A stretch of DNA of 64,000 nt, from IMG/VR virus record IMGVR_UViG_2030936005_000025, positions 200,204 through 264,203 of that record. One strand, 5' to 3'. Source of the DNA: a virus. Lineage: Duplodnaviria; Caudoviricetes. The notes beneath the pieces were generated by a model. It ran no database searches. It worked only from the letters and a program-made list of their open reading frames with translations, and was not told where the DNA came from. This document shows, piece by piece, positions 1 through 64,000 of this stretch (positions are counted from its first letter, which is position 1; the number at the start of each line of letters is the position of its first letter). Position numbers and translations under genes: made by a program.

Positions 1-1
1 G

Positions 2-79
2 AGTAATGACCGCCTGGAATTCCCGGAACCTCAAATTAAATTTGAGATCGAAAGAACATTGACGCTGGTTGCGAGTTGA
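2..79 (+). CDS. 3' end of a CDS entering from the left (…EFPEPQIKFEIERTLTLVAS*)
   Basis: Open frame from position 2 to TGA at 77-79, translated by hand; start lies outside the window. Confidence 0.4.
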   Translation, partial: SNDRLEFPEPQIKFEIERTLTLVAS

Positions 80-209
80 TAACGAAACCAAAGTCATGGC
101 TCCGGGAATTACTGATTTAAATATCGAAGGCGGTAATATTATTTAGAGTCTATCTTATTTATCTTTTGACTGAACTTTCTCAGTCACTAAAAATATAAAG
201 GTAAGTAAA

Positions 210-692
210 ATGGATTCTATTGGGATGTTACTGTTGGCATTAATTGCAGGTGTCGGTATTGGTTCTGCGATCACTATTTTGATTCAAAAGCGTCGCGACG
301 CTGGAACGGTTGGTACCAATCCAGAACTGCACGCGTATATCACTTCTGCCGAGGCTAAACTTCAGGCTCAAGTTGATGAGCTTAAAACAAAACTCCTACC
401 TGCCGATACACAAGAGAAACTCAAAGGTATTGGCGATGGGTTACTGTCAACGATCAAAGATAAACTGCTTGACGATCTCTCTGGTTTGAGACTCAATGGC
501 GAATCACATCTTCAGCAAATCGAAGATATCGTGAAACGCATTGAAGGTCTGACTGAAGCTGAACTCGTCAAACTGCATCTGGAAAAAGAAACACCGCCCG
601 CTGATCCAGTGTTGGCTGTCTCTCCTTCCGATCCACAGACAGTAGTCTCTTCTGAACCAGCGATTCCTGCTGATCAGAATAAAGTCGTTTAA
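210..692 (+). CDS. Hypothetical protein with N-terminal membrane anchor and coiled region
   Basis: 160-aa ORF; hydrophobic MLLLALIAGVGIGSAITILI followed by KRR; AAGG upstream of ATG. Confidence 0.8.
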   Translation: MDSIGMLLLALIAGVGIGSAITILIQKRRDAGTVGTNPELHAYITSAEAKLQAQVDELKTKLLPADTQEKLKGIGDGLLSTIKDKLLDDLSGLRLNGESHLQQIEDIVKRIEGLTEAELVKLHLEKETPPADPVLAVSPSDPQTVVSSEPAIPADQNKVV

Positions 693-698
693 GTATTT

Positions 699-774
699 GC
701 TTCCATAGTTCAGTCGGCAGAACGGTCGCCTGTTAAGCGATATGTCGCAGGTTCGAGTCCTGCTGGAAGCGCCA
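699..774 (+). tRNA. trnN: tRNA-Asn (GTT)
   Basis: 76 nt; acceptor GCTTCCA/TGGAAGC; anticodon arm GTCGC-CTGTTAA-GCGAT; T-loop TTCGAGT; discriminator G and encoded CCA. Confidence 0.97.
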
Positions 775-800
775 ATTTACATTCACATCTGCCAGTTACT

Positions 801-904
801 GCGGTCGTGTCTTCAGAGGCACCGTAAATGTATGATAGTGGATGATTAGTTTCTACCACTGGATATCTTTACAATAGTTAGGTTAAATCCCTAAGGCCGC
901 GCCA
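801..904 (+). ncRNA. tRNA-like RNA A (long irregular helix instead of an anticodon arm)
   Basis: Acceptor GCGGTC(801-806)/GGCCGC(895-900) then G-CCA; hairpin GTGTCT-TCAG-AGGCAC; long arm GTAAA…AGTGG/CCACT…TTTAC; T-arm TTAGG-TTAAATC-CCTAA. Confidence 0.7.
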
Positions 905-913
905 GATTTATAT

Positions 914-1047
914 GAGGGTCGTGTCGTGGGACACAAGTTCAGTTATGCTCTAGCGATCTAAGATCGTGAACCCGTTAGCGGTGAAGATAGACAACTCTAC
1001 TTCAACTGTACTGAATGATAAGCCGAGTTCGACTCTCGGGATCCTCT
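914..1047 (+). ncRNA. tRNA-like RNA B (multibranched domain instead of an anticodon arm)
   Basis: Acceptor GAGGGTC(914-920)/GATCCTC(1040-1046); hairpin GTGTC-GTGG-GACAC; helix GTTCAGT/ACTGAAT enclosing sub-hairpins; T-arm CCGAG-TTCGACT-CTCGG; no encoded CCA. Confidence 0.75.
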
Positions 1048-1120
1048 ATCAACTTCATAATGTCATGAAGATCCGTACCTACCGTTTTGGTTTTTGGTAC
1101 CCAATCCATGAGGAAGTAAT

Positions 1121-1444
1121 ATGTCAAATTTAGAAAAAGAGTTAGAATCAAGATATTTCGCTCGCATTCCAGATGTTGGTGAGAGAACTAACAATGATCC
1201 AGCTTATTTGATGTCAAGTAATGATGTCCTTAAACTGATCAAAGCTATGTACCAGGATGGTTGTGACGCATCTGGCGACAGTCTTGAACCTGAACGTTTT
1301 AAACACCCCATCATTCTGGATCGATCATCGGGTAAAGAAGTTATCACCAGTTATATGGTCCAGGGGATTATCAAAGAAGCCACCGTAAATCACGGATGGT
1401 CTGATGTTAAGCTTTATGGTAAACAGCTTCTGTTTATTAAGTAA
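1121..1444 (+). CDS. Hypothetical protein
   Basis: 107-aa ORF with GAGGAAG ribosome-binding site; followed by a terminator. Confidence 0.8.
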   Translation: MSNLEKELESRYFARIPDVGERTNNDPAYLMSSNDVLKLIKAMYQDGCDASGDSLEPERFKHPIILDRSSGKEVITSYMVQGIIKEATVNHGWSDVKLYGKQLLFIK

Positions 1445-1453
1445 AATTAAATG

Positions 1454-1492
1454 AAGAGAGAAGGGGTCGGTTGATCCTTTCTCTTTTTGTTT
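1454..1492 (+). terminator. Intrinsic terminator
   Basis: Hairpin AAGAGAGAAGGGGTC-GGTT-GATCCTTTCTCTT followed directly by a T-rich run. Confidence 0.8.
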
Positions 1493-1506
1493 GTCTGGAG
1501 ATATTT

Positions 1507-1617
1507 ATGAGTATCTTAAAGAAGCTCCATAATTGGTTTTATAAAGACATGGTTTATTCTGTTTCTGCCGATGCTTGGTTTTACCAAGAAGGCGCAACAG
1601 GTGAATGGGTGGATTAA
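1507..1617 (+). CDS. Small hypothetical protein, 36 aa (MSILKKLHNWFYKDMVYSVSADAWFYQEGATGEWVD); not in ORF track
   Basis: GGAG site at 1497-1500; TAA stop abuts the ATG of the next gene. Confidence 0.65.
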   Translation: MSILKKLHNWFYKDMVYSVSADAWFYQEGATGEWVD

Positions 1618-1857
1618 ATGAAAGATCAGATACCTGAAGGTTTTGTTCCAGATAACTTTAAGTTCATCAGTAACCAACCTCATTTAACAGTCAGTGGTTT
1701 TACTATGGTTAATCCCTTGGCCACCAAACTGTTAGTTGAAGTAGAGCGTCAATTAAAATCACCGCGCAATGCGATGCAAAAGAAAACAAGATCACCTTTA
1801 GATGTTCCTTCTTCTGGAATGTTCTATTGGTCACCTCTCAATTCAGTAGGAAAGTAA
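1618..1857 (+). CDS. Hypothetical protein
   Basis: 79-aa ORF packed between neighbours with TAA-ATG junctions. Confidence 0.65.
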   Translation: MKDQIPEGFVPDNFKFISNQPHLTVSGFTMVNPLATKLLVEVERQLKSPRNAMQKKTRSPLDVPSSGMFYWSPLNSVGK

Positions 1858-2112
1858 ATGAAAGTTGTGATTTACGGAAAACCTGCGTGCGTGTTCTGTA
1901 CTCGTGCGAAGGACTTAGTTAAGGCCAAAGGAATCGATCATGAGTATGTCGATATCATCGAAACCGGCATGGGTCGTGAAGGCCTGGAAGAAATTGTGGG
2001 AGGTCCTGTTACGACCGTTCCTCAAATCTTTGTCGATAATGTTCATATTGGTGGTTATACTGATCTGGTATCTCACCTTGTCAAGTCTGACGAATCCGAA
2101 GTAAAGGTGTAA
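1858..2112 (+). CDS. grx: Glutaredoxin (phage NrdC/Grx-like)
   Basis: YGKPACVFC active site; TVPQIFV…HIGGYTDL glutaredoxin signature. Confidence 0.95.
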   Translation: MKVVIYGKPACVFCTRAKDLVKAKGIDHEYVDIIETGMGREGLEEIVGGPVTTVPQIFVDNVHIGGYTDLVSHLVKSDESEVKV

Positions 2113-2114
2113 TT

Positions 2115-2252
2115 ATGGATTTTGATTTGGATGATCTGAACCTTGAAGGTTTGGATGAAGCTGAAGCTCGTAACAATGAGCGCCAGGAAGCGGCTGATAA
2201 AGCTGCGGCAGCGGTTGGCGATGAAGCTGACTGCGAAGGTTGTAAAATCTAA
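2115..2252 (+). CDS. 45-aa acidic peptide ending in CxxC (…DEADCEGCKI), resembling a ribonucleotide reductase alpha C-terminal tail; not in ORF track
   Basis: Translated by hand: MDFDLDDLNLEGLDEAEARNNERQEAADKAAAAVGDEADCEGCKI; starts 2 nt after the grx stop with AAGGTG upstream. Confidence 0.8.
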   Translation: MDFDLDDLNLEGLDEAEARNNERQEAADKAAAAVGDEADCEGCKI

Positions 2253-2278
2253 TTTTGATAAGGCGATAAGTTTTGACC

Positions 2279-2416
2279 ATGAAAAAGAAAAAGACTTCTT
2301 TGAAAGAAAAGATCCGTCGCCAGAATCAGAATGCTGAGAAGACCTTATACCTCGATGGCGCTGGTGATACTTTCACGATGACCAAAACCAAAGACGGCTA
2401 TAAGTTAAACGTGTAG
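2279..2416 (+). CDS. 45-aa basic peptide (MKKKKTSLKEKIRRQNQNAEK…); not in ORF track
   Basis: Open frame from ATG 2279 to TAG 2414-2416; AAGG upstream; stop lies inside a GCAA-loop hairpin. Confidence 0.6.
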   Translation: MKKKKTSLKEKIRRQNQNAEKTLYLDGAGDTFTMTKTKDGYKLNV

Positions 2417-2432
2417 GGTAGCAATACCCTAC
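2413..2432 (+). terminator. Hairpin with GCAA tetraloop (possible terminator or processing/stability element)
   Basis: GTAGGGTA-GCAA-TACCCTAC; weak T-tract downstream. Confidence 0.5.
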
Positions 2433-2478
2433 TCCTATATTTCATCTCCAACCACTACTATGACCGAGAGAGAAGAAT

Positions 2479-3087
2479 ATGAAACTTAAGTTGATTACTG
2501 TTGATAAACGTACCTACGCAATTAAGACTCGATATATCGAGCTGAATAGTGATGCCAGTGTGCATTACCGCTCCCCTATCACTGGAAAATTCCCAACAGG
2601 GGATGACGATACAATTACTGATGTGCTCAGGTCAGCTCCACCTACTGCCGTTGCTGTTGTGTATTCTTGTAACAGAGAACCAATCTATATTGAAAAGCAT
2701 GACGGTGCGTATGTTATCTCTGAAGCTAAGACCATTGAGATTGTCAATCAGCCAGTGGACTTCGATGATGTTGATTTCTGGGTTAACACCAAAGGCGAGG
2801 AAGAGTGGAAAAAGGTTGGACTAGGATATTACATTGAGTATTCTAGAGTACACCTGAATGACAGTTACCAGGTCGCTCAAAAGGATTTCAATTTAAATGA
2901 AAAAATGCAAGGGATAGTCCACCTGCCAAACGGTCAACTTGGTAAAGCAGTAAGATGGTATCTCAATGGATCGAGGACTTGGCTTAGAGTCACTGAGGGG
3001 ATGAGTGAGGATATTCTTTCTAAACTGACCGTGATCACTATCCTTGATGGAAAAAATCCTAATGACCCAGGGTATAAACTTCCATAA
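2479..3087 (+). CDS. Hypothetical protein
   Basis: 202-aa ORF with GAGAGAG purine-rich leader; no family recognised. Confidence 0.8.
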   Translation: MKLKLITVDKRTYAIKTRYIELNSDASVHYRSPITGKFPTGDDDTITDVLRSAPPTAVAVVYSCNREPIYIEKHDGAYVISEAKTIEIVNQPVDFDDVDFWVNTKGEEEWKKVGLGYYIEYSRVHLNDSYQVAQKDFNLNEKMQGIVHLPNGQLGKAVRWYLNGSRTWLRVTEGMSEDILSKLTVITILDGKNPNDPGYKLP

Positions 3088-3096
3088 GTATATTAT
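3082..3096 (+). promoter_or_regulatory. Phage early-type promoter upstream of the large ncRNA
   Basis: CCA-TAAG-TATATTAT matches the TCA-N4-[T/G]ATAT[T/C]AT motif found upstream of six leftward cassettes in this window. Confidence 0.65.
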
Positions 3097-3100
3097 GTAA

Positions 3101-3955
3101 TTCAATCGAGTGTAACTGATCGCTGTTCTGCGGAATAGTATGGTTTCATCACCCCGTTATATTCGACTGTAAGACCCTCGTTATCCAGGTGTGGGTACAT
3201 AACGAGGGCAGTGTCCGGTGGGTTGCACTACCGGACTAAATCCAAGAGTGAACGGCGGCTTAAGCCCGCTACTGTAAGTAGCTCTTGGTTGGGTGATATT
3301 ATGTACTTTCACTGCATAATGTCCTCTGGCGGTGGTTGGACTTTTGGCGTTCTTCGCCATTGTCTGACAGATCACCGCACCCCTTTGTACCAGTGGCTGA
3401 TATCCAAGTAGAGCTTTAATTATACCTGACGGATAGCGCTCACAGTGTTTCAACCATTGGTACATCCTCTTGAGGATCTTGAACGAAAACCGTAGGGTAA
3501 CCGCCGAGCACATTGCGTTGCATTCAAGGCGGCTTAAGCAGGGGACTAGGTAGTCTTCCTGGGTGATATCAAGATCCTCAAACCTACTACTCTCCGTGAT
3601 ATGGAGTAGACACCCCGTGGTGGGGGCATCGTAACCATCTGATGAGTCCGCGATGAGAAATAAAGAGACGAAACGGGTTCTGTCGTTCGGAGACTCCAAC
3701 TCCTGACAGATCCGTCATGAATCGCTCTGCCTTAACTGTGAGGAGCAGCCTCAATCTACGATTCTAGAGGAACAGCAGCGTTACTGAAAGATCCACGGCA
3801 AATGGATCGAAGCAGATAACAAACAGTCCGCTCCCTTTGCCAGGGGAGAAGTTGTTAAAACCAAGAGGTGTAGACAGCCTTTAGATCACCGTGGTAGTAA
3901 AATGGGGTTGCTCCCAGAGTAGCTATCAGAAAGTGGTCTTTAGAGTGGCTATACA
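3101..3955 (+). ncRNA. Large, highly structured non-coding RNA (about 850 nt), family unknown
   Basis: No credible ORF; more than 15 hand-paired helices including 3175-3184/3199-3208 (10 bp), 3213-3219/3230-3236, 3386-3396/3454-3464 (11 bp) and 3470-3482/3569-3581 (13 bp perfect); own promoter; downstream hairpin. Ends are approximate. Confidence 0.75.
3613..3677 (+). ncRNA. Hammerhead ribozyme fold (type III), GUG triplet variant
   Basis: CTGATGA (3639-3645) and GAAA (3670-3673) cores; stems I, II and III all pair; 5-bp loop I/loop II complementarity CATCG/CGATG. Confidence 0.65.
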
Positions 3956-4005
3956 AAAAAAAATAACAGATCGAGATCCTCTACTCTCCTAACGGAGAGT
4001 AGAGG
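3955..4005 (-). terminator. Hairpin terminator with displaced T9 tract
   Basis: 12-bp stem CCTCTACTCTCC-TAAC-GGAGAGTAGAGG (3978-4005); A9 at 3955-3963, 14 nt away. Confidence 0.7.
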
Positions 4006-4011
4006 TAATCT

Positions 4012-4437
4012 TTATGCTGTCAAATAAAGTTCAGCCCAGATTTTAAATAAACGTTTCATGTCATTTGCGATCAATCCTAATGCCCGTGTATTTTTCAAGT
4101 TACCGGCATACAACCAAAGTTCACACTCAGGTTCACCTACGATCACAATGTCATTGAAATACATGACCAGAGATTTGGATGAGGTAGCAATGAGATCTTT
4201 GCGATTAACTGCAAAGCAGAATTCATTGGATTCAAGAATCACATTGTAGAAATAAGTGAACAGAGCTGCATCAAAACTGTCTGGTTCTAATTCATAAGTC
4301 TCAGCTAACTTAATGCTCTCCTCTTCATTAATAGCTAATTTAGTCAGAGAGTCGTTACCGGTGATAGCAGACAGGTTGCGTTTGAAGATGGTTTCCATGA
4401 TAGCTTTCCTTAATAAGTTAAGAACATTATTGTTCAT
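4012..4437 (-). CDS. Hypothetical protein (early cassette; similar to 7975..8400)
   Basis: 141-aa ORF bracketed by the promoter motif and a terminator. Confidence 0.8.
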   Translation of the reverse strand: MNNNVLNLLRKAIMETIFKRNLSAITGNDSLTKLAINEEESIKLAETYELEPDSFDAALFTYFYNVILESNEFCFAVNRKDLIATSSKSLVMYFNDIVIVGEPECELWLYAGNLKNTRALGLIANDMKRLFKIWAELYLTA

Positions 4438-4446
4438 ATTACTTAA

Positions 4447-4461
4447 ATGATATAGGGCTGA
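4447..4461 (-). promoter_or_regulatory. Phage early-type promoter
   Basis: Minus strand reads TCA-GCCC-TATATCAT, 10 nt before the ORF start. Confidence 0.7.
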
Positions 4462-4586
4462 AATCGAATGCAGCTAACACCTGACCTGTTTGATCATATG
4501 AGCTCGTTCCATATATGTCCTAGGATGGATAGTATATGAAACATCTTATTAGTTATAATAAGACTATTTCGAAATAGAGGTAACAT

Positions 4587-5441
4587 ATGAGTTTAAGCAA
4601 CCCGGTCGATTTTGCTATCGACTATGTGATAAACGGTCCGACCGATATCACGGAATATTTGTTAAAGCTTGCATTCTATAATCCGAACAACGGGTACAAT
4701 GCAATCTGGGGTCCGATGAATGACTCGTTTAGTATCGAGCAAGGTATCCGTGAGAAAGTTGTGAATAAGATGGTCGCTCCTCTACTTAAAGTAGCTGGCG
4801 GTCAAACTGAGATCATTGATCTTTCTGGTGCTCAAATTGAGAACCTGGCGGGTGGTGTTATCTGGGTCAGTGTTCCTGACTTCTTAACCGGTGGCCGTCG
4901 TATTCTGGAAGTCATAGAAGTGTATCCAGGAAACATTAACCGAGCGATTGCTAATGGTTATAACTTTGGTAACTACGCTAACTGTGGTGCCAGTATGATG
5001 AACAACTCACTGAACCGTTTAATCAGTGGTCTGGATGACGGTAACGTCACCCGTTCATTCAACAGCTTCACCATGGTGGGTCCAAACTCCTTTATCATTC
5101 GTGATGCAGGTTCAGCCATGTTTAATATGATCGCCAAAGTAATCTTGTCTTATGACGAGAACTTTAGCGGTGTTCCTGTTAAGATGTTTGATAAGTTTGC
5201 TGAACTCGTTGAGTTAGGCACTAAAGCCTACATCTATAAAACGTGTCGCCGTGGTATGCAGGAAGCTGTATCACGTTTCGGTGTAACAGTCGATGACGTT
5301 CAGGATGATATTCAAGGTTATGCCGATGCTGCTCAGCAATTCAAAGACTTCTATAATGACCGAATGAAGAAGTATATGGCCTACGCTGATGCTAAAGGTA
5401 AGACTGACACTCTTAAAATGATTGTTCCAAGGAAACGATAA
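4587..5441 (+). CDS. Conserved jumbo-phage protein, probably virion structural
   Basis: 284-aa ORF, GAGG site, overlaps the next gene; function inferred from context only. Confidence 0.7.
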   Translation: MSLSNPVDFAIDYVINGPTDITEYLLKLAFYNPNNGYNAIWGPMNDSFSIEQGIREKVVNKMVAPLLKVAGGQTEIIDLSGAQIENLAGGVIWVSVPDFLTGGRRILEVIEVYPGNINRAIANGYNFGNYANCGASMMNNSLNRLISGLDDGNVTRSFNSFTMVGPNSFIIRDAGSAMFNMIAKVILSYDENFSGVPVKMFDKFAELVELGTKAYIYKTCRRGMQEAVSRFGVTVDDVQDDIQGYADAAQQFKDFYNDRMKKYMAYADAKGKTDTLKMIVPRKR

Positions 5442-6913
5442 TGTCTGCATTTCCAAAAGAACCCTCGTTGCTGTCGAGCAACATATATACTGGTCTCCAT
5501 CTCGCTGATCAAGAAGAACACGCCCTTTCTGATCAAGAGCTTCGTGAGCTTATTAATGGATTCGAATCCCGCTCTGAACCCCACACGTTATTTGGTCCGG
5601 TATTAAAAGCCAACCTTTATGGCGGCTTGGAATCCTACCTGAATAATAACGAATACGTTGCCGGGATGGAAGCCCTATCCCCTAACTTTAACTACAATCG
5701 TGATGACGCAGTTAAAGATGTATTCGATGGGTTAGTGGACGATCTCGTTATTAACCAACGTTGGGTATCTACCTTACGTCGTTATGTCTATGGTTTTGCG
5801 ACCAAGGACAATGATCACACTGAGTTCTTTGGTTCTCCTTATTTAGGGACACACCGTGTCCTGTTTAAGACCTCAGACCGTGTAACCTTCTTCCGTGATA
5901 TCATTGATGTGGATGAAGTGCGTTTGCGTGATGAGTTGATCAAAACCAAATGGATCAACAAAGACTTCAAAGTGTCATCAGAAGCTTTCAACTTGTCGAT
6001 CATTTATTTGATGTACCGCACCTACAATTCCGATCTGCCAAAGAACGTGAAAGAAGATGCACTGATCAACCTGGTGATGTTGTTCCACTACCGTATCATG
6101 ACCTCGATCATGAACCACTATTTTGGTTATCTGGTTAAACCGAGCGTGGCTATTACGGCGTATAACAAGCTCTCCTTGAAGTTCGATATCAAGAAGTACG
6201 GTTCATGGACTGATCTGTTTAAAGCCCGTGGTGAGTTTATCATTGATCCTCGTACCGGTATTCACTTTGATGCTTTCACAAAGATGGATAATGACAAGAA
6301 GATCGTTTACATGGTGAACGACATGGAGTCTCGTCTTAAAGGTGTGGTGAATGATTACACCAAAGTCCTGTATGAGATCAAAGACTCAGCAGACTTAGTT
6401 GAGACAGATTCTGGCTTGGCAGTCATGGAAGGTGAACTGAATATCAAAGATGTTCAGAAGCGAGAAACCAAATATAAGAATTATATCGCCAACGTCTTAA
6501 TGGACTCGAATAGTTTTTATAAACAGGAACTCGCAACTTATGCTGCTAAAGCAATTCCCCGTACTGACGAAGATAAACTGGAAATGATTCTCCGGGACTT
6601 CCCAAGTCAGTATGCCCACGCTAAAGGTGAGAAGTATCGGGAGTTTGTTGACGACTGCACAACCCACTTGTTCGAATATATCGCAACCAATGCGATTCGA
6701 CATCAAGACCTGAAGAACGTGTTCTTTAAGTTACGTGGTGCTTACACCTCAAACAAATCTTCCAATGCGCTACTCCTGAAGCTCAGAACCAACGGTGACG
6801 AGCTTGTTAAAGCCATGACCGGTATTAAGACGGAAATCAAAATAACGTCTCTACGTACCAGCCTGATGCTTTACATCGTTCTCCGTACTCTTGTTATGGA
6901 GTCAATGACCTAA
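5441..6913 (+). CDS. Conserved jumbo-phage hypothetical protein
   Basis: 490-aa ORF coupled to both neighbours. Confidence 0.8.
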   Translation: MSAFPKEPSLLSSNIYTGLHLADQEEHALSDQELRELINGFESRSEPHTLFGPVLKANLYGGLESYLNNNEYVAGMEALSPNFNYNRDDAVKDVFDGLVDDLVINQRWVSTLRRYVYGFATKDNDHTEFFGSPYLGTHRVLFKTSDRVTFFRDIIDVDEVRLRDELIKTKWINKDFKVSSEAFNLSIIYLMYRTYNSDLPKNVKEDALINLVMLFHYRIMTSIMNHYFGYLVKPSVAITAYNKLSLKFDIKKYGSWTDLFKARGEFIIDPRTGIHFDAFTKMDNDKKIVYMVNDMESRLKGVVNDYTKVLYEIKDSADLVETDSGLAVMEGELNIKDVQKRETKYKNYIANVLMDSNSFYKQELATYAAKAIPRTDEDKLEMILRDFPSQYAHAKGEKYREFVDDCTTHLFEYIATNAIRHQDLKNVFFKLRGAYTSNKSSNALLLKLRTNGDELVKAMTGIKTEIKITSLRTSLMLYIVLRTLVMESMT

Positions 6914-6914
6914 C

Positions 6915-7538
6915 ATGCCATACATTGTGTTTGAAGGACCAGACTTTGCCGGTAAATCAACGTTAACCAAAAAGGTTGCTGACCGTCTGGGCTATCGCTT
7001 GGTTGCTGAACCCTTTACTGAATCGGATAACGCCAAAGAAGTAAAGAAAGCAATCATCAACAATACTTTCAATAAAGAAACAGAAATCTTCTTATTGGCA
7101 GCTAATCGCCTGGAAGCTTTCCGTGATGTCATCACACCTGCTCGTCACGCTACAGGTGTTATCGGTGATCGTTCAGTTGTCAGTACGATGGTGTATCAGT
7201 CTGAAAGAAACGGAACCTGGCGTCAGTTACCCATTCTTGATTTCATGCAGAAAACCCTGCAACAAGAGTGGCACGATATCTACCCTGAACATCTGTTCTT
7301 CCTGGATATCGATCATGACACGTATCTGGAGCGCTTAGCCAATTCGGGTCGTGTGGCTGATGAGAAAGAAAAGGCATTGATGGATCCAGAAAACTGGATG
7401 CGTCTTAAGGAAGATTATCTTTCTGCTCTTGAGTGGATCTCTTTCCGTAAACCGGAAATCAAGATTCATTTCATCACACCAGAGACCACGGTTGAAGAGA
7501 TTGTTTCATTGATCGATCCAACGGTTGCTGTGATCTAA
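6915..7538 (+). CDS. tmk: Thymidylate (dTMP) kinase
   Basis: IVFEGPDFAGKST P-loop; EP motif; LLAANRLE; GDRSVVSTMVYQ; FFLDID. Confidence 0.93.
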   Translation: MPYIVFEGPDFAGKSTLTKKVADRLGYRLVAEPFTESDNAKEVKKAIINNTFNKETEIFLLAANRLEAFRDVITPARHATGVIGDRSVVSTMVYQSERNGTWRQLPILDFMQKTLQQEWHDIYPEHLFFLDIDHDTYLERLANSGRVADEKEKALMDPENWMRLKEDYLSALEWISFRKPEIKIHFITPETTVEEIVSLIDPTVAVI

Positions 7539-7587
7539 AAAAAAATAAATGATTAAGACCCTCTACTCTCCGTTAGGAGAGTAGAGG
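7537..7587 (-). terminator. Hairpin terminator with displaced T9 tract
   Basis: Stem 7560-7571/7576-7587 is an exact inverted copy of 3978-4005; A9 at 7537-7545. Confidence 0.7.
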
Positions 7588-7593
7588 CGATCT

Positions 7594-7938
7594 TTATTTG
7601 CTCATGCGTGTTGCAATCATGCCGTTTTCAAACAGCGTCCCAACAAACAGCTCACCTTTTTCAAAAAAGTTATAAAGGTTATCTTTGGTGATGGGAAGTT
7701 TGGTATTAACCAAGTTAATAGTTGTGTAGAACCCACAACTGTTTTCAAAGTAGTTAAAGCGGACTTTGATCAACTGATCAAAAGCCATACCTGAGATCCA
7801 AGCAGAACCGTTCAAATAACCCACGGTAAGGATCAGGTCTTTATCGGTAATTTTACGGCTTGCGATATAGTTATCAGTATCCAGCCGTGATTCAGGTTTG
7901 ACAATAAATTCAAGAAACTTTTTCAGTTCAGCATTCAT
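7594..7938 (-). CDS. Hypothetical protein
   Basis: 114-aa ORF in a leftward three-gene cassette. Confidence 0.75.
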   Translation of the reverse strand: MNAELKKFLEFIVKPESRLDTDNYIASRKITDKDLILTVGYLNGSAWISGMAFDQLIKVRFNYFENSCGFYTTINLVNTKLPITKDNLYNFFEKGELFVGTLFENGMIATRMSK

Positions 7939-7974
7939 AAATATTTTCTCTAAGGTTAAAATGGTTTAAATGGA

Positions 7975-8400
7975 TTAGTGAATACGCATTGCTTCTGGTT
8001 TGGTGAGGTACTGAATGATATCTTCAAACTCTGGAGAGAAGATAACCGCATTAGCCAGTAAACCAGTATGGTTCAAACGACGACGGATTAAACCAGACAT
8101 TGACTCGTCACCATCGTGACGGTATGCATGAACAAATGCTTCAGCGATCAAAGGAAGATCGGTTTCGCGAGTATTACGTTTGACAATGAAGTCAGCTTTG
8201 TCATACACAGCAATTGCAACGAAGGCAACTGCCATTTCAAAAGTACCGGCTTCGAAAGTAATACCTTTAACAACCTTCTGGAAATTCTCAACGTCTTTGT
8301 CAGACAGTTCCAGAGCGTTATGACCGGTTAATGTACGCAGTGAACTTTGGAGATGTGCTTTCATTATTTCTTTTACCTTAATTAGCAGAGTTTTTCTCAA
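7975..8400 (-). CDS. Hypothetical protein (true start may be about 11 codons downstream)
   Basis: 141-aa ORF; AAGG precedes the internal MKAHLQ. Confidence 0.75.
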   Translation of the reverse strand: MRKTLLIKVKEIMKAHLQSSLRTLTGHNALELSDKDVENFQKVVKGITFEAGTFEMAVAFVAIAVYDKADFIVKRNTRETDLPLIAEAFVHAYRHDGDESMSGLIRRRLNHTGLLANAVIFSPEFEDIIQYLTKPEAMRIH

Positions 8401-9061
8401 CGCAGATATTATAAGCTACCGCTTCGGCTGCATCGATAATGGACTGATCAACCGGTATTTGTTGATAGAGTCTTTGAACATCCAATACGATAACTTTCAG
8501 ATTACCGTCATGCCAGCCCCAGGATTTTACACCATGGGTCTTCTCGAGTACTGCTGAAACTTCAACAGAGCAACGATCGTTACTAACTTTAGTTTGAACA
8601 ACCCATTTGGGTTTATCCGCGACCACTTTGTTATGACACGGATTATATTTAGAATCAATAATACGGCCACTTGCATTTTTGATAATCAGTGAGAAATGAT
8701 CTGTTTTCTCAGTAAGGATATCGAACACTTCTTTTCTGTAGACCTTATCCTGTAAGTAAACCTTGATCATATCCGAATAGGTCAACTCAACATTGTTTAA
8801 ATTGCCTGACTTAATAACCGCATCGCTAATACCCGTCAGCGCTTTAGCTGTGGTTATAATTTGATCTTTAGGGAAATAACCATACCTTATGCTAAACAGT
8901 TCATCTAACTCTTGGAACCAACAGAGAAAGATAGCACCCATGATATCATCGCTTTGATATTCATTATCAGCAATGAATGCCTCTAATCGGGAAACTTGTT
9001 CAGCATCTGCATGATAACGACCATCAGTAATAATAGCCATGTGTTTTAAAAGATTTGACAT
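8378..9061 (-). CDS. Hypothetical protein
   Basis: 227-aa ORF; GAGG site; promoter motif upstream. Confidence 0.8.
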   Translation of the reverse strand: MSNLLKHMAIITDGRYHADAEQVSRLEAFIADNEYQSDDIMGAIFLCWFQELDELFSIRYGYFPKDQIITTAKALTGISDAVIKSGNLNNVELTYSDMIKVYLQDKVYRKEVFDILTEKTDHFSLIIKNASGRIIDSKYNPCHNKVVADKPKWVVQTKVSNDRCSVEVSAVLEKTHGVKSWGWHDGNLKVIVLDVQRLYQQIPVDQSIIDAAEAVAYNICVEKNSAN

Positions 9062-9102
9062 GATGAACCTCTTGATTAAATTAGTTTAAGTTATACATGT
9101 AG

Positions 9103-9117
9103 ATGATATAGGTCTGA
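9103..9117 (-). promoter_or_regulatory. Phage early-type promoter
   Basis: Minus strand reads TCA-GACC-TATATCAT. Confidence 0.7.
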
Positions 9118-9200
9118 TTTACAATGCAACTAAACTATCCTTTGTAACGCGCTGTAATGCGCTCTAAGCATATGTTTGCACCAACGAAGGTGATTGCCCT

Positions 9201-11522
9201 ATGAGTCAGTTAGAAAGAGCCAAACAGGTTCTGGAGCATCTTGGGTTGAAGTACTCAAGCCTTCCTGAATACTTGATGGATGACAAGAATAAACGTACCA
9301 AGTTAGAAGACGAAGACGATCGTGTTCTGGCTCACTTTCAAGAAGACACACTCTGGACATTAAAAACTGTCCGGTTCTTGAAAGACTTCCAACGTTATAA
9401 TGCCGGTGTTCATATTAACACCTCGAACAAATCGTTCAAACGTACGGCTGAGTTATTTAAGTCAATGGGGGTGAAGAACTACTTCTTCATGCTTCAACTT
9501 AATAACCCCATGCTTCAAGACATTGATCCCTGGGATCCAAACCTGGATGACGTCACTAAAGCAATGATCCATGCTGAGTGTAATGAAAACATTTGGTACA
9601 TCATCCGTGAAGTGGTGATGATCGGTGGTCGCCGCTTCAGAGGGAACCGTGCGGTTGTCTCCTTTATCTGGGCATGCTTGTGTCATATCCCGACAACGAT
9701 ACTGATGCCTCGTCAGTCAGGTAAAACAGTTGGGATGCAGGTACTGGCCTTTATCATGCAGTACTTCGTGGGACGTGGTTACCGTACCGGGTTAATTACC
9801 CTGGCTGCTTCTAACCGAATGCAGTTCATTGAAGCCATTAAGAAGATACGAGCCGGTCTGCCCGATTACCTTATTAATGTCACTTATAAAGATAAGGATG
9901 CTGGTAACGTACTTTCTTATGAAGCGTTCGGCGTAGAGTATAAGAACACCTTTGAGGTTCGTGTTCCTTCCGGTGGTCGTGACGGCGCAGAGAACGTCTC
10001 TCGTGGTGCTACACTTGAAGCACTCTTGTATGACGAACCGGCATGGACCAAGTTCATTGAAGAGATCATTAACGGTTCGGGTCCTGCGACCCTGACTGCT
10101 CAGAAAGAAGCACGTGAGAAAGGCATCCCTTACTTCACGGCCAAAGCAACTACACCAAACTCGATTCTGAAAGAAGAAGGTGCTTACATGCACAAAGACT
10201 TCATGGAATCAACCGAGTGGCGTGAAGCGTTCTTTGACAGCTTCTCTGAATCTCATCTGGTACACCGTTTAATTAAAGCAGCACCGGTTAATACCACTTC
10301 TCCAAAAATCGGCATGATGTTTACACACCTGCAGTTAGGTCTGGGACATGGTTGGGTTAAAGAGACAATGGATAAACTGGGTCTGTCTTGGTCTAAGGCT
10401 AAGATTGACTTGCTGATGATGTGGACGGAAGAAGGTGAGAGTAAACTCTTTGATGACTTCACTCGTGAAAAGCTTGCAGAAAGTAAGCAAGATCCAGAGT
10501 GGAATGAAGAAGTGCTTGATACCGGACTGTTTATTGACTGGTTCGTAAGCAAAGAAGGACTGGATGCGTACAGTGAAGATCCTGATGAATTCATTCTGTT
10601 CGGTATGGATACCTCAGATGCAAACAACCGAGATGCGATGACACTGGTTGCACGTCGAATGAAATCAGGTGAGAACCTGGGAGTTGGTCGCTACCCATTG
10701 GCGTTTGCCGATGACGTAACAGAGGTCTTAAAAGAACTCTTAATTCGTATTCCCAATAGTCTCCTGATCATTGAACGTAACCGTGCAGCTCACATGATCG
10801 AGCGTCTGCTTCTGACTTTACCTGCCTACGGGATTGATCCATTCAAACGTATCTTTAACGATATTATTCAGGATCCAATCAAGTACAAAAGTGAATACCG
10901 TGATGTGATGGAGATTCACTTTAAACATCGCAGTAAAGAGTTCTATCTGAAATACAAACGTCACTTTGGTTTCTATACCGGACCACAAACTCGTCGTGAG
11001 ATGTACGGCTTTATTCATGAGGCTGTTTCATTAACAGGAGCAGGTATTCGTTACAAACTCCTGGTTGATGAGTTGATTGGTTTGGAAGTAAACTCTGACG
11101 GTCGTATTGACCACGGTAACAAGACTCACGATGACTTGGTGGTTGCGTGGCTGTTGACTTACTGGTTTATCAAACTTGGTTATAATAAGTCGTTCTACGG
11201 CATTCCTCAGGGAATGACCATGACACAGATCATAACCTTGAAAGATAATGGTGACACACCACAGTACACCCGCCAACAGTTGGAGTTCTTCATTAAGGTC
11301 AAGGCACGTATCAACGACCTGACCAAAGAACTCATGACGGCTACTAATAACATGATCGCTGAACGTATTGAGATGGAAGTCCGTAAGCTCTCGGAATTGA
11401 TTCCTAAAGAGATGAAGAAAACTATTACAATCGACAGCATCATTGAGGAAGCGAAGACAGAGCGTTCTAAACGTATCGTGGCTAAGCGTTCTCGATTTAG
11501 TAGCACTATGCGTCGTTACTAA
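9201..11522 (+). CDS. terL: Terminase large subunit (phiKZ gp25-like)
   Basis: MPRQSGKT Walker A; LYDE Walker B; GMDTSD and HDDLVVAWLL nuclease motifs; synteny with the sheath and tube genes. Confidence 0.95.
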   Translation: MSQLERAKQVLEHLGLKYSSLPEYLMDDKNKRTKLEDEDDRVLAHFQEDTLWTLKTVRFLKDFQRYNAGVHINTSNKSFKRTAELFKSMGVKNYFFMLQLNNPMLQDIDPWDPNLDDVTKAMIHAECNENIWYIIREVVMIGGRRFRGNRAVVSFIWACLCHIPTTILMPRQSGKTVGMQVLAFIMQYFVGRGYRTGLITLAASNRMQFIEAIKKIRAGLPDYLINVTYKDKDAGNVLSYEAFGVEYKNTFEVRVPSGGRDGAENVSRGATLEALLYDEPAWTKFIEEIINGSGPATLTAQKEAREKGIPYFTAKATTPNSILKEEGAYMHKDFMESTEWREAFFDSFSESHLVHRLIKAAPVNTTSPKIGMMFTHLQLGLGHGWVKETMDKLGLSWSKAKIDLLMMWTEEGESKLFDDFTREKLAESKQDPEWNEEVLDTGLFIDWFVSKEGLDAYSEDPDEFILFGMDTSDANNRDAMTLVARRMKSGENLGVGRYPLAFADDVTEVLKELLIRIPNSLLIIERNRAAHMIERLLLTLPAYGIDPFKRIFNDIIQDPIKYKSEYRDVMEIHFKHRSKEFYLKYKRHFGFYTGPQTRREMYGFIHEAVSLTGAGIRYKLLVDELIGLEVNSDGRIDHGNKTHDDLVVAWLLTYWFIKLGYNKSFYGIPQGMTMTQIITLKDNGDTPQYTRQQLEFFIKVKARINDLTKELMTATNNMIAERIEMEVRKLSELIPKEMKKTITIDSIIEEAKTERSKRIVAKRSRFSSTMRRY

Positions 11523-11571
11523 AAAAAAATAATGAAGATAATGAACCCCTACTCGTGAGAGTAGGGGTTCA
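11521..11571 (-). terminator. Hairpin terminator with displaced T9 tract
   Basis: 13-bp stem TGAACCCCTACTC-GTGA-GAGTAGGGGTTCA; A9 at 11521-11529. Confidence 0.7.
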
Positions 11572-11574
11572 GTC

Positions 11575-12126
11575 TTATGGAATGGTGATCGACATGCCAT
11601 TGGTTAGATAGGTGTCTTTTAACACTTTCAAGAGAACCTCAGTCAGCGCATCTTCGTATCCAGAAGAATGCGGCGCAGAGTAAGCCAGTTTATTGTTTTG
11701 ATAAATATCAATAAACTTCATGCTGCCGTTCTTAGTTTCTACCGTGGTGACAGTACCATATAAACCACCGGTGAATAACGAAGTAGTGAATCGATGATCA
11801 CGAATAGTATCAAGAATAGAACCCACTTCACTTCTGATAGAGCTTTCGATATATTTACGAGCGCCCTTGATGAGTTTTTCAGTAATGACGTGGATCGGTT
11901 CATGTAAGACTTGATCATGTCCCAGTAACAGTTCTACCCTGCAAATTTCTTCACCCTCAATGGTGATGGAATAAGAGGTGTCCCCCGTAGCTGATAAACG
12001 AATTGCTTCAACGTTATTCTCTTTCCAGAGATCGATGTAATAAGGAATGTTATCCTTACTAACTGACTTCATGGCTTCTGAAAACTTGGTAGCGATGGTG
12101 TTGAAATTTTGTTTGGTAGCGAGCAT
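11575..12126 (-). CDS. Hypothetical protein (single-gene early cassette)
   Basis: 183-aa ORF between the promoter motif and a terminator. Confidence 0.8.
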   Translation of the reverse strand: MLATKQNFNTIATKFSEAMKSVSKDNIPYYIDLWKENNVEAIRLSATGDTSYSITIEGEEICRVELLLGHDQVLHEPIHVITEKLIKGARKYIESSIRSEVGSILDTIRDHRFTTSLFTGGLYGTVTTVETKNGSMKFIDIYQNNKLAYSAPHSSGYEDALTEVLLKVLKDTYLTNGMSITIP

Positions 12127-12166
12127 AACTAAGGTCCTATTAAATTAAGCGTTGGTTAACACTTAG

Positions 12167-12181
12167 ATAATATAGACTTGA
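12167..12181 (-). promoter_or_regulatory. Phage early-type promoter
   Basis: Minus strand reads TCA-AGTC-TATATTAT. Confidence 0.7.
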
Positions 12182-12183
12182 AT

Positions 12184-12227
12184 AAAAATAGAAACATAAC
12201 TCTACTCTCCCTTTCGGAAGAGTAGAG
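12184..12227 (-). terminator. Hairpin terminator
   Basis: CTCTACTCT/AGAGTAGAG stem at 12200-12227; A5 11 nt away. Confidence 0.6.
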
Positions 12228-12236
12228 ACTATGAAG

Positions 12237-13991
12237 TTATGCAGAAGGTGGAGCACTGATTTGTGTACAGATCGCAGCAGAAACACCCAGCTGCAATTCA
12301 TTACCATCAGCTTCACGCAATACCCAACGAATGTACAGCGTGGTTCCTACACTCAATGCAATACTGGAGATTGGAAGTTGGTTAAATGCAGCAACCGGAA
12401 TAGCGCTGCTGTATGTACCGTCTTCACGAACCAGATCGAAGTGAGTAGGTGTCGGTGCAGTGACTTCTGTACGAGGGTCGTACATCGGATCAAATGCCCA
12501 GTAACCTGCTTTAAGGAACTCATCAACGGTTGTAACGTTGGCGAAGCGTGCCGGATTACCGCCACCGGTTTGTGTCCAGAATTCAACCACCATATTCGGG
12601 AAGCCCGGTGAGTTGTAATCATGACGCACATTCCATTTACGTCCTACCGCGGTCGGTGGATTGAACAGTGTGATCGTACTGTACTGAATGAATGCCCACG
12701 GTTCATAGATAGCAGAGACGTCACGCATGTTCAGGTTGAAGATCATCGGCTGTTCTTGACCGTACAACTGACCCTGGAACACCGGAGACGAATCATTCAG
12801 TGTAACTTTGTCAGTAACGTCACGGCAATACTTACGATCCAAGTCAGTTAACCAGTGTTTCAGTTTCCAACCTGTCTGTGCATCCCAATAAGGATACGTG
12901 TAAATACGCGGACTGTACGCACCCTGAGCCGGCGTTGCCACAATCTCATAGAGATTAGACATGTGACGCGGCGCACCCGGTTGAGCGATACTGGCTTGTT
13001 CACCTTCACTGAAGAAGTACGTCAACACAACTGCATCAGAGATCTGACCTGGTGTAGTTGGTTTGTACTGGTTAATACCATCAAGACGGAATCCATTATC
13101 TCCATTGAAGGAGTTAACCGGCATCTCAACAGAACTACCGTCGCTGTAGTGAACCAACGCACGGAACTCAACAGCACTCAGTGGCAAGTTCACCGGAATA
13201 AACATGGTGTTTGGCTTGGTGCTGTTTGTGAACCACGGAGACAACAGTTCGATAGATTCGATATAACGAACGTCCAACTGATGATCACGCAGATACGCAC
13301 AATGTTGAACCACCAACGGATATGTCGGAGGAATTGGACGACCAGCCTGATCGTAGTACACCAGAGTACAGCGAGTACCATTTGGCAGCGCAGCTTCGTT
13401 CTGAGTGACACTGAAGCTGTTACATCCCATCACCACGTTGTTCTGTAAGTTGTCATAGACAACCGGTGAAACACCGATCTGGTTATTCACCAAGTCCTGA
13501 CCAGAATACGTCGCTGAGATGATTTCGCCTTTCTCAGAAATGATCGCACCTTTATAGATCATGGCATACGCAGCGTTAGGTGCCACCGCATTCGCATCCA
13601 CACGCGCTACAGCAGGACGAGTAGAGAAGTCGATAGCCAGAGCTAACTCTCCCTGCAAGAAGCCGTATTCGTGTTGTGGGAACAAATCGTAATCAGAGAC
13701 ATCTTTCTCTGGCAACCAGAAGTAGTTCTCAAACGTACTTTTCCATGTGTTATATTTATCCACATGGGTGACAATCAACATCCGGTTATCAGGAACATCT
13801 ACAACCAACTCACCCTCAAGAGGAATGATGTATTTGGCCATGTCTGATACTGGATGAATGTCGGGATCATAAATCTGGCTGAGATACCAGATTCGTTTTA
13901 AATCACCTTCGTTACGTTCTTGGGGATTGTTCCCAGGAACCACGCCGGTGGTATCGGCGGTTGTAAGCGCCTTCCCATCAAACATACTCAT
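12237..13991 (-). CDS. Virion structural protein (phiKZ gp26-like, by synteny)
   Basis: 584 aa; position between terL and the sheath gene as in phiKZ-like phages. Confidence 0.75.
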   Translation of the reverse strand: MSMFDGKALTTADTTGVVPGNNPQERNEGDLKRIWYLSQIYDPDIHPVSDMAKYIIPLEGELVVDVPDNRMLIVTHVDKYNTWKSTFENYFWLPEKDVSDYDLFPQHEYGFLQGELALAIDFSTRPAVARVDANAVAPNAAYAMIYKGAIISEKGEIISATYSGQDLVNNQIGVSPVVYDNLQNNVVMGCNSFSVTQNEAALPNGTRCTLVYYDQAGRPIPPTYPLVVQHCAYLRDHQLDVRYIESIELLSPWFTNSTKPNTMFIPVNLPLSAVEFRALVHYSDGSSVEMPVNSFNGDNGFRLDGINQYKPTTPGQISDAVVLTYFFSEGEQASIAQPGAPRHMSNLYEIVATPAQGAYSPRIYTYPYWDAQTGWKLKHWLTDLDRKYCRDVTDKVTLNDSSPVFQGQLYGQEQPMIFNLNMRDVSAIYEPWAFIQYSTITLFNPPTAVGRKWNVRHDYNSPGFPNMVVEFWTQTGGGNPARFANVTTVDEFLKAGYWAFDPMYDPRTEVTAPTPTHFDLVREDGTYSSAIPVAAFNQLPISSIALSVGTTLYIRWVLREADGNELQLGVSAAICTQISAPPSA

Positions 13992-16804
13992 TGTTTCACC
14001 TCAAAGTGTCCTTCAATTGCGACCTTACCTTTAAGGTAAAGTTCATTAACCATCTTGATAAACGTAAGCTGGTTAGGGGTAACAGTTTGAACAGAGAGAT
14101 TGCTGTATGGATGAACTGTAAAGAACTGAAGATCAAACCCAAGGATAATTGGGTCGTACTTCAACATCCATTCATAATCTTTGATGACCTGGTCCACTGT
14201 CTGTGGTGAATAAGGAACGGTTAATCCGGACGGTGTAGGTTCGGTCAAGAATCCTAAAATCAGGTCGTTCACGATTTTACTCAAGAACGGACTGAACAAG
14301 GTATACTTGTCTTCTGCCAGATAAATCGGTGAAGTCGGCTTATACGGTTTGTACTTCACATTCTGAGTGAGGTAGTCACCAATTTGTCCATCCAGCTCAA
14401 TCGCTTTATCGTAACCCCAATAGTCATCATAAAGATCGACGTACTTGTTAGCAGAGTAAATGTGCTTAACCTCGTAAGGCATGCCATTCAATGCTTTCAT
14501 GTTATCGCCGTGATGAATATCCTCAGCCCAATCAACAGAGTCAGTTAAATACAGACGACCGTTGATAATGGTTTTTGTTGGACGATCAATACGCAGGTTG
14601 TAGCGACCGTTATATCCAATCACGCCATCTGCAACAAAGCCCAACTCACTGGTATTCACCAAACCACGTGGAGATAAACCGGTACCGCGATACTGAATAA
14701 ACTGAGAGCCTTCCTTCAACCACATCTTGTTAATAATGTAGACATTGGGGAAATCCATAATGTAATCCACATTCTCAATCAGAGGATGTTGGTTCATCCA
14801 GATATCAATCTGACCTGGTTCGATAGGAAGCTGAATTCCCCCGATGCTCCACTTGAAGGTAATACCAAAACTCAGTGAGTTATCAAGGTGAGTCAGATAG
14901 AACTCGTTATAAAGATGAATGTCATTAAAGACAACCATCCCCACCCAGTTAACTGTATCGAACAGCCAATGAATATATCCATTCACTACTTCGTACTGCG
15001 TTGGATCTTCAGTGATGTCAATCCAATCACCAACAGGATATCCGCCCGGTGGTAAATCATTACCACCTTCATCTGTGGTTTCATCAGCACGATAGACTTT
15101 TAATTCACGCCCTTTTTCACCGTACGGATTTGTTCCATCGGTGGACACTTTGATTTCATTTGCAGTGATGTCACTTGGGTCATAATCAGGGTCGATTGCC
15201 CACTGTGCTTTATATACACGGAAGCCAAAGCCTTTACGCAAACGCACGTCGGTTTTGCTAATAACGTAACTCAACCAAGTTGAAGCCTGACCTAATGCCC
15301 ACTCGACATAGAAGCCATCTTTCTCTGGCATGTACCATTGCTGGTTTACTACTGAGACTTTACGAATCAGGAGCCCATTCTTATCGTATTCATAAGCTGT
15401 AGAGCTTTCGACAAAAGTAGGAGGGATTTGGTAACCCAGTCCTGAGGTAAAAGGTGCAGTCTTATGGAAGTTATCAAAGCCTGGATCTTCAGGTGTGATG
15501 TACGGCATGTACAGTGGAGAGTTAGACAGCGCAATACTGCAACCATGATAACCCAATGCATCGCGTACGGTCTCAGTGGTGAGTTTCTGAACGATGTCAT
15601 TCAATACCAGGTTGGTTGGCGCATTCTCTAATGTCGCTGCTTGCCATTCTTTTACGTTGGCAGCCGAACCTGTCATTGCACCCAGAATCTGAGAAGGGTC
15701 TTCTAACAGATACAGGTCATTGATACGACTGGATGTCGGACCGAGCAGGAACTTCCAACGAGTACTGTGATACGCCACAGTAACCTGAATGTCAGACATC
15801 TTGGTTTTCTTGGTAGTGTCTTCATCAATGAGACGACCGCCCAGATACTCAATGTAGTCTGCAGCCATGCCGTAATCTTGATGTGTCAACTGACGAACAG
15901 CATCTTCAGAGTTACGGTTAAAGTAATACGATTCGTTATTTAAGGTGTTGGTCACATAGAAGCGACAGTCCCCAAAGTAACGATATTCACGTGGTAAGTC
16001 ATTGAACCCAGGGAAGAGAATAACCTTGCGTTTACTGTCTAATGTCGACAGGTAATCCGGCATCGTCTTATAGTTATAAGACAAGATCATTTCAATTGAA
16101 GGGTCATAAGTAACCTCAACCAAATCGCCAGCACGTAACACCGCTGTTTCAATTGGTTTGATCTTACCGTTGTGGTAGAAAGAGACCATCCCCATGTCAT
16201 AAGCTTTCCACGCATTGTAGTTTGTCTTAATGCGTGTCCACTCATCCGCTGTTCCATAAACAGTCCCGATGTAACCGAAGCTGTACTTCAGTGCATTTTC
16301 AGGTGTCATGTTAAGAACATTGATATCCGTTGAATAACAGTGGATATAAAGATTCTTATCAAGCGGCATAGGGTAATTTTTGTTAACAGGAATAGCAACC
16401 AGCGTCACCCCGTCGAAGGCCGGCATAATCAATGTCCCTTCACGAGGGAACATCGAACCGTCTCCTTTATATACGTCAATTGCGACGGCACGGTTTTTAG
16501 CAAACGCTGCAGCAGTAACCCAGGTATCTACCGGATACCAACTCTTGCCACGATTTCCGAAGTTCCAGAATCCTGTATCAAGTCCACCCATGGTGAAGAC
16601 ATGATAGAACTGGTAGGTCGTCGGCAGATACCGACGTTTACCCATATAAACGAAATCGTTAACGTAGCCCTGTAAGCCAGACACACGTGCCAGTTTTATC
16701 TGGTACTGTGAGGGTAATTCAGGATTCCCCCACATATTGTGAACAGCATAGTCTACAAGCGGGTTATTTTCCTGGGTGTAAGTTTCTTGATAAGCAGTAG
16801 ACAT
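13988..16804 (-). CDS. Virion structural protein (phiKZ gp27-like, by synteny)
   Basis: 938 aa, aromatic and beta-rich; overlaps the next gene by 4 nt. Confidence 0.75.
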   Translation of the reverse strand: MSTAYQETYTQENNPLVDYAVHNMWGNPELPSQYQIKLARVSGLQGYVNDFVYMGKRRYLPTTYQFYHVFTMGGLDTGFWNFGNRGKSWYPVDTWVTAAAFAKNRAVAIDVYKGDGSMFPREGTLIMPAFDGVTLVAIPVNKNYPMPLDKNLYIHCYSTDINVLNMTPENALKYSFGYIGTVYGTADEWTRIKTNYNAWKAYDMGMVSFYHNGKIKPIETAVLRAGDLVEVTYDPSIEMILSYNYKTMPDYLSTLDSKRKVILFPGFNDLPREYRYFGDCRFYVTNTLNNESYYFNRNSEDAVRQLTHQDYGMAADYIEYLGGRLIDEDTTKKTKMSDIQVTVAYHSTRWKFLLGPTSSRINDLYLLEDPSQILGAMTGSAANVKEWQAATLENAPTNLVLNDIVQKLTTETVRDALGYHGCSIALSNSPLYMPYITPEDPGFDNFHKTAPFTSGLGYQIPPTFVESSTAYEYDKNGLLIRKVSVVNQQWYMPEKDGFYVEWALGQASTWLSYVISKTDVRLRKGFGFRVYKAQWAIDPDYDPSDITANEIKVSTDGTNPYGEKGRELKVYRADETTDEGGNDLPPGGYPVGDWIDITEDPTQYEVVNGYIHWLFDTVNWVGMVVFNDIHLYNEFYLTHLDNSLSFGITFKWSIGGIQLPIEPGQIDIWMNQHPLIENVDYIMDFPNVYIINKMWLKEGSQFIQYRGTGLSPRGLVNTSELGFVADGVIGYNGRYNLRIDRPTKTIINGRLYLTDSVDWAEDIHHGDNMKALNGMPYEVKHIYSANKYVDLYDDYWGYDKAIELDGQIGDYLTQNVKYKPYKPTSPIYLAEDKYTLFSPFLSKIVNDLILGFLTEPTPSGLTVPYSPQTVDQVIKDYEWMLKYDPIILGFDLQFFTVHPYSNLSVQTVTPNQLTFIKMVNELYLKGKVAIEGHFEVKQ

Positions 16805-16829
16805 TTGTTACCCCAAGATAAAATAAAGT

Positions 16830-17705
16830 TTATCGACCGGTGTAATAGAAGCCAACCGTTTGAATAAAGTTCGATACTGAACTGTCATTCTTCGGGTTCA
16901 GCTCTTGACCGACCGCGGTGTTCTGATAGATCTTCTCGGTCGCCGCACCATAGCAAATTGCTGTGAACAGAGTTGGCATTTCCAACGCAGCACCCATTAA
17001 CATGCGGAAGCCTGACGTTGCAAAGAAGATAGAAGAACCGGCCGCCACTAAACCACCCAGGTCTAAGCGAGAGAGGCTAAATAATGAAGGCTCGTTTTTG
17101 ATTGCGTTCAGCAGATCTGTCAGATTACCCAGGTATCCTAAATCAGCGATGATATTTGAAACATCAGACTGAGGGACACGCAGTGATCGAGAGATGGCAT
17201 TCTGACTCACAAAGGTGTAATCCACCGATGGATCTTCGAACAGGCAAACATAGTAGTGTGCCAGAATGATGCGCAGTGTCATCTTCTGGAGAACGTCCAA
17301 CGTTACTGTGCGTGCGAGCGCATTACCAAAAGCGTTAGCAAAAGCTTTCAGTGTATAAGGGCGCACTGTCTTAACCAGTGTGAGATTGTTACGCTGTAAA
17401 TCTTGCTGCAATATAGAAGCAAGCAACATCACGTTGTATTCCGGTACGTTGATATTGCGACCTGCTGAGTTAAAGTAGGTACGCTGATCAAGTACTGTCA
17501 CTGGTTCACGTTTGTAGTTTAAAACTGAGATTGGATAGACAAACTTTGGAAGTCCGAAATCGTTTTTATGATCGACACCATAAACACCGCGATTGTCAAT
17601 TTGATCCAGTCGCTGCGTGGTTTGGAGCAGCTTTATTGTTTCGGCTACTTTATCCTTGATTGCGAACTTGCTACCCACGGTAGTCTTGTAACCATCTAGA
17701 ATCAT
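16830..17705 (-). CDS. Virion structural protein (phiKZ gp28-like, by synteny)
   Basis: 291 aa, divergent from the sheath gene. Confidence 0.7.
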   Translation of the reverse strand: MILDGYKTTVGSKFAIKDKVAETIKLLQTTQRLDQIDNRGVYGVDHKNDFGLPKFVYPISVLNYKREPVTVLDQRTYFNSAGRNINVPEYNVMLLASILQQDLQRNNLTLVKTVRPYTLKAFANAFGNALARTVTLDVLQKMTLRIILAHYYVCLFEDPSVDYTFVSQNAISRSLRVPQSDVSNIIADLGYLGNLTDLLNAIKNEPSLFSLSRLDLGGLVAAGSSIFFATSGFRMLMGAALEMPTLFTAICYGAATEKIYQNTAVGQELNPKNDSSVSNFIQTVGFYYTGR

Positions 17706-17812
17706 GTCTCTAGTCCTGAAATAATGTTATGCGTGTTAACGTTAACTGTAATGCCCGAATTTTGGGTCATACGATTGATTTTTTTGATCAAAAAAATTAA
17801 TGAGGTAGAACA

Positions 17813-20032
17813 ATGGATACATTTTCCAAAGTGATACCAGGTAAAGTAGTTAATAACGGTATTGTAAGCCGAGAGACTTTCTCTTCTGCTGTTCCCGTTA
17901 TTTCTTCCCCTGCTCACTTTCCGGACTTTGCTGCCGTAACGCCTAAGGGCGCGACTAAGCACGGTACGGTGTCAATGGCGACCTTCAACGATAAGTTTGG
18001 GGACACCACTGACGCATTCGGGTTGTATTATAACCCGGTCACTCTCGCCATTCAAAAGTTAGGTGCTGCGGCACAAGCTTCTTTTGGTTTTAAGCGCCTG
18101 ACTAACAACACAGTCAAAGCACGCGTGATCGCGGGTATTGCAATCTTCACCGGTGAAGTTCCAAACTATAAACGTGATACCATTACTGGTGATTACGAGT
18201 TTGATGACGCTGGTAACCCAATTGTCGATACTGACACCCCGACTGTTCAAGGTAAATGGGTTTGCCCAGGTGTCTTGAAAACGACCGGTGATGTTGGAAC
18301 CGCCAAAGCATTTGAAGTTACTTCTGATGCATCTATCCCAGAAATTCCTGAAGGGACTGCCGGCAAGTTCTGGCCATTGAAAGAGTACGTCTCCGGTATC
18401 GGTGACTACTACAACAACGGTTATGCTGCATTCGGTCATAACACACTGACTGATTGGAACGCCGTCACTGAGTTCATCGAAGCCAACGGTGCATTCCCGT
18501 TTGTTCTGAACATCGGTACTGTCACCGACGCTGGTCTGCGTGTACCTGCTGCTACCGTAAATGGTACGCCAGATACTACGTTCACCATGTTCGATGTGGT
18601 CTCTGCTGAGAACGTTCGTTACAGCCTGAAAGCGGCTGTGGATTCCTACACTGGTGCCAACGTTAACCGTCAGGTTGAAACCGTTGATGCACCGTTCGAA
18701 GACAGCTATGTTTACGCGAATAACGTAAACGCAGTTGCCAAAGAACTATATGATGCTGAATACGGTACTGGGTCTGCTGAAGTCCCGCCTGTTGTTCAGT
18801 CTAAGCGTTTCCCGAAATTCGCTATCATGAACATGTGGGATCTGGTTAACCATAATGGTGTTCCATACAAACATATCGTGTTTGGTGGCAACTTCAATCT
18901 GGCGACTCAGGCGAACACTGTCACTGGTACCCGTATCAGTCTGAACCATTACCTGCAAGCTAACGGCGGTATCAACCCGTACGCTGACGCGGATGGTAAA
19001 TACCTGGCAGCGCCAAGCAATTGGAACGCAGCTAAGTACGGTGACTGGGTTGTGGACAACAGTGATCCGGATGCTATCCTTTCTCATGCTCAGTGCTGGG
19101 AAATGAACCAGATGCTTCTGGAAGCTTGGCTGACCGAATATAAATCGTCTCTGGATATCAAAGACGTGATTCGTAACCGTATCTCTTTCCTTTGGGATAT
19201 GGGTTACAAACAGTCGATCAAAAACCTGATCATCAGCTTCATGTCTGTGCGTAAAGATTTCATCGCTGTTCCTTGTGCGACCGAATATCTGAAAGACAAA
19301 ACGCAGGATGAACTCTACTCTACCGCAACCATGTTGAATACTCGTATCAGCATGATTCCAGAGTCAGACGTTTATAAGTCTCACGCTTGCCGTGCGTCTA
19401 TCAACCTGTGGAATGCACGCTACATCGACGAACCTACCTGGGGTCGTTTCACTCTGAACATCGATCTGATGTACTCCTTTGCTCTGGCAGGTGGTGGTTC
19501 TGATGGTCGTATCTTCGCAGCTCAGATGCCTGACCACGAAGGTAACCGTATCCTGCGTATTGCGCATGATCCGTTTGTTCAGTTCGAAGCTGACAACCCA
19601 GCAGCAGCCAACCTGATTAACGGTAACATCACCGTTACTCCGATCACCGAGTCTCAGTTCTGCCGTCCGGCACTGCCTACTGTTTATGACAACATCAACA
19701 GTGTGCTGAAAGATCTGACCAACGTGTGGAAGTGTGTGGTTGTTGAGAAGATTCTTCAAGATCAGTGGATCCAGGTTTCTGGCGATACTCAGATGACCAA
19801 AGAAGGTTACCTGTCTACCGTTAAGGATAACTCTGAAGCTCTGATCCGCGATCGCTTCGGTTCAGTTATCGGTAACTGGGAAGTTGTGACTTCGTTCCTC
19901 GAAGATTCACCGACTTCTAAATCTGTGATGTATGCTGTTACTAAGCTGTGGCTGGGTAAAGGTGTGTACATGATGGATTCAGTGCTGGAAGCTTACAACG
20001 AAGATAGCCTGGCAACCTCCACTGCAGCGTGA
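17813..20032 (+). CDS. Tail sheath protein (phiKZ gp29-like)
   Basis: 739 aa; WDMGY…K…FMSVRKD and sheath-like C-terminus; highly biased codon usage; followed by a tube-sized gene. Confidence 0.9.
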   Translation: MDTFSKVIPGKVVNNGIVSRETFSSAVPVISSPAHFPDFAAVTPKGATKHGTVSMATFNDKFGDTTDAFGLYYNPVTLAIQKLGAAAQASFGFKRLTNNTVKARVIAGIAIFTGEVPNYKRDTITGDYEFDDAGNPIVDTDTPTVQGKWVCPGVLKTTGDVGTAKAFEVTSDASIPEIPEGTAGKFWPLKEYVSGIGDYYNNGYAAFGHNTLTDWNAVTEFIEANGAFPFVLNIGTVTDAGLRVPAATVNGTPDTTFTMFDVVSAENVRYSLKAAVDSYTGANVNRQVETVDAPFEDSYVYANNVNAVAKELYDAEYGTGSAEVPPVVQSKRFPKFAIMNMWDLVNHNGVPYKHIVFGGNFNLATQANTVTGTRISLNHYLQANGGINPYADADGKYLAAPSNWNAAKYGDWVVDNSDPDAILSHAQCWEMNQMLLEAWLTEYKSSLDIKDVIRNRISFLWDMGYKQSIKNLIISFMSVRKDFIAVPCATEYLKDKTQDELYSTATMLNTRISMIPESDVYKSHACRASINLWNARYIDEPTWGRFTLNIDLMYSFALAGGGSDGRIFAAQMPDHEGNRILRIAHDPFVQFEADNPAAANLINGNITVTPITESQFCRPALPTVYDNINSVLKDLTNVWKCVVVEKILQDQWIQVSGDTQMTKEGYLSTVKDNSEALIRDRFGSVIGNWEVVTSFLEDSPTSKSVMYAVTKLWLGKGVYMMDSVLEAYNEDSLATSTAA

Positions 20033-20045
20033 TAAGGAATAAGAA

Positions 20046-20948
20046 ATGAGCACTAACTTTCCGCATCGCGATAATCTGACCTTGATGCCGGGTAACTCTG
20101 AATTTAAACGCGCGTTTGATATTGGTGAAACACCAGTGATCAATGCCGCGGCCGGCGGTGAGTATGGTTTCGCACCAGACAACTTCCGCTATGTTTCAGA
20201 GCAGCCTTACGTATCGCAGCGTCCTTATTGCGTAAACCTGTCAACTCCGTCTGCATTCAGTTCGCTTCCAGCGGGTGCTGAGCTTCATGGTCTGCTTCGT
20301 GCATACATGGAAACTCGTAGCCGTAACTGGAGTGGTCTGACTGCTCGTACGACTGTTGATTATCATGACATCACTTGGGCAGGTGGTTCTACCCTGAGCT
20401 TCCCTGTTGGTTCAAGCCGTCAGTTCGGTTCCGTGACCCACATGGCACTGGACCCTGAAGGTGAGAGCTTCTCCAAGCTGTTTGATACCTGGATCGACTA
20501 TCTGTTGAACGACCCAGTGATTCGTCACCCGAAAATCATCACCCTGAACTACAGCGGTGATCTGCTTCTGGACGAAATCTCTATGAGTTCGGTTTACTTT
20601 GAACCGACTCGTAACTGGAAAGACGTTCGTCACGCATTCATTTGCTTGGCACAGATGCCGAAAGAAGGTCCGAACTACGAGTTTGGCTTTGATGTCGATA
20701 ACGGCTCAGGCGCAGTTCGTGAAATCAGTACCGAGTTTACTGGTCTGATTGAGTTCGATACCTTGGCCGCTAAACAGATCGCACGTGCTGTAATGAAGCG
20801 TATGCCTCTTTACAACCCAGCCGGTCGCGCAGCGCCAGCAGGCTTCCTGGTACCAACTGCAACTCTGCAGGGTCTGCCGAATAACGGTCTGACTTCTCTG
20901 ATGCAGCAAGATGCCCGCCGTATCTCTGATCCTAAGTATATGGCATAA
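20046..20948 (+). CDS. Tail tube protein (phiKZ gp30-like)
   Basis: 300 aa directly after the sheath gene; GGEYGF…YVSEQPYV pattern typical of this family. Confidence 0.85.
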   Translation: MSTNFPHRDNLTLMPGNSEFKRAFDIGETPVINAAAGGEYGFAPDNFRYVSEQPYVSQRPYCVNLSTPSAFSSLPAGAELHGLLRAYMETRSRNWSGLTARTTVDYHDITWAGGSTLSFPVGSSRQFGSVTHMALDPEGESFSKLFDTWIDYLLNDPVIRHPKIITLNYSGDLLLDEISMSSVYFEPTRNWKDVRHAFICLAQMPKEGPNYEFGFDVDNGSGAVREISTEFTGLIEFDTLAAKQIARAVMKRMPLYNPAGRAAPAGFLVPTATLQGLPNNGLTSLMQQDARRISDPKYMA

Positions 20949-21005
20949 AAAAAATACATAAGTATTTACTCCTACTCACCTGGAAGGGTGAGTAGGAGTT
21001 TTTGT
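20947..21005. terminator. Bidirectional hairpin terminator
   Basis: 13-bp stem 20968-20980/20987-20999; T-rich run on +; A8 at 20947-20954. Confidence 0.8.
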
Positions 21006-21010
21006 TGTGC

Positions 21011-21421
21011 CTAACAATTTCTTATGTAACTTTTCAACTTTAACTGTATCTCGGATAACATCTTTCCATTAACAGGATCGAACGCCAATAAGTTAGCGGG
21101 ATCCTTCATGTTACTAAAATCAAAAAGATATTTGGAAAGACGACTGGTCTTATACCGGGATATAAAATGTTCGACTTGCTCAACAGGATTTACACCATCT
21201 ATGATTGGAAAGGTAATGGTCTCCGTCTTCCCTTTCCAACGATAAGTGCACAGCCGGGTATTGGGCTTGCCGGTTACAATGATCCTTCTGTTATTGTGAA
21301 TAATAACAAAGCTATCACTGGTTTCCGTATAGGTGACTTTGTCCTTCTTCACCCCATCCATGACATGCCCTATACCCATAGCCATCAAGAACAAGAGAAA
21401 GAAAAGGATAAATGTCATCAT
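21011..21421 (-). CDS. Membrane-anchored hypothetical protein
   Basis: 136 aa with N-terminal hydrophobic helix FILFFLLFLMAMGIG. Confidence 0.75.
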   Translation of the reverse strand: MMTFILFFLLFLMAMGIGHVMDGVKKDKVTYTETSDSFVIIHNNRRIIVTGKPNTRLCTYRWKGKTETITFPIIDGVNPVEQVEHFISRYKTSRLSKYLFDFSNMKDPANLLAFDPVNGKMLSEIQLKLKSYIRNC

Positions 21422-21879
21422 CGCTTCAATAACACCTTCAGTAGTAAATTCCTTTTGAACTCTCGATATAACGAGAGATCCTCTTTGGTCAGATATAGAC
21501 CTTTGAGTTTGGTTTCTTCGATTACACCTTCAGCCAGAGAGATAAAGTTTTCATGCACGCCTTCTAAGTGTTTAATTAAATTCACGTAGTCACGGAATGA
21601 AGAATTACTCGGTAGCTGAATGCTCATGTGCCTTACACCTTTTACTGTGTAAGTAGGTGAAACTATATTCTCATTGTAGAGTATGTCAAGCGTCCAATAT
21701 CGGGAACGTTCATCGATCAAAGATAAATGGAATCGATTAACGAGCACCTGGTGCCAACTTAGTTTATGTTTCGATGGAGGGATGTCTCGAATCCACCACC
21801 AACCTCCACCACCAACAAGAGCTAATATTCCACATACTGTAAGCGCTAACATCAACCAGTCATTAGGGTTGCGTAACAC
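21418..21879 (-). CDS. Membrane-anchored hypothetical protein
   Basis: 153 aa with N-terminal helix WLMLALTVCGILALVGGGGWWWI. Confidence 0.75.
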   Translation of the reverse strand: MLRNPNDWLMLALTVCGILALVGGGGWWWIRDIPPSKHKLSWHQVLVNRFHLSLIDERSRYWTLDILYNENIVSPTYTVKGVRHMSIQLPSNSSFRDYVNLIKHLEGVHENFISLAEGVIEETKLKGLYLTKEDLSLYREFKRNLLLKVLLKR

Positions 21880-22585
21880 TACCTCCTCCTAGAGCGATAT
21901 AGGTTGCTCTGATTAATTCCAGAGCGCTCTTTTCATCGTACAGTTTCTCAGCAAAATCATCCCATTCAGGTTTAAAAAATTCCATACCGATATCTGGGTA
22001 ACTCTTCCAGTGATAACCTTCGGCACCAAATTTCTCTATGAGATGATTGTAGACATCCTCCACGATGACTACCTCGTCCATGTTTCGCTTGAGACGGAAT
22101 TGAACTGCCCGACGCACATATTTGGCAAAGTCTGGCGCACCACTATCTGCGACGCTAACGATGGAGCTAATCAGTGAGCTGGGTTTGTAATGGTTAGAAC
22201 TACGGTGCTCAAGCACCGCCGTGGCGATAGTCATTACTTCATCATCATCAAACTCATCAAACCACAAAGTGTCGATAAGCTGATATGTTAATCCGTATCC
22301 TATCAAATGATGCTGCGAACGTTCATACCGACAACCAATGTCATGGAGCAGACATGCGACGTAAACCAGCAGGGTATCAGTTTCGTTAAGTTCTACTTTC
22401 TTACAGATCTCTTTTGCCAGTTTACAGACATCGTAAACATGAGACAAATTGTGCGCCGGATCATTTAAGGAAATAGAATGAACACAATGGCGGAGGAACT
22501 CTCTTCTGATACGATGATCAAAGAGCTCAGCCCATTCAATCTCCGTAGCAATGAGTTTCTCGTCCAATGTAATAACGTTTTCCAT
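21863..22585 (-). CDS. HD-domain phosphohydrolase
   Basis: HNLSH…LLHDIG…HH…EHR…VAD metal-binding pattern. Confidence 0.9.
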   Translation of the reverse strand: MENVITLDEKLIATEIEWAELFDHRIRREFLRHCVHSISLNDPAHNLSHVYDVCKLAKEICKKVELNETDTLLVYVACLLHDIGCRYERSQHHLIGYGLTYQLIDTLWFDEFDDDEVMTIATAVLEHRSSNHYKPSSLISSIVSVADSGAPDFAKYVRRAVQFRLKRNMDEVVIVEDVYNHLIEKFGAEGYHWKSYPDIGMEFFKPEWDDFAEKLYDEKSALELIRATYIALGGGSVTQP

Positions 22586-22628
22586 TTAAGCTTCCTTCGT
22601 AAACTAACTATGTAAGGGTATCGACATA

Positions 22629-22643
22629 ATAATATCTGTCTAT
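22629..22643 (-). promoter_or_regulatory. Phage early-type promoter (partial match)
   Basis: Minus strand reads ATA-GACA-GATATTAT; lacks the TCA element. Confidence 0.5.
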
Positions 22644-22656
22644 TTATTATTTTAAT

Positions 22657-22703
22657 AAAAAAAGTAAAGGAACGAAGCTAGAGTGCGAATTCGCACTCTA
22701 GCT
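22657..22703 (-). terminator. Hairpin terminator with displaced T7 tract
   Basis: 12-bp stem AGCTAGAGTGCG-AATT-CGCACTCTAGCT; A7 12 nt away. Confidence 0.7.
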
Positions 22704-22715
22704 ACAAAGGATTAA

Positions 22716-23381
22716 TTAAGGTTCTTCTGCAGCAGCAATATATGTGTTGTCAAGATCCAGTTTCAGACCTTCACATGTATCACGTACTTTGGACATCGCC
22801 TTATCCAATTGCTTGGCGGTAAACAGCGGACTCCAGGCAATCCCTTCGACCATGTTATCTTCAGTACCCTTATCAATCACGAATGCTAAGATAGTATCGC
22901 CAGGTAGTGAAGCGGCTTTATGTAAACCTGCCAGATAGTCATTATCACCGTTGGCTGTTGAGAATACTGGGTCTCGGTTCTCATCTGCCTCACGAATATC
23001 GGTTACATCTTTACCGTATTCCATGATGGAGATATCCACCTTACCTTTGGGAACGTAACCCTCATCATTGACAATCGAGTAACTGATGGCAGCTCCCTTC
23101 ATACGTAAGTCACAAACAAATACAACAGCCGCAGGCTTAGTGTCTTTGCCCTTCAGTCCCACGGTATAACCAAACAGGTTTTCCTGGAACTTAAAGTTCT
23201 TAACCGTTAACTGATCAGCCATTACACCTTTGTGGAGAACTTTACCGTAGAACTTATCGGCATCTAACTGAGATTGAACTTTGGCGTTCTTGCTCAGATC
23301 AACCTGACCATCGTCAGATTTATCACAACCGACCAACAGAAATACCACAACCAACATAATGCAGCTAAAGAGCTTTTTCAT
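22716..23381 (-). CDS. Lipoprotein, two-cysteine exported family member
   Basis: Lipobox LVGC; mature-domain cysteines in VFVCD and RDTCE. Confidence 0.85.
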   Translation of the reverse strand: MKKLFSCIMLVVVFLLVGCDKSDDGQVDLSKNAKVQSQLDADKFYGKVLHKGVMADQLTVKNFKFQENLFGYTVGLKGKDTKPAAVVFVCDLRMKGAAISYSIVNDEGYVPKGKVDISIMEYGKDVTDIREADENRDPVFSTANGDNDYLAGLHKAASLPGDTILAFVIDKGTEDNMVEGIAWSPLFTAKQLDKAMSKVRDTCEGLKLDLDNTYIAAAEEP

Positions 23382-23408
23382 CTACTTATTTCCTATGAAT
23401 GGACATAA

Positions 23409-23438
23409 CAACTCTACCCCCAAACGGAGGTAGAGTTG
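23409..23438. other. Intergenic hairpin (CTCTACC family), no T-tract
   Basis: CAACTCTACC/GGTAGAGTTG 10-bp stem. Confidence 0.5.
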
Positions 23439-23443
23439 AGAGG

Positions 23444-24058
23444 TTATTTGTTTTGGGTAGAACAAGGATGTTGGTTCAGGGTCAGGGCCGAAGTCATGAC
23501 AACTAAATCAACAGGAATGAATACTGCTTTTGAAGATGCTTGCACTTCTTCTAAGGAGTTGGCTACCCCGAAGACAAAGTACTTGAAACCTTCTTTAGCG
23601 AGATTGTCTTTCAATTGGAATGCAGTGATCATGAAGGCATCGCCCACAGGAACCTTATCACCCTTTGAAATAATCCCGCGCCATGCAGAAGCAACAATGA
23701 CATTTGATTTGGACTTAGCCATGTTGAAATAAATCTTATTGGCTGTTGGCGGGTTCTTGCCATCCAAACTGGTTACTTCCCAGGTGAAACCATCGTGAGA
23801 GCCTGGTGTGACACACTGCATCGTTACCTTGGCATTCTGGTCAGGGAAGGTAAAGCTCAGAGGTTCAACCTCATTACTAATTGCATCCTTGACACCAACT
23901 GCCTTAGCAACTTCAGTGTTCTTCTGGGTATCTACAGTCCCCGAAGGTCCTGATAAAATACCGATAACCAGAATTGCACCGATGACTATCATCAGCCACT
24001 GCCACTTAGTGAGTTTCTTTTCTTTCATTTGCTCTTTCTCAGGCCACTCGCCCATCAA
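23444..24058 (-). CDS. Membrane-anchored exported protein, two-cysteine family
   Basis: Transmembrane helix WQWLMIVIGAILVIGIL; cysteines in VTMQCV and HPCS. Confidence 0.8.
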   Translation of the reverse strand: MMGEWPEKEQMKEKKLTKWQWLMIVIGAILVIGILSGPSGTVDTQKNTEVAKAVGVKDAISNEVEPLSFTFPDQNAKVTMQCVTPGSHDGFTWEVTSLDGKNPPTANKIYFNMAKSKSNVIVASAWRGIISKGDKVPVGDAFMITAFQLKDNLAKEGFKYFVFGVANSLEEVQASSKAVFIPVDLVVMTSALTLNQHPCSTQNK

Positions 24059-24070
24059 CTTAATGATTGA

Positions 24071-24703
24071 TTAAATCGTATCGGTGAGGTTCTTCAGCGG
24101 GTATACCGAAGTCGCACCGCCGTTAATCTGACAACCTTTGGCATCCGGATATTCATCCATTGCATTCAGGATCTTCGATAGATAACCGCTGGGTAGTAAC
24201 ATCGAATGCGCGATTGGATTCTGATTGATTCCGCCAGTGGTTTCAAAGAACTCAAAGGAAATGAAGCCAGCCCCATTAAGTTTCTTCAGACGTTCAAAAG
24301 ACTTGCGCAGATTATCTTTATCTTTGGTACTGTCAAAGACTTTGACATCACCGCCGTGTTTATAACCACCATCAGGACCGTCATACACGTTGACCAAGAA
24401 ACCTGTCGCACCTTGCGCTTTACCACCCAGGACATCGTTCATGTAATAGAACGCTGTGATGGTTGCCTGCGTGGTATCACACTGAAGGACCACACGTTGA
24501 ACGGTGTTGGTTTCAGTATTCTTCAACGTCAGAGTAACATCGGCAATGCCGTCCATTACTTTATCCGCAGAGACAGAAGCACGGTCAGCAACCAGTGCGG
24601 TTTGTTTAACGTCTTCTTTGACATCGTAACTGGCTGCTTGGACAACCGTTGCGTAACCGCATAAAGAGACGCAAAGTGCAATTAAGAACTTATTGATTTT
24701 CAT
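24071..24703 (-). CDS. Secreted protein, two-cysteine family
   Basis: Signal peptide ending VQA-A; cysteines in VVLQCD and KGCQ. Confidence 0.85.
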   Translation of the reverse strand: MKINKFLIALCVSLCGYATVVQAASYDVKEDVKQTALVADRASVSADKVMDGIADVTLTLKNTETNTVQRVVLQCDTTQATITAFYYMNDVLGGKAQGATGFLVNVYDGPDGGYKHGGDVKVFDSTKDKDNLRKSFERLKKLNGAGFISFEFFETTGGINQNPIAHSMLLPSGYLSKILNAMDEYPDAKGCQINGGATSVYPLKNLTDTI

Positions 24704-25286
24704 CAGAGTGACCTATCAATGGTAAAATGGAATTAAACTTTGTGGCTTCACAAACACTTAAATCGGAATGTTCAAGATCCCGTTTAAATATCCGTGAAGG
24801 AATGATGTCGGACCAGGCTTGTGTAATAATGTCGTGTTCGTTTACATATGTTTCAAACGTGATTACCACTCCCCACTCACCTTCCCCCAATAAACCCTTC
24901 AGAGCGGAAACAAGATATTTACCTTGCCCAGACATGCCTGCATCATAAATGACCGCAGAAGGTGCATGATAAGGAGGAGACATCTTCAACCATCCTCGAG
25001 GATATCGTTGAATTGTAAAGTAGTTTGCGTTGGTAACTTGGAATCCTTCATGAGTGATGTAATAGGCCACATTCATCTCTTGTTTATTCTCATCACACGT
25101 GATAATAACAAACTCTGGATTTTTATCGTCACCATTGCTGTACGTAATCTGCGTTCTACCTAAGACATTGAAAACATCAAATTTTGGATAGGGAGCGATC
25201 ACATTGATGTAGTCTGTACCGGGATCGGCAAATGCCTTTAAAGTAAAACAAATAACAAGTAATACCATCAAACGTTTCATGCACAC
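24690..25286 (-). CDS. Secreted protein, two-cysteine family
   Basis: Signal peptide ending AFA-D; cysteines in IITCD and SVCE. Confidence 0.85.
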   Translation of the reverse strand: MCMKRLMVLLVICFTLKAFADPGTDYINVIAPYPKFDVFNVLGRTQITYSNGDDKNPEFVIITCDENKQEMNVAYYITHEGFQVTNANYFTIQRYPRGWLKMSPPYHAPSAVIYDAGMSGQGKYLVSALKGLLGEGEWGVVITFETYVNEHDIITQAWSDIIPSRIFKRDLEHSDLSVCEATKFNSILPLIGHSDENQ

Positions 25287-25364
25287 CCTTTATTAAGCCC
25301 TACAACCCAAAAGGCCGCAAGGCTTAAAATCAATTTGATTATGTATACCTGTTATTTCATCCAA

Positions 25365-25946
25365 CTAAAAAATGGCTTGATCTTTGTCGAAGTTAACTGG
25401 GCAAGCAGTACTGAGTCTCCCCAACAGCTTTTTCCAGTCATCACCAACGATAAAGAATTCTTCACCCTCTTGTTGAACCACAGGTAAGTTATCGGGATTT
25501 TTGCTGAGTGCCTTTTCGTAAGTTGCTTTAGTCCCAACTGGGAATCGAGCGATCACGAAAGCTTTATCTGCATTCAGAACATTATAATAGGCCTCACCTT
25601 GAGTGGTGCCCAGCATCCCAACAATGAACTTACCTGCTGTATCCAGCGATTGCATATTCACCACACCGAACTTACGGAACACGAATACATCGTACTGGTG
25701 ACCACCACCGTTGTACGTCATATTCAGCTTGTGAGTCTTGGTGTTGCAGATCAATGCAACTTCACCACCTTGTTCACCACGGTTCGTCATACCGATCAGA
25801 TGTTCCATACCGGGAGTCGTTGGAAGTGCTTTCCAACCAAACTCAGAAGCAACAACTGAACCAGAGAACAGACCAACTACACACAGCAGAGCAGCAATAA
25901 CCTTTTTCATTACAGTACCTTTAATTAAATTAAGTGAGTTATACAC
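25365..25946 (-). CDS. Secreted protein, two-cysteine family (likely start MKKVIA)
   Basis: Signal peptide ending VVA-S; cysteines in ALICN and TACP. Confidence 0.85.
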   Translation of the reverse strand: MYNSLNLIKGTVMKKVIAALLCVVGLFSGSVVASEFGWKALPTTPGMEHLIGMTNRGEQGGEVALICNTKTHKLNMTYNGGGHQYDVFVFRKFGVVNMQSLDTAGKFIVGMLGTTQGEAYYNVLNADKAFVIARFPVGTKATYEKALSKNPDNLPVVQQEGEEFFIVGDDWKKLLGRLSTACPVNFDKDQAIF

Positions 25947-25950
25947 TTTA

Positions 25951-25965
25951 ATAATATCGAACTGA
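25951..25965 (-). promoter_or_regulatory. Phage early-type promoter for the exported-protein operon
   Basis: Minus strand reads TCA-GTTC-GATATTAT. Confidence 0.7.
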
Positions 25966-25982
25966 ACCGTGATGGAACTGAA

Positions 25983-26582
25983 TCAAAGGCGGCCTTTATA
26001 TGTCTCCATTGCCGCTTTTGCATCCGTTATAGCAGAGGTAATGAATTTGTTAAGTTTAATGATCAGCTCAACAAAGTCCTTTTCCTTATGCTCATAAAGT
26101 CTTGCTTTGTCCTCACAAGAAGCAATTTCAAAGAAGAAGTCATGAGTAGTGGATGTCCCTATCGCAATCGTGGAAGTATAGACTGCGGAAGGTCCTGTGG
26201 AGGAATTCAGAAAGTCCTTTATTACAAACACTTTATCACGATCGAAATAGTCTTTGTACTCTGAGATAAACCGCCCCAAAACATCCCTGATCAATTCGAG
26301 CTTTCGAACATAGTCCTTCAGTGCATCCATCGGACCAATGTTGTTATTGGCATGAAGTTTGACAATCTGAGAACCAATCCCGAACGTTAACTCGAATATC
26401 GCAAACATCTGTTCACGAGGATAGAAATCATCCTTCGTTAACTGAGAAGGATCCAATTCCCCCTTTTCAGGCTTTACCGTCCATACCGTTGCATTAGATA
26501 ACTCATGACGATAAGAGACCGTATTAAGAAAAGGAGACCGTTGTAGCCAATCACGTTTAAAGGTACGTTTAACCCACGCCAT
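25983..26582 (-). CDS. Hypothetical protein (paralogue of 27855..28433)
   Basis: 199 aa; FLN…FEIASC..KAR pattern. Confidence 0.8.
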   Translation of the reverse strand: MAWVKRTFKRDWLQRSPFLNTVSYRHELSNATVWTVKPEKGELDPSQLTKDDFYPREQMFAIFELTFGIGSQIVKLHANNNIGPMDALKDYVRKLELIRDVLGRFISEYKDYFDRDKVFVIKDFLNSSTGPSAVYTSTIAIGTSTTHDFFFEIASCEDKARLYEHKEKDFVELIIKLNKFITSAITDAKAAMETYKGRL

Positions 26583-27087
26583 TATAACTCTCCAAAGCTT
26601 TACGGGCTTTCTCTATCATGATGTGGTATTTGTCTACCTTACCTTGATAAAGCGGTGAAGAACACCCTTTATGGCGGAATCTCATTTCATCAGAGATCGA
26701 CCAGTTTCCATCACCATCTGAAGTCTGGTAGATGCTCCCACCTATATTCATCCATTTCCTGAACTCCACTGCCTTACGTACTGCCTCTTTCTCAACCCAA
26801 TTATTAAAGTATTCCATGTGTTCTTTCTTGAGAATCATGGTAAACCCTGTTTGGCTAGAGATAGTAATGGAGTGATACCGCAGTTTGCGTAAATCAACTT
26901 TGAGCACAAGAAACTCATAGTCAGGTTTGATCTTAGACTTCAAAGCACAATTAGCTATTTTGAACTCATGGTCTAATAAATCAAAGATCTGATCGAATGT
27001 GATATGTTTGTGAACAAAAGCTAGACAAGAACGCTCTCTGAGATAATCAAGATTATTCATCAGCTGATTAATCTGATCTTCTTTCAT
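26569..27087 (-). CDS. Hypothetical protein
   Basis: 172 aa in a tightly packed leftward operon. Confidence 0.8.
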   Translation of the reverse strand: MKEDQINQLMNNLDYLRERSCLAFVHKHITFDQIFDLLDHEFKIANCALKSKIKPDYEFLVLKVDLRKLRYHSITISSQTGFTMILKKEHMEYFNNWVEKEAVRKAVEFRKWMNIGGSIYQTSDGDGNWSISDEMRFRHKGCSSPLYQGKVDKYHIMIEKARKALESYNGVG

Positions 27088-27588
27088 TTACCACCACCGT
27101 TGATAGAAACTTTCATCCTCGCATTCTTCAAAGGTATCCGGTTTACGAATACGCCATGACTTACACCAGGCAATCAGTTTATTGATGTTCTCATCTGTGA
27201 CGGTAATCGAATAACTACCGCGGGTGATGACAACGTGAATAGCAGGCGGATGTGTCGGTTTATAAATATTCACCCATTGACGGTCCCAACCTGTGACGCT
27301 TAACTCAGGATGATTGATGGACGTCATGGTAACATTGAGATATTTATAAGGACGATACAATTCACCCATAGCCGACATACGCTGTGGGCCCAACGTGTAG
27401 CCATTCTGAATCGAATTGGCAATACGAGTCAACTCTTCATCGAAAGACTGGCAGATGAGCTTGTAGGTACGTTTAGAACGCCTTCTGACCGCATTAATCG
27501 TACTGATACGAAAACGCGCCAGTTCTTTATAGAAATCACTTTCCATATTTCTTTCTCCAGTCAGCAAGATTGGTTGCCTTAGGGGCAT
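27088..27588 (-). CDS. Hypothetical protein (likely start MESDF)
   Basis: 166 aa; GGAG site before the internal Met. Confidence 0.75.
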   Translation of the reverse strand: MPLRQPILLTGERNMESDFYKELARFRISTINAVRRRSKRTYKLICQSFDEELTRIANSIQNGYTLGPQRMSAMGELYRPYKYLNVTMTSINHPELSVTGWDRQWVNIYKPTHPPAIHVVITRGSYSITVTDENINKLIAWCKSWRIRKPDTFEECEDESFYQRWW

Positions 27589-27895
27589 GCATAACCCAAT
27601 CCATGATCAAGTGATGATTGGATTCATCAATGGTTAATGTTCTTCCACCCAATGGCGAGCCAATAGTAAATGACTTGTTACCGGGTGTGAAAGTGAAGTA
27701 TCTGCTATTAATGAAATGACTTCCACCGAACAGAGAGATTTTAGCGATTAGCTTTAATTCCTCTTTTACCTCGTGCAGATTTCTTTTGTCGGTAAAGCCA
27801 GTTACGGATCCTCCAATCGACCTGGCTACAATATAACCAAGCTCTCTATTGAAGTCACTTTTCATCTTCTTTCTTCCCCACAGGGAGTTGATCAA
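27536..27895 (-). CDS. Hypothetical protein (likely start MKSDF)
   Basis: 119 aa; N-terminus resembles the adjacent gene. Confidence 0.7.
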   Translation of the reverse strand: MINSLWGRKKMKSDFNRELGYIVARSIGGSVTGFTDKRNLHEVKEELKLIAKISLFGGSHFINSRYFTFTPGNKSFTIGSPLGGRTLTIDESNHHLIMDWVMHAPKATNLADWRKKYGK

Positions 27896-28433
27896 GTTTC
27901 TCTTTCAAGATAACCAGATCTTTCTCTGTTTCAGTAACGATCGAAATCACACTCTTGAGATACTTCTTCATAGAGTGGGGTGTATGTCCATATCGATACT
28001 TCTTATAACAACTCGATATTTCAAAGATGCAGTAGTTGGTTCTATCATCAGGGTCTGCCGTCATATACAGTGTTGCACCAAACCCGTCATTAACATTTGC
28101 ATCATTAAGGAACTCTCTTCTGACATAAGGTCCCTTACCTTCTTCTAAATGCTTGACCATATCCTGACACATTAACTTAATCAGAGTGATCTTGTTAATA
28201 TAGGCATTGAAGGAAGCAACCAGATCTTCATCCGGATTGTTATGGACTTCAACAAAAGCATTTGGCCAAAAGAAACACAGTCTTAAATTCAACATGTGTT
28301 TGTCAGTATTTTGTAGTTTCCCGTCAACCAACTCTCGAATAGGAATAAGTGAGTTACCGAACATCAGACCAATAAGGCCAGGTGGTGGAACTAACATTTT
28401 CCTTTTGTGATTATTATGTCTGATCAAAGCCAT
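27855..28433 (-). CDS. Hypothetical protein (paralogue of 25983..26582)
   Basis: 192 aa; FLN…FEISSC.KKYR pattern. Confidence 0.8.
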   Translation of the reverse strand: MALIRHNNHKRKMLVPPPGLIGLMFGNSLIPIRELVDGKLQNTDKHMLNLRLCFFWPNAFVEVHNNPDEDLVASFNAYINKITLIKLMCQDMVKHLEEGKGPYVRREFLNDANVNDGFGATLYMTADPDDRTNYCIFEISSCYKKYRYGHTPHSMKKYLKSVISIVTETEKDLVILKEKLDQLPVGKKEDEK

Positions 28434-28481
28434 AAAAAATAAACCTTTTAGTAAACCTCCTCTGGGACAACCCAGAGGAGG
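28434..28481 (-). terminator. Hairpin terminator with displaced T6 tract
   Basis: 11-bp stem CCTCCTCTGGG-ACAA-CCCAGAGGAGG; A6 16 nt away. Confidence 0.65.
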
Positions 28482-28502
28482 AATCGCCTATGGGCAGTTC
28501 AC

Positions 28503-28937
28503 TTAGTCAAACAGTTTCTTTGCACGTTCAACGTTGCTTTCAGAATAGGTCGAATACCAATCAACCATATCCTGAGAATGTGGGTGATCGATGAACAGCT
28601 GAGAACCACCATAGATGGTATCTTCGCCAACCGTTTCACGCAGACGCACATCAGCATTCATGGTCAGACCATCGAACACGCTCAGACGTGAATCCCAGGT
28701 TTCCTGTTTGGTATCGGCAAATTGGTTGTGAGCGATTTCAGTAGTCGCTGCTTCAACTGCCAGACCCAGACCGTTGATCAGTTCGACACTTTCTTTCAGC
28801 TGATCGATCTTTTCGGTAGTCAGGAAGCTTGGCATTTTGAAACTGATGTGATGAGTGTCTTTATGGATCTCAGCATTATCTACCAGTTCTTTAACGCGAG
28901 CATCTTGTACTTTACCGAAAGGTTTGTTCTGTGACAT
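28503..28937 (-). CDS. Hypothetical protein
   Basis: 144 aa; biased (high-expression-like) codon usage; TAGGA site. Confidence 0.8.
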   Translation of the reverse strand: MSQNKPFGKVQDARVKELVDNAEIHKDTHHISFKMPSFLTTEKIDQLKESVELINGLGLAVEAATTEIAHNQFADTKQETWDSRLSVFDGLTMNADVRLRETVGEDTIYGGSQLFIDHPHSQDMVDWYSTYSESNVERAKKLFD

Positions 28938-28995
28938 GGAATATCCTATTACTTAAATGAGTGGTGGGTGTTACTAAATTGGTAGGAGGGTAATT

Positions 28996-29205
28996 TTACA
29001 ATTGACCCTGTTCGTAACCGCGGTTACGTTCTTCTTGAAGACGGTTCTCTTCCGCCCAACCTGCATTGGTATTGTGGCGTTCCAGAACTTCAAGACGCTC
29101 CAGTTTCTTCAGAAGAGTTTGTGTCTCTTCTTTGTTCAACTGCAGCAATGCTCCGCCATTACCTTTAGCAATGGCCTCTTTCAATTCATTAATAATCCGA
29201 TTCAT
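28996..29205 (-). CDS. Small hypothetical coiled-coil protein
   Basis: 69 aa; AAGGAG site. Confidence 0.75.
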   Translation of the reverse strand: MNRIINELKEAIAKGNGGALLQLNKEETQTLLKKLERLEVLERHNTNAGWAEENRLQEERNRGYEQGQL

Positions 29206-29215
29206 CTTAATCTCC

Positions 29216-30184
29216 TTAATAACGATTCATCAAGGTGTTTGGGTCAACCGGCGACCATACCTTATCAGGGGAAGGCTCAGTGGTCCGGCATTGAGAAGTC
29301 AAACTGTTTGACCCGTAAACCAAACGTCCATGAAGAGGGTTGTTCGGACTGATCAACTCGCCAATCGAAATGCCCTTCGCAACATGTGGGGTCTGCGGAG
29401 CATGTCTGACGAAGAACTCAAAACGACCTGCCATCAGAACAACCTCTTTGCCTTGTAGCCAATCAGCTGATGGATGGCCTGACATGAGATGGAGTTTGAT
29501 ACCTGGTTTAACTTGAGCCAAATGTTCGGCGAAAGCATGATATAGGTTTTCGCACTCACTGGTATGCCCAAGGCGATGATCGATATAAACCCAAACTTCT
29601 TTTGGGTCATTGACGAGCAATTCATCCAGCTTAACAGTTGGAACTTTCAGAACCCACAGATAACGATTATCCAACTCCTGATTAGGCATCTTCATGATAA
29701 CCCACTGATCGTACGCGTTCAGACTCAGAACGATATCCACCTTTTTAATTTCCAGCTGAGTTAGGCCGGCTGGGTCACGAAGTTCTTCGAAGGTCGGATC
29801 CATCAGTGAATAACGAGGGTCTTTGATATCCGCAGAATCGGGATCTTCTTGATATGTCGCATTCAGGATAATCTCTTCGAGATCCCAGAACTTGATTGAG
29901 TTCGCATTCAGTTCCTCTGGCGTACCATGAGGGACCAACACGAGAACTTTCTCATCACCCTGGATCAGTTTACCTGCTTCAATGAACTTGCGCTCACGAC
30001 CGATCACACCGTACTTCTGATTGATGTTATTACGAATTGGGCAGTTAGCTTCCTGTTGGAGTTCGTCCAACGTTTTATTCTTTTCCATATATTCCTCGCT
30101 AGTGATCTTGCCTTCAGCAAGATCTAATTTATCTTTCATTCGCTCGCTACGTAAATCAGCAAGCCAACGTTCATGAAGTTCCAT
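29216..30184 (-). CDS. Hypothetical protein
   Basis: 322 aa; GGAG site. Confidence 0.8.
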   Translation of the reverse strand: MELHERWLADLRSERMKDKLDLAEGKITSEEYMEKNKTLDELQQEANCPIRNNINQKYGVIGRERKFIEAGKLIQGDEKVLVLVPHGTPEELNANSIKFWDLEEIILNATYQEDPDSADIKDPRYSLMDPTFEELRDPAGLTQLEIKKVDIVLSLNAYDQWVIMKMPNQELDNRYLWVLKVPTVKLDELLVNDPKEVWVYIDHRLGHTSECENLYHAFAEHLAQVKPGIKLHLMSGHPSADWLQGKEVVLMAGRFEFFVRHAPQTPHVAKGISIGELISPNNPLHGRLVYGSNSLTSQCRTTEPSPDKVWSPVDPNTLMNRY

Positions 30185-30192
30185 AGCAACTC

Positions 30193-30537
30193 CTAAAGAG
30201 TCACAGTGTTACCTAAGCGACTCATGTGCTTATGCCATTTACCAATCTTGATCGAACGTGTAGTTACGTACAACGCGACGGTAGAAATAGCACAAAGGTG
30301 CTGAGTACGATTCTCGATTACACACATGGGTAATTTAGGATCGATAGGAGAAATGGTAATTACGGTAGCAGGATTCACCTCCTGAATTACCTTTACCAGA
30401 TCGCGTACACGTTTTGCAGTTGCACGTCGTTCAGCACCATGATACGAATTACCGCATCCATGTAAGATTGTCACGCTTGGTAAAGAGTAATCTTTCAGAA
30501 GTTCTACTACCGTACAGTTATTCATTTTTATTCTCAC
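30193..30537 (-). CDS. Hypothetical protein
   Basis: 114 aa downstream of the promoter motif. Confidence 0.7.
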   Translation of the reverse strand: MRIKMNNCTVVELLKDYSLPSVTILHGCGNSYHGAERRATAKRVRDLVKVIQEVNPATVITISPIDPKLPMCVIENRTQHLCAISTVALYVTTRSIKIGKWHKHMSRLGNTVTL

Positions 30538-30598
30538 TAAGGTTTAGAAGATAAAAGGAAGTACGTATTCGTCTTCCCAGCTTTTCAGCTTCACGTTA

Positions 30599-30613
30599 AT
30601 AATATATGTTTGA
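30599..30613 (-). promoter_or_regulatory. Phage early-type promoter
   Basis: Minus strand reads TCA-AACA-TATATTAT. Confidence 0.7.
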
Positions 30614-30626
30614 AGATATATAGCGC

Positions 30627-30878
30627 TTACTTTTTGAATTCTTCAGAAATAAACTCGGGGAAACAACCCAGGTCTATTTTTGCATCCGTGCCCACAGAGA
30701 TAATAAACCATTGACAGCCAGTTTTCTGGTCGGTGTAAATATCCCCTCCTCCCGTTTGTTGAACGATGAGCCGACCAGCTTTGTACGGACCTTCAGAATT
30801 ATTGATGGGTTTAATGGTATTGACCGTCGCATTTGCAAACCCGGTTACTAACAGTAAAGCTAAAAGAATCTTTTTCAT
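30627..30878 (-). CDS. Small secreted protein
   Basis: 83 aa; signal peptide ending ANA-T; YTDQKTGCQWF motif with two cysteines. Confidence 0.8.
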   Translation of the reverse strand: MKKILLALLLVTGFANATVNTIKPINNSEGPYKAGRLIVQQTGGGDIYTDQKTGCQWFIISVGTDAKIDLGCFPEFISEEFKK

Positions 30879-30888
30879 TTCTTAATCC

Positions 30889-31284
30889 TTAAATAGAGAA
30901 CCGCACCCCTACTGGAAGTCCGGAACAACGAAGACTAGAGATAATCCCAGTCTCGTTAATCAACAAAGCAAGGTTAGCCAGGAATATGGCGTCCTTGTTT
31001 AATCCAGCCGCTTCGAGATTACACTTCAGCGTGTTCCTTCCTAAAACATGCTGGCCAACAGTACGCTCTGCTTTGAACTTGTCGACTTTGACAATGTTGG
31101 GATTCTGGCGAACCACAGCTTCGACAGCATCAGCAGTCGCGTCATTGTCACCCAATACCCCAATGATGACTGTTTTACAATGTAGAGGATCCAATACCTC
31201 CGCCAGAGGAAGAACTAAAGAACCACCGCCTTCTTTCCGATGCTTCTTGATCAGGTCATCAATTTCGTGCATGTTGTACAACAT
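30889..31284 (-). CDS. Hypothetical protein
   Basis: 131 aa; GAGG site. Confidence 0.75.
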   Translation of the reverse strand: MLYNMHEIDDLIKKHRKEGGGSLVLPLAEVLDPLHCKTVIIGVLGDNDATADAVEAVVRQNPNIVKVDKFKAERTVGQHVLGRNTLKCNLEAAGLNKDAIFLANLALLINETGIISSLRCSGLPVGVRFSI

Positions 31285-31294
31285 AGTCTTTACC

Positions 31295-32113
31295 TCAGTT
31301 TAAGAGTAACCAGCCGTTAGGCTCTTTAGCAACAGCGCCGTTTTCATACGGCAGATGAATATCAACACGATCACCACGAATGACTAATACAAAGTCATGT
31401 TGTACATCAAAGACTTTGACCGATTCTTTTTCAGATTCCCACCCGTTGAAATCTTCATTGAAGTAGTTGGTAGACAAACATACCTTGATCGAAGAGTTCA
31501 GTAATGCACTGGTGAGCTGATTAATCTTCTTGATGATGTCACGTTTGCTATCAGTACCGAAGTAACAGATCGCGATCTCAGCTTCACGGTTACGGGTCAG
31601 TTCATTTACCAGCCACATGTTTTCAGTAGGCAGAAGAACATTCAGATCTGCATCGCGCAGTTCCTCGAAGCCTTCCTGATCAAGATTAGGAACATAGAAG
31701 ACCGCTGTTTCGGGAACACCGAAACCTTTATAAACGAAAAGGTTACCACCACGGTCAATGAACAAACCCACATCGACCGTCATGAGTTTCTCTTTATTGA
31801 GTACTTCACCGCCATGTTCAGCGATGTTACCCTGACCGTCGTTATAGCCATGAATAACCGTTACTGGAATCTCAGGGAATAACACCGCCGTCATTTCCTG
31901 AATACGTTTAACGATGTTGTCTTCCCCGGCAACGAACGTTTCCTGAGTTTCCAGGATAGTGATATCCGTAGGAGAAAGGATGCGAAGTAGCAGACCTAAC
32001 GAGTATGCTTTTGAACGATGTTCGGCAGAGTCTTTAAAGAAGTAAGCCAGTTTCTTACGATCGACTTTGCTTTCTTTATTGATAACGCTTGATACGATGC
32101 TTGACAGTGACAT
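31295..32113 (-). CDS. Hypothetical protein
   Basis: 272 aa; GAGG site. Confidence 0.8.
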   Translation of the reverse strand: MSLSSIVSSVINKESKVDRKKLAYFFKDSAEHRSKAYSLGLLLRILSPTDITILETQETFVAGEDNIVKRIQEMTAVLFPEIPVTVIHGYNDGQGNIAEHGGEVLNKEKLMTVDVGLFIDRGGNLFVYKGFGVPETAVFYVPNLDQEGFEELRDADLNVLLPTENMWLVNELTRNREAEIAICYFGTDSKRDIIKKINQLTSALLNSSIKVCLSTNYFNEDFNGWESEKESVKVFDVQHDFVLVIRGDRVDIHLPYENGAVAKEPNGWLLLN

Positions 32114-32129
32114 AATAAATTCCTCTAAC

Positions 32130-32157
32130 AGCTTACCCAGGATGTCCTGGGTAAGCT
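32130..32157. other. Perfect intergenic hairpin (terminator or stability element)
   Basis: AGCTTACCCAGG-ATGT-CCTGGGTAAGCT, 12 bp. Confidence 0.6.
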
Positions 32158-32194
32158 TAGGTTAAATTAGATTGATTACCACTATGGTAAATCT

Positions 32195-32608
32195 TTAATC
32201 GAGTTTGGCATACGGAAGTAAATCGATGCCGTCCGGGACTTTGACAACCAAATGTTTGTTATCCAGACATTTTACGATCACAATGTCATACGCCATCACA
32301 CTGCGCATCTTGATCTTTTTGTCGATGAATCCATAGACAGGAAGAACCTGAGCATGACCTTCTGGAACTTTCCGTTTAAAGACTAAGTGAGTAGTCATAG
32401 GAATGCGTGGATCAATTGCACCCTCTTCAACCTCACCCAGGATCTTGTCAAGACGATCGACATTGCGACAGTCTGTATCGGCGTCACCAAAAGTATGATC
32501 CGCTGGAACTTCCAGCAACACACAAACGTTCTTGGGCTTAGCCAACTTAATCAGCTCAACTACCTTACTAATTTTCTCAGTCATTTTGTTTTTCCAAATA
32601 AATGACAA
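32195..32608 (-). CDS. Hypothetical protein
   Basis: 137 aa. Confidence 0.75.
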   Translation of the reverse strand: MSFIWKNKMTEKISKVVELIKLAKPKNVCVLLEVPADHTFGDADTDCRNVDRLDKILGEVEEGAIDPRIPMTTHLVFKRKVPEGHAQVLPVYGFIDKKIKMRSVMAYDIVIVKCLDNKHLVVKVPDGIDLLPYAKLD

Positions 32609-33527
32609 CCGCTTTAATGAAGTTTTTCAGTTGAGTCAAGTTATCACCCTCAACCACAAAACTGACCTTGGAGTTCGTGCAGGACAAATCAGAACTGATC
32701 ACGACAAATGTGCCACGATACTCTTTTATCATGGAGACATAGAAGTTGTATTTGCCCAACACCACGTGATCCTCATACAGACGCTCTGTATGACCCTTAG
32801 AACCACTTTCAACTGCTTTAGCTACATTGTCTAACCCTTTAGACAACGTCTCTAAGAAGTGCTTCCAGCTAATACCACGGGCATGACCTTCGTTCATGTG
32901 TAAACGAAGTTGACCATACTGCAAAGTCAACTCCCCACCACGACCATTAGTCGAGTGAATGTAACGAAGATATGAAGGAAGGGCGTCATAACTCAGATCA
33001 CCGTGATGAGTAACTAACATCATTGTGTTAGTATCAACACCGTTCTCATACTTGTTCAGAGTAAAGAAAGGATATTGCTCACCATGCTCTTTAACAAAAC
33101 AGGTTAAACTGGCGATCAGACTTTCAATGAATAACTTAGGCGGAACGTTATAAACACGATATGTTCCACCGCTCATCGCAAAGGTCATTTTGTTTCCAGT
33201 GATTTGAACTTCACCGCACTTCAGGCGATCACCCATCTGAACCTGAGGGCCGTCATTAAGACGACGCACGATTCCATACAGAGAGTTGATCAAACGGTTG
33301 GCATCATCTTTGTTAATGAAAGGTGAGCAACGACCATTGCCGTAATTGAACTGACACAGTGCCTCATTAAGGCGCGGTGCTTCAAATTCACGGGTTGGAT
33401 AATAACACTGCAACAAAAGACCTTGGTTGACCAATACAACATGCGTCTTCTTGATAGAAGTACCGTGATAGATTGACAGTTCTTCATCATCCCGTTTAGT
33501 GACATGACGCAGCATTAAAGATTCCAT
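32577..33527 (-). CDS. Hypothetical protein
   Basis: 316 aa; GGAG site; promoter motif upstream. Confidence 0.8.
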   Translation of the reverse strand: MESLMLRHVTKRDDEELSIYHGTSIKKTHVVLVNQGLLLQCYYPTREFEAPRLNEALCQFNYGNGRCSPFINKDDANRLINSLYGIVRRLNDGPQVQMGDRLKCGEVQITGNKMTFAMSGGTYRVYNVPPKLFIESLIASLTCFVKEHGEQYPFFTLNKYENGVDTNTMMLVTHHGDLSYDALPSYLRYIHSTNGRGGELTLQYGQLRLHMNEGHARGISWKHFLETLSKGLDNVAKAVESGSKGHTERLYEDHVVLGKYNFYVSMIKEYRGTFVVISSDLSCTNSKVSFVVEGDNLTQLKNFIKAVVIYLEKQND

Positions 33528-33564
33528 AACAGCTCCAGAAAAATATTGTATAGTTTACACTCTA

Positions 33565-33579
33565 ATAATATCAGCCTGA
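33565..33579 (-). promoter_or_regulatory. Phage early-type promoter
   Basis: Minus strand reads TCA-GGCT-GATATTAT. Confidence 0.7.
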
Positions 33580-33583
33580 AAAT

Positions 33584-33621
33584 AAAATGACTAAGAAGGC
33601 GTTACCCTTCTCAGTCATTTT
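33584..33621 (-). terminator. Hairpin terminator
   Basis: AAAATGACT-A-AGAAGG…CCTTCT-C-AGTCATTTT. Confidence 0.65.
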
Positions 33622-33623
33622 AA

Positions 33624-34187
33624 TTAAAATAAAGCCGCTTCTAAATCAAAAGCATGAATGGATTTGATATTCATCATATTCTTTCCATCCTTCATGGTCA
33701 TTAATCCAAGAGACCTGATACTGAGATAATGAGGAATACTCTCGACAAGCTTAACAGCCCGGTCATTAAGCTTGACAACCCCATACAAATTAATGACCTC
33801 GGAGTCACCTTCTTTAACGATCTCGTATGACTCAAGAGTTCCATTGACCGCAGCCAGGTTGATCGTCGTTATTACATTGATGAACTCTTCTACGTTTTTA
33901 GTTGCTTCTTTTCTTTTAAAAACGTCTGATTGTTCAAGCTCACCCAGATGACGATCCAACATTTTATCCATTTCACTGGCCAACAATTCTTCCGTTATAA
34001 GGAAAGTACATTGCCCCTGAAAGGATAGCTCGTTGAAAGTGCAGAGTAGAACTTTATAACGACCATCACCAAGGTGATCTTTAACAATGCGTTCTTTAGG
34101 AACTATTCTGGTATGTCCTTGCAACTCGAAATCATTTTTACGGACTTCTTGTTTAACAATGTATTCAGAAAGATCAACAGTTTGCAT
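33624..34187 (-). CDS. Hypothetical protein
   Basis: 187 aa; AAGG site. Confidence 0.8.
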   Translation of the reverse strand: MQTVDLSEYIVKQEVRKNDFELQGHTRIVPKERIVKDHLGDGRYKVLLCTFNELSFQGQCTFLITEELLASEMDKMLDRHLGELEQSDVFKRKEATKNVEEFINVITTINLAAVNGTLESYEIVKEGDSEVINLYGVVKLNDRAVKLVESIPHYLSIRSLGLMTMKDGKNMMNIKSIHAFDLEAALF

Positions 34188-34201
34188 GGGGGCTACCTTA
34201 A

Positions 34202-34756
34202 TCAGTAAAGTTGATACGCTTTGGTCGGGTCTGCCAGATAGTTATGCAGAGCACCTTCTGCTTCCTCAATAGAAAGCTCAGAGGTCAGACCTTCGGTGTC
34301 ACCCAGATCGATGTCGTACGTTTTCTTCACGTAGTCACGAATGTTTTCTGCGGTTGGTTCAAAAGCAATCTTGATGATGTCTTCTGAAATACCAAACAGG
34401 TTGACCAGCATAGTGCGGAACATATGCTCGTGATCTTTAACCTTGTTACCGGCGATGTTCAGAATAACAACATCGTTTTTCCAGGTACGGGTTTCTGGAT
34501 CCTGTTGAGCCAGAGGAACCATATCCAGACCAACGATGCTGTTCATGTATTTGATCAGTTTAATCGCATACAGGTTCACCAATTGGTATTTCACCTTGGT
34601 ACCCGCTTGCAGAACAATCAGAGGCTGCTGATCTTTGTCATAAAGACTCAACCAGACTTCTTCCATTTCCTTGAAGGTATTTTTCAGAGTAACACCCTGA
34701 AGAAGTAATTCACGGACCTGAGTAGCAATGCGCAGTGTGTTAAGATTAATGGACAT
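34202..34756 (-). CDS. Hypothetical protein
   Basis: 184 aa; AAGG site. Confidence 0.8.
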   Translation of the reverse strand: MSINLNTLRIATQVRELLLQGVTLKNTFKEMEEVWLSLYDKDQQPLIVLQAGTKVKYQLVNLYAIKLIKYMNSIVGLDMVPLAQQDPETRTWKNDVVILNIAGNKVKDHEHMFRTMLVNLFGISEDIIKIAFEPTAENIRDYVKKTYDIDLGDTEGLTSELSIEEAEGALHNYLADPTKAYQLY

Positions 34757-34809
34757 CTTTTTACCTTATAAGAAAATGATTTACTGTAACGTAAAATAGA
34801 AACAGACAT

Positions 34810-34843
34810 AAAAAATAAGTAGAGACCCCGAAGGATCTCTACT
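34810..34843 (-). terminator. Intrinsic terminator after the protease gene
   Basis: AGTAGAGA/TCTCTACT stem with a T6 tract 2 nt away on the minus strand. Confidence 0.65.
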
Positions 34844-34848
34844 CGATT

Positions 34849-35700
34849 TTAGAAGATGTCCATGAAGTTAACTTTGGCACCTAACTCGTCGCCTGACTTG
34901 TAATTCTTTTTCATTACATTCAGAACGTCACGATAGTGATCCAATGCTTCCATGCCACCGACACGGATCAATGCGTCTTGATCTGAAACTTCGGTGTGTA
35001 ATGCTTCATCCAGACGCGTCAGCATATCGCTTACACTGAACTTCTGGAGGTTGTCGCGTAAACCCATGCCTGACAGGAAGCTTTCACAGCCCGCAGTCAT
35101 GTGCTTGTTAGCGTGAATCATGCCTGGCTCAGAGACCCAATCATAACCGGTCCAGTATTCCACATTCTTACGTGTCTCACCTGCTTTGAACGGAGAGATC
35201 TGAGTACGAATAGAAACAGCGGTGTTATGACGAGGGTTCGCCAGTGACTCTTTAAATTCGGGACCACGTGGACCAAACGGTTCACAACGGATGTAGTTCC
35301 AAATCGGTGCCATTGGATTACGTTCGTTCTCAAACTCGAACAGCACTTCGCTGATCAACCCACAGATGTTAGCGGGGTCATAAGAACGCAAACGGTTGAT
35401 CCATTGCAGAATGTCTGTCATTGGTTTGGCATATTTAATACCATTCTCAATCACATAGAAAAACGGCTCAGGATGTTCCACTTCCATTTTGCAGTAACCC
35501 ATTTTGATGCGGCGCTGCAAATCAGAGTTGGCATTGATTTGTTCAAGAACATAGTCGTTCGACGGATAAGTGATGCCCGCGTGGTTTGGCACATTAAATG
35601 CACCTGCGTTCAACAGATAACGACCATCCTGGTCAGGGCGCAGAATCCCTTTCTTACCTGTATCAGCAAGAATAATATTACCTAAGCTGATATCAGCCAT
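34849..35700 (-). CDS. Prohead (head maturation) protease, phiKZ gp175-like
   Basis: MEVEHP (catalytic His) and AVSIR (catalytic Ser) motifs; WTGYDWVSEPG; synteny. Confidence 0.9.
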   Translation of the reverse strand: MADISLGNIILADTGKKGILRPDQDGRYLLNAGAFNVPNHAGITYPSNDYVLEQINANSDLQRRIKMGYCKMEVEHPEPFFYVIENGIKYAKPMTDILQWINRLRSYDPANICGLISEVLFEFENERNPMAPIWNYIRCEPFGPRGPEFKESLANPRHNTAVSIRTQISPFKAGETRKNVEYWTGYDWVSEPGMIHANKHMTAGCESFLSGMGLRDNLQKFSVSDMLTRLDEALHTEVSDQDALIRVGGMEALDHYRDVLNVMKKNYKSGDELGAKVNFMDIF

Positions 35701-36439
35701 TGTTATCTCCTGCAGCGGCAGGTAGGCCGCGGATGACTTCTTCCAGGTTTGTTACTTTCGTATCTGGATTCAAGATACCCGAGATGATGTTGTCACTCAT
35801 GTAGCCCGAAGCTAAACGGCTAAAGGTTGAGTTCAACAATTGTCCTGGGTTGTTGATACCGATGATACGAGGTTTAATATTCGGATCCTTGAGAGAAGGC
35901 GAGTAACGGAACGGGATATCCATGTTATCCGGGTCACGCTGAGTCAGGGCATAAAGCACACGGACTGCTTGGTTACAAGTTCCCATTGATTTACCTGTGT
36001 AGAACTTCGCTTCGTCATAAACACTCAGCAAGTCCTCTGCATCGAAGTACCAAGGGATACGCGCATACTTGGTGAACTCCAAGTAATAATAGTAACCGAT
36101 GTTGCTGTCCATAGGAACAGTCAACGATTCAATCACCACATCACCTGGTTCGAAGTCCAACATGTAATAACGATCGTTCTTGATCGTCTCTTCGTAAATA
36201 TCCCCAGGCTTCAATACTACCTTAACCATCCCGCCAAAGAACGCATACGACGTCTCAAAGATAATACCAATCATCAAGATCGATGTTACCGTATCAGAAA
36301 TCTCAGCCAAGTTACTTTGTTCGAAACGCTTAGGGAAGCATGCAGTGACTTTCTTCAAAGCCACCACACTACCATCAGGCAAGACTTTGAGAGCGGAACT
36401 AACCCGCTCCCTGTCTTTTTTCAGATTGTCATAATCCAT
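35693..36439 (-). CDS. phiKZ gp176-like virion protein; possibly the small C-terminal beta-prime piece of the virion RNA polymerase
   Basis: 248 aa between the protease and gp177-like genes. The RNAP assignment is recalled from SPN3US gp244 and was not verified here. Confidence 0.55.
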   Translation of the reverse strand: MDYDNLKKDRERVSSALKVLPDGSVVALKKVTACFPKRFEQSNLAEISDTVTSILMIGIIFETSYAFFGGMVKVVLKPGDIYEETIKNDRYYMLDFEPGDVVIESLTVPMDSNIGYYYYLEFTKYARIPWYFDAEDLLSVYDEAKFYTGKSMGTCNQAVRVLYALTQRDPDNMDIPFRYSPSLKDPNIKPRIIGINNPGQLLNSTFSRLASGYMSDNIISGILNPDTKVTNLEEVIRGLPAAAGDNNG

Positions 36440-37956
36440 TAGACTTTAAGCAGTCGCTTGATAATGACTTGATCGATTGCCAGAGACAACGCTTTACGCT
36501 GCTGTTCAATTGTACTTGCCGGGTTCTTGGCATTGATCACCAGAATCTCCTGAGCCAGAGGACAATCAAACGCGTCAGCCAGTACTGCTGCCAGAACGGT
36601 ATTCATCAGTGAGTTGTTCTCACGGACGATTGCATCTAGCATCGCTGTGTTGTTGAAGAACACATTCAGGTCAACCTGCTGAGTCACACGAGCCAGAACA
36701 CGCTGACTCATTGGAATGTTTTCTTCCATGGTTTCCAGCAGTGGTTTGAACTCTTCTTTACCCGCCAGTGTTTCCAGAACCTGTGCAAAGATCTTGCGAG
36801 CCATTGCACCTTTGTTCGCCATCAGCGCAACAGTCACATCGTTCTGATATTCACGCCAGGCTTCCACCACGGTGTCTTTATCAGTGATGATGTCTTTAAC
36901 GCGATATTCACGGAACTTGGCATACACAAAGCCCATCACGTATTCAGACAGGGACAGCTGATCTGAATCCGCAAACATGGTCAGCACTGCGTTGTTGTAA
37001 CCAATGGTCAATGGACCTTGGAGAACAGGCAGAGAACCGGTGGTAGAATCACCCAGTGGTTTGTACTGAACCTGGTTATCGATTACGATAATACCGGCGG
37101 TTGCTTTCTGTTCCCAGATCAGTTTGAAATGCCAGAGCATAGTGCCAAACAGATCACGAGTCAGACGCAGAGAGTTACGGTAGTCATCAAGACCAATGCC
37201 AGTAACGCCGTCAAGTGGATCATCCATTGAAGTCAGTTTGTTCAGAATCAAGGTTGCAATAACCAGAGTACGGAACGCACTGAAACGATAGTTCAATGGA
37301 GAAGCGATGTTCGCTACACCGTCAGTGACAGTGTTCGGGCTGAACACAGAGAAGAAGAATTTGTCTACAAACAGAGAGCTGTAGATACGTTCAACTTCAG
37401 CCGGGTCAGTGAAGAACTGTTGCAGATCAGGAACATCAACCGCAATCATGTCAACCAGATCAGTACCGGACATCTGCGGGTAAGTACCCTGAAGCAGCTC
37501 ACTCAGACGGATGGTCTGAATGTCACGGAAAGCCGGAGCCGGTTCCTGAGGGTAGAAGTAGGAGTTCATAAACGCAGGTTCTACGTTTACCATTTCCAGC
37601 TGCACATTGCTCAGGATGGTCTCAACCGCAGAGTCAGCTGAGATAGAACCACGCAGGCGATCTTCGGTTTCAGCCAGGATAGGCTTGATGTTGCGAGAGA
37701 TCACATACAGCGCACCACGGATTGAATCAGCAACAATGGTAGTTGCCGCATCCATCACTTCAGTGTGATCAGGAACCAGTGCAGTGTAATCAGGCAGTTC
37801 AACCGCAATGTTGTCAGGGGTAAAGCTCACAATGCTTGCGGTAGTTTCATCCAGACCTTTGATGATGTCGCCAGAAATGTCATGCAGGTTCAGACCTTTC
37901 TCAGTCGCTAACTGCGCCAGCGGCGTCGCCATCAATACAGTTTGTTGCTTAATCAT
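36439..37956 (-). CDS. Virion head/ejection protein (phiKZ gp177-like, by synteny)
   Basis: 505 aa, helical, biased codon usage. Confidence 0.65.
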   Translation of the reverse strand: MIKQQTVLMATPLAQLATEKGLNLHDISGDIIKGLDETTASIVSFTPDNIAVELPDYTALVPDHTEVMDAATTIVADSIRGALYVISRNIKPILAETEDRLRGSISADSAVETILSNVQLEMVNVEPAFMNSYFYPQEPAPAFRDIQTIRLSELLQGTYPQMSGTDLVDMIAVDVPDLQQFFTDPAEVERIYSSLFVDKFFFSVFSPNTVTDGVANIASPLNYRFSAFRTLVIATLILNKLTSMDDPLDGVTGIGLDDYRNSLRLTRDLFGTMLWHFKLIWEQKATAGIIVIDNQVQYKPLGDSTTGSLPVLQGPLTIGYNNAVLTMFADSDQLSLSEYVMGFVYAKFREYRVKDIITDKDTVVEAWREYQNDVTVALMANKGAMARKIFAQVLETLAGKEEFKPLLETMEENIPMSQRVLARVTQQVDLNVFFNNTAMLDAIVRENNSLMNTVLAAVLADAFDCPLAQEILVINAKNPASTIEQQRKALSLAIDQVIIKRLLKV

Positions 37957-38125
37957 TATTAACAGCTCCTGTAATGATTTCTTTCACGGCGCGAGAGGTA
38001 ACCTCATTCTGGGTATCCGCATCAAGCGGTGCCTGGAATTCATAACCTACTTTTTCTTTTACCTTACCGACGAACTCAAAGATATTCGATACGGTAATGA
38101 TATTGTCTACGGCAAGCTTAGACAT
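37949..38125 (-). CDS. 58-aa hypothetical protein (MSKLAVDNIITVSNIFEFVGKVKEKVGYEF…); not in ORF track
   Basis: AAAGGAAAG site; fills the gap between endolysin and the gp177-like gene, overlapping the latter by 8 nt. Confidence 0.7.
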   Translation of the reverse strand: MSKLAVDNIITVSNIFEFVGKVKEKVGYEFQAPLDADTQNEVTSRAVKEIITGAVNND

Positions 38126-38140
38126 AATCTTTCCTTTAAG

Positions 38141-39127
38141 TTAAATGAGACCAAATGCTGTTTTAGCAATACCCAGCATTTTCACCCGGTCTGCCATCCC
38201 ATTAGGTTCGAGATCGCGTTTAGGGTAATATGGTTTAGCCTGTTTAGCCCAGCCATTGACGTAGACGGAAACCCAGAAGATATCATCTTTATCAGCAGTT
38301 GCATTGAGCTTCGGCTTAATGTATCCCCAGAAATAACCGGAGGCCAATGCTGAGTAAAGTGGATTGTTCGCAACCTGAGCTGCCGCGGCAGGAGAGGATG
38401 TGATATCAATGGTATCGTCATTCAAGTGCTGACGCAGAAACTCTTGGCATTTCAAATAATTCAGACGGCCCGTTAATTGTAACCAGCCACGCCCTTTGAA
38501 AAGCTTACCATCACCGGGTTGGGTATTGCCTAAATCAGCACGACCTTCATAAGCTGACCCACTTGCAATCTCTTCACTGTAATTAAAGAAAGCCGTTTCA
38601 TGCAGAATCTGTGCCATGAAATGTGCCTTACGTAAACCAGTGGTAATGTCAAACAACGTCATGCATTTGTTCAGGGGATCAATGATGGATGCGATTTTAC
38701 CCCAGACTGATTGCGGAAGCATTGCCTTGAGCTGATCTTCATTGACGTGTGGCGGAACTACGGTAGCCGGTTGTAGCGGAAGCATGGTCTCTCCATTGGG
38801 GCTTTTAAGTGTTTTCGAGTAAGCGGAGCAGAGGGCGTTAAAAGCACCTTGAGAAGAAGTACCCCACTTACCGTCAATAGTAACGGTATACAAACCAGCA
38901 CGAGCAAGAGCAGTTTGAATGAAGGTAAATACGGATTCAGCTTCATAAGTATTTCCGGGAAGGGTTTTCGTTCCAATAACCGGGAACGCTTTGTTCATCA
39001 TCGTAATTACAGCTGTCCGACAAAGATCTCCAAAGAGGCCGTCGATACGGCCTCTATAGAGTGATAAATTTGCCAGCGAAGTCTGAATTGATTTGATGAT
39101 CGTTTCATTCTTAGCGCTGTTAGCCAT
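38141..39127 (-). CDS. Modular endolysin: two peptidoglycan-binding repeats plus a GH19 muramidase domain
   Basis: IQTSL…IDGLFG and IQTAL…IDGKWG repeats; FMAQILHET…YEGRADLGNTQPGDG..FKGRGWLQLTGR.NY. Confidence 0.92.
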   Translation of the reverse strand: MANSAKNETIIKSIQTSLANLSLYRGRIDGLFGDLCRTAVITMMNKAFPVIGTKTLPGNTYEAESVFTFIQTALARAGLYTVTIDGKWGTSSQGAFNALCSAYSKTLKSPNGETMLPLQPATVVPPHVNEDQLKAMLPQSVWGKIASIIDPLNKCMTLFDITTGLRKAHFMAQILHETAFFNYSEEIASGSAYEGRADLGNTQPGDGKLFKGRGWLQLTGRLNYLKCQEFLRQHLNDDTIDITSSPAAAAQVANNPLYSALASGYFWGYIKPKLNATADKDDIFWVSVYVNGWAKQAKPYYPKRDLEPNGMADRVKMLGIAKTAFGLI

Positions 39128-42100
39128 TTAGTACCTGCCGTATTTGGAGATCATGCGATTGGTGTAAACGTTGTTGATTTCGTTAGCGACTAACTTATCA
39201 CGCAAGCTTAATACCATTCGGTTCAGCAATGACTTCAATGAGAAGATGATATCAACAGGGCGACCATCCACCGTGTAGATTGGATTTTCGTAGATAAAGC
39301 CAACCGTACCTTTCATCTGGTTCCCTACTACAAACTTATCCGCAGTAGTGGTTTTGATCTTGTTGTCGATATAGATAAGGACAACAGCAGTGTCAGGATA
39401 CAGCTTGCTCTTACCAACCGAGGTGTTACCACCCACGTTACCTGTTGGAGCCGTCATCTGTTTATAGGAAGCAATCTTCCCACGCACAGCATCTTGCTTC
39501 TTGATAAAGGCACGGAGACTTTCATCCCAACCTTCTGGATCACCGTTATAGACCACATCGATCTTGGTAATCTTACCAGACTGTTTTGCCTTAATCTGTT
39601 TGATACCTAAACGATCTAGGCCAGCAAACTCTTGTGCATCTTCAAAATCGAATGCCGCTGATTCAGGGTTCTGAATATCACACAGAACTTGGTCGTACTC
39701 AACTTCATCACCCACTTTGACATGCAGTTTGATTGACTGATTCGCATCAACAGTAAACTCATTCGGTTTAACGAACGGAGATGTAGATGCATCAGCAAAC
39801 CCTTTCACGATTCCAATGGAGTCCTCAAAGGTAAACTGGTCTTCAAAGAGTGCGATACGAGCATTACCACCTGACATCCAAACAACACGGGTATTGTCAA
39901 CAGGGTCACGTGCAAAGAACATCTTATCGAACGCCAGGATCTCACCTGCCTGGAATTCATAACCCACCGCACGATCTGTGATCTTTAAGTGTTTATGATA
40001 TTCACCCGCACCTTTACCGATTTCGTATCCCAGTGGGAACTTGTCAGTAGAACCGTCGTCATACTCCACGACCATGCCGTAATCAGTAACTTCAGTCACC
40101 TTACCGGCTTTCTTGGCAATAGAGGAATAGAGCTCAGAGGTACGATAAGCAAGCATTGAGTCATAAGACGTACGCAGTGGGTTCATTGCGTAGTTATCTG
40201 CTGCCATTACCTGAGACTGCTGCACACCGGAGAACAGAGTACGTTTGGTATCGTCCTTTGTTGTTCCGTACAGCAAATTCATCACGACAGAACCACGACC
40301 CGCATTGGTGCCTTTCTCTTTGACATTCACGTTACCGTAAAGGTCAGTGATCTTGGCATCCGCTGTGAGGTAACCGATGAAGCCAACTTTACCGGAGTCC
40401 TTACCTGCTTCTGAAACCACACCCGCATAGTTAGGCAGCTGACCACGAGTACGGCGAACCATCGCCTGGTCAGAACGACCCAACGTACCACCAAAGGTAT
40501 ATTCCTCTTGGGACTTCACCTGGTGAACCGGGTTAACTTCTTCAGCAGCCTGACATGAGGAGTCTGTAATAATGTTCATCATCACAGCTTCTGGGTTCAG
40601 GTCAAAGGTCTTCTTACCGTTGTTCGGTTTGTTACGATACTGACGTGTTGCTTTAACAAGCTCACGATAAACGTGACCGGCAAAACGTTCGTAACCCACA
40701 AAGCGCTGTTCCGTGATTTCGATCTCGTGTTGAGCTTCGTTATTGAGCATCAGCTTAACAGCTTCAATCAACAACTTGTCCATCACAACAGGATACTTAA
40801 ACTTCTTCAGCAAACGCATGGTGATGGGGTCAATGAACATGTCGAAGATCATACTCATCTCTTTAAAGTGAGATGGCTTGACACGTGGATCTTGAACCAA
40901 GCTGAACCAGACGTTAGGGTTATCCAAATCAGAACGTGCAAAGTTCGTTAAGCCTGTGAGCTTACGCAAACCTGACATCACTAATGTGGCCAACTCATCA
41001 CGACGGTTAAACACCAGACGTTCATCAGCGAAGGCGACCATGTACTCATCGGCACTCAGTTGTGCACGAGTATCAGGATCCAGCGTACGGTATTGTACCT
41101 TCAACATCTTCATGACTTCAGACAAGCCAATCCAATATGACAGCACAACGACCACAGGGAAACGATAACCGTTGATGTTTACTGTCGCAGTTGGTACCGG
41201 AGCTTTGGCAACGTTCAGTCCCAAGATTTCCTCGATATAACCCCGCTCAGACCCATCTACTGTCACCAGTCCTGTTGAATCGATCAGGATTGGAGAGTCA
41301 CCCTGGAAACCAATCAACCAACTGTCCGCATTACAGAGTTTCGCTAACTCACGCTTCCCGTCAACCAACTTCACGGTATCAAAGTCAAAGGTATATTCAG
41401 GCGTGCTGATTTCTTTAAAGCGAGAAGCCAGGATGCTGTAATAATAACAGACCTCGCTCTTAGGTGGTTTGTTACCACCCAGACTTACACGGATAGATTT
41501 ATCCACGTAAGACTTCTCGATGATCGACTTACGCAACCAAGACGCATAATCATCCACTTTCATTGTAGAACGTTCCACCATGACTTTCTTGTCATAATAA
41601 GACGTCAATGAAACTTTGGTTGGACTGATCTTACGGATTGGCAATTCCATACGCATCAACTGAGCATATGAACGCACACCGTTAATGGTGAAGGTTCCGT
41701 CTGACTCAACTTTTGGAATACGCATACGACGGGTAGATGGACTACCTTTAATCGGCTGGAACTTCATGGTATAAACATCATACTTGGAGTCAGCTGTGAT
41801 AATCGATTCGCGATCCAAACCAGTTAATGCAGTTTTACCGTTCTGGACGTGTAACACCATTTCCATGATGTTGCGTTCCAGTAAACCTGAGGTGATGTAT
41901 TCAGTACGAAGTTCTTCAGTACGTGAACGCAGCACAGACTTGTCACGAATAACGATACTGTCAGGTGACAGGTCTTCGTTCTTCAGCGCCATGTTCTCAG
42001 GTTTGATATCTGCAATCTCTTCAAGAGAGTAACCACCAATATCGATATCACGATATGAGTTAGCCGCATTCATGAAGTACTCAGCTTCACGTGTGGTAAT

Positions 42101-43492
42101 CTGACCAGTCTTAGCCAGCTCACGCAATTCACGTTCAATTGCTGAAGTCGGTGACGCAGCAGCGGTTGGTGTAATCGTTGCCGATTCTACCGTTACGCGC
42201 TCAAATACATCATCGGCGATATCTTGTCCCCACTGGTCCGCGCCAGATATATCTCCTTCTTCCTCCTCGAGTCCATCTGGAGTAGTGATATATGTCTCAG
42301 GATTAGACGCTTCTCCCTGACTTCCGACGGGGTGAACTGGTACATCAGGAGTTCTCTTAGGGCTGGCGTAAAGATCAGCGAGAGAACTAGGCCCACGATT
42401 ATCATCCATAGTGGGATCGACGCTAGGAATCCTTTCGGACGCTTGCTCATGTGTTTTGGTTCCGGATAATGGCGCTCCGCTATTACCTTCATCCTCTTCT
42501 GAAGGGCTTTCCGTTTCCGCTTCATTAGTGATAGTCGTCTCATTAACAGGAGAAACAAGACTAATAAGATTAAGATAAAAACGTTTAAAGTAATTAATCT
42601 TAAGTGAACTTGGTTTATCATCAGTAGGTTTATCTGAATAAGCCATAAGGTTGATCAAGTTCTGGAGATTCACAATCCAACATGTGCCGTTGTAAGTGAA
42701 GATCAACTCTAACTGACGTTTTGAGTCGTCGTTCAAACGGTTAAACAGGGAGTACTGTTTATCATCAAAACCCATTAAGATCGCGTAGAGGTCAAGCAGC
42801 CAGAATGATTGCTCAGCCTGGAAGTGACGCAGTGGCCTTTTATCGTACTTAACAATCTGCCCATCAGCGTTGAAGAAATTCTTATATTGGTTGAAAGCCA
42901 ATTCGAGTTCTTTATATGTGGGGAAAGTACGAGGCAAAGGCATTTCGACAAACTGATGTTTGTCAAACTTACTGAACTCATTGATAGAGTCCATTAAGGT
43001 ATAGCGGGTGTTGTAGCTTTGCTGGAAAGGTGTGAACACCGTTCGGCGGTTATAGACAATAGGAATCTGTCCAATCGCCAAGTCGTTCACCAAGAGTTCA
43101 CCTTCTTTGCCAATCACACTCGGATAGTTTCGAGTGCGCTGATACATGAAGTGTGAACTTTCATACGCTTTGATAATCGAACTTAACTGAACTTGAACGT
43201 TACGGATAGTTCCGAGGACCACTTCATAGTTCGGGTTAAAGAAGATATTGATGCGCTTATCATAATTGCTAATAAAAGGTGCAGTGTTACTTGGACCCAC
43301 TTCACCTGGATGATGTTGCTGGTAATGAATGAGCGAGTTACGTGGAAGCATGATATCCCCGATCGGTGTATACCGGGGATTGGTGATATCGTTAATCTTT
43401 TCACGCGTACCGAAAAGACGAACAAACATGCTGTACTGTAACGCCTCATTCCCTGCAACTGCAAACAAGTTTAAGGGAATGTGTTTCGACAT
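39128..43492 (-). CDS. rpoB: Virion RNA polymerase beta subunit, N-terminal/major part (phiKZ gp178-like)
   Basis: 1454 aa; GTFTINGVRSYAQ, SEAGKDSGKVG, TFEDSI and ADKFVVGNQMKG motifs; synteny. Confidence 0.9.
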   Translation of the reverse strand: MSKHIPLNLFAVAGNEALQYSMFVRLFGTREKINDITNPRYTPIGDIMLPRNSLIHYQQHHPGEVGPSNTAPFISNYDKRINIFFNPNYEVVLGTIRNVQVQLSSIIKAYESSHFMYQRTRNYPSVIGKEGELLVNDLAIGQIPIVYNRRTVFTPFQQSYNTRYTLMDSINEFSKFDKHQFVEMPLPRTFPTYKELELAFNQYKNFFNADGQIVKYDKRPLRHFQAEQSFWLLDLYAILMGFDDKQYSLFNRLNDDSKRQLELIFTYNGTCWIVNLQNLINLMAYSDKPTDDKPSSLKINYFKRFYLNLISLVSPVNETTITNEAETESPSEEDEGNSGAPLSGTKTHEQASERIPSVDPTMDDNRGPSSLADLYASPKRTPDVPVHPVGSQGEASNPETYITTPDGLEEEEGDISGADQWGQDIADDVFERVTVESATITPTAAASPTSAIERELRELAKTGQITTREAEYFMNAANSYRDIDIGGYSLEEIADIKPENMALKNEDLSPDSIVIRDKSVLRSRTEELRTEYITSGLLERNIMEMVLHVQNGKTALTGLDRESIITADSKYDVYTMKFQPIKGSPSTRRMRIPKVESDGTFTINGVRSYAQLMRMELPIRKISPTKVSLTSYYDKKVMVERSTMKVDDYASWLRKSIIEKSYVDKSIRVSLGGNKPPKSEVCYYYSILASRFKEISTPEYTFDFDTVKLVDGKRELAKLCNADSWLIGFQGDSPILIDSTGLVTVDGSERGYIEEILGLNVAKAPVPTATVNINGYRFPVVVVLSYWIGLSEVMKMLKVQYRTLDPDTRAQLSADEYMVAFADERLVFNRRDELATLVMSGLRKLTGLTNFARSDLDNPNVWFSLVQDPRVKPSHFKEMSMIFDMFIDPITMRLLKKFKYPVVMDKLLIEAVKLMLNNEAQHEIEITEQRFVGYERFAGHVYRELVKATRQYRNKPNNGKKTFDLNPEAVMMNIITDSSCQAAEEVNPVHQVKSQEEYTFGGTLGRSDQAMVRRTRGQLPNYAGVVSEAGKDSGKVGFIGYLTADAKITDLYGNVNVKEKGTNAGRGSVVMNLLYGTTKDDTKRTLFSGVQQSQVMAADNYAMNPLRTSYDSMLAYRTSELYSSIAKKAGKVTEVTDYGMVVEYDDGSTDKFPLGYEIGKGAGEYHKHLKITDRAVGYEFQAGEILAFDKMFFARDPVDNTRVVWMSGGNARIALFEDQFTFEDSIGIVKGFADASTSPFVKPNEFTVDANQSIKLHVKVGDEVEYDQVLCDIQNPESAAFDFEDAQEFAGLDRLGIKQIKAKQSGKITKIDVVYNGDPEGWDESLRAFIKKQDAVRGKIASYKQMTAPTGNVGGNTSVGKSKLYPDTAVVLIYIDNKIKTTTADKFVVGNQMKGTVGFIYENPIYTVDGRPVDIIFSLKSLLNRMVLSLRDKLVANEINNVYTNRMISKYGRY

Positions 43493-45123
43493 TATGCTAA
43501 TCCGTTTGTTAATGAACGTAAAAGGAATTCATGCGGTTCTTGCACCGGGTCGTATAAGAAGTCACCGGAACCTGAAATATAGAAGTCACGTTTGCCAAAC
43601 AACGCTTCAACTTCACGAATGGAGTCTTCTGCCATAATAGAGTTAGCCGACAGGGCATCACCATCGAAGTCAGCACCTGCCAATCCAATACGAATGTTCG
43701 CAATCGACATACCGTCAAAGTAACTTGGGTTCTTCGTATAAGCAGGGAAGTAATTGTACTTGGTAATTACCGTCTGTCCATCCAGATCTAACAAGCTACG
43801 CTCGCTTGATGTCGAGTTGGTTGGCATGACGAAGACACGACTTGGATATATCGAACCTATCCCAGTAATTGGGTATCGAGTAACCTGCAACATTTTCTTC
43901 TCAATTTCTGGTACGCATTGCATATAGAAGAATTGAGTATAGGTTACCGGACGAACCAGTTTGCGATCCATTCCCTCTGGCAGGTCATCGATATCGTGCA
44001 AGAGCATCACGTTCTTGCCATCATCGTAAACCAGGCCCAGATAGTGACCCGCTACTTTAATGTCGCGGTTACGCAGGTTAGGCGAACCATAACCATTGAA
44101 CAGGGAAGTTAAGCCATCACTCGAGGTGAACTTATCCACCACAGTAGGACCGACTTCCACATAGACTGCATTCAGTGTCTTTGGATCAACCAGACGTGCC
44201 GTTCCCAAACCTGAGGTGAAGACTTCATTCAAGAAGCCATTGGTCAGTTGGTGAATAGCGACAAGGTTAAAGCCCAGGAGAGCCTGGAACAAACCAATGA
44301 TGGTTGAGTTAGGATCACCAGTGACATTATTGTCACAGTCCTCTACAGACACTTTACGCGAGGTAATAACGTTACGCGTTGCACCGAAGATAGCACGACG
44401 TGACATGCGGCGTTGCATAAAGCCACGCTTACCTTCTTGCATATTAAAGAAGAAGTCCGCAATGTTGTTGAAGCTTTCCTGCAAGCCCCAGCGAATGCTA
44501 TCGTAAACCGGATCACCTAAATCAATGTTCTTGATGTTCAGAGACTTGCTACGGAAAATCAATTTACGATAGAGGTCGTTGACTTCATTTTCAGTCACCA
44601 CACTACCGGTTCCATTCGGGGTAAATTCGATATCACGAATACCCGCTGGAATAACGATCACATTGCTCGATAATGCTTGTTGTTTAAATTTATTGACAAG
44701 GTCGATCTTCTGTTTACGTTTGAAAGATTCGTTTTGCTTGGGATCTAATTCATAGAAGTGTTGCATGAAAAAGGCAAAACCTGTTTCACCTTCGATGAGG
44801 TTGGATTTTATGAAATCCTTCTCAACCGGATCCCAAGTCGCATAAGCGCGACCTTTAATGATTTCACCGTACAGACTCTTTAATTGAATCAGTGCTTTGA
44901 AATAGGTCGGGTTAAAAATAGGTAGCGTGACATCAATATAAGAAATCGTTGTATCACGTTCAGCGGTTCCCACACGACCAAAGATTTCGGTCGAATAAAG
45001 TCCCTGGTCATTTAAGTTGTTGGTTTGGCCTTCAAAGGCATCCGCAACCGTAACTGGCTTCATCAAAGCCCAAGGTACTTTATTGGGATCCAACAAAGAA
45101 AAGTTAGTAGGGTTTCTGCTCAT
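43492..45123 (-). CDS. rpoC: Virion RNA polymerase beta-prime subunit (phiKZ gp180-like)
   Basis: Catalytic GADFDGD; GLYSTEIFG; VIPAGIRD; VNDLYRKLI. Confidence 0.93.
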   Translation of the reverse strand: MSRNPTNFSLLDPNKVPWALMKPVTVADAFEGQTNNLNDQGLYSTEIFGRVGTAERDTTISYIDVTLPIFNPTYFKALIQLKSLYGEIIKGRAYATWDPVEKDFIKSNLIEGETGFAFFMQHFYELDPKQNESFKRKQKIDLVNKFKQQALSSNVIVIPAGIRDIEFTPNGTGSVVTENEVNDLYRKLIFRSKSLNIKNIDLGDPVYDSIRWGLQESFNNIADFFFNMQEGKRGFMQRRMSRRAIFGATRNVITSRKVSVEDCDNNVTGDPNSTIIGLFQALLGFNLVAIHQLTNGFLNEVFTSGLGTARLVDPKTLNAVYVEVGPTVVDKFTSSDGLTSLFNGYGSPNLRNRDIKVAGHYLGLVYDDGKNVMLLHDIDDLPEGMDRKLVRPVTYTQFFYMQCVPEIEKKMLQVTRYPITGIGSIYPSRVFVMPTNSTSSERSLLDLDGQTVITKYNYFPAYTKNPSYFDGMSIANIRIGLAGADFDGDALSANSIMAEDSIREVEALFGKRDFYISGSGDFLYDPVQEPHEFLLRSLTNGLA

Positions 45124-45149
45124 TACTGAGTTATCCTAAAGAGGTAAGT

Positions 45150-48100
45150 ATGGCCGATGATTACGATATCGATTGGGGTGATGACCCCTTCGGTGGCGAT
45201 ATGGACTTTGACATGGATTTCGATATGGATCCATTCAAAGGAAAAGGTTTCGTAAGGTCGTTCGCAACGGGATTCTTATCAGGTCTGGTTGACGAGACCG
45301 TCGGTAGTGACGCTGCTCGCTTTAGAACCATGCGTACAATTCTGCCTTCTACTTTCAGTAACGCACTCGACAAAGCGGCCTTCATGAAGGACCGTTTAAA
45401 CGAATTAGCTACTGAGTTTAAAGAAGAGAACTACGAATCTGCGAAATCCTTGCAAAACATTGCTTCCCATCTAAATCAGAAGATGGGCGAAAAACTTCCC
45501 GGTTTTGTGGGCAGTGGATTAGCGAATTTCAGTTCTAAAGATTTCTCGCTATGGGAAAAAGCGGAAACGCGCTCCGACAATTTTAACGAACGTGTTGACA
45601 GTACAACTGAGGATGACATTGAAGGTGCCATTAACACCGCAACGAACTCACAGGCTGGTATGTTCGCATCCCTGGGTGAAACACTCAATGGAATGACCGT
45701 GGCCGCTACAAGCGCGCTACAGTCCTCTATTGGGGCGGGTAATCGACAGCTTGTTAATATTGAAAGCGCATTGCGTGATCAACTTCATTGGCAGCGTAAC
45801 GTCGATGCTCGCATTCAACAAGCCCAACTGAACTTAGCCGCACGTTCTTATGTGAACAATGCCAAGTTCTATAAGTTCATGGAAGCCGGCATTCATGCCG
45901 AGATTAGAGAACTGAAGAAGATCACAAAGTACACCGGTATGAGTGATTATGAAAAGACCAGTACTCTGACTGCTTCTAAAGCTTATATGCGTAACCGTGT
46001 GTTCAGTACGGTTGGTAAACGCATGGGTGGCTTAACTGGGTTGTTCCGTGACAAGTTCAGTAAAGACAATCGTACCGAAGCGTATGGTGTGGTTGGAAAC
46101 TTACTGGGTAGCATCAGTGACGGATTAGAGATGGCCGGTGACGGGGGTATCTCCCGTGGTATGCTGGGTGACATCATCGGTAAGATGGTTGCAGGTGTGG
46201 CTGTTGAACAAATGCCTGCGTTCTTTACTCGAGGTCCGGGTAAGAAAGCCGTTGACAAGATGATGAAGAATTATCCTGAGCAAGCTGGCTATATAAAGGA
46301 ACAGATCGACAAACTCACTGACCTGGGTAACGTTATTTCTTATGCGTCAACGTCCGGTACTGGAATGTTGAACTACATGGTTCAGAACTATCAAGCCATG
46401 GATGAAATGAAGTATGTCGATTATGATCATTACCTGAGTGAATTACCACCGGGTAAGAAGCCATTGCCGAAAGCCGCTTGGACCGCATTGAACGCAGCGA
46501 GTAACCGTGGTAAAGAAGCCATCAACAAACTGATGGGTGACACAACCAAGACTCGCGGTACTCAGTATCAGATCAAACGCAAGAATGTGAAAGATCTTAA
46601 CCAGCCTGGAATCTGGAAAGAGATTAACAACATTACCTTGAACGAAGTTCTTCCTGGATTGATTTCCAAGACGAACCAACTTCTTGAACAAATGCGTACC
46701 GGTAAAGATGATGTTGAGGCAGTCAACTATAACTATATGCGCGGTGAGTTCCAAACGGATTCTCAACGTCGTATCTCAGTTCAAGCTGACTTAATGCCAC
46801 ATGGCGAATTCCAACGTTATGCACAAGCTTCATTGGCACTGGTTGATTCTGTTGACCCAGACAAACTGTTGTCTCCGTCTACCCGCAAAGCTTTCGCTCA
46901 GCAGGTTGCTAAAGATATCGATTCAGAGATGGGGTTCAACCCGTACTACTATCTCGGTGACATTCAAGGTATGAGTCCTTCTGCACAGAAGGAAGTTCAC
47001 GCTGTACTGATGCGTCACTTCGGTATCCAGACTCAGGATGTCCAACAGTTCAACAGCTCTGACAGTTTCCAACGCATGAAGCAGATGTCCAAGATGCCAA
47101 CGAAAGAAGGCCGTGAACGTCTGAACAGTGTATCTGCTGCAGCTGAGAACCTGAAGTCCAATTTCCCGAACGTAGCGGAACGTATTGACTTACTTCGCTC
47201 AACGGGCAATGAACAGATGTTGCGTGACCTCGGTGTGATCTATACCGACAACGGGATTGATAAGATCAATATCCAAGCTTTCCATGATCGTATTGGTCAG
47301 TATATGGATGATCCGAACAATCCGGTCTTACGTGGTGTCTCCCCAGGTTCTGAGAAGAGGTCTCCGACCAAAGGTGGTTTCCGTAACATCGGTAACGCCG
47401 GTCCAACATTTAACCCAATGGAAGGTTTGAATGAAACTCTTCAGCAGCTCAATGAACATCTGAGTAAGAGAGATCCGGTCTCCGAACAACCGATTCCGGC
47501 GGCAAGTACAGGTACAGTTAACTTTGATTCAATCACCGGAGTACTGACTGACATCAAAGACAGTAACTCTGGGATATTCACCAGTAACAGGAATATCGAA
47601 GCACTGTTGACCAGCATGTTGGATTTAGCCAAAGCCGGTAAGTTAATGACCGGTGCGCCTGCTACTGCTACTGAAGCTCGCCAAGAAGAAACAGCCAAGA
47701 AGTCATTCTTGGACAAGATCAAAGGTTCACTTCCAACTGGAATGATGGGCAAGGGGATGGACTTCATTATGAGTCGCAACCCAATGGTCTTAGGCGGGAT
47801 ATTAGGTGCAGTGGGTGCAGCAGCAACCAGTAAGAACTTCTTGCTCTCTGGTGCGATTGCAGCAGCAGGATTGGGGTTAGGTGCTGCGGTTGATTATTAC
47901 CGTAAAAGGAATGCGGCAGGTGGTGCTGAAACTGGTAGCGCGCCAAGTGACGATGAAGATATCCTGGATGAGAAAGGCGAACCAATTCTCAAGGCCGCCA
48001 AACTCAAAGCCGGTGAATATCTCGATGCTGCTACCAAGCGCGTCATCAAAACTTGGAATGACATTCGTGGTCCAATCTTCGATGTGACTTCTCGTGCGGT

Positions 48101-51100
48101 AATTGGTGCACGTGATCTTGCAGGTAAGATCTTTGGTCCAGACGGTCGTGCTGTTGCACTCAGCGGTTTACGTCGTGTGCGTGACGGTGTGGTCGGTGCT
48201 TATAACCTGGCTGATCCATTAGGTCGTATTCGCTCTGTTATCGATTCCGGTAAAGAACTGGTTTATCAGCAAGACATTTATATCAAAGGACAAAAGGACC
48301 CTGTACTCCGTGCAGCGAAGTTCAAGTCTGGTGAATACTTCACGCGTGATGAATCAGGTAACTTCAAACCTATTAATGGATGGAATGAAATTGATGGTCC
48401 GGTCTATGATGATCAAGGCAATCAACTGGTTAGCGAAGAGGAATATAAATCCGGTCTGGTCACGGCGACAGGTATGGCTGTACGCAATATGGGCGCTGGT
48501 GCTGCTGGTTTGGTTGGCGGTGCAGCGGGGCTGGTTAAAGGTGGACTTAACTCGGTACTCGGACGCTTTGGATATTCTACAAAGCCTGGTAGTGCTGCTG
48601 GTCCTGTCGGTGGTACAAGCAGTTCAGGTTCTTCTGGGGTTGAACGCCGGTTAGATCTCATTTATAAGATGATGTCCCAGCACTTCGGTATTCCAATGGA
48701 AGCCACCGGAATGACTGAGGCAATCCGTTCTAAGATGACCGGGGGATCTGAAGGTCCTGGACTCCGTCTTAACTCTTTGGCTTGGAAAAAGAAAGAAGCC
48801 GAGAAGGAAGAAAAGCACAAGGTTAATGAAGCAATTATTGAGATTGCTAAAAATACCAAAGGCATGGGCGGAGAAGATGACGATAAAGGTGAAGGCGGTG
48901 GTTTCTTCAGCAAGATCAAATCCATGTTCCTGGGGCTCGGTGCGTTCGGTGCTAAACTGATCAAGAACCCAATTGGAACGATCGGTAGTCTTGTATTCGG
49001 AAGCCTGGTCAACTCAACCGCTCGCTTAGCCAAAATTGGTTCCGCATTGTTCTCCGGTGTTATGGGGATTTCTTCTCCTATCTTCAAACTGATGAAGTGG
49101 GGCTTTACTAAACTGGCCGGTGGGTTATTGGGTGGAGGTCGTGGGCGTAATGCCGGTGGTCTCGATGTTGAACCTGATCAACGTGGACAGTCAAGTAAAC
49201 GCAAGAAGAAAGCAGGTGCCAAACCAAGGCGTCGTGGTGGGGGTAGACTGAAAAGCTTTGCCAAAGGTTCAATGTACTCAGCTCTGGGCGCAATGGCAAT
49301 CAATGCTGTTACGGATAATGATCCTGAAGACTTCGAGAATGGAACTGAAGATCTTTCATCCGGTGAACGTGATCCAGTTACGGGTCGTTATGCGACTACG
49401 TCTGATAAGATCATGGACGCGGTGACGGATTGGTTACCACAAGGCGCACTTGCTAAGAGTGTCGTACAAGGGGTAGCAGGTCCTGAAGGTTATAAGGACC
49501 TGGACGATAAAGGATTATTCTGGACGTCAGATGGTAGCTTCTTCTGGAGCCGTCAGAAACGTGATGCCGCACAGGCATCACTCGATGGCAAGCCGGTGAT
49601 CAACAATGCACCAGGCGTTGATAAAGCGGCTACTAAGATTACCACTCAAAGAAAGATCCGTATGGCGATGTATGGCGTTAAAGATGCGAACAGCAACTTA
49701 GGCCGTCGAATCATGGCACTGGAAAACCAGTTCTATCCATACGTAGTGATCAAAGATGGTAATGCGTCTCTGAAACCCGAAACGCCAACCTCACAGTTGA
49801 TCGAAGCCTTTGCTAACAGTTCGATGGGTACGGGTGTCGATAAGAGTTCAGTGGGTACGTGGTTCATGGCACGCTTTAAACCGGTGTTCATGATCTTCAA
49901 TGCATCTATCGCGGTTAACCGTATGGGTGATATCACTGAGTTCGATAACTCGAAGTCTTACGACGTAATCAAAACTGTTGAACAAGCTCAGCGTTCCATT
50001 GCGGCTTATAACCCGCCTCCGTTCTCTATTGACGTTCGTATCGATGAGAATGAAGCAACCATGGGACCTGAACAAACGCGTGACTTGGTGAGTAACCTGT
50101 TCGCTCAGTTGAAGAAGGAAATGCCTGCTCCTCCGCAGACCACTCCTGAAACACTGACAGCTCAGGCCGAAGCCGATATTAAAGACAAGATTAGTTCACC
50201 TGATGAGAAAACCAGTAATCAGGTAACTGCTGCCGAACCGGGTATGCAACAGTCTGCTGCAACTGCGTCTGCACAAGCAGTGGATGATATTACCAAGCCT
50301 GCTGATGTCACGAAAATTGATATCTCAGACATGTATACCAAAGACGGTAACATCGATGCCTTTACATTAGCGCGTTTAGCAGTTTACGGTAATGACAAGA
50401 GTGTACCTTGGCGTGTTGAAGCAGTGTTGCGTTTAGAACGTTACGTTGAAAGCTTCATCTTAGTCACAGGTAATGATGCCCGTTTCACAGGCAAGTCAAA
50501 CCAGCTCTTGGAATTGTTTAAAGCAAGCTTCCATGTTATCGATCGTAACGTACAGTCGAAGAACAACTGGATGGTGTGGTTCCGTGATCGTTTCTTACCA
50601 ACGCTTATGGAATACTGCAAACAAACCGTTCGGTTACGTGGTGGTATGCCAGCGAAAACCTGGAAGTCTCTTTCTGATACTAACAAGGCCAACATTGCTC
50701 GTAAACTCCTGGGTATGATCGTGACGGTTAACGATCAGCAATCCCCAGTATGGTCGGTGTCTGCTTCTCCATTCCCAGATTCTGAATCAGGTACTTTCCC
50801 AGATCGTGCGGATAAGTATATGAAGATCCTTGACTCCAAAGCTAAAGAAGCGGCGATCAAAGATCCAGATCTGGAGAGATCGAAGAGTGAGGCAACAACC
50901 AGTACTCCGGGTAGCGCTGCAACGTCGGGTGGTGACCCTGCTCAGACGAAAGCTATCATGGATGCGGTTTATGGGAAAGGTGCAACAGGCTTTGCTTCTG
51001 GCGGTGGTCCAATGAGGGCAGCAACCGGTAGTGGAGCAGCTAACGCGGCAGGCGGATACTATCCAAATGCAACGATGAGCGCACCGGGTGGTCCAGCAGG

Positions 51101-52364
51101 TTCTGCGGGTCAATTCATGGGTAAAGCGGATTCTAACTTTAACCCGGAGTTTATCAAGAAAGCCGGATCTGATAAAGGTATCAAGATGTCGCTGGAACAA
51201 GGTGATCAGTTAATGCTGAACCATCTCGTGAAAGCAGGTATTCGTGACAACAAAACCTTGGCACTGGCGTTGGCTATGGCGAGAAAGGAAACCGGCGGTT
51301 ATCAGTCTACTGTCGAGAATACTAACTGGTCAGCCCCAACCTTGCTGAAGTACTTCAAGAACGTTCCTGATGCAGCAACAGCTCAGAAGGTGGCAGCCAT
51401 GTCACCAGTCGAACGTGCGATGTGGGTTTATGGTCGTGCACCAAAAGGTCCACAGCTGGGTAACACCAGACCAGAAGACGGATGGGACTATCGTGGCCGT
51501 GGCTTGTTCCAGTTAACAGGTAAAGCGAACTACGAGGCGTTCAAGAAAGCGTCTGGTATTGATGTTGTCTCTCATCCAGAACTGGTATCTGAAGATCCAA
51601 ACGTTATGGCAGAATCTGCCGTGTGGTTCTTGAAGAACAACGCAGCAATGAAGTCGATTGCTAAGACGGGTGACTTCGATACAGCGGTTCGTGGCATTAA
51701 CGGTGGTAACGCTGTTCCTGCTACGGATGAACGCCGTGCGTACTACAATGATTATCTTAACAAACTGCGTAGTGGTGCTTTAACCATTCCAGGTGGTGCG
51801 GATAATGCAGATGGGGCGGGTGCAGGTGATGCCTCAGCGGCTGCAATGAACAATCAGAATCCGGAAGTTCCAGCGGGTGCTGATCAAAACGTTCCAGCAG
51901 ACAAGGCAAGTGGAGCTTCAGCCACGAAAGTGGTTAAGCCAGGAGCAACCCAGCAGTTGTTGGATGACGCAGAGAAATCTTCTGCACCATCTAATGCGGG
52001 AACTCCTCCACCAACGACGAATGCATCACCAATCAGTAATCCAACAGTGAATGCTTCCGGACCTGCATCTTCGAATACTTCAGCACCTGTGACAAGCTCT
52101 ACTTCTACAGACAGTCCGAATGGTACACCTACCACTCCGGCAACACAAGCTCCTGAGCGTCAACCTGTTAAGTCTGCTGTACAAGCAGCTAATGAGAAGA
52201 AAGCCGCAGAAGCAGCTGCACAACCAGCAACGGTTAACATGCCTGAACATATGTCAGTGCTTGATAAAGCCTCTGCTGAAGTGGGTGCGGCGCAATTAAC
52301 TGTGTTGAAAGAGATTCGTGACGTTCTGAAGAACAGTAAAGCTAAGCCAACGGTGAATGTATAA
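45150..52364 (+). CDS. Tape-measure / tail-associated lysin (phiKZ gp181-like) with a C-terminal GH19 domain
   Basis: 2404 aa, Ala/Gly-rich; LGNTRPEDGWDYRGRGLFQLTGKANY…AVWF…INGG; synteny after the RNAP genes. Confidence 0.88.
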   Translation: MADDYDIDWGDDPFGGDMDFDMDFDMDPFKGKGFVRSFATGFLSGLVDETVGSDAARFRTMRTILPSTFSNALDKAAFMKDRLNELATEFKEENYESAKSLQNIASHLNQKMGEKLPGFVGSGLANFSSKDFSLWEKAETRSDNFNERVDSTTEDDIEGAINTATNSQAGMFASLGETLNGMTVAATSALQSSIGAGNRQLVNIESALRDQLHWQRNVDARIQQAQLNLAARSYVNNAKFYKFMEAGIHAEIRELKKITKYTGMSDYEKTSTLTASKAYMRNRVFSTVGKRMGGLTGLFRDKFSKDNRTEAYGVVGNLLGSISDGLEMAGDGGISRGMLGDIIGKMVAGVAVEQMPAFFTRGPGKKAVDKMMKNYPEQAGYIKEQIDKLTDLGNVISYASTSGTGMLNYMVQNYQAMDEMKYVDYDHYLSELPPGKKPLPKAAWTALNAASNRGKEAINKLMGDTTKTRGTQYQIKRKNVKDLNQPGIWKEINNITLNEVLPGLISKTNQLLEQMRTGKDDVEAVNYNYMRGEFQTDSQRRISVQADLMPHGEFQRYAQASLALVDSVDPDKLLSPSTRKAFAQQVAKDIDSEMGFNPYYYLGDIQGMSPSAQKEVHAVLMRHFGIQTQDVQQFNSSDSFQRMKQMSKMPTKEGRERLNSVSAAAENLKSNFPNVAERIDLLRSTGNEQMLRDLGVIYTDNGIDKINIQAFHDRIGQYMDDPNNPVLRGVSPGSEKRSPTKGGFRNIGNAGPTFNPMEGLNETLQQLNEHLSKRDPVSEQPIPAASTGTVNFDSITGVLTDIKDSNSGIFTSNRNIEALLTSMLDLAKAGKLMTGAPATATEARQEETAKKSFLDKIKGSLPTGMMGKGMDFIMSRNPMVLGGILGAVGAAATSKNFLLSGAIAAAGLGLGAAVDYYRKRNAAGGAETGSAPSDDEDILDEKGEPILKAAKLKAGEYLDAATKRVIKTWNDIRGPIFDVTSRAVIGARDLAGKIFGPDGRAVALSGLRRVRDGVVGAYNLADPLGRIRSVIDSGKELVYQQDIYIKGQKDPVLRAAKFKSGEYFTRDESGNFKPINGWNEIDGPVYDDQGNQLVSEEEYKSGLVTATGMAVRNMGAGAAGLVGGAAGLVKGGLNSVLGRFGYSTKPGSAAGPVGGTSSSGSSGVERRLDLIYKMMSQHFGIPMEATGMTEAIRSKMTGGSEGPGLRLNSLAWKKKEAEKEEKHKVNEAIIEIAKNTKGMGGEDDDKGEGGGFFSKIKSMFLGLGAFGAKLIKNPIGTIGSLVFGSLVNSTARLAKIGSALFSGVMGISSPIFKLMKWGFTKLAGGLLGGGRGRNAGGLDVEPDQRGQSSKRKKKAGAKPRRRGGGRLKSFAKGSMYSALGAMAINAVTDNDPEDFENGTEDLSSGERDPVTGRYATTSDKIMDAVTDWLPQGALAKSVVQGVAGPEGYKDLDDKGLFWTSDGSFFWSRQKRDAAQASLDGKPVINNAPGVDKAATKITTQRKIRMAMYGVKDANSNLGRRIMALENQFYPYVVIKDGNASLKPETPTSQLIEAFANSSMGTGVDKSSVGTWFMARFKPVFMIFNASIAVNRMGDITEFDNSKSYDVIKTVEQAQRSIAAYNPPPFSIDVRIDENEATMGPEQTRDLVSNLFAQLKKEMPAPPQTTPETLTAQAEADIKDKISSPDEKTSNQVTAAEPGMQQSAATASAQAVDDITKPADVTKIDISDMYTKDGNIDAFTLARLAVYGNDKSVPWRVEAVLRLERYVESFILVTGNDARFTGKSNQLLELFKASFHVIDRNVQSKNNWMVWFRDRFLPTLMEYCKQTVRLRGGMPAKTWKSLSDTNKANIARKLLGMIVTVNDQQSPVWSVSASPFPDSESGTFPDRADKYMKILDSKAKEAAIKDPDLERSKSEATTSTPGSAATSGGDPAQTKAIMDAVYGKGATGFASGGGPMRAATGSGAANAAGGYYPNATMSAPGGPAGSAGQFMGKADSNFNPEFIKKAGSDKGIKMSLEQGDQLMLNHLVKAGIRDNKTLALALAMARKETGGYQSTVENTNWSAPTLLKYFKNVPDAATAQKVAAMSPVERAMWVYGRAPKGPQLGNTRPEDGWDYRGRGLFQLTGKANYEAFKKASGIDVVSHPELVSEDPNVMAESAVWFLKNNAAMKSIAKTGDFDTAVRGINGGNAVPATDERRAYYNDYLNKLRSGALTIPGGADNADGAGAGDASAAAMNNQNPEVPAGADQNVPADKASGASATKVVKPGATQQLLDDAEKSSAPSNAGTPPPTTNASPISNPTVNASGPASSNTSAPVTSSTSTDSPNGTPTTPATQAPERQPVKSAVQAANEKKAAEAAAQPATVNMPEHMSVLDKASAEVGAAQLTVLKEIRDVLKNSKAKPTVNV

Positions 52365-52372
52365 TTGATAAC

Positions 52373-52394
52373 TGGGTACCCTTCGGGGTACCCA
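52373..52394. other. Intergenic hairpin with TTCG loop
   Basis: TGGGTACCC-TTCG-GGGTACCCA; each arm is itself palindromic; no T-tract. Confidence 0.55.
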
Positions 52395-52411
52395 TATCGA
52401 GGTTTTAATTT

Positions 52412-54625
52412 ATGTCCGTTACCGTCGACTATAAAGACAGGAACATTGTTTCACGTTCATTCCGTTTAATGAGTGAAGGGGTTAAGGATCCAGAGAAGGC
52501 ACTGATCCGTTCTGACTATGACCTCTATACCAGTTTCTTCTCCACTGCGATAGGGGACAACAAGTTTGTTAACCCCTTACCGGGTTATAGCCGTAATACC
52601 GATCCATATCCAAAGCCCGCAATGGAAAACAAAATGGGTAACATGGGTCGCTATTACAAACGTATCCATCAGGATAACGCCATGATGGCAACCTTTACTG
52701 CCGGCGTTCCTGAGTTCACCGGGATGATCACTTTCATCCTGAACATGTTTGACTACTCTGCTTCTATTATGGCGAATAAAGGACGTGCTCCGACTTGGGC
52801 GTTCTATATTGGTCAGGCAGCAGGGGCGATTGCATTCTGGCCAGCCCAGATCATCGCGACCTCGTTTAACTTCTTTGAGTTCTTGTCAGGTACCCCGAAG
52901 AACAAGTGGTATTATTGCAAACCTACTATGGGGATGTACTTTACCGCTGCTCAGGGTATCTTCAACGACTTGATGATTGCAGCCGGTTATGCGTTATCCG
53001 TTTTGCCTTCTGATCGTCAAGAACAGGGTAACACAAAAGCAGGAGATCGTGACTACGGTACCGGCGGTACCAAAGGTTATACTTCTGACACTGCCATGGC
53101 TAAGAGTAACATCTCTTACATGCACTCTTTGTTCCCCGATGCAATTAACCCAGATGGTACCATCGACATTCTGAAGATCTCTACACGAGGTGTGCGTAAG
53201 TTCCGTCACTTCATGAAGAAGGTCAAAGACTTAGATGACCAATTTGGAATCAGTACGGTTGAGCAGAAAGATACGGCGATTGAGAACATCCTCAATAACC
53301 TGGTTACAGACAGTGGGTTCGTCAATGCCAACGGCGGTACCACAGCGGGAAGTAATACGCGTGACTATCTCCTAAAGGAATTGAAGACAGTCGGTAAAGC
53401 CCGTGGGATGGATGAGATTAACTATCCTGAAGTGGCTTCTGCTTATACCAGTGCTGATGCTGGTCAGAACGTTAAACCTGTGGGTGCTGAATCACAAGCA
53501 ACCGGTGCGGTTGATGGTTCTGCTTATATTGCAGGCTATCAGGATAAGATCAAAGCAACCAACACGGAAGCTTTCGGTTTAGACGGTGGGACCAACACCA
53601 GTAGTACAACGCAGTCTTCTCCTCAGCTCTCTGGTACTGAACCAACAACCATCAGCAGTGTCTCGGATGTTGATGAGGACTCCTGGTTAGGTCAGATTGG
53701 TACGCTGTTGATGGACGGGTTCTACGGTGGCTTGGATGGGGTTACGTTCCGTACAGAGGGTGTGGGTTCGGTTAGTGACTCCTTCAGTAACAGTACCACC
53801 AGTTCTGCGATCGCGTCTACCTTTAACTCTACGGTGACTGCGGTTCAGGACTTTAAGTTCAATATTGGTGGTGGTCAAACGGGTATCGGGATTGTTGATG
53901 AATTCGTCAACGGGATTAAAGATGCCGTAGCAGGCGTTGCAGCAGGTTCTGTTATTGGTAACGTACCTTTAGCATTGCTCGGTAACTCTAAAGTTGAGAT
54001 TCCAGATCACTGGGAAGATTCCAGTACGAACCTTCATAGTGAGTCATTCAGTTTCTACTTTGAAGCGCCTTATGCGCATCCGTATTCCATTGCGACCAAT
54101 ATCTTCTTACCGCTGTCATTATTGATGCCGTTCATTGTTCCATTCTCCACAGGTGGTTCAACGTACACTGCTCCGTTCCTGGTCAAAGTGTTCAGTCGTG
54201 GTAAATCCATTATCCGTACCGGTATTGTTCAGAACGCCAGTTTTGAATTCGGTAGCGGGCCATTAGGTTGGACCACGGATATGAAACCACGTAACTTGCG
54301 TGTGAACCTGACAGTAACCGATCTGGATAAAGTGATGTCGGTTCCAATCAGCCGTGTAACAAACCCACTGGATCTGTTGAACATCGCAGGTCAGTCTTCT
54401 CGTTACTTAGGAGACGTGGGCAAGTACAACGACTGGGTGAACCGTACGGCTGGTATTGACTACCTTGACACCGTGTTACGTTATAACGACCTTAACCGTC
54501 GTCTGACACGTTTCACGACCGATGCCAAGAACATGTTCAAACCAGCAACCATTGCCGGTGTAGTCAACGACTCCATCGTGGGTGACGTGGCACGTATCTT
54601 TACAGGTCGTCCATTGAACCGATAA
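52412..54625 (+). CDS. Tail-tip/baseplate protein (phiKZ gp182-like, by synteny)
   Basis: 737 aa directly after the gp181-like gene. Confidence 0.7.
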   Translation: MSVTVDYKDRNIVSRSFRLMSEGVKDPEKALIRSDYDLYTSFFSTAIGDNKFVNPLPGYSRNTDPYPKPAMENKMGNMGRYYKRIHQDNAMMATFTAGVPEFTGMITFILNMFDYSASIMANKGRAPTWAFYIGQAAGAIAFWPAQIIATSFNFFEFLSGTPKNKWYYCKPTMGMYFTAAQGIFNDLMIAAGYALSVLPSDRQEQGNTKAGDRDYGTGGTKGYTSDTAMAKSNISYMHSLFPDAINPDGTIDILKISTRGVRKFRHFMKKVKDLDDQFGISTVEQKDTAIENILNNLVTDSGFVNANGGTTAGSNTRDYLLKELKTVGKARGMDEINYPEVASAYTSADAGQNVKPVGAESQATGAVDGSAYIAGYQDKIKATNTEAFGLDGGTNTSSTTQSSPQLSGTEPTTISSVSDVDEDSWLGQIGTLLMDGFYGGLDGVTFRTEGVGSVSDSFSNSTTSSAIASTFNSTVTAVQDFKFNIGGGQTGIGIVDEFVNGIKDAVAGVAAGSVIGNVPLALLGNSKVEIPDHWEDSSTNLHSESFSFYFEAPYAHPYSIATNIFLPLSLLMPFIVPFSTGGSTYTAPFLVKVFSRGKSIIRTGIVQNASFEFGSGPLGWTTDMKPRNLRVNLTVTDLDKVMSVPISRVTNPLDLLNIAGQSSRYLGDVGKYNDWVNRTAGIDYLDTVLRYNDLNRRLTRFTTDAKNMFKPATIAGVVNDSIVGDVARIFTGRPLNR

Positions 54626-54673
54626 AAAAAAATAGATCATATCTCCTACTCTACCCAGTTGGGTAGAGTAGGA
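54624..54673 (-). terminator. Hairpin terminator with displaced T9 tract
   Basis: 13-bp stem TCCTACTCTACCC-AGTT-GGGTAGAGTAGGA; A9 11 nt away. Confidence 0.7.
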
Positions 54674-54682
54674 TTATGTTTG

Positions 54683-55813
54683 TTATGAGCTTAGTTTTAC
54701 AGCAGTGGGGAAGTCAGATAAGAACAGGTCAGTTGCCGATTGTTCTACAAAGATACCGGCAGAGCAGAGTAAAGGAATCAGATCATCTACACCTTCTAAC
54801 AACACACGAGCATCAGGAGAAATGCTGTTAACCAGATTCACATTGATTGCTTCACCAAACTGAGTAGGATACTTATACCAACTTTCCCCTTTAAGTGACA
54901 CACAGACTTTCAGCAGGTTTTGTGTCAGGGTTGGATAGTCAGATGGATCTACATCACTGGTAAAGTAGAACGCTGTCAGCAGTTCTTCTACCGTGTTAGG
55001 ATAAAGTGCTTCAATCTTCGCTGCACCTTCTGTTCCCACGATATCAATCATGGACACCAGGGAATCCAAATCACCACGATCAGAAGCAACACTGGCATTG
55101 GTAATCAACGCATCGTGATAGTCGCTCTCATAGACGTACATGTTTTTGAAGTTAGCGTAGCTTCGTGTCAAACTGTTCTGCACGGCCTGATTAAGCAGGG
55201 TGTTCAGTGTCGCATTGATTGCTGCAACGTTGACCACTGAACCGAACCCATCTGGATCATCAGCACCCAGGAAGTTGATCAGTGACGTTCCCATGCTGTA
55301 TTTCCAGTCATCAGCAATGTGAAGCTTAACGAACCCACCTGACGTGTCAGCAATGACCAACCCACTGGCAATACCGCCGGTCATGGAATTGAGTTCATTA
55401 ATGAATCCATTACCAATCTGGTTCTTCAAGTCCTGCATGGAACTGATGTTAAACCCAATCCCTTTACCTGCTAAACTTAACAGTTGGTCGGTATTGAGTT
55501 TGAAGCCATCCTGATAGGTTACCAAGCTACCGAGATCGCCCAGGTTATATTTCCCCCCGGTAATGTTCTTCAGTGCGTTGTTAATTCCATCAATAGCAGA
55601 TGACTTATATGTGCTTAGGGTTTTACTGATAACCTGCTGGGTTTCACTAACAGTAGCAACACCCGCTTGAATACCAGCGCTGAGTGATTTAAAGGGGTTA
55701 ACAACCTGATCAGTTAAGTTAGCCACTGTCGAGTTCATGGACTGACTGGCTTTCTGTAAGTTGTTCTTTATATCAACCGTATCAAAGATACTGGAGTTTT
55801 GTAAAAGAGTCAT
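54683..55813 (-). CDS. Hypothetical, probably virion protein
   Basis: 376 aa, Asn/Ser/Thr/Gly-rich; AGGA site. Confidence 0.75.
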   Translation of the reverse strand: MTLLQNSSIFDTVDIKNNLQKASQSMNSTVANLTDQVVNPFKSLSAGIQAGVATVSETQQVISKTLSTYKSSAIDGINNALKNITGGKYNLGDLGSLVTYQDGFKLNTDQLLSLAGKGIGFNISSMQDLKNQIGNGFINELNSMTGGIASGLVIADTSGGFVKLHIADDWKYSMGTSLINFLGADDPDGFGSVVNVAAINATLNTLLNQAVQNSLTRSYANFKNMYVYESDYHDALITNASVASDRGDLDSLVSMIDIVGTEGAAKIEALYPNTVEELLTAFYFTSDVDPSDYPTLTQNLLKVCVSLKGESWYKYPTQFGEAINVNLVNSISPDARVLLEGVDDLIPLLCSAGIFVEQSATDLFLSDFPTAVKLSS

Positions 55814-55822
55814 ATCAATCCT

Positions 55823-55867
55823 AAAAAAAATAAGGGAATGAGTTACTCTACCCGAAGGTAGAGTAAC
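55823..55867 (-). terminator. Hairpin terminator with displaced T8 tract
   Basis: 11-bp stem GTTACTCTACC-CGAA-GGTAGAGTAAC; A8 11 nt away. Confidence 0.7.
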
Positions 55868-55875
55868 GTATCCGA

Positions 55876-56280
55876 TTACGAATGTTCCTGTGGAACTTTC
55901 ATTAATACTGTTTTCTCAGATACTGTTGTGGTCTCACCAGATTCTGTTGTCACAGTCACCGCGATATCCGCTTCCCTTATTTTAAGAATCTTCAGCCCCA
56001 TGAGAAACTTACTGTGGCTGAGGGTTCTTGAACAAAACAAAGTACTTTGGATATTGCCTAATGCTGTCGACCGAGCTCGTTTAACTTCCATAGCCGTGCC
56101 GGAGTCATCAGGGTGAATCGCCCGAAGATAATCATCGAGATAAGTTTTCCATTTGGCTTGATTGATATCAAGCTCGTCTAGGATCTTCCTGAACTGCCGA
56201 CTGGGTGCATCGGTTAATTGTTCATATGGAACGAAGTTCCTGTTTTTGATGTACTGCACCGGTTTCTTCTTATCATTCAT
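55876..56280 (-). CDS. Hypothetical protein
   Basis: 134 aa overlapping the upstream gene. Confidence 0.75.
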   Translation of the reverse strand: MNDKKKPVQYIKNRNFVPYEQLTDAPSRQFRKILDELDINQAKWKTYLDDYLRAIHPDDSGTAMEVKRARSTALGNIQSTLFCSRTLSHSKFLMGLKILKIREADIAVTVTTESGETTTVSEKTVLMKVPQEHS

Positions 56281-56827
56281 ATTGTATCTCTAAGTAAAAT
56301 GAAATGATACTGACCAGATCTTCTAAAAGCAATCGATAGAGTAAAGTGTCGTACATCTGTGTGTCGATATCACCAAACTCTGTCAGATCTACTTCATCAA
56401 GAAGTTCGAACTCTGGATTGTTGTTTAACCATACATGGGCACCCAAATATGATTTTAGCACGCTGATGAAGTTCAAGAGTGATTCTTCATTAGAGTACCA
56501 TTCGGTAAAGTAGCCCGTTCGTTTGATCATATCAATGAGCGGACTTCTTTCTAAATCAGACTTGTTAAATACCTTCTTTTCTAACAGCTTCTGAGCACTC
56601 ACAGACGACTTTGTTCGGAGGGTGATCTCTTTCATCGTCCCGTACACGATATCCCCTGTAAATGCGATTAAGGGACTATTTACGATATTGTGAAGACTAA
56701 CGAGGTACTGGTCATTGAAGAACCCGTTGGCAAAATCATTTCTGATATCAACAAGATCTTTCTTTATCTTGGCAATACGTCTATTGCGAAAATACGGAAT
56801 CTTGTTCAACAGCTTATCTAAAAACAT
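56273..56827 (-). CDS. Hypothetical protein
   Basis: 184 aa; GGAG site. Confidence 0.8.
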   Translation of the reverse strand: MFLDKLLNKIPYFRNRRIAKIKKDLVDIRNDFANGFFNDQYLVSLHNIVNSPLIAFTGDIVYGTMKEITLRTKSSVSAQKLLEKKVFNKSDLERSPLIDMIKRTGYFTEWYSNEESLLNFISVLKSYLGAHVWLNNNPEFELLDEVDLTEFGDIDTQMYDTLLYRLLLEDLVSIISFYLEIQYE

Positions 56828-56927
56828 TTATAACTCCGCGTCTATTAAATAATATTATCGAAATAGATTTTCACTGGTATCTACTTTGATAATATCAGTC
56901 TCAAACATAATGGCCGGCTAAAAAGGA

Positions 56928-57554
56928 TTGGAGCAAAACATGTACGATGAAGAAGAAGACGATGGCTCTAACAGCTACGTCAACAACCATGTGGAAGAGA
57001 ATAAACTTTCCCAGGAAATTGAAAAGGACAAACTGATTTCTGACATCCAGACTATTTTGGATGGCGGTCATTCGGTTGATAATGAAAAGAGTTTGCTTAA
57101 CATTGTACAGAAACAACGTAAGCTTATTCTTGACATCGCCGTGTCAACTTTCATGAAGAAATCGAATAACCCGAAGTTAATGGACTCCATTAATACGCTG
57201 TTGGGTCAGATGGAAAAGTCCGTTCGTGATGACCGTAAAGAACGTTTACGTGACCGTGAACTGGAAGATAACAAAGCGAACTTTGCGACCTTTGTTAATG
57301 CATTGAACGAAGTAACTGCTGGGCGTTTGGTTATGCCAACGTTTGCCGACTTCCCAATGTCATTAGATCCATTTGGCGAACACAAAATCTTCAAGACGGA
57401 TAATCCTGATGAAGAGATCCAGGAAGAAGAGAAATTCCAGGGTCGTCAGATTCTTGACAGTAAGAAGATTGAAGAAGCGTTTGAGATTGATCCTGAACAA
57501 CAGATTAATGTCAGCGAACAAATGGATGAAGAGTTCGACGCAGAAAACAGCTAA
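56928..57554 (+). CDS. Acidic hypothetical protein (likely start 56940)
   Basis: 208 aa; GGAG precedes the internal ATG; helical, very acidic termini. Confidence 0.8.
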   Translation: MEQNMYDEEEDDGSNSYVNNHVEENKLSQEIEKDKLISDIQTILDGGHSVDNEKSLLNIVQKQRKLILDIAVSTFMKKSNNPKLMDSINTLLGQMEKSVRDDRKERLRDRELEDNKANFATFVNALNEVTAGRLVMPTFADFPMSLDPFGEHKIFKTDNPDEEIQEEEKFQGRQILDSKKIEEAFEIDPEQQINVSEQMDEEFDAENS

Positions 57555-57567
57555 CAGCAAACAACAT

Positions 57568-57595
57568 CTCCAGAGAGCCGTGAGGCTCTCTGGAG
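57568..57595. terminator. Hairpin between convergent genes
   Basis: CTCCAGAGAGCC-GTGA-GGCTCTCTGGAG, 12 bp. Confidence 0.65.
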
Positions 57596-57602
57596 GATGA
57601 CC

Positions 57603-58334
57603 TTATTCCGAATAATCGAATATGGTTTTTATGCATGGTACCCAGGTAATTTTACCGCCTTGAGTAACGTTCAGTTTTCCTATAGTTTCGATCGGCTCTT
57701 CGCGTCTCATTTCTTCAGGAAGTTCTTTGTACACAAGGATGTCGGGAACGAAGAAGCGAACATTAGAGTTCTGTGCTTTTCCGTAATTCTCCCAATACAC
57801 CTTGTAGTCCTTGCCGACTAAGAAGTCATAGACAAAGACGTAATCGTATCCGTTAAACACCGCAGGCGTTAATTCGTCATACGGAATGTTTACAAAAGAT
57901 AGAGAAATGTTAAATGGAATAGCACCCTGAATTGTGGAGGCTAATTCATCTTGCAAGTTCTCATTCAAAGTATAGGGATACAAGTTAACAGTTACGGAGA
58001 AACTGGAGATCGCCAACATCTGTCCCACCCCAAACTCAACTTCATGAACCATACGGAACATGTTTTTGATGAGTCTGCTTGGATAGAAGTAACATTGCGT
58101 ATCATCGGCCCAGTCATCAATCGTCCTGGCTGCGTAACGTGCTTCGAACTTCTCCTGAGTAATCCCTAACTCAGGCTGATTGAAATAATCATAGCGGCGA
58201 CGTTTATAAATCTCCGCCATGTTCGTGTTCCAATCGAAACGTGTGTTCCCGCTTTCCAAGGCGACATGCGTCAAGATACCTCGACGCGAGTCAAACAAGG
58301 AGTCTAAGTTAGTGAAGCAGGAAGTGGTCTTCAT
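57603..58334 (-). CDS. Conserved hypothetical protein
   Basis: 243 aa in an operon with the RNAP and UvsX genes. Confidence 0.8.
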   Translation of the reverse strand: MKTTSCFTNLDSLFDSRRGILTHVALESGNTRFDWNTNMAEIYKRRRYDYFNQPELGITQEKFEARYAARTIDDWADDTQCYFYPSRLIKNMFRMVHEVEFGVGQMLAISSFSVTVNLYPYTLNENLQDELASTIQGAIPFNISLSFVNIPYDELTPAVFNGYDYVFVYDFLVGKDYKVYWENYGKAQNSNVRFFVPDILVYKELPEEMRREEPIETIGKLNVTQGGKITWVPCIKTIFDYSE

Positions 58335-58831
58335 TTACCACCTCCACGCTGGTTCCTCAACTTCTGACCAGCAGTGACCGCAGCAGCAGCCCTCTCCAAC
58401 TCAACGCGTTTATCCATCGCCAAGGTGATCTTGTTACGATGCACACACAGGAACAACAACAGAACCTCAACCTTAGACAGACTTTTGCTGTTCCACTCAA
58501 ACGCTTCTTTAAAGAAGACTGGGTCAGAAGCAATCAAGTCAAACCCTTCAGCAAAGACATTGAGTGCAACATCAGTATAGGGCTGAGAGAACATGCGAAA
58601 GACAAGCGTGCTGAAGTAGTTGTACATCTCACGATCTTCAACGAGACCAGTACGCAATGCCGCAATACCTTCACGGAAAGAAGTCAACGCATTATCAAAA
58701 AGATAGTCGCTGGCTTTCTTCCAGAAACTGGTGCTGTCCTGGTTGTAGATAACCTCATGGAATAACTCTTCACCAAAAAAGTTGATGAGTCGTTCAATGG
58801 GAGTAATGACAATCTCTTCTTGTTGTTCCAT
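58331..58831 (-). CDS. Hypothetical protein
   Basis: 166 aa. Confidence 0.8.
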   Translation of the reverse strand: MEQQEEIVITPIERLINFFGEELFHEVIYNQDSTSFWKKASDYLFDNALTSFREGIAALRTGLVEDREMYNYFSTLVFRMFSQPYTDVALNVFAEGFDLIASDPVFFKEAFEWNSKSLSKVEVLLLFLCVHRNKITLAMDKRVELERAAAAVTAGQKLRNQRGGGK

Positions 58832-58834
58832 GGT

Positions 58835-59530
58835 TTATCGTTCCGACAAGTTGTTCTCGATATGCTGACCGAGTAACAGGAAGTGTGCGGTTTGTAACGA
58901 CTTCACCCCAGTACCACGTGCCAACGCTGATTCAGTGGTAGTGACACCGGATGTCAGGATATCATTCTTATAGGCACGGTATGCACCCACATCACCACCA
59001 CGGGCATCGGCCAGCTCTTTAGCAAGAGTAGGCAAACCTAATGACAGAAGAACTTGGATCTCTGGGTTAGAGATACCCCCTGCACGAGAATCGCCTGTAG
59101 GCTGTCCTGTGAGGTCTTCAACATTATAGTCATGTTTCGATGCACCGAACTTCTTGGCTTGCAACTGGCGTTGTTTACGCACTTCTGCAATACCTACCAA
59201 AGCAGTTTCCGGTGTGGTGTGTTCTAACCCAGTATCTGGGTCAGTGAAGATAACCTGCTGCTCAAGAGGAATGTCCAACGTCTTAGCCAGAGCAACCGAA
59301 TGATCGTAATCGATTGTCTCTCGCATATCGAAGTTATCCACAAACATCGGAATGAAACCCATGTCGCAGATGTTGTTCCAGAATTGAGCGAATTGCTCGT
59401 CCTTAAGACGAGCAAACAGTTCGGTGTAGACCTGGTGATTCCCACCACCTTTTGTGAAACCTTTCGCTAAGGCTAAGATATCACTTTCAATCTCTTTACG
59501 ATTTTTCATGGCCTCGAGTCTCGTATCCAT
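58835..59530 (-). CDS. rpoB: Virion RNA polymerase beta subunit C-terminal piece (phiKZ gp149-like)
   Basis: GQPTGDSRAGGISNPEIQVLLSLG…ELADARGGD aligns with the beta C-terminal QP.GG…GGQRFGEME…QE…KSDD region. Confidence 0.85.
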   Translation of the reverse strand: MDTRLEAMKNRKEIESDILALAKGFTKGGGNHQVYTELFARLKDEQFAQFWNNICDMGFIPMFVDNFDMRETIDYDHSVALAKTLDIPLEQQVIFTDPDTGLEHTTPETALVGIAEVRKQRQLQAKKFGASKHDYNVEDLTGQPTGDSRAGGISNPEIQVLLSLGLPTLAKELADARGGDVGAYRAYKNDILTSGVTTTESALARGTGVKSLQTAHFLLLGQHIENNLSER

Positions 59531-59873
59531 AAATAGTAAATGGCTTCGAGATTTCGGTTAAACGATTGGCTAACGAATCGATAAACATTTCTTTCTCGAA
59601 GTTAGTGATGATGACAATTTCATCGAATTGGTTCAAATGATCATCAAGCGACTTCAAGAAGGACGTTTTGTTTTTGTCGTCCACATCAATCATGGCGTCG
59701 ACATCCACACCGTAATTACCGGAAACACTTACCTGACGAAGGTTACGGTCGCCAGAACGTTTTTCCAGCCAAGCACCGAGCTTAGTGAAATACGTTTCTT
59801 GATCTTTGACAGTGTGGTTGAAATCGGGCTCTGCAACAACTAAGACGGAATAATCGTAACTAAAGTCTGACAT
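59496..59873 (-). CDS. Hypothetical protein
   Basis: 125 aa between uvsX and the RNAP beta C-terminal gene. Confidence 0.75.
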   Translation of the reverse strand: MSDFSYDYSVLVVAEPDFNHTVKDQETYFTKLGAWLEKRSGDRNLRQVSVSGNYGVDVDAMIDVDDKNKTSFLKSLDDHLNQFDEIVIITNFEKEMFIDSLANRLTEISKPFTIYGYETRGHEKS

Positions 59874-61349
59874 TTATTTCTTGTCCTTGATCCAATATGG
59901 TTTCTTACCACCTACGACGATCTCCATCAATTCGTAAACGGTCAATGTATGTTGCTTGATATGATCAGGGTTGTCATGCCAGAAGTAAACGGTGTTCTCT
60001 AACACATCGTCCCAATCCAGACCGGCTGCTTTACCTTTCGCATAAAGTTCAGAAGGAGTGATACGCCACTCTTCAGGGAAGTTCTCCCAGAAGGTCTGCA
60101 TGAACCAAAGCTGCCAAGTGATCTCGATGGCACGTTTCAGTTTAGGGTCTGCATCCGGTCCTTCCAGCAAATCACGAACCGTGGTACGCATGATAGAAAC
60201 ATCAGGCATCAGTGCACAGCTATGACGAACTGCTGAACCTTCCAAACCAAAGTATTTGTTATCCTTCAATGAGTCATACATTGAAAGCGATTCCAGGATA
60301 CCTTCTGCCTGACCTGCAACGAATGCCAGATCACCACCAGAAGAACCTGACTTATTACGGAAGACCGTGGTGAAGTACTGAACCAGCTCTGGGTTAGAGC
60401 GTGCGTTAGAAGAGATCAGAGACTCTTTACCGCGTGGATACATGATAGAGTGATCAGGCTGCTTCATTGGCGTGCCTTTGATGATCTCAATACCGATGTG
60501 TGGTAACTTCAACATCGCTTTTGGTGCAGCCAGCTTTTTGTTGTGACGCAGGAAGGTAGAGTCTTTCTCTTTTGGCTTACCATCCATATTGATCACGTCA
60601 GCAGACTGAGCAATCCAATATGAACGCAGACCAACACGTGGACCGAGGATACAGGTATCTGTCATCAGGATACGACGCAGGTTACCGATCTCCATATCAC
60701 GGGTACGTTTCTTACCACCTTCATCCATCTCACCTTCGTCGAACTGTTTGAACATCAGGTTGTCAAACAGAATCTCTGAGATCGAGTCAAAGATGAAAAT
60801 GATTGGTTGCATCACCTGAACATAAGCCTGATTCTTCTCGGACCAGAATGGCGTGTTCATCCACAGTTGACGGTATGCTTCTTGATCAGCTTTGTCTTTA
60901 CTTTCACCCAGCGCTGTAATGGTTTTGTAGATCTCGATAACTTTGTTATGGAGTTCAGTGCCATCGATACCGGCAGAGTTCGGCATGTAGTGGAAACGGA
61001 TATCTTCGATGTGTTCAGCGAAGTAACCTTCTTCACCGAACAGACGGTCAACTTCTTCTGCCAGACGTGAGATGTCTAGTGTTGACTCACTGTCACCATA
61101 AAGGATAACGGAGTGTTGGAAGCGATGCAGCATCTTAGCCACATCTTTAACCGTCTTACCGGTCTTCTGGGTGTTGTTACCACCTGCCAGTCCGTTGATT
61201 GGCATTAAGCCACCGTTCTGATACCACACACCGTTACGACCTTTAATCATGCTGGTCGTTAACATATCAAAGATAGGTGAGGTATTAAAACCTATTTGTA
61301 AGTTAGATTCTGCACCGTAGTCTTTTAAGAAATTCAATGCGTTCAGCAT
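59874..61349 (-). CDS. uvsX: UvsX/RecA-like recombinase (phiKZ gp152-like)
   Basis: Degenerate Walker A GGNNTQKT; DSESTL; Walker B IFIFDS; synteny with the gp149-like gene. Confidence 0.75.
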   Translation of the reverse strand: MLNALNFLKDYGAESNLQIGFNTSPIFDMLTTSMIKGRNGVWYQNGGLMPINGLAGGNNTQKTGKTVKDVAKMLHRFQHSVILYGDSESTLDISRLAEEVDRLFGEEGYFAEHIEDIRFHYMPNSAGIDGTELHNKVIEIYKTITALGESKDKADQEAYRQLWMNTPFWSEKNQAYVQVMQPIIFIFDSISEILFDNLMFKQFDEGEMDEGGKKRTRDMEIGNLRRILMTDTCILGPRVGLRSYWIAQSADVINMDGKPKEKDSTFLRHNKKLAAPKAMLKLPHIGIEIIKGTPMKQPDHSIMYPRGKESLISSNARSNPELVQYFTTVFRNKSGSSGGDLAFVAGQAEGILESLSMYDSLKDNKYFGLEGSAVRHSCALMPDVSIMRTTVRDLLEGPDADPKLKRAIEITWQLWFMQTFWENFPEEWRITPSELYAKGKAAGLDWDDVLENTVYFWHDNPDHIKQHTLTVYELMEIVVGGKKPYWIKDKK

Positions 61350-61417
61350 CTATGAAGCCCTTTGATTAAATGTTATGAAACGTTTCGTATTACACACTAA
61401 GTGGAGTTTGCCATAGC

Positions 61418-62200
61418 ATGTCTACAGATATTATCGAACCTGGTTCAGTAGAGGGCAACGAAGCTCTTACTGTCGGGGAAAAACTCAGTTCTTTCTTTAA
61501 AGAGCTCAGCGTAGGAATTGATTCCTTTAACGCCCGTACTTTCAACAAGTCTATCCATAAAGTGGATGGGATTGAGATCTGGAATAAGTTAGGCGCAGCC
61601 AATGTTTATTTTGATGTGTCTACCAAACATATCCCAACTCCAGTAATGTTTAACCCAGTGAAGGTTTCATTCCAGGGGTATGTGGAATATGTGTTAAAAG
61701 CAGTGCCGATTCTTAAGATGGTAGATACCCAAGCAGACCAAGTTTATCGTGGTCTGAAAACTATCGCCGCCACCGGTCGCACTCCTTTTACTTTGGCAAA
61801 TAACGACGCCAGTATCCTGATCAATGAGACCCGTGCTCAGTTCCCGAATGTCATGCAGGACTCTCGCATTTATACTCGTGCTGTGAATGAAGTGTATCCT
61901 AACTTCTCCGGCGCATATGAGCTGATGCATGATTTCAATAAGATCGTTGACTCTCTGAAGTCTCGTGATGTTGAACTGGCAGCGACCCGTGCTAATCAGG
62001 TTATTAACATCATCAATATCCTGAAGCCTAAGATTGATTCAAGTTCAATCATCCTGAATCAGAACGAAGTGGCGTTGGTTAATAATACGATCAATAACCT
62101 GGTTGACAATGTGACCTTCGCCGGTCAGATGTTGGCACAGCTCAGTGATCTGACTCGCGTACTGCAGCTGCAGACGCAAGAAGCACGTAAACTTGTTTAA
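61418..62200 (+). CDS. Probable virion protein (phiKZ gp153-like, by synteny)
   Basis: 260 aa, helical, divergent from uvsX. Confidence 0.65.
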   Translation: MSTDIIEPGSVEGNEALTVGEKLSSFFKELSVGIDSFNARTFNKSIHKVDGIEIWNKLGAANVYFDVSTKHIPTPVMFNPVKVSFQGYVEYVLKAVPILKMVDTQADQVYRGLKTIAATGRTPFTLANNDASILINETRAQFPNVMQDSRIYTRAVNEVYPNFSGAYELMHDFNKIVDSLKSRDVELAATRANQVINIINILKPKIDSSSIILNQNEVALVNNTINNLVDNVTFAGQMLAQLSDLTRVLQLQTQEARKLV

Positions 62201-62207
62201 CATAATT

Positions 62208-62237
62208 CCCTTACCCTCCGATAAGGAAGGGTAAGGG
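62208..62237. terminator. Hairpin between convergent genes
   Basis: CCCTTACCCT…AGGGTAAGGG stem. Confidence 0.6.
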
Positions 62238-62248
62238 TTTATGCATGG

Positions 62249-63370
62249 TTATGCTTTAAAGATATGTGGCGAGTCAATCAGACCCAGACGCATGGTGAAC
62301 ACACGTTCGAAACCTTGAGACATTGGCAGCAAGATGTTCTCGGTATAACCTTGCAGTGCAGGAGTCACAACCTTGTTATCTTTACGACCGAAGATAGCGA
62401 AAGTATCCAGATCAATTGACCAGACTTCCACACCTTCCTGTAAAGGAATGCCTTCCAGCATTTTGAACAGCTTGTCAACTTCTTTATCCAGGTATTCGAA
62501 ACACACTTTGTTGTTCGGTGTTTCTTTACCCACAGAACTCCAGTCATCACGACCGCCGAACTGGAAGAAGGTAACGTTCTGATCCAGGAAAGGAGGAAGC
62601 AGTACAGCGTTGATCAATGTCTCAGCATACTTGGTGAGAGTCTCAACTTCTGCAATGCGCTTAGACTCAAACACTGAACGCACCAGACCGTTGATGTGAT
62701 CCAGACGAGAAACAACTTTCTCACCGGCATTCGGCATGTAAGTTTTCAGGTCTTCAGCAGTGATTGGTGTACGCTGAATTTCCAGACCGTCGTTGGCTGG
62801 ATCGATTGGTAACACTTTGTCGAAACAGAGTTCCGCTTTGAACTTACGGCCTGGCTCACTACGGAAGGTTACAATCGCATCGAAGTCCTTAACGATGTTG
62901 GTATCCAATGCAACCGCTGCCATCTCTTTATTGAGAATCAGAGCGATCTCAGCGATGGTTTTGGTTGTAGCGGTCATCAGACCACGGATGCGGTTTTCAA
63001 CGTTGGTGTAGTCGATGCCCATCAGTGAGTAGAACTCATCTTCTTCATTGATGGTGAACGGTACGTCGAGCACATCAACGTTTGGACGAATCTTGTCAGG
63101 TTGGTTAACGCTCCAAACTGACTCGTACATTTCCTGAGCAACACCGGCCAGGTTCTTGCTGAGCTCAACCCAGAATTTGCCGTACAGATCGTCAGCGATG
63201 TAGATCAACTGGTCACCCAGCGATACTTTGTAACGACCCAGATATTCCTGCTTTTCAACGGAGTATTTTTCAGGGTTCACGACCTTCATACGAAGATGAC
63301 GAAACATCAGATACAAATTGTAGTGGTTATCATCTTCGAAAGTCATTTCGTGTAAGTGTGGTTCATTCAT
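62249..63370 (-). CDS. Hypothetical protein
   Basis: 373 aa, acidic, biased codon usage. Confidence 0.8.
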   Translation of the reverse strand: MNEPHLHEMTFEDDNHYNLYLMFRHLRMKVVNPEKYSVEKQEYLGRYKVSLGDQLIYIADDLYGKFWVELSKNLAGVAQEMYESVWSVNQPDKIRPNVDVLDVPFTINEEDEFYSLMGIDYTNVENRIRGLMTATTKTIAEIALILNKEMAAVALDTNIVKDFDAIVTFRSEPGRKFKAELCFDKVLPIDPANDGLEIQRTPITAEDLKTYMPNAGEKVVSRLDHINGLVRSVFESKRIAEVETLTKYAETLINAVLLPPFLDQNVTFFQFGGRDDWSSVGKETPNNKVCFEYLDKEVDKLFKMLEGIPLQEGVEVWSIDLDTFAIFGRKDNKVVTPALQGYTENILLPMSQGFERVFTMRLGLIDSPHIFKA

Positions 63371-63388
63371 TCTGAATAGGTCCCTATA

Positions 63389-64000
63389 ATGGATTTCTTT
63401 AACTTTTCGCCAAGCGTTGAAAAGGTCGGTTCTTACTATGTGGTCACCGGTATAAATTTAAATGCCTTGGAGATCGACCTACGTACTAACTTTGGGACCT
63501 CGGTCATTTTCAACCGTATTATCTCAAAGGTCAATAACCGCCGCTTTAGAATACACCAGTTCTTCATTATTGAATTGGCCTGGATTCTAGACCATTTCAC
63601 AACCAACAAGAATAAACGACAGGTGGATCGTTATCGTGTTGGTATGTATAAGTACAAAGCACTGTTCGATGAGATCAAAGCCAAAACATGGATTAAGTCC
63701 ACGTTTGAAACTTTCACACCGTACAATGTTGATGCTGCGCTTAAGCATTTTAAATTAACGCCGTTCTTAAACCAGCGTGAATTCCTCGAAGACTACAGCC
63801 GTATTAAATACGGTTATCAACTTCGTGGTTGCTTGTTGGACGCAGAGCCAGGTTCGGGTAAAACATTTACAAGTCTTGTTTGGGCTAAAATGATTTCTCC
63901 CTATAAGACTATCATCGTAGTTCCAAAACACTTGGTGAACACACCTTGGGTTGAGGAGATGACGAACAAGTACTTTAAGGTTGCACCGAAGATCTGGACC
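63389..64000 (+). CDS. SNF2/DEAD-like helicase, 5' part (runs off the window); not in ORF track
   Basis: Translated by hand: MDFFNFSP…LLDAEPGSGKTFTSL (motif I)…IIVVPKHLVNTPW (motif Ia); no stop before position 64000. Confidence 0.85.
   Translation, partial: MDFFNFSPSVEKVGSYYVVTGINLNALEIDLRTNFGTSVIFNRIISKVNNRRFRIHQFFIIELAWILDHFTTNKNKRQVDRYRVGMYKYKALFDEIKAKTWIKSTFETFTPYNVDAALKHFKLTPFLNQREFLEDYSRIKYGYQLRGCLLDAEPGSGKTFTSLVWAKMISPYKTIIVVPKHLVNTPWVEEMTNKYFKVAPKIWT

Follow-up and report, generated by a model that had tools for sequence, protein, structure and literature searches.

The region at positions 699 to 4005 of the 64,000-nucleotide stretch of DNA analysed here (the window), which forms the terminal part of a 264-kb jumbo phage genome, brings together a tRNA gene, two tRNA-shaped RNAs, a glutaredoxin gene, small open reading frames (ORFs) and a large structured RNA, and raises the question of whether these parts constitute one inherited unit. 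All of the parts listed in the original prediction were found where it had placed them, on the plus strand and within 3.3 kb, and its description of an RNA-rich stretch with a real giant RNA beside a tRNA cluster, in the manner of GOLLD and ROOL, was borne out. The window phage is related to Erwinia phage AH04, Pseudomonas phage OBP and Edwardsiella phage pEt-SU, and the clade of jumbo phages with the large RNA includes AH04, Kc263, OBP, N1M2/Yubaba, Survivor, pEt-SU and SXP01. OBP has been listed among the chimallin-encoding, i.e., nucleus-forming, phages (Prichard et al., bioRxiv 10.1101/2023.02.24.529968).

We scored the presence or absence of each part in 12 related genomes with flanking sequence, using 4 to 6 kb of flank per relative. 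The gene order was constant in all 12, running from a tRNA or tRNA-like cluster through glutaredoxin, the large RNA, a DUF7484 virion gene and a 490-aa gene to thymidylate kinase. The proposal that the parts form a co-inherited module therefore stood for glutaredoxin, the large RNA and the downstream virion genes, but failed for most of the others, which come and go: tRNA-shaped RNA 1 was present in 7 of the 12 genomes, tRNA-shaped RNA 2 in 5, a CxxC peptide in 6, a basic peptide in 5 and a 202-aa ORF in 4. Because only the large RNA and glutaredoxin are inherited together, the locus is best described as a conserved backbone with changeable extras. Our preferred explanation, which we consider likely as a whole, is that the stretch is a variable "small RNA and small gene" region upstream of virion and packaging genes in one jumbo-phage clade. 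Its constant parts would be glutaredoxin and a non-coding large-RNA gene of approximately 750 to 1,100 nt from a non-Rfam family, and the tRNA-shaped RNAs, the two peptides and the 202-aa ORF would be lineage-specific additions rather than parts of one machine. The order of glutaredoxin and RNA may merely mirror the general synteny of this part of the genome.

The original prediction had also put forward the 202-aa protein or the basic peptide as binding partner of the large RNA. The location of all eight parts on one strand within such a short distance is compatible with a single co-inherited functional module of this kind, as is the sharing of both peptides by the five closest genomes (the window, AH04, and those designated L007, L008 and L009), four of which also carry the 202-aa ORF immediately before the RNA. 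The composition of the basic peptide (45 aa, beginning MKKKKTSLKEKIRRQ; positions 2279 to 2416, plus strand) could suit RNA binding, and the window sequence is 82 to 91% identical to those of the other four genomes. However, the peptide was absent from the examined flanks of the other 7 of the 12 RNA-bearing genomes, and the 202-aa protein was missing from 8. Since most RNA-bearing genomes are without them in these flanks, neither can be an obligatory partner of the RNA, unless copies have moved elsewhere in those genomes. The 202-aa ORF (2479 to 3087, plus strand) is an open frame that evolves fast, with only 23% identity to AH04_13, 39% to the L008 ORF and 35% to the L009 ORF, in close phages whose large RNA is approximately 86% identical. 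We found no Pfam match for it, no tblastn match in phage records and, among 5.8 billion proteins, no relative but itself; its AlphaFold model was unusable (pLDDT of 38). The basic peptide likewise matched no family in Pfam or PHROG. A consensus scan detected a terminator-like hairpin directly after the basic-peptide ORF (2413 to 2432, plus strand; an 8-bp stem followed by a T-rich tail), which lies between the two peptides on one side and the 202-aa ORF and RNA on the other. The same scan detected a second such hairpin at 3978 to 4005, and another was seen by eye near 1450 to 1490; the stretch is not obviously a single transcription unit. A single module with either protein bound to the RNA is thus very unlikely.

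The large RNA itself (3088 to 4005, plus strand) stands out by several measures. Its GC content is 0.47 to 0.52, against approximately 0.40 in the surroundings, and its minimum free energy is -312.8 kcal/mol, compared with -264 ± 8.7 for shuffled sequences (z = -5.5). Homologues were found in 14 sequences, with compensatory changes at approximately 90 base pairs, and all come from a single clade of jumbo phages whose hosts are Gram-negative. The homologues share no ORF on either strand, and the RNA matches no Rfam family. These data establish a real, conserved large RNA that is uncatalogued in Rfam. Alignments and covariation delineate a 5' domain (3088 to 3625, plus strand), the conserved core of the family, in which 111 predicted pairs are 87% paired and 57 show compensatory change (shuffle maximum, 42; slid controls, 16 to 31). 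An internal subdomain of approximately 150 nt is missing from this domain in the window and L009 and present in the others. The 3' domain (3717 to 3965, plus strand) has 47 predicted pairs, 91% paired, with compensatory change in 21 (shuffle maximum, 15; above every slid control); Survivor, pEt-SU and SXP01 lack this domain. The gene ends in an intrinsic-terminator-like hairpin on the plus strand (the 3978 to 4005 element; a 12-bp stem with seven GC pairs), and an equivalent hairpin with covarying sequence is found in every aligned full-length homologue.

We considered whether the region might instead belong to a neighbouring gene as its long untranslated leader or trailer, or be a degenerate coding sequence. 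It follows immediately on the stop codon of the 202-aa ORF (3087), no promoter could be recognised between the two, and an AT-rich motif at 3088 to 3101 does not recur above chance in the window. Hypothetical proteins are annotated on the region in Kc263 and N1M2, and the window carries a 172-aa open frame on its minus strand. Yet the upstream neighbour differs between genomes, being the 202-aa ORF, glutaredoxin or tRNA-Met; a terminator of its own invariably closes the RNA ahead of the next gene; and the substitutions are compensatory and preserve helices, with no open frame retained across the family. We therefore regard either origin as extremely improbable, and treat the region as an RNA gene in its own right.

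Between the two domains lies a type I hammerhead ribozyme motif (3626 to 3719, plus strand), recognised by its invariant core and by covariation. Stem I is formed by 3636-3638 and 3717-3719 and is followed by the core CUGAUGA (3639-3645), stem II (3646-3649/3666-3669), GAAA (3670-3673) and a long stem III (3673-3683/3705-3715) that leads to the triplet GUC (3714-3716). The sequence CAUCG (3627-3631) pairs with CGAUG (3651-3655) in loop II, forming a 5-bp pseudoknot. Positions C3 to A9, G12 to A14, A15.1-U16.1 and C17 show no variation across the 11 sequences aligned, and the core is also present in SXP01 and N1M2. The helices covary: stem I occurs as CAU/AUG, CUAU/AUAG and CACC/GGUG, and as CAG/CUG in SXP01; stem II as GUCC/GGAC or GUCU/AGAC; and the pseudoknot as CAUCG/CGAUG, CGUCG/CGACG, CCCG/CGGG and GUUCG/CGAAC. 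Stem III covaries as well. Overall, the type I fold is 90.2% paired, with two-sided change in 16 of 27 pairs; none of 500 shuffles was as good, and slid controls reached 27 to 44%. Stem I is short, at 3 to 4 bp, and the fourth pair of stem II is mismatched in the window and AH04. The motif is present in a single copy in the 264-kb genome. It was missed by the original prediction, and we consider it the most informative feature of the stretch.

The element has the full catalytic core, three stems and GUC triplet of pseudoknot-stabilised type I hammerheads (RF00163, clan CL00010; PMC3088659), with which it also shares capped stems II and III, an open stem I, a 5-bp pseudoknot that joins loop II to the stem I side, and a phage origin. 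Perreault et al. (2011, PMC3088659) describe hammerheads in phage intergenic regions, and pseudoknots of this type in approximately 40% of natural hammerheads, where rapid cutting at physiological Mg2+ depends on them. Rather than being standalone or next to genes, the window element lies approximately 540 nt inside a structured RNA of approximately 900 nt, and two large domains close its stem I. It also differs in its long loop II (approximately 16 nt) and long stem III (approximately 40 nt), the latter containing an inner hairpin and a UCCA loop that is conserved.

The hammerhead core is complete; cleavage is predicted between C3716 and A3717, and the conservation leads us to infer that the RNA cleaves itself in vivo. 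No Rfam hammerhead model reaches its cut-off on the large RNA, the best being a weak Hammerhead_3 match aligned in the type III form (19.4 bits, below the cut-off of 48.5). Such an alignment would suit a core that does not cleave, either as a structural motif or as a type III fold with G at position 17 (CCCGU 3614-3618/ACGGG 3673-3677), leaving the RNA as one uncut molecule. However, the alternative type III helices fail across the family, being 68.1% paired compared with 66.9% in shuffles, and the alternative stem III has no pair with two-sided change, in contrast to the 16 covarying pairs of the type I fold. Moreover, every catalytic nucleotide and the GUC triplet have stayed invariant while the flanking helices diverged freely, which is hard to explain without selection for catalysis. 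A non-cleaving core is thus improbable.

With a cleaving type I hammerhead, the large RNA would be transcribed rightward and stop at the strong terminator hairpin, and the pseudoknot between loop II and the strand immediately 5' of stem I would hold the ribozyme in its active shape, so that the transcript is cut after C3716. After type I cleavage, the core stays with the product that bears the cyclic phosphate (Perreault et al. 2011, PMC3088659). The 5' product in the window phage would thus consist of the conserved 5' domain and the ribozyme core, approximately 620 to 630 nt with a 2',3'-cyclic phosphate end. The 3' product would carry a 5'-OH and, in the window phage and most relatives, comprise the terminator together with a second folded domain of approximately 250 nt. 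Where the terminator comes within a few tens of nucleotides of the cut site, as in Survivor, pEt-SU and SXP01, the 3' product would be a short tail and terminator only. Because the 3' domain is missing in some members, the one task that the hammerhead would perform in all of them is to trim the 5' domain to a defined 3' end that is free of the terminator. Neither an RtcB nor an RNA ligase, which might have suggested a use for the cyclic-phosphate and 5'-OH ends, is encoded in the genome.

GOLLD (RF01998) and ROOL (RF03087), which are large ornate RNAs found in phages and prophages, adjoin phage tRNA clusters, and the immediate upstream neighbour of GOLLD env-38 is tRNA-Met (Kretsch et al., bioRxiv 10.1101/2024.12.08.627333). 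Similarly, the large RNA appears as an elaborately folded, protein-free-looking phage RNA gene beside a tRNA island, with a conserved core and variable peripheral domains. Membership of either family was rejected, since the RNA matches neither covariance model even at E ≤ 10. It further differs from both in its predicted self-cleaving ribozyme, which to our knowledge has not been described for GOLLD or ROOL, and in its restriction to a single clade. By analogy, our guess is that the matured RNA may be a scaffold or other structural RNA akin to GOLLD and ROOL, working either by itself or together with a conserved factor encoded outside the stretch. A more specific possibility is that the matured 5' domain, or both pieces, might self-assemble into an RNA-only cage or ring, a multimer of the kind demonstrated for GOLLD and ROOL, with the hammerhead providing uniform ends. 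The size, ornate conserved structure, phage origin and tRNA-island position common to these RNAs are consistent with this, as are the placement of the large RNA directly downstream of tRNA-Met in Yubaba and N1M2, the coming and going of peripheral domains, as in GOLLD, and the lack of a co-inherited protein partner in the neighbourhood. Nevertheless, with no similarity in sequence or model to GOLLD or ROOL, analogy is the sole basis for a multimer, a property that sequence cannot show, and we consider such assembly rather unlikely.

The tRNA end of the stretch begins with a canonical tRNA-Asn (GTT; 699 to 774, plus strand), identified by ARAGORN and by Rfam RF00005 (71 bits). Orthologues were found in Kc263, Survivor, Yubaba, OBP, L009, N1M2 and SXP01, and not in the flanks of AH04, L008 and pEt-SU; the L007 locus begins too close to tell. 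Directly after it, tRNA-shaped RNA 1 (800 to 904, plus strand) was delineated by a six-genome alignment, an RNAalifold fold and covariation. It has a 7-bp acceptor stem (800-806/895-901) followed by CCA, a D-like hairpin of 5 to 6 bp, a T-like arm and, at the anticodon position, a long three-part arm with an invariant 14-nt apical loop, AUGAUUAGUUUCUA (842-855). The fold is 96.3% paired across alignment cells, with two-sided change in 18 of 36 pairs; none of 500 shuffles was as good, and slid controls gave 38 to 50%. Model search found this RNA in six genomes, and pEt-SU has a reduced copy. In tRNA-shaped RNA 2 (914 to 1046, plus strand), supported by alignment, fold and covariation, the acceptor is 7 bp long (914-920/1040-1046) and encloses a GUGUC/GACAC hairpin, a domain of three hairpins where the anticodon arm would be, and a T arm of canonical appearance, CCGAG-UUCGACU-CUCGG. 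The fold is 96.9% paired, with two-sided change in 14 of 46 pairs and none of 500 shuffles as good; model search found this RNA in its five genomes. ARAGORN rejected both elements, as did the Rfam tRNA model even when 291 nt were searched with the threshold relaxed to E ≤ 10. They are uncatalogued, covariation-supported, cloverleaf-like folds that are conserved in other jumbo phages. The acceptor-like stems and T-like arms of both, and the CCA of the first, resemble those of tRNA mimics; however, both lack the 8/9 linker, their D-like hairpin is without a canonical loop, a domain of 50 to 80 nt replaces the anticodon arm, and neither is recognised by the tRNA model. Stable tRNA-like RNAs are also encoded in phage tRNA clusters, such as the phage T4 "species 1 and 2" RNAs, and the two elements, which come directly after a genuine tRNA, may be comparable to these. 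tRNA-shaped RNA 2 is approximately 94% identical to its pEt-SU copy, despite the otherwise diverged genomes.

The glutaredoxin (1858 to 2112, plus strand; active site CVFC) matches PF00462 (E = 1.5e-16) and phrog_22, and is 45 to 71% identical across the 12 genomes. The 45-aa acidic CxxC peptide (2115 to 2252, plus strand; C-terminal DCEGCKI) matches phrog_10239 (8.5e-9) and occurs in genomes that include the AH04 subclade. In Pantoea phage Survivor, its sequence corresponds to residues 120 to 164 of a 164-aa glutaredoxin (47% identity, E = 1e-10); the peptide is thus a detached counterpart of the C-terminal tail of a glutaredoxin. Because the two are one polypeptide in Survivor, they are probably functionally linked, and they are the only pair in the stretch for which sequence comparison points to such a link. 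In fold signature, CxxC active site and small size, the protein resembles NrdC/GrxA-type phage glutaredoxins and thioredoxins, from which it differs in being accompanied by a separate acidic tail peptide. Ribonucleotide reductase is the usual client of glutaredoxins of this type; no class I or II ribonucleotide reductase large subunit was found in the genome.

The ORF list contains three further ORFs, all on the plus strand upstream of glutaredoxin. The 107-aa ORF (1121 to 1444) has no Pfam match and only weak, partial PHROG matches; among the compared genomes, its homologues are confined to L009 and, at 35% identity, SXP01. The 36-aa ORF (1507 to 1617) and the 79-aa ORF (1618 to 1857) have a patchy distribution, the former occurring also in L008 and the latter in L009, OBP and, as a partial match, pEt-SU.

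The plus-strand interval 3088-4005 encodes a large structured RNA, as indicated by a rise in GC content (0.47 to 0.52, versus approximately 0.40 in the surroundings), a predicted folding energy 5.5 standard deviations below that of shuffled sequences, and covariation. Comparison of homologues revealed no conserved frame on either strand of this interval, and the 172-amino-acid minus-strand frame of the window (3181-3699) is likewise not conserved. Hypothetical proteins annotated inside the large RNA in Kosakonia phage Kc263 (QYN80068.1, positions 4513-4704 of its locus, L002) and Klebsiella phage N1M2 (N1M2_252, minus strand, 4479-4991 of its locus, L025) are probably spurious mis-annotations. 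DNA searches grouped the window phage, whose record is 264,203 bp long with the window as its final 64 kb, with jumbo phages of 250 to 285 kb. The closest relative is Erwinia phage AH04 (83 to 86% identity across parts of the island that surrounds the large RNA), and further relatives are Kc263, Pantoea phage Survivor, Serratia phages Yubaba and Sureiya, N1M2, Edwardsiella phage pEt-SU, Shewanella phage SXP01, and Pseudomonas phage OBP; the clade also takes in four uncultured contigs of 260 to 271 kb and one short fragment. OBP is among the chimallin-encoding, nucleus-forming phages (Prichard et al., bioRxiv 10.1101/2023.02.24.529968), and we infer that the window phage is itself nucleus forming.

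Twelve sequences, each covering the interval from the glutaredoxin gene (or whatever follows it) to the DUF7484 virion gene, were aligned with MAFFT. The alignment contained invariant blocks lying between helices whose two strands co-vary. RNAalifold predicted approximately 35 helices, with approximately 180 pairs in the large RNA, which ranges from 750 to 1,100 nt across homologues; outside the hammerhead, the helices are RNAalifold predictions on the MAFFT alignment, in which single helices may be wrong, and E-values from our own covariance models are rough. In the 5' domain (3088-3625), 87% of positions in 111 pairs were paired and 57 pairs showed compensatory change, compared with a maximum of 42 in 300 shuffles and 16 to 31 when the structure was slid by 1 to 3 columns. 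The 3' domain (3717-3965) has 47 pairs, 91% paired, of which 21 showed compensatory change against a shuffle maximum of 15. The architecture is modular: an internal subdomain of approximately 150 nt is missing from the window and its close relative L009, and the 3' domain, of approximately 250 nt, is wholly missing from Survivor, pEt-SU, and SXP01. The RNA ends in a terminator-like hairpin (3978-4005), which may be bidirectional, since a 141-amino-acid minus-strand open reading frame (ORF) (4012-4437) converges on it. The close relatives L007 and L009 also carry this ORF, SXP01 has it at a different location, and it has no family match.

Natural RNAs of such size and elaborate fold are few, and rRNAs, RNase P, group I and II introns, OLE, GOLLD, and ROOL have each taught new biochemistry. 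Rfam 15, searched with the whole window at gathering thresholds and with window positions 1-5000 and the Yubaba homologue at E ≤ 10, gave no match to the large RNA. Neither GOLLD (RF01998) nor ROOL (RF03087) matched the window or the longer Yubaba homologue, at gathering or at E ≤ 10, and both identities were rejected. The large RNA therefore belongs to no curated family, whether GOLLD, ROOL, intron, or RNase P. It represents a further family of large ornate RNAs that is uncatalogued in Rfam, and we found no description of it in the literature on hammerheads in jumbo phages, Chimalliviridae, and phiKZ. The large RNA resembles GOLLD and ROOL in being large, ornate, phage encoded, and close to tRNA genes, with tRNA-Asn lying within 2.4 kb in the window. 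A tRNA-Met ends a few nucleotides upstream of the large RNA in Yubaba (4257-4337 of its locus, L004), Sureiya, and N1M2 (L025 4424-4505), and in these three phages the 5' end could be made via tRNA 3' processing. GOLLD env-38 has been reported downstream of tRNA-Met (Kretsch et al., bioRxiv 10.1101/2024.12.08.627333). As a candidate promoter, an AT-rich motif at 3088-3101 showed no excess in the window (7 matches versus 6.7 expected), and sigma-70-like sites occurred at chance level only.

Between the two domains lies a hammerhead ribozyme (3626-3719). The sequence CUGAUGA (3639-3645) is followed by stem II and then GAAA (3670-3673), and a helix beginning at A3673 closes at U3715, with C3716 next; this supplies the entire core, namely, C3 U4 G5 A6 N7 G8 A9, G12 A13 A14, the A15.1-U16.1 pair, and an H17 that is not G. 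None of the core positions varies among 11 aligned sequences, and SXP01 and N1M2 have them too. Across the alignment, 90.2% of cells were paired and 16 of 27 pairs changed on both sides, a result equaled by none of 500 shuffles, and slid controls gave 27 to 44%. Stems I, II, and III each have at least one covarying pair. Stem I occurs as CAU/AUG, ACAU/AUGU, CUAU/AUAG, CACC/GGUG, or CAG/CUG, the fourth pair of stem II is C-G or U-A, and the outer part of stem III occurs as UCUGUC/GACAGA, UUUCAC/GUGAAA, and others. The topology is type I, with stem I open and stems II and III capped. In addition, a 5-bp pseudoknot (3627-3631/3651-3655), found independently by RNAalifold, joins loop II to the strand that immediately precedes stem I on its 5' side; it is 98% paired, and three of its five pairs covary (CAUCG/CGAUG, CGUCG/CGACG, CCCG/CGGG, UGUCG/CGACA, and GUUCG/CGAAC). 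Such a pseudoknot is found in approximately 40% of natural hammerheads, which are known from phage intergenic regions, and is required for fast cleavage at 0.5 mM Mg2+ (Perreault et al. 2011, PMC3088659).

The hammerhead models gave no match in Rfam searches of 5 kb and 64 kb, and the best match, to Hammerhead_3 (19.4 bits versus a threshold of 48.5), appeared only when 161 nt were searched alone. Long inserts in loop II and stem III probably explain the subthreshold score. The 19.4-bit alignment implies a type III ribozyme with a GUG triplet, a reading that was rejected, as it was 68.1% paired across the family versus 66.9% in shuffles. On the basis of the invariant core, the covarying type I helices and pseudoknot, and the literature on such hammerheads, we predict from sequence that the RNA is cut between C3716 and A3717. 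The 264-kb genome contains no second hammerhead; a 19-bit match at 52595 lies inside coding sequence, is without the core, and was discarded. The embedded ribozyme offers an immediate experimental handle, as the cut site, product sizes, and inactivating mutations are all predictable, and the large RNA is available in the cultured phages AH04, OBP, N1M2, Yubaba, Kc263, pEt-SU, SXP01, and Survivor.

In Survivor, pEt-SU, and SXP01, the terminator lies within a few tens of nucleotides after the cut site. Because of this proximity, the step common to all members would be to trim the terminator off the conserved 5' domain; the other genomes would additionally yield a second folded RNA bearing a 5'-OH. 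The 5' domain would end in a cyclic phosphate after the cut; in type I hammerheads, the catalytic core stays on the 2',3'-cyclic phosphate product (Perreault et al. 2011, PMC3088659). Neither RtcB nor an Rnl2-type ligase was found in the phage genome, and religation or circularization is therefore unsupported; a search for a T4 Rnl1-type ligase gave no match in the genome and none from its control. By analogy only, the large RNA might be a scaffold or self-assembling RNA like GOLLD or ROOL. A bolder proposal, which we consider improbable, is that, in nucleus-forming jumbo phages, it founds a new class of RNAs that contain a ribozyme and process themselves into two pieces. The 5' domain might then gate the hammerhead, as a sensor timing separation of the pieces, or, after maturation, when it bears the cyclic phosphate and still contains the catalytic core, might act in trans on other RNAs or assemble into an RNA-only particle, with the neighboring tRNA-shaped RNAs as substrates or partners.

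The equivalent slot in Aeromonas jumbo relatives and phage EL contained no hammerhead and no similarity to the large RNA. In AhC3_1, D6, and ZPAH34, this slot, which precedes the DUF7484 gene, holds an unannotated gap of approximately 790 nt with raised GC content (the Aeromonas gaps lie at 3214-4006, 2386-3183, and 3227-4003 of loci L027, L028, and L029). The three gaps share just an 80-nt block with one another and may encode a different RNA. A relaxed hammerhead-core pattern matched 22 further IMG/VR viral contigs (L031 to L052, 15 to 150 kb), none of which carries the large RNA; the matches represent ordinary phage hammerheads that stand alone.

All parts listed in the original prediction for the island (699-4005) were recovered by ARAGORN, Rfam, Pfam, PHROG, ORF homologues, or fold and covariation. 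These are, on the plus strand, a canonical tRNA-Asn (699-774; ARAGORN and Rfam), two tRNA-shaped RNAs, glutaredoxin (1858-2112; PF00462), a 45-amino-acid acidic peptide with the C-terminal CxxC sequence DCEGCKI (2115-2252; a phrog_10239 member), a 45-amino-acid basic peptide (2279-2416) and a 202-amino-acid ORF (2479-3087), each an open frame for which close relatives have homologues, and the large RNA. The prediction had further proposed that these parts may form a co-inherited module in which the 202-amino-acid protein or the basic peptide might bind the large RNA. We counted them across 12 genomes, comparing 4 to 6 kb of flank in each. Glutaredoxin and the large RNA with its hammerhead were present in 12 of 12, and the DUF7484 gene, a 490-amino-acid gene, and thymidylate kinase in all 11 in which the flank reaches them, the L009 locus ending short. 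The tRNA-Asn was found in 8 genomes, not being detected in AH04, the close relative L008, or pEt-SU, and the L007 locus begins too near this position for its presence to be judged. Element 1, the first tRNA-shaped RNA (800-904), was found in 7 genomes (the window, AH04, L007, SXP01, N1M2, and Survivor, with a reduced copy in pEt-SU), and element 2 (914-1046) in 5 (the window, L007, L009, pEt-SU, and Survivor). The CxxC peptide occurred in 6 of the 12, the basic peptide in 5, and the 202-amino-acid protein in 4. Thus, constant co-occurrence held for glutaredoxin and the large RNA, but most other parts come and go independently, the very outcome that the prediction had named as refuting a module. 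The island is not one module, and partner hunts should therefore not start at the 202-amino-acid or basic-peptide genes. The 202-amino-acid protein has no Pfam match, no tblastn match in phage records, and no relative among 5.8 billion proteins; its relatives are confined to these close phages, it diverges much faster than the adjoining large RNA, and its AlphaFold model is unusable (pLDDT 38).

The window glutaredoxin scored 60.8 bits against PF00462 (cutoff, 22.9), with the active site C-V-F-C at residues 11 to 14. Its stop codon is followed after 2 nt by the ATG of the CxxC peptide, in another frame (1858-2252). The Survivor glutaredoxin is a single 164-amino-acid protein (3328-3822 of its locus, L003), in which residues 33 to 118 match the window glutaredoxin and residues 120 to 164 match the CxxC peptide. 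Since both window ORFs match parts of this protein, the sequence comparison indicates that they correspond to a single protein in split form, which implies that the CxxC tail works with glutaredoxin, and the small ORF can be annotated as a detached glutaredoxin tail. No PDB chain matched the peptide in sequence. The 264-kb genome contains no ribonucleotide reductase large subunit (PF02867), and the glutaredoxin therefore probably has another redox client, such as a host protein.

Elements 1 and 2 are each predicted to fold into a four-way junction comprising a 7-bp acceptor-like stem, a 5- to 6-bp hairpin abutting it directly without a linker, an enlarged arm at the anticodon position (a domain of approximately 50 nt in element 1 and 80 nt in element 2), and a T-like arm. 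Element 1 was 96.3% paired, with two-sided change in 18 of 36 pairs; its acceptor was 100% paired, with 4 of 7 pairs covarying, as did 3 of 5 in the T arm, and CCA directly follows the acceptor. For element 2, the values were 96.9% paired and 14 of 46 pairs with two-sided change, including covariation at 2 of 7 acceptor pairs, and the T arm loop is UUCGACU. Like tRNAs, both elements have a covariation-supported 7-bp acceptor and a T arm with a 7-nt loop; unlike tRNAs, they have neither a 7-nt anticodon loop on a 5-bp stem nor a canonical D loop. Neither ARAGORN nor the Rfam tRNA model called a tRNA in them, including a search of 780-1070 at E ≤ 10, and they are therefore tRNA-shaped RNAs rather than tRNAs. 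The apical loop of element 1, AUGAUUAGUUUCUA (14 nt, 842-855), is the same in six diverged phages, with covariation in the stems around it, and the window contains no complement of it. Elements 1 and 2 enlarge a poorly understood set of tRNA look-alikes in phage tRNA clusters, which bear on current work on tRNA-targeting defense and counter-defense. At the cluster head, where the window has tRNA-Asn, ARAGORN called long tRNAs (80 to 86 nt; Cys-GCA, Tyr-GTA, and Cys-ACA) in AH04 (2110-2195 of locus L001), pEt-SU (5749-5834 of L006), and L007 (800-879), and these may be further noncanonical tRNA-like RNAs.

Follow-up and report, generated by a model that had tools for sequence, protein, structure and literature searches.

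Stable phage RNAs that resemble tRNAs but do not decode have been known since the 1970s, when species 1 and 2 of phage T4 came to light, and they have remained a puzzle for 50 years. Species 1 (139 nt) and species 2 (119 nt) are encoded by rnaC and rnaD, non-tRNA genes that lie directly after tRNA genes, just as the element described here does. The function of rnaC and rnaD is still unknown (PMC3014915, PMC9697503). In E. coli, a tRNA whose anticodon stem-loop has been swapped for a foreign hairpin is processed precisely and becomes nuclease-resistant (PMC3753655). Among the determinants of cleavage by bacterial RNase P are the interaction of RCCA (purine 73 plus CCA) with the RNase P RNA and the N-1 residue (PMC12710915).

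Here we analysed a stretch of 64,000 nt (the window) from the 264,203-bp genome of a virus of the Caudoviricetes. The only canonical tRNA found by ARAGORN in this genome, tRNA-Asn, is the first gene of an RNA cluster, and the gene that follows it, called here element A, has the ends of a tRNA but not its anticodon arm. Judged by its sequence, element A is a real, conserved RNA gene and represents an uncatalogued family of tRNA-framed phage RNAs, which we propose to be stable.

Architecture and conservation of element A

The features of the locus are given below (positions in the window).

210-689, plus strand: upstream gene of 160 codons, in the cluster inside which the window starts
699-774, plus strand: tRNA-Asn (GUU), called by ARAGORN and scoring 71 bits with the Rfam tRNA model
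775-800: spacer of 26 nt between tRNA-Asn and element A
801-904, plus strand: element A, the whole tRNA-framed RNA gene of 104 nt (fold; covariance model R1, 119.8 bits, E 1e-25)
801-806, plus strand: 5' strand of the acceptor stem, pairing with 895-900 (6 bp, including U805-G896)
807-822, plus strand: D-arm-like hairpin of 6 bp with the 4-nt loop UCAG, abutting the acceptor
823, plus strand: unpaired C between the D-like hairpin and the long helix
824-872, plus strand: long irregular helix (49 nt, 17 bp) in the position of the anticodon arm
839-862, plus strand: near-invariant 24-nt tip UGGAUGAUUAGUUUCUACCACUGG, a candidate functional module according to the alignments
842-877, plus strand: open frame of 11 codons, MISFYHWISLQ and a stop, inside the helix and probably incidental
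873-877, plus strand: 5-nt linker A-R-U-A-G in the position of the tRNA variable loop
878-894, plus strand: T-arm with the 5-bp stem UUAGG/CCUAA and the 7-nt loop UUAAAUC (fold, covariation)
895-900, plus strand: 3' strand of the acceptor, followed by the discriminator G901 and the encoded CCA (902-904)

The initial annotation had placed a 104-nt element 26 nt after tRNA-Asn and had ascribed to it a 6-bp acceptor, a G-CCA end, a 5-bp T-stem with the loop TTAAATC (A at position 56), a 6-bp/4-nt hairpin abutting the acceptor without a linker, and an irregular helix at 824-872 in place of the anticodon arm. All of these parts were recovered in the sequence and in the predicted fold, for which the minimum-free-energy and centroid structures coincide (-33.1 kcal/mol, z = -3.23); none of 200 shuffles was as stable. 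The long helix has 3 internal loops and is closed by the hexaloop UUAGUU. The T-loop reads U54 U55 A56 A57 A58, with A in place of the tRNA C56, and the acceptor/T stack comprises 11 bp vs. the canonical 12. The D-like hairpin lacks the 8/9 linker as well as G18 G19, and the loops of the homologues read UCAG, UUAG, UUA, GUAG or NUUGAA. The linkers of the four-way junction (0, 1, 5 and 0 nt) are close to those of tRNA (2, 1, 4-5 and 0 nt), so that the topology is that of a tRNA cloverleaf in which the anticodon arm has been exchanged and the D-arm cut down to a tetraloop hairpin. No notable open reading frame crossing element A was found, and the neighbouring proteins matched only PHROGs families of unknown function.

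Homologues were searched for with BLAST against 50,697 phage records and with the covariance model R1, which was built from three copies. Full-length element A is present in the window, in Erwinia phage AH04, Pantoea phage Survivor, Shewanella phage SXP01 and Klebsiella phage N1M2, and in L052, an uncultured 260-kb viral contig. The model found one copy in each of six other phage sequences, with E from 1e-20 to 1e-26. Edwardsiella phage pEt-SU carries a 57-nt copy lacking exactly the long helix (alignment columns 25-71). Whole-record searches with the model gave one copy of element A per genome (AH04, Survivor, pEt-SU and the genome of the window) and none in the related Kosakonia phage Kc263 and Aeromonas phage D3. 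The seven copies all come from one group of phages of 250-276 kb.

The short copy of pEt-SU (L001:1177-1233) is a natural insert-less control. Two TCGCAGT direct repeats mark the exact limits of the deletion that removed its whole central helix, the acceptor stem is identical to that of the N1M2 copy, the D-like hairpin and the T-arm are nearly so, and the tail reads G-CCU. The remaining frame still folds well (z = -3.0).

Scanning viral contigs with a 14-mer gave more than 116 loci, of which all but L052 are chance matches, and longer tip patterns retrieved from the viral contigs L052 only. In metagenome contigs the longer patterns gave three AT-rich matches, all due to chance, and in 185,579 genomes the tip pattern gave a single chance match, in a Bacteroidales MAG, the module being found in no bacterial RNA. 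No further copies of the tip motif were found in the phage's own genome. Searches for more phages by way of the neighbouring proteins yielded one relative (L132), which has neither tRNAs nor element A.

The six full-length copies and the insert-less copy of pEt-SU were aligned with the model as a guide, and the paired regions are free of gaps in an ordinary MAFFT alignment as well. Standard pairs occupy 96.4% of the cells in this 7-sequence alignment, as compared with 38-48% after a shift of the partners by 1-3 columns. Covariation among homologues, by which the initial annotation had wanted its reading to be judged, is clearly there: 18 of the 34 pairs have changed on both sides, and the observed values were reached in 0 of 500 shuffles. 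The acceptor helix is 100% paired, with compensatory changes at 4 of 6 pairs; the D-like hairpin is 95% paired (4 of 6), the T-arm 97% (3 of 5), and the long helix 95%, with 7 compensatory pairs. The many G-U pairs identify the plus strand as that of the RNA.

The conservation is inverted when compared to that of a tRNA, in that the stems of the frame vary while the tip is nearly fixed. Over columns 39-62, the six full copies have only two variable sites, both in AH04, and one of the two changes restores a base pair. In the acceptor stem, C2-G71 and G3-C70 are the only fixed pairs, with either G or U at position 1. The acceptor, D-like and T stems thus drift freely, and no tRNA identity set is kept. 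What does persist in the frame is the discriminator G73 (7/7 copies), the linker A-R-U-A-G, which is fixed even in the pEt-SU copy, and positions 54, 55 and 58 of the T-loop, the loop of Survivor being different. CCA is encoded in 4/7 copies, but not in those of N1M2, SXP01 and pEt-SU, the other three reading ACG, ACC and CCU, and the base at -1 is U in 6/7 (U800 in the window) and C in 1/7. The tip does not resemble an anticodon loop. It is constrained in sequence, paired G-C positions included; according to the fold, the loops and internal loops expose ~14 nt, and half of the invariant stretch is base-paired in the helix. This combination of a drifting frame with a strongly conserved tip suggests that the insert does the work and that the tRNA frame carries it.

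Searches against known RNAs, likewise proposed in the initial annotation, left element A without a match. ARAGORN called neither a tRNA nor a tmRNA in it by default, in intron mode, at the 80% threshold or in tmRNA mode, and no canonical tRNA emerged after removal of an intron; the overlapping calls made at the locus in mitochondrial mode are meaningless. None of the 4227 families of Rfam release 15 matched element A at the gathering score or at E <= 10, the tRNA model RF00005 included (E <= 10), and in the window and four related loci the same searches (gathering score, E <= 10) found true tRNAs only. Among the features of a tRNA, element A has the acceptor, the T-arm with U54 U55 and A58, the discriminator and CCA, but a 5-bp anticodon stem with a 7-nt loop is absent in all six full-length copies. 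It is annotated in none of the public phage records that hold copies.

The tRNA slot and its other RNAs

The tRNA slot that holds element A is always the same one and lies upstream of a glutaredoxin gene. The order of genes in the slot is Asn-A-B in the window, Cys-A-C in AH04, Asn-Ser-C-B-A in Survivor, Asn-C-A-D-Arg in N1M2, Tyr-C-miniA-B in pEt-SU and C-Ser-D-A-B in L052, where B, C and D denote the following RNAs.

914-1047, plus strand: element B, a tRNA-framed RNA (fold; homologues aligned)
L124:1372-1465 (N1M2), L001:~1085-1165 (pEt-SU), L002:~1395-1470 (Survivor), L003:~1310-1410 (AH04) and L052:1-90: element C, an unannotated long hairpin
L124:1591-1678 (N1M2), L052:193-279 and L005:1955-2039 (SXP01): element D, a tRNA-framed RNA

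In the frame of element B, the 7-bp acceptor has no encoded CCA, a 5-bp/4-nt hairpin abuts it, and the T-arm, CCGAG-UUCGACU-CUCGG, is canonical. Its branched insert of ~80 nt is unlike that of element A. Element B is 94% identical in pEt-SU, occurs in L052 as well, and is diverged in Survivor. It is element B, not A, that ARAGORN at the 80% threshold forces into a 'tRNA-Gln(CUG)' with a 61-nt intron. Element C, with the core GGGUACAACAGGCCAGGG...CCUGGGAUCCACUUCCCA, is another conserved RNA of the slot, missing from the window; no Rfam family matched it at E <= 1. Element D combines a 6-bp acceptor like that of element A with a canonical T-arm and an inner hairpin capped by UACG, and has no evident anticodon arm; with the Rfam tRNA model it reaches 28.3 bits, just below the cut-off of 29. 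The occurrence of one frame with differing inserts (A, B and D) in a single slot argues for a modular design.

The true tRNAs of the slot change between phages (Asn, Tyr, Asp, Ser, Cys, Arg, Met). In a very close relative (contigs of runs X3 and X4), the end of the upstream gene is kept, element B is ~98% identical to that of the window, and 305 other letters replace tRNA-Asn and element A (window 673-906). Both the varying order and content and this replacement indicate that the slot behaves as a cassette site. Small protein genes follow element A and element B.

Several other features of the slot were observed. AH04 (L003:1112-1197) and SXP01 (L005:2155-2241) have 86-nt class II tRNAs with a long variable arm and the Cys anticodon GCA, a shape unusual for tRNA-Cys; U73 was read in that of AH04, and the position corresponds to that of the class II tRNA-Tyr(GUA) of pEt-SU (L001:987-1072). 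Two conserved hairpins, CUUCAU-AAUGUC-AUGAAG and then a U-rich one, are located in the leader of the downstream 107-codon gene (window 1053-1117 and L005:1497-1563 in SXP01). The first of them could instead pair with the ribosome-binding region AUGAGGAAG and may thus be a translational switch. In SXP01, the ~115 nt between tRNA-Asn and tRNA-Ser (L005:1290-1405) are unannotated and G+C-rich and contain inverted repeats.

A possible natural tRNA scaffold and its rivals

We propose, tentatively and as a reading that may well give way to another, that element A is a stable, non-decoding RNA of ~104 nt built on a natural 'tRNA scaffold' and matured by the host, with the tip as its working part. In structure, the acceptor, D- and T-arms are kept, and the pEt-SU copy indicates that the insert is separable from them. 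As to the course of events, we infer transcription, processing, stability and partner binding. Element A would be transcribed on the plus strand jointly with tRNA-Asn and element B. RNase P would cut its 5' end, taking its cues from the acceptor/T-arm stack together with U(-1) and the G73-CCA tail, while exonucleases or a CCA-adding enzyme would make its 3' end. Since U is preferred at -1 by bacterial RNase P, tRNA-type maturation appears plausible from G73, CCA and U(-1), although the 11-bp stack and the missing D/T-loop elbow make efficient handling by RNase P and the CCA-adding enzyme less than certain. Family searches found no CCA-adding enzyme, RtcB or Ro/TROVE in the phage genome, and neither of two families of T4-type RNA ligases matched there, the search with PF09511 being uninformative, as it matched no control genome either. 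Having neither a CCA-adding enzyme nor RtcB of its own, the phage probably depends on host enzymes.

The frame (acceptor, D-like hairpin and T-arm) would serve for excision and for protection from decay, while the invariant 24-nt tip would most likely bind a conserved partner in a sequence-specific manner, element A acting as a small aptamer-like sponge or cofactor. The partner is, we think, more likely a protein, of host or phage, than an RNA: no antisense target beyond chance was found in the phage genome, which speaks for a protein or else a partner in the host, and the E. coli genomes searched gave no match of >=19 nt. As a counterpoint, pEt-SU keeps an intact, well-folding frame without the insert, and the frame itself could thus have a function. 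A bolder extension, possible but rather doubtful, is that these jumbo phages own a kit of tRNA-scaffolded aptamers with swappable modules A, B and D, made into stable effector RNAs by the tRNA-maturation enzymes of the host and each capturing a specific conserved factor of host or phage; the tip of element A would then be one capture site.

Among the rival explanations, the initial annotation had already suggested a decoy for anti-tRNA defences. Here the whole molecule would compete for a factor that reads the acceptor, the T-arm and the CCA end, be it a synthetase, EF-Tu, a defence toxin that cleaves tRNA or modifies its CCA, or some other sensor that binds tRNA, thereby blunting the anti-phage response or retuning translation. 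The tRNA frame with its invariant G73 and encoded CCA fits such a role, the true tRNAs of the slot turn over as expected of counter-defence tRNAs, and the frame persists insert-less in pEt-SU. Nevertheless, we regard a decoy as rather unlikely, because the conservation pattern does not favour it: without a 7-nt anticodon-like loop the target of an anticodon nuclease cannot be mimicked, the acceptor, with 4/6 covarying pairs and G or U at position 1, holds no identity set, and a decoy made of the frame only would have no need of the insert tip, where the constraint is strongest. Under the published identity rules for the synthetases of E. coli, G73 without an anticodon, G3-U70 or a long variable arm is not known to fit any of them. 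The invariance of the tip across phages of different hosts, with ~14 nt exposed, would also suit an antisense riboregulator in a tRNA-like frame, the tip (AUGAUUAGUUUCUA) pairing with a host transcript, and C4 of phages P1/P7 shows that a phage can have its antisense RNA matured by RNase P. We find this improbable, since complementarity to the phage genome is at the chance level (best score 31 vs. 27-41 in shuffles), no stretch of >=19 nt matches in either sense among 5,426 E. coli genomes, and half of the invariant stretch is paired within the helix. Element A might, at its simplest, be punctuation, i.e., an RNase P site in cis that splits a polycistronic transcript into an upstream and a downstream mRNA, the excised piece having no job. 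It does lie between protein genes that share one strand, this strand has no terminator-like site there, and the insert-less frame is kept in pEt-SU; but the true tRNA 26 nt upstream already supplies such a site, and both the 49-nt helix with its 7 compensatory pairs and the 24-nt invariant tip would be superfluous, which makes this explanation very unlikely.

There is still less to be said for a miniature tmRNA-like or peptide-coding RNA whose 11-codon frame is translated, with the CCA charged or not. In 6/6 full-length copies the AUG and the UAG of the frame are invariant, with no stop in between, and the acceptor, T-arm and CCA without an anticodon recall tmRNA. Nonetheless, columns 3/100 are G-C in 7/7 copies, so that the invariant G3-C70 replaces the alanine identity pair G3-U70, and neither the tmRNA mode of ARAGORN nor the Rfam tmRNA families gave a call. 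The first seven codons show no synonymous change save the one that restores a base pair, whereas three variable codons change at all positions and to radical residues (I/V/A/T, S/I/T, L/S); the substitutions thus follow base pairing rather than codon position, which speaks for selection at the level of RNA and not of a peptide. Moreover, UAG and the linker are kept in the pEt-SU copy, from which the frame is missing. In the full-length copies a stable helix encloses the frame, and both its ends are tied to the tRNA-like domain within 0-20 nt, a ring probably too short to thread a ribosome. Taken together, these points make a translated frame highly improbable. Finally, the location in a tRNA slot could suggest a decaying tRNA pseudogene or a true tRNA with an intron, and an intron-containing tRNA-Gln was indeed forced by ARAGORN, albeit from element B and not from A. 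We reject both and see next to no chance for either: the covariation and the invariant tip show that the structure as it stands is under purifying selection, no intron-mode call was made for element A at any threshold tried, the insert is far below the size of a group I intron, and the phage has no match to RtcB or to either RNA-ligase family, one of which (PF09511) matched no control. Other ideas, namely a CsrA-type GGA site, a kink-turn, a ToxI-like similarity, a mimic of the Asn anticodon (GUU) with G73 and a kissing contact between the tip and the T-loop, were dropped as inconsistent across homologues or with the geometry.

Comparison with known systems

The closest natural parallel is found in T4. 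Read from the sequence, the two ends of rnaC can pair into a 7-bp acceptor-like stem beside a canonical T-arm, CCGGG-UUCGAAU-CCCGG, with non-tRNA hairpins in between. Unlike element A, rnaC has no abutting D-like hairpin and no encoded CCA, and its stem contains two U-U mismatches; the frame of element A differs in turn by its 6-bp acceptor and A56. rnaD shows no clear tRNA frame (fold z = -0.8). Host range and phage family differ as well, and a search of the T4 tRNA region with the model R1 gave nothing at E <= 10. The tRNA mimicry that the initial annotation had likened to RnaC/RnaD thus stands as far as structure, covariation and the tRNA slot are concerned, whereas homology to rnaC/rnaD is found neither in sequence nor at the level of the model, so that the link is one of analogy only. 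What element A adds to the T4 case is a set of diverged, covarying homologues, a drifting frame set against an invariant module, sister RNAs and an insert-less variant. The question can be tested directly in cultured phages that carry element A (AH04, N1M2, Survivor and SXP01), and a kit of swappable modules, if true, would offer a testable model for T4 rnaC/rnaD.

The tRNA-like domain of tmRNA shares with element A the acceptor, the T-arm, CCA, the lack of an anticodon and a long helix off the junction, and it is matured by RNase P. Element A differs in having no G3-U70 and no pseudoknots, a stemmed D-arm, about 1/3 of the size and a frame without a coding signature. In C4 RNA of phages P1/P7, RNase P makes the 5' end via an acceptor-like stem, and the loops are the functional part. 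C4 RNA has no T-arm, and element A gave no match to the Rfam C4 model, nor was an antisense target found for it in the phage genome or, at >=19 nt, in the E. coli genomes. The bacterial Y RNA YrlA is alike in joining a tRNA-like module to a long protein-binding helix, but its topology is reversed, in that the Ro-binding helix is made by the ends of the RNA and the acceptor-like stem is the closed one; element A has no match to the Rfam Y RNA models, and the phage genome lacks a Ro/TROVE domain. With canonical tRNA, element A shares the four-way junction, tRNA-like linkers, the T-loop residues U54 U55 A58 and G73-CCA, while it lacks the elbow pair G18 G19/C56 and has an acceptor/T stack of 11 bp vs. 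12 or 13 bp. Its D-arm of 6 bp and 4 nt is that of tRNA-Sec, which has a 6-bp D-stem with a 4-nt loop as well as G73.

The design of element A is the same as that of the engineered tRNA scaffolds (Ponchon and Dardel; PMC3753655), where a hairpin insert replaces the anticodon stem-loop. The engineered scaffolds are man-made and keep the full tRNA frame with a 7-bp acceptor, a normal D-loop and C56, whereas element A is natural and its frame is reduced to a 6-bp acceptor, a tetraloop D-arm and A56. If element A does function as such a scaffold, this would point to a class of phage RNA effectors overlooked by annotation pipelines, and nature anticipated the tRNA-scaffold trick now used for recombinant RNA production.

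Follow-up and report, generated by a model that had tools for sequence, protein, structure and literature searches.

What kind of RNA, if any, is specified by a stretch of 134 nt that has the two ends of a tRNA but no anticodon loop, and that lies beyond the only true tRNA gene of a phage genome? Ever since the 1970s, stable tRNA-like RNAs have been on record from phage tRNA clusters, namely species 1 and 2 of T4. The initial annotation of this element, here called B, had placed it in a jumbo phage and in a tRNA cluster, and both parts of that setting proved to be correct. The stretch of DNA analysed (the window) is the final 64 kb of a 264,203-bp virus record, whose relatives are phiKZ-related jumbo phages. 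The named relatives are Edwardsiella phage pEt-SU, Erwinia phage AH04, Klebsiella phage N1M2, Pantoea phage Survivor and Shewanella phage SXP01, and three IMG/VR genomes (G001, G002 and G003) are further relatives. Median protein identity to our genome is highest for AH04 (74%) and lowest for pEt-SU, Survivor and SXP01 (52%). Phages pEt-SU, N1M2 and AH04 have been placed among the relatives of a chimallin-encoding phage (PMC10321303). Upstream of B lies tRNA-Asn (GUU; 699–774, plus strand), the first member of the RNA cluster and the only true tRNA of the genome, which has an encoded CCA and is identified both by ARAGORN and by Rfam family RF00005 (71 bits). The start of B is 140 nt beyond this gene.

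Fold and parts of element B

The predicted mature RNA, before CCA addition, extends from 914 to 1047 on the plus strand (134 nt); this delineation relies on the fold, on covariation and on a covariance model of B, R1, which scores the element at 158 bits. The 7-bp acceptor stem that had been described 9 nt after element A was recovered at the expected place. Element A ends at 904, the 9-nt spacer at 905–913 constitutes the 5′ leader of B, and the 5′ strand of the acceptor (914–920) pairs with 1040–1046, including one G-U pair. The 3′ segment of the acceptor (1040–1047) ends in U1047, the discriminator, after which no CCA is encoded, the bases there being AUC. A D-like hairpin (921–934) with a 5-bp stem and the loop GUGG abuts the acceptor with a zero-nucleotide connector and is followed by the dinucleotide AA. 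The position of the anticodon arm is occupied by an 80-nt payload (937–1016), and the prediction of a domain of about 80 nt with two hairpin branches is borne out by the minimum free energy (MFE) fold. The closing stem of the payload (7 bp; 937–943 with 1010–1016) opens into a three-way junction, from which branch 1 (945–975) leads to an apical hairpin at 953–967 and branch 2 (978–1009) to the apical loop CAAC at 992–995. The apical loops consist of 3 nt (UAA) and of 4–6 nt (CAAC or ACAACU). In the variable-loop position stands the linker GAUAAG (1017–1022), invariant in all five aligned copies. The canonical T-arm previously noted (CCGAG-UUCGACU-CUCGG; 5-bp stem) is located at 1023–1039, and the stack of acceptor and T-stem is a complete 12 bp. 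The MFE of the 134 nt is −46.3 kcal/mol (z = −3.2 against 200 shuffles).

In order to assess how unusual this combination is, both strands of the 264-kb genome were searched for a 5-bp stem with a TTCRANN loop directly adjoining a 7-bp acceptor. The only matches were tRNA-Asn and B, and 20 randomised genomes gave a mean of 0.25 matches. Standard tools do not report the element: ARAGORN found tRNA-Asn as the sole tRNA and did not call B, the Rfam tRNA model gave no match to 914–1047 even at E ≤ 10, and Rfam 15, searched against the window, the locus and the loci of the relatives, returned no family for A, B or the two further RNA modules of these loci, C and D (see below). A coding role was rejected, as no reading frame is open across B, and the start of a 55-aa ORF that overlaps it (966–1133) falls inside a helix. 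The segment UAGCGGUGAA of B has an apparent 10-nt identity to the helix 23 region of 16S rRNA; it is absent from the Survivor copy and has been treated as a chance resemblance.

Conservation and setting among the jumbo phages

A covariance-model search of jumbo-phage genomes, which the initial annotation had suggested with a single model for A and B, was carried out with separate models for B (R1) and A (R2). Nine genomes were compared, our own and the eight relatives listed above, all taken whole. With R1 and nhmmer, B was found as a single copy in five of the nine (our genome, G002, G003, pEt-SU and Survivor), and neither the covariance model nor the nhmmer profile found it in AH04, N1M2, SXP01 or G001. 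The copies in G002, G003 and pEt-SU are 97.7%, 96% and 94% identical to ours, in phages whose median protein identity to our genome is 72.5%, 59% and 52.6%, respectively. The DNA flanking B is 68–79% identical or not alignable, compared with 94–98% for B itself, which is by far the most conserved sequence in its neighbourhood. The copy in Survivor is the divergent one, at about 73% identity, and adopts the same architecture when folded alone. The high identity of B among distant phages could stem in part from recent lateral transfer rather than from constraint.

Covariation was analysed on an alignment that was fitted to the model and holds five copies, effectively two to three independent lineages. 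In this model-guided alignment 96.5% of the cells are paired, and 16 of the 46 pairs have changed on both sides. Every one of the seven helices contains at least one such pair: two in the acceptor (helix 1), two in the D-like hairpin (helix 2), further ones in each of the four payload helices (helices 3–6) and at least one in the T-stem (helix 7). None of 500 shuffles was as good, and slid controls gave three at most. Nearly all of the covariation comes from one divergent lineage, because four of the five copies are near-identical. Among the close copies there are about 12 changes at paired positions, with one pair broken; a C-G pair of the T-stem is replaced by U-A in pEt-SU. The pairing of T-arm and acceptor is kept across the five copies.

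Individual positions also show what is held constant. The elbow signature of tRNA persists: the T-loop of every copy has U55, C56 and a purine at 57, and positions 54/58 are U/A here and A/U in Survivor. The UGG of the D-like loop is kept in the Survivor copy, where the stem covaries. The U73 discriminator is present in all five copies, and the base at position −1 of the acceptor is U in four of them. The sequence of the acceptor differs between lineages, and one copy has a G-G mismatch and another a bulge. The longest invariant stretches are GUUAGCGGU, GACAAYUC and ACUGUACU, all of them inside the payload. As judged from these patterns of sequence change, B is a structured, non-decoding RNA gene under purifying selection and has no anticodon loop. 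The earlier proposal of a selected RNA rather than a decayed tRNA pseudogene is thus upheld, both by the compensatory changes in all seven helices and by the standing of B as the most conserved sequence of its neighbourhood. B belongs to a previously uncatalogued family of tRNA-like RNAs.

Only five copies of B are known. Motif scans of IMG/VR yielded two real new copies (L011 and L093), the other matches being due to chance. A motif scan of metagenomes gave no real copy among the matches listed, and one of genome contigs gave chance matches only. Searched by blastn, neither 5,426 E. coli genomes nor the PLSDB plasmids matched B, and among 80 glutaredoxin-anchored viral loci B occurred only in pEt-SU, where it was already known. 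A match of R1 at 6526–6603 of the window lies in coding sequence and was discarded as chance.

The locus itself is variable. Across the nine genomes there are 0–3 true tRNAs per phage (Asn, Ser, Cys, Tyr, Arg and Met), all of them at this locus, and these are accompanied by unannotated structured RNAs, of which four kinds of module are distinguished. Module A, a tRNA-like RNA, is found in seven of the nine genomes with 18 of its 36 pairs compensatory; B, also tRNA-like, occurs in five; D, a third tRNA-like RNA, is present in G003, SXP01 and N1M2; and C, an element that is not tRNA-like, is present in six relatives. Our genome has tRNA-Asn, A and B at the locus and is devoid of C and D. In the window, A and B are followed by the 5′ UTR of the ORF at 1121–1444. 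The order is tRNA-Ser then B in G002; A, B and a gene for a CxxC peptide in G003; a truncated A, B and a small ORF in pEt-SU; and C, B, then A in Survivor. Since the neighbours of B differ in every genome, B is a self-contained module. In G001, where tRNA-Asn is a 26-nt stub, the locus also includes an HNH endonuclease gene (Pfam HNH_3), a homologue of which adjoins tRNA-Asn in G002; there is no endonuclease gene beside B in our genome. The HNH gene is reminiscent of segB in the tRNA cluster of T4. Gene conversion linked to homing may help to mobilise the RNA modules and contribute to the identity of B between distant phages.

Likeness to element A and to known RNAs

Element A (800–904, plus strand) had been regarded as a paralogue of B, largely on the strength of a shared 9-mer and a common layout. 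Its definition as a tRNA-like RNA family in its own right is based on its fold, a six-copy alignment and model R2. Its acceptor is directly followed by a 6-bp hairpin; then come a long arm, whose 15-nt apical sequence is invariant, and a T-arm, with an encoded CCA ending at 904. The 9-mer is real: GGTCGTGTC occurs at 803–811 in A and at 917–925 in B. It is confined to our genome, being absent from the other five full-length copies of A, which read GGTTATGTC, GGTTATATC and others at this position, and from the B of Survivor. Reciprocal covariance-model searches also fail to connect the two. When R1 was run on our own genome, A was not reported even at E ≤ 10; in a pooled search with R1 the best copy of A reached 12 bits, compared with 20.4 for T4 tRNA-Gly and 13.9 for a phage tRNA-Ser; and R2 reported no copy of B at E ≤ 10. 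The claim of paralogy is therefore not sustained.

The suggestion that A and B have the same unusual architecture holds for the order and type of the arms. Both have the order acceptor, abutting short hairpin, long replacement arm, 5–6-nt linker and T-arm, both are kept by covariation and both belong to the same cluster. Where B has a three-way junction, the replacement arm of A is single and unbranched; A moreover encodes its CCA and has the non-canonical T-loop UUAAAUC, and the distributions of the two differ (seven versus five of the nine genomes). On comparison of their sequences, A and B should be regarded as separate families that share a design but no detectable ancestry.

Among known RNAs the closest analogue of B, as far as layout can tell, is rnaC of T4 (species 1 RNA), even though T4 belongs to the Straboviridae and is not a phiKZ-related jumbo phage. 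The genes of both RNAs stand at the distal end of their tRNA clusters, share the strand of the other members and follow the preceding RNA at a distance of a few bases, and the RNAs are of similar length (139 nt for rnaC and 134 nt for B). In both, the ends make a 7-position acceptor-like pairing with an arm that abuts it without a connector, and both have a canonical T-arm (with the loop UUCGAAU in rnaC), U73, no encoded CCA and an interior domain that is not tRNA-like. The arms are disposed differently, as rnaC has a long first arm and a short second one, whereas in B a short D-like hairpin precedes a long branched second arm; in addition, the rnaC acceptor contains two U-U mismatches, unlike that of B. 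When R1 was applied to the T4 locus, the 3′ part of rnaC scored 15.9 bits (E 0.05), below T4 tRNA-Gly at 20.4 bits, and no homology between B and rnaC was detectable in this search. Because of this result and of the different arrangement of the arms, B is filed outside the rnaC family. There is no family for rnaC or rnaD (species 2 RNA) in Rfam 15. Both are late RNAs whose presence has been validated by Northern blot, rnaC accumulating during infection, and their function is still unknown after 50 years (PMC9697503; PMC12685909).

With canonical tRNA (RF00005) B shares a 7-bp acceptor with discriminator, a 5-bp T-stem with a UUCRA-type loop, GG in the loop on the D side, a four-way junction resembling that of the cloverleaf and the position in a tRNA cluster. 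It differs in that a 7-bp stem leading into a three-way junction replaces the anticodon arm of 5 bp and 7 nt with U33, and in the loss of the U8/N9 connector. The D-like hairpin has a 5-bp stem and a 4-nt loop in place of 3–4 bp and 8–11 nt, and its only tRNA-like trait is the UGG in the loop. Identification of B as a tmRNA was rejected: a tmRNA has a tRNA-Ala-like domain with G3:U70 together with pseudoknots and a reading frame for the tag, whereas pair 3:70 of B is G-C, G-G or unpaired, ARAGORN finds no tmRNA, and the element is only 134 nt long. The design also resembles that of the engineered tRNA scaffold. Ponchon and Dardel, in 2007, are said to have put a structured RNA in the anticodon stem of a tRNA and to have found that host machinery processes and stabilises the chimera. 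B, unlike the laboratory-built scaffold, is a natural RNA, and the likeness is limited to design. YrlA and the Y RNAs resemble B in being non-decoding, in containing a tRNA-like module and in their link to phage–host conflict. The ends of YrlA form a Ro-binding stem and its tRNA-like part is internal, however, whereas the ends of B form an acceptor.

Proposed maturation and possible role of B

The reading that we favour, with a probability of roughly 55%, is that B is a non-decoding RNA built on a tRNA scaffold, which is matured by the host and has the branched payload as its working part. The course of transcription, processing, stabilisation and binding that we infer for it is as follows. 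B would be co-transcribed with tRNA-Asn and A as one plus-strand unit between the ORFs at 210–692 and 1121–1444. Host RNase P is predicted to cut between U913 and G914, guided by the 12-bp acceptor/T-stem stack and by an elbow formed between the T-loop and the D-loop; the zero-nucleotide junction of acceptor and D-like hairpin and the 4-nt D-like loop are unlike those of canonical RNase P substrates. A host 3′ nuclease would then trim the RNA after U1047, and the CCA-adding enzyme of the host would complete the 3′ end, because a search of our genome found no CCA-adding enzyme encoded by the phage. The tRNA-like frame may thus supply processing and stability, and the 80-nt three-way junction may bind a conserved partner by its shape. 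A simple antisense role is argued against by the invariant stretches, which are 11 nt at most and several of which lie in helices.

To look for such a partner, we compared our ORFs of at least 40 aa by tblastn with the four other B-bearing and the four B-lacking genomes. Among these nine genomes, no ORF is present in all that carry B and absent from all that lack it. The nearest candidate, an ORF of 187 aa on the minus strand (window 33624–34187) with no match in Pfam or PHROG, was rejected since it is missing from pEt-SU. Because no phage protein tracks with B, the partner is probably a host protein or RNA–protein complex; more broadly, a host component or a core phage protein is the more likely kind of partner. 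A search with RNA-ligase Pfam models gave a sub-threshold match only, in a 659-aa ORF.

A bolder and less probable possibility is that the tRNA-like RNAs A, B and D, together with the non-tRNA-like C, form a modular toolkit of phiKZ-related jumbo phages, in which the host tRNA pathway would serve to excise and stabilise RNAs with differing payloads, B being an RNA-based counter-defence factor. If this were true, the three-way junction could work as an aptamer or decoy for a conserved host component, one involved in tRNA-centred immunity or in translation control, and B would become a model for the action of the species 1 and 2 RNAs of T4.

It is unlikely, in our estimation, that the active part of B is the tRNA body itself, with which B would act as a decoy or sponge and bind up a host factor specific for the acceptor end or the elbow of tRNA. 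Candidates for this factor would be a defence nuclease directed at tRNAs, a toxin modifying their acceptor ends or an enzyme of tRNA processing, and the decoy would leave translation undisturbed because the anticodon is missing. The acceptor, T-arm and elbow of B are indeed intact although nothing remains of the decoding part, the locus is accessory and its make-up is shuffled among the relatives, and the small number of true tRNAs, all at the same locus, fits a tRNA-centred conflict of the kind discussed for phage tRNAs (PMC13096335; PMC7824862). On the other hand, the most invariant stretches of the payload and their compensatory upkeep would be left unexplained, and the acceptor, to which such a factor might bind, is not conserved in sequence between lineages.

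B might also be a cis-acting signal that recruits RNase P to cut the transcript, and so frees or stabilises the mRNA of the ORF at 1121–1444 or the neighbouring RNAs, with the excised B having no role of its own. The arrangement of the locus is compatible with this: B lies between two same-strand protein genes (210–692 and 1121–1444), a conserved 5′ UTR (1048–1119) follows it directly, and a terminator-like hairpin with a U-run is found only after the ORF, near 1455–1495. Yet tRNA-Asn and A already offer RNase P places to cut only a few bases before B, a simple tRNA-like hairpin would be enough for the purpose whereas an 80-nt branched domain is conserved at 94–98%, and in other genomes B precedes unrelated genes or another RNA. 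We therefore consider a purely cis-acting role improbable.

Synthetases that use U73 (Cys and Gly) also require anticodon bases, and these are missing from B, which makes aminoacylation of the RNA by way of its acceptor/T-arm minihelix and U73 very unlikely; a charged B would have a role outside decoding, for example in donating the amino acid or in sequestering a synthetase or EF-Tu. The complete 12-bp stack, the presence of U73 in all copies and a 3′ end that would become CCA are what could be expected of such a substrate, but the acceptor pairs vary between lineages, to the extent of the mismatch and the bulge described above, and B has no G3:U70. Still less credible is a B without function, whether it were what is left of a degenerate tRNA or a selfish element carried along by gene conversion that a homing endonuclease drives. 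The HNH genes at the locus in G001 and G002, the stub of tRNA-Asn in G001 and the patchy occurrence of B (five of nine genomes) could be read in this way; they are outweighed by the compensatory changes in every helix, the payload included, by an identity that is high within B and confined to it while the flanks differ, and by the lack of an endonuclease gene beside B in our genome. Lastly, although tRNA-like modules pair with Ro in bacteria and some phages (PMC7824862), B can be dismissed as an RNA partner of a Ro60/Rsr-type protein in the manner of Y RNA or YrlA, given that its ends form an acceptor and not a Ro-binding stem, that it matches neither Y RNA nor YrlA in Rfam, and that no TROVE domain (PF05731) was detected in a six-frame translation of the 264-kb genome, in a search in which control genomes were positive.

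The general phenomenon has precedent, and it is the design and the degree of conservation that are striking and that bear on the long-standing puzzle of the T4 species 1 and 2 RNAs. Jumbo phages unrelated to T4 carry their own, differently built tRNA-like RNAs, strongly constrained and shuffled beside a few true tRNAs. Being a small single gene that can be deleted or given a different payload, B offers a tractable system for the study of non-decoding tRNA look-alikes. Its design bears on annotation, because genes of this kind are missed by tRNA finders and by Rfam, and it may serve as a natural scaffold for the expression of RNA in bacteria.

B-bearing contigs were also found in two public environmental runs, with a small share of the query words in each; such contigs speak for presence in the library alone, without ends, strand or level, and DNA carry-over is possible. 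One, from a seed metatranscriptome, covers 922–1119 with two differences, so that its B is about 99% identical to ours, and the genes downstream diverge. The other, from a rhizosphere, covers 907–1119, and upstream of this a different stretch of 305 nt replaces 234 nt of the window. Judged by their sequences, the two contigs come from two further relatives, where B has hardly changed although its surroundings differ.

Structured RNAs at the tRNA locus

Only 0–3 true tRNAs are carried by each of the nine related phage genomes (G000–G003 and W01–W05; 253–277 kb), the types represented being Asn, Ser, Cys, Tyr, Arg and Met. In each genome every true tRNA is housed at a single locus, where non-decoding structured RNAs equal or exceed the true tRNAs in number.

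Element A (window 800–904, plus strand), directly upstream of element B, is a separate conserved tRNA-like family in its own right. It was found in 7/9 genomes, and copies in relatives were located at L011:286–390, L003:1502–1606, L005:1168–1272, L006:1167–1272, L002:1942–2045 and L001:1475–1533 (L numbers denote loci from relatives). Compensatory pairs account for 18 of 36, and the 15 nt apical sequence, TGGATGATTAGTTTC, is invariant. The first acceptor pair is U-G, or C-G in the Survivor copy, so that the 7 bp stem directly joins CCA without a discriminator; an alternative reading of the 3′ end is an acceptor of 6 bp followed by G and CCA. The pEt-SU copy is missing the entire long arm, apparently through deletion between GCAGT repeats.

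Two further RNAs are found in relatives and are absent from the window's genome. Element C, a conserved unannotated RNA of approximately 80–100 nt, belongs to the same RNA cluster in six relatives (L001:1380–1465, L002:1683–1780, L003:1608–1710, L006:1078–1157, L011:1–90 and L108:5506–5610). Its core, GGGTACAACAGGCCAGGG ... ACCTGGGATCCACTTCCCA, is closed by a covarying outer stem, and it gave no match to Rfam. Element D (L011:193–286, L005:~1080–1172 and L006:~1290–1380), a third tRNA-like RNA, combines an acceptor-like stem and a canonical T-arm (loop TTCGAAT) with a replaced central domain, and was not called by ARAGORN.

Homing endonuclease genes among the RNA modules

In the IMG/VR relative G001, which has no intact tRNA, a 26 nt 5′ stub of tRNA-Asn is followed by an HNH_3 homing-endonuclease gene (157 aa; L108:4962–5470) within the tRNA/tRNA-like locus. 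In G002, an HNH_3 gene lies on the reverse strand immediately upstream of tRNA-Asn (L093). These genes parallel segB in the T4 tRNA cluster, and the HNH_3 endonuclease may drive shuffling of RNA modules at the tRNA locus. Upstream of the G001 stub is a GC-rich stretch of approximately 400 nt without genes (L108:4560–4960), which is apparently structured and had no match in Rfam.

A gene weakly linked to element B, and signals downstream of B

Only one ORF of the window's genome, encoding 187 aa (window 33624–34187, minus strand; no match to Pfam or PHROG), was present in three B-bearing genomes (G002, G003 and Survivor) and in 0/4 lacking B. Its association with element B is weak, because it is missing from the B-bearing pEt-SU.

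Immediately 3′ of element B is a conserved two-hairpin leader (window 1048–1119, plus strand), which accompanies ORF 1121–1444 rather than element B: in SXP01 the leader (L005:621–690) lies between an upstream tRNA-Ser and a downstream homologue of this ORF. The leader is likely to be a structured 5′ UTR. ORF 1121–1444 is itself followed by a hairpin resembling a terminator, with a U-run after it (window ~1455–1495, plus strand), which a simple terminator scan missed; the transcription unit of the RNA cluster probably ends here. AH04 and G001 share this hairpin at 89–92% conservation, in both cases 3′ of element C.

Follow-up and report, generated by a model that had tools for sequence, protein, structure and literature searches.

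Why does a phage genome carry, directly behind a glutaredoxin (Grx) gene, a free-standing 45-residue peptide that ends like the catalytic subunit of ribonucleotide reductase (RNR)? Ribonucleotide reductase limits the supply of DNA precursors, and the way in which the class Ia active site is re-reduced is considered settled: a tethered tail with a cysteine pair works together with thioredoxin (Trx) or Grx. The window analysed here is a 64,000-nucleotide stretch covering bases 200204-264203 of a 264,203-bp phage record, which CheckV rates as complete. The features of the locus are collected in Table 1.

Table 1. Features of the glutaredoxin-peptide locus, in window coordinates
Feature	Position	Strand	Basis or context
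grx, GrxA-family dithiol glutaredoxin, 84 aa, active site C-V-F-C	1858..2112	+	directly upstream of the peptide gene
Shine-Dalgarno-like AAGGTG, within the 3' end of grx, 5 nt before the peptide ATG	2104..2109	+	sequence inspection
Acidic micro-protein gene, 45 aa, phrog_10239 member	2115..2252	+	ORF list, homologues, dN/dS, profile matches
N-terminal acidic-hydrophobic motif M-D-F-D-L-D-D-L ... G-L	2115..2153	+	invariant M1 D2 F3 L5 D6 L13
Predicted amphipathic helix, residues ~13-34, conserved E-A-E-A-R-N..E-R face	2151..2216	+	AlphaFold2 and invariant residues
RNR-alpha-tail-like C-terminus G-D-E-A-D-C-E-G-C-K-I: acidic run, CxxC and K-I	2217..2249	+	alignment, NrdA comparison

The peptide gene reads on the plus strand from an ATG at 2115 to a TAA stop at 2250-2252, 45 codons in all, and its ATG lies 2 nt past the TAA of grx (2110-2112), a gap that suggests translational coupling. 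Its product contains 15 Asp plus Glu against 4 Lys plus Arg, with a pI of 4.05 and a net charge of -11.5, and ends in DEADCEGCKI. ORF coordinates and composition agree with the preliminary description, made from the sequence, of a very acidic 45-residue peptide with this ending, 2 nt after the glutaredoxin stop codon. Among all 1371 ATG-started ORFs of at least 30 aa in the 264-kb genome, one C-x(2-4)-C-K-[ILV] end was observed against 0.01 expected from residue frequencies, and the strict terminal motif arose in 0 of 200 simulations. An ending of the DEADCEGCKI type is beyond chance.

A word-indexed search returned 16 homologues, each exactly 45 aa long. Invariant in all of them are M1, D2, F3, L5, D6, L13, E15, A16, E17, R19, N20, R23, A27 and A31 in the body of the peptide, and D39, C40, G42, C43, K44 and I45 (D-C-x-G-C-K-I) in the tail. 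The redox proposal in the preliminary description had been tied to conservation of the CxxC among homologues, and both cysteines proved invariant, together with the preceding Asp and the K-I end. Across six loci the peptide has a dN/dS of 0.05-0.19 with dS near saturation; the 45-codon ORF is a real gene under strong purifying selection. An inert sequence, either the 3' end of a lost nrdA or a spurious ORF, might be read into a phage that has nrdB but no nrdA and into a tail that resembles the end of NrdA. Against this stand the selection on the codons, the constant length in the 16 homologues, the conserved start and Shine-Dalgarno-like site, the distance from nrdB, and a full-length homology that leads to a host micro-protein rather than to NrdA. 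The dN/dS values rule out a relic of nrdA, and we regard an inert locus of either kind as extremely improbable.

The family has been missed in annotation or labelled 'hypothetical'. Erwinia phage AH04, a Meadowvirus of Erwinia billingiae, has an orthologue entered as hypothetical protein AH04_15. The peptide has no match in PDB, Pfam or NCBIfam. A tblastn search of 50,697 phage records returned nothing and missed the AH04 orthologue too, probably because low-complexity sequence was filtered; among 1.8 billion cluster representatives, phmmer recovered the peptide's own cluster only, an Atlas feature search gave only unnamed clusters of 43-46 aa, and public runs listed no RNA data set carrying the sequence. 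The wider family was reached through a DNA pattern for the terminal heptapeptide and through PHROGs.

The ending of the peptide has the marks of an RNR tail: two cysteines, 2-4 residues apart and no more than 10 residues from the C terminus, then a terminus of the [KTVA][ILV] type, and an acidic, flexible segment in front. The ORF itself holds no Pfam domain and is not fused to the PF02867 catalytic barrel. When viral contigs were scanned for D-C-[DE]-G-C-K-I-stop, small ORFs were found together with full-length NrdA proteins (755-781 aa) whose ending is exactly that of the peptide, and the likeness to the RNR-alpha redox tail that had been noticed at the outset is real and specific. Many of 80 viral NrdA loci end in acidic residues followed by D-C-D-[AS]-C-K-I, C-E-A-C-T-I or similar, and NrdA of Enterobacterales ends in ...D-D-[GD]-C-E-S-G-A-C-K-I. 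Aligned by hhalign with 32 NrdA C-termini, the peptide family matched over 11-16 terminal columns only (probability 56-71%), with no homology to NrdA beyond the terminal motif. By this comparison, the NrdA likeness is a shared terminal module and not full-length homology. A 133-aa ORF family ending in ...FTYLDCEGCKI is common in prophage-like contigs; it is non-acidic and unrelated except for the same ending.

AlphaFold2, run on a 31-sequence alignment, predicts a single helix over residues 13-41, with a pLDDT of 89-90 over residues 11-30 and of 57-68 over the last 15 residues. The peptide had been described as probably disordered, which fits the flexible, cysteine-bearing tail with its low pLDDT and not the remainder, where the helix is predicted. 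Ahead of the helix, the N-terminal [DE]-F-[DN]-[LIM]-D motif is a candidate docking element. The N-terminal D-D-L/F-D-L-D stretch also resembles the alpha-binding peptide at the C terminus of NrdB, D-D-L-S-N-F-Q-L, a resemblance that may be compositional.

Phage proteins that are small and very acidic often turn out to be mimics or inhibitors, and a peptide with a single CxxC and a long predicted helix could have a role outside redox chemistry: its acidic helix might imitate a protein or DNA or act as an anti-defence factor, or its CxxC might bind Zn, Fe or Cu, for example as a bridge between two copies of the peptide or to a partner. One family member has a weak PHROG match to a DksA-like zinc-finger family (E 0.1), and genes beside the peptide in other phages offer no clue to its function. 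However, with two cysteines and no conserved His per chain, a zinc site formed by one chain alone is impossible, and a non-redox role leaves unexplained the invariant Asp and K-I common to NrdA tails, the Grx linkage and the recurrence of orphan NrdB. We consider such a role unlikely. A zinc ribbon or finger, which needs four ligands (two CxxC/CxxH pairs) in one chain, is ruled out as the identity of the peptide by the same residues across the 31 aligned members. A RiPP precursor with a lanthipeptide-type F-[ND]-L-D leader was also rejected: F-D-L-D is present, but there is no conserved C-terminal Ser/Thr and no maturase neighbour, the surrounding genes at host and phage loci being yedI, ylaC, dgcQ-like, grx, or genes without a family.

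The adjacent gene product is a recognizable glutaredoxin by both Pfam PF00462 (E 1.5e-16) and NCBIfam NF008401 'GrxA family glutaredoxin' (89.7 bits, cut-off 84), and among proteins of known structure it is nearest to E. coli glutaredoxin 1 (1EGO, 1GRX/1QFN; E 5e-18). E. coli Grx1 is a long-established hydrogen donor for class Ia RNR; PDB entry 1QFN shows its mixed disulfide with an NrdA tail peptide. In the window, in AH04 and in loci L009, L010, L011 and L012, the peptide gene follows grx with a gap of 2-13 nt. Loci L007 and L008 have a different order, with the peptide, a tRNA-Cys and then grx (active site CPYC), leaving ~450 bp between peptide and grx; the pair is kept together through this rearrangement. 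The search for grx-adjacent homologues that the preliminary description had proposed finds the linkage conserved within the Meadowvirus-like clade, rearranged loci included. It is limited to this clade: among 30 contigs, only Meadowvirus-like ones carry an above-cut-off glutaredoxin, and one other has a weak sub-threshold match. The phage Grx proteins are ~50% identical, with active sites CVFC, CSFC, CPWC and CPYC, whereas the peptides are 71-84% identical, indicating that what constrains the peptide is more conserved than the phage Grx.

A tail in search of a catalytic subunit finds none in this phage. NrdA is absent from the entire 264-kb genome, both by PF02867 search and by tblastn with E. 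coli NrdA, and NrdD was not found in it either. The lack of nrdA first remarked on in the window extends to the whole genome, which disposes of a phage RNR alpha as an in-trans target and leaves no phage nrdA whose tail cysteines might have been lost. With no phage NrdA, any RNR target must be that of the host. The genome does encode an orphan class Ia nrdB, full-length at genome position 31068-32195, ~170 kb from the peptide gene and followed by an ORF for an unrelated 716-aa protein. Its product is 78% identical to E. coli NrdB (NCBIfam NF006576, 721 bits), with the radical-site motif, Y356 and a host-like alpha-binding C terminus intact. In a phage lacking NrdA, this orphan NrdB would have to pair with host NrdA. 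AH04 has the same pattern, NrdB present and NrdA absent. Phages with only nrdB exist and are a long-noted oddity (PMC3653736).

The peptide reaches well beyond the Meadowvirus-like phages. It matches the phrog_10239 HMM with E 8.5e-9 over profile positions 6-47 of 47 (E 4.1e-9 in a six-frame search of the genome), as do the PSKM member (3e-19), a jumbo-phage member (1.4e-15) and the host chromosomal peptide described below. The window peptide thus shares this profile, to which PHROGs assigns no function, with members from Dibbivirus, Chaseviridae and other jumbo phages, whereas Grx adjacency and NrdB co-occurrence are restricted to particular lineages. The viral-contig scan found ~30 small ORFs (39-120 aa) with the D-C-[DE]-G-C-K-I end across many phage contigs. 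Cultured carriers, all of them placed in phrog_10239 by PHROGs, include the Dibbivirus Pantoea phage PSKM (gp02) with its relatives, Erwinia phage Y2 (Chaseviridae), Proteus phage Myduc and Erwinia phage RAY, and the family is present in at least five phage lineages; in Y2, and in coliphage phiEcoM-GJ1 (Carltongylesvirus), the peptide ORF is unannotated. In some phages the same tail is fused to a PF13876 (N4 gp49/Sf6 gp66) domain. Neighbours of the peptide in other jumbo phages include no informative Pfam family, one weak sub-threshold match to an outer-membrane beta-barrel aside.

RNR gene content across these phages is uneven. NrdA is absent from 29 of the 30 contigs with a motif ORF, and the ORF of the one exception is non-acidic and probably a chance match; conversely, the peptide occurs in none of 10 phage contigs that carry NrdA plus NrdB. 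Orphan NrdB is present in 5 of the 30, and most of the phages with the peptide lack both a glutaredoxin and RNR genes of any kind. Erwinia phage RAY combines an orphan host-like NrdB and a tail peptide with no NrdA. phiEcoM-GJ1 likewise has NrdB and no NrdA, and a 46-aa acidic ORF just upstream of its 'Rz-like spanin' gene, the position of the Y2 peptide, ends in D-C-S-S-G-A-C-A-I. This ORF resembles the window peptide in being an acidic peptide of a phage with orphan NrdB, and differs in its C-S-S-G-A-C-A-I tail, which is C-x4-C as in E. coli NrdA, and in having no adjoining glutaredoxin. Within one phage family, then, the tail is C-x4-C in an E. coli phage and C-x2-C in Erwinia and Proteus phages. 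The combination of peptide and orphan host-like NrdB recurs in three phage groups, Meadowvirus-like, RAY and Carltongylesvirus. Several of these positive genomes were found through the peptide itself, and we make no statistical claim for the co-occurrence. A strict coupling is ruled out by genomes G031-G034, in which orphan NrdB is present but neither a phrog_10239 match nor a C-x(2-4)-C-K-I end was found; some orphan-NrdB phages do without the peptide, and the association is not obligatory.

Relatives of the peptide also occur on bacterial chromosomes. In contigs taken from one genome per species, the DNA pattern for the terminal heptapeptide matched ~75 chromosomal ORFs of 43-46 aa, spread over Pantoea, Erwinia, Tatumella, Mixta, Izhakiella, Serratia, Rahnella, Ewingella and Rouxiella, and further in Sodalis, Hafnia, Budvicia and Leminorella; a genome survey at the level of the order gave 4 matches in 301 genomes. 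All of the host ORFs end in [DE]-x-D-C-E-G-C-K-I, many share the last ten residues of the phage peptide, and every source labels the micro-protein 'hypothetical protein'. Aligned with each other by hhalign, the phage and host families match over 37 columns with a probability of 97.8% (E 8.8e-13), and judged by this alignment the phage peptide is homologous over its full length to the 43-aa host chromosomal micro-protein. Common to the 31 phage and host members of the joint alignment are [DE]-F-[DN]-[LIM]-D, an A-E..[KR] helix and the C-terminal end. Motif (F-D-[IL]-D), helix (A-E-A-[KR]) and D-E-A-D-C-E-G-C-K-I end all recur in the host 43-aa protein; the phage form differs by a 4-residue insert after the N-terminal motif and by its place beside grx, whereas the host gene is chromosomal, usually after yedI or ylaC, and has a promoter-like box of its own. 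The preliminary picture of a tail 'freed' in this phage gives way to a member of the wider phrog_10239 family with a chromosomal relative in the host.

The host gene lies just downstream of yedI (DUF808) in 44 of 72 loci, in the slot held by yodC in E. coli, and in Serratia it follows ylaC; its neighbours include no nrd, grx or trx genes. A -10-like box precedes the host genes in the 30 upstream regions inspected, in which no NrdR-type boxes were recognised by eye. The hosts keep cysteine-pair tails on both NrdA (C-E-S-G-A-C-K-I) and NrdE (C-V-S-C-A-L), and GrxA is present. Because these tails are intact, the peptide is not a substitute for a lost one, and replacement of a missing NrdA or NrdE tail by the host peptide is ruled out. 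The spacing of the cysteines also separates the two, C-x4-C in host NrdA against C-x2-C in the peptide, which indicates that the phage peptide copies the host micro-protein and not the host NrdA tail.

The shared invariant terminal module, the GrxA-type neighbour and the repeated company of orphan NrdB collectively favour, as the best single reading, a thiol-redox role in host class Ia RNR. Most specifically, the peptide may be a dithiol micro-protein that is reduced by the phage glutaredoxin and works on host NrdA in concert with phage NrdB, an account we put forward tentatively and somewhat short of an even chance. The two cysteines would cycle between dithiol and disulfide; the peptide would be co-translated with the neighbouring GrxA-type glutaredoxin, which would keep it reduced, and would pass reducing equivalents in trans to host NrdA, with which the orphan NrdB of the phage would pair. 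The phage would then supply radical subunit, reductant and an extra shuttle, so that host NrdA could be driven for phage DNA synthesis. That the peptide is redox-active, that Grx reduces it, that NrdA is its target and that its effect is stimulatory are all points we infer; the stimulatory direction is favoured by the investment of these phages in NrdB. The intact host tails count against this reading, since nothing is missing that would need supplying, and a free tail should lose out to a tethered one. Most carriers lack Grx and NrdB, some orphan-NrdB phages lack the peptide, its cysteine spacing is not that of host NrdA, nrd and grx genes are missing from the surroundings of the host gene, its upstream regions showed no evident NrdR-type boxes, and the similarity to NrdA is confined to the last 11-16 residues; these observations also count against it.

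A second possibility is that the reader of the tail is not RNR. The portable tail, found fused to the gp49/gp66 domain in other phages, suggests that it need not be, and the peptide could instead be a thiol-redox micro-protein with another target: a Grx or Trx client, or a soluble dithiol carrier for some other enzyme or a stress response, its NrdA likeness reflecting shared recognition by Grx and Trx. Grx adjacency in this clade would fit, and so would a host gene that stands apart from nrd genes behind a promoter-like -10 box of its own. However, the last 7-8 residues are those of bona fide NrdA tails, K-I included, which exceeds the known needs of Grx or Trx recognition, and the repeated co-occurrence with orphan NrdB speaks for an RNR link. 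We hold a target other than RNR to be quite improbable.

A third possibility keeps RNR as the target and inverts the sign. As a decoy or regulator, the peptide would mimic the alpha tail and either occupy the entrance to the NrdA active site or soak up host thioredoxin or glutaredoxin; such a peptide would let hosts adjust RNR activity and would have been copied by phages. The logic is analogous to that of yeast Sml1, a small disordered RNR regulator that competes with the C-terminal CX2C tail of R1. The motif is the same as in true NrdA tails, a free copy in hosts that already have tethered tails suits a competitor better than a supplier, the family is found in phages with no RNR gene and no Grx, and conservation of the N-terminal motif and the helix points to a partner on which the peptide docks stably. 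Yet in three phage lineages the peptide accompanies orphan NrdB, a pairing that makes sense only where the phage needs active host NrdA; in the present clade a GrxA-type reductant is co-expressed with the peptide; and a lytic phage has no evident gain from lower dNTP synthesis. The chances of an inhibitory role appear to us small.

With relatives in many phages and on the chromosomes of Erwinia-type hosts, the peptide probably feeds into the host's DNA-precursor supply. A broader statement can be framed around it: that a free-standing 'RNR tail' micro-protein of Enterobacterales outside the E. coli group, and of at least five phage lineages, might act in trans on class Ia reductase, as a soluble electron shuttle or as a regulator competing with the tail, and that jumbo phages of this clade might combine it with orphan NrdB and a GrxA-type glutaredoxin to seize host NrdA. 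Taken whole, this statement is doubtful, if possible. A conserved and selected free copy of the tail does exist in plant-associated and clinical Enterobacterales and has been captured repeatedly by phages. If the proposal is right, the peptide would represent either an additional, soluble path by which electrons reach RNR or a small RNR regulator of a new kind, and would explain how NrdB-only phages exploit host NrdA. Bacterial RNR would then have an undescribed layer of electron supply or control, and phages a new auxiliary metabolic module.

Our literature search found no paper with the motif or describing a free class I tail peptide, and known systems offer partial parallels. One precedent is the split class II RNR NrdJa/NrdJb of Pseudomonas aeruginosa, in which the reductive dithiol function resides on a separate polypeptide (Crona et al. 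2015; PMC4520616). The likeness is that the piece with this function can be a polypeptide of its own. The differences are that the enzyme is class II and that NrdJb is a folded subunit, with IscU-like and zinc-finger domains, working beside a tail-less catalytic subunit; no such tail-less partner was found here, the phage having no catalytic subunit and the host NrdA and NrdE keeping their tails. In Facklamia ignava, a glutaredoxin domain is fused to NrdB (PMC6187632). This is another way of joining the reductant system to RNR subunits, there by covalent fusion, whereas in our phage Grx, peptide and NrdB are separate genes, with nrdB far off. A further comparison is with the class Ia alpha tail itself, which has Cys754 and Cys759 in E. 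coli NrdA and a CxxC pair in many phage and bacterial NrdA proteins. Both have an acidic flexible stretch, two cysteines and a two-residue C-terminal end, and the last 7-8 residues of the peptide are identical to those of some full-length NrdA proteins; unlike that tail, the peptide is detached from the catalytic domain and has an N-terminal motif and a predicted helix of its own.

The glutaredoxin gene and the acidic peptide gene lie within a tRNA-rich stretch, noted at window 699-774 and, in relatives, at L007:4244-4323 and L011:4236-4311. The tRNA set varies from one relative to another, with Asn in the window and Ser, Cys, Trp or Met in the others. For the tRNA-Cys of L007, ARAGORN gives the unusual anticodon ACA. 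Directly 3′ of the peptide gene is a 47-amino-acid, strongly basic open reading frame (ORF) that is kept in Erwinia phage AH04 (AH04_14) and in L007; the window copy matched no family. Its charge is opposite to that of the adjoining acidic peptide, which may or may not carry meaning.

Tail-peptide genes also occur in two cultured Chaseviridae phages, in both cases without annotation in the record. The ORF in Erwinia phage Y2 overlaps the annotated start of gp40, an 'Rz-like spanin'.

The same tail is found joined to larger phage proteins. In proteins of 118-119 amino acids, a PF13876 (N4 gp49/Sf6 gp66) domain, whose function is unassigned, is fused to an acidic ...D-D-C-[ED]-G-C-K-I tail, and a 208-amino-acid jumbo-phage protein carries a long, extremely acidic N-terminal extension and a C-terminal peptide module ending in ...G-E-A-D-C-E-G-C-K-I. 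A candidate 133-amino-acid, non-acidic ORF with a TGA stop, recurrent in prophage-like enterobacterial contigs (L096, L099, L102 and about 35 further viral loci; also L211), ends in ...L-D-C-E-G-C-K-I and is unrelated to the peptide outside this shared end.

Locations of tail-related genes, the adjoining basic ORF and nrdB
Feature	Location	Strand	Remark
Basic ORF, 47 aa	window 2273-2416	+	directly 3′ of peptide gene
Basic ORF, related phage	L007:4884-5027		
PF13876-tail fusion	L137:1910-2266	-	
PF13876-tail fusion	L161:1164-1520	+	
PF13876-tail fusion	L119:2819-3193	-	
PF13876-tail fusion	L127:1729-2109	+	
Jumbo-phage protein, 208 aa	L103:5791-6417		
Tail-peptide gene, Erwinia phage Y2	L204:3520-3633		NC_019504, about 16146-16259
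Tail-peptide gene, phiEcoM-GJ1	L379:14576-14716		NC_010106
Orphan class Ia nrdB	G000:C1:31068-32195 (= L004:9069-10199)		outside window; 78% identity to E. coli NrdB
Putatively split nrdB	G026:C1:5894-7090		related phage
Putatively split nrdB	G027:C1:75890-77781		related phage
Chromosomal gene, 43 aa	L206:3828-3956		plus some 70 further genome loci (L206-L285)

The 264-kb phage genome as a whole lacks nrdA. The genome encodes an orphan NrdB with both the radical site and the alpha-binding C terminus intact, and the ORF that follows specifies an unrelated 716-amino-acid product. In two related 260-267-kb phages, nrdB gives two Pfam matches, to profile positions 7-190 and to 189-281, that fall in different frames and lie 0.3-1 kb apart, which suggests that the gene is split by an intron, homing endonuclease or other insertion.

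The chromosomal 43-amino-acid homologue is present in Erwiniaceae, Yersiniaceae, Hafniaceae and Budviciaceae, and its gene has its own -10-like box. In Erwiniaceae it lies between yedI and a dgcQ-like gene, the slot that in E. coli is occupied by yodC.
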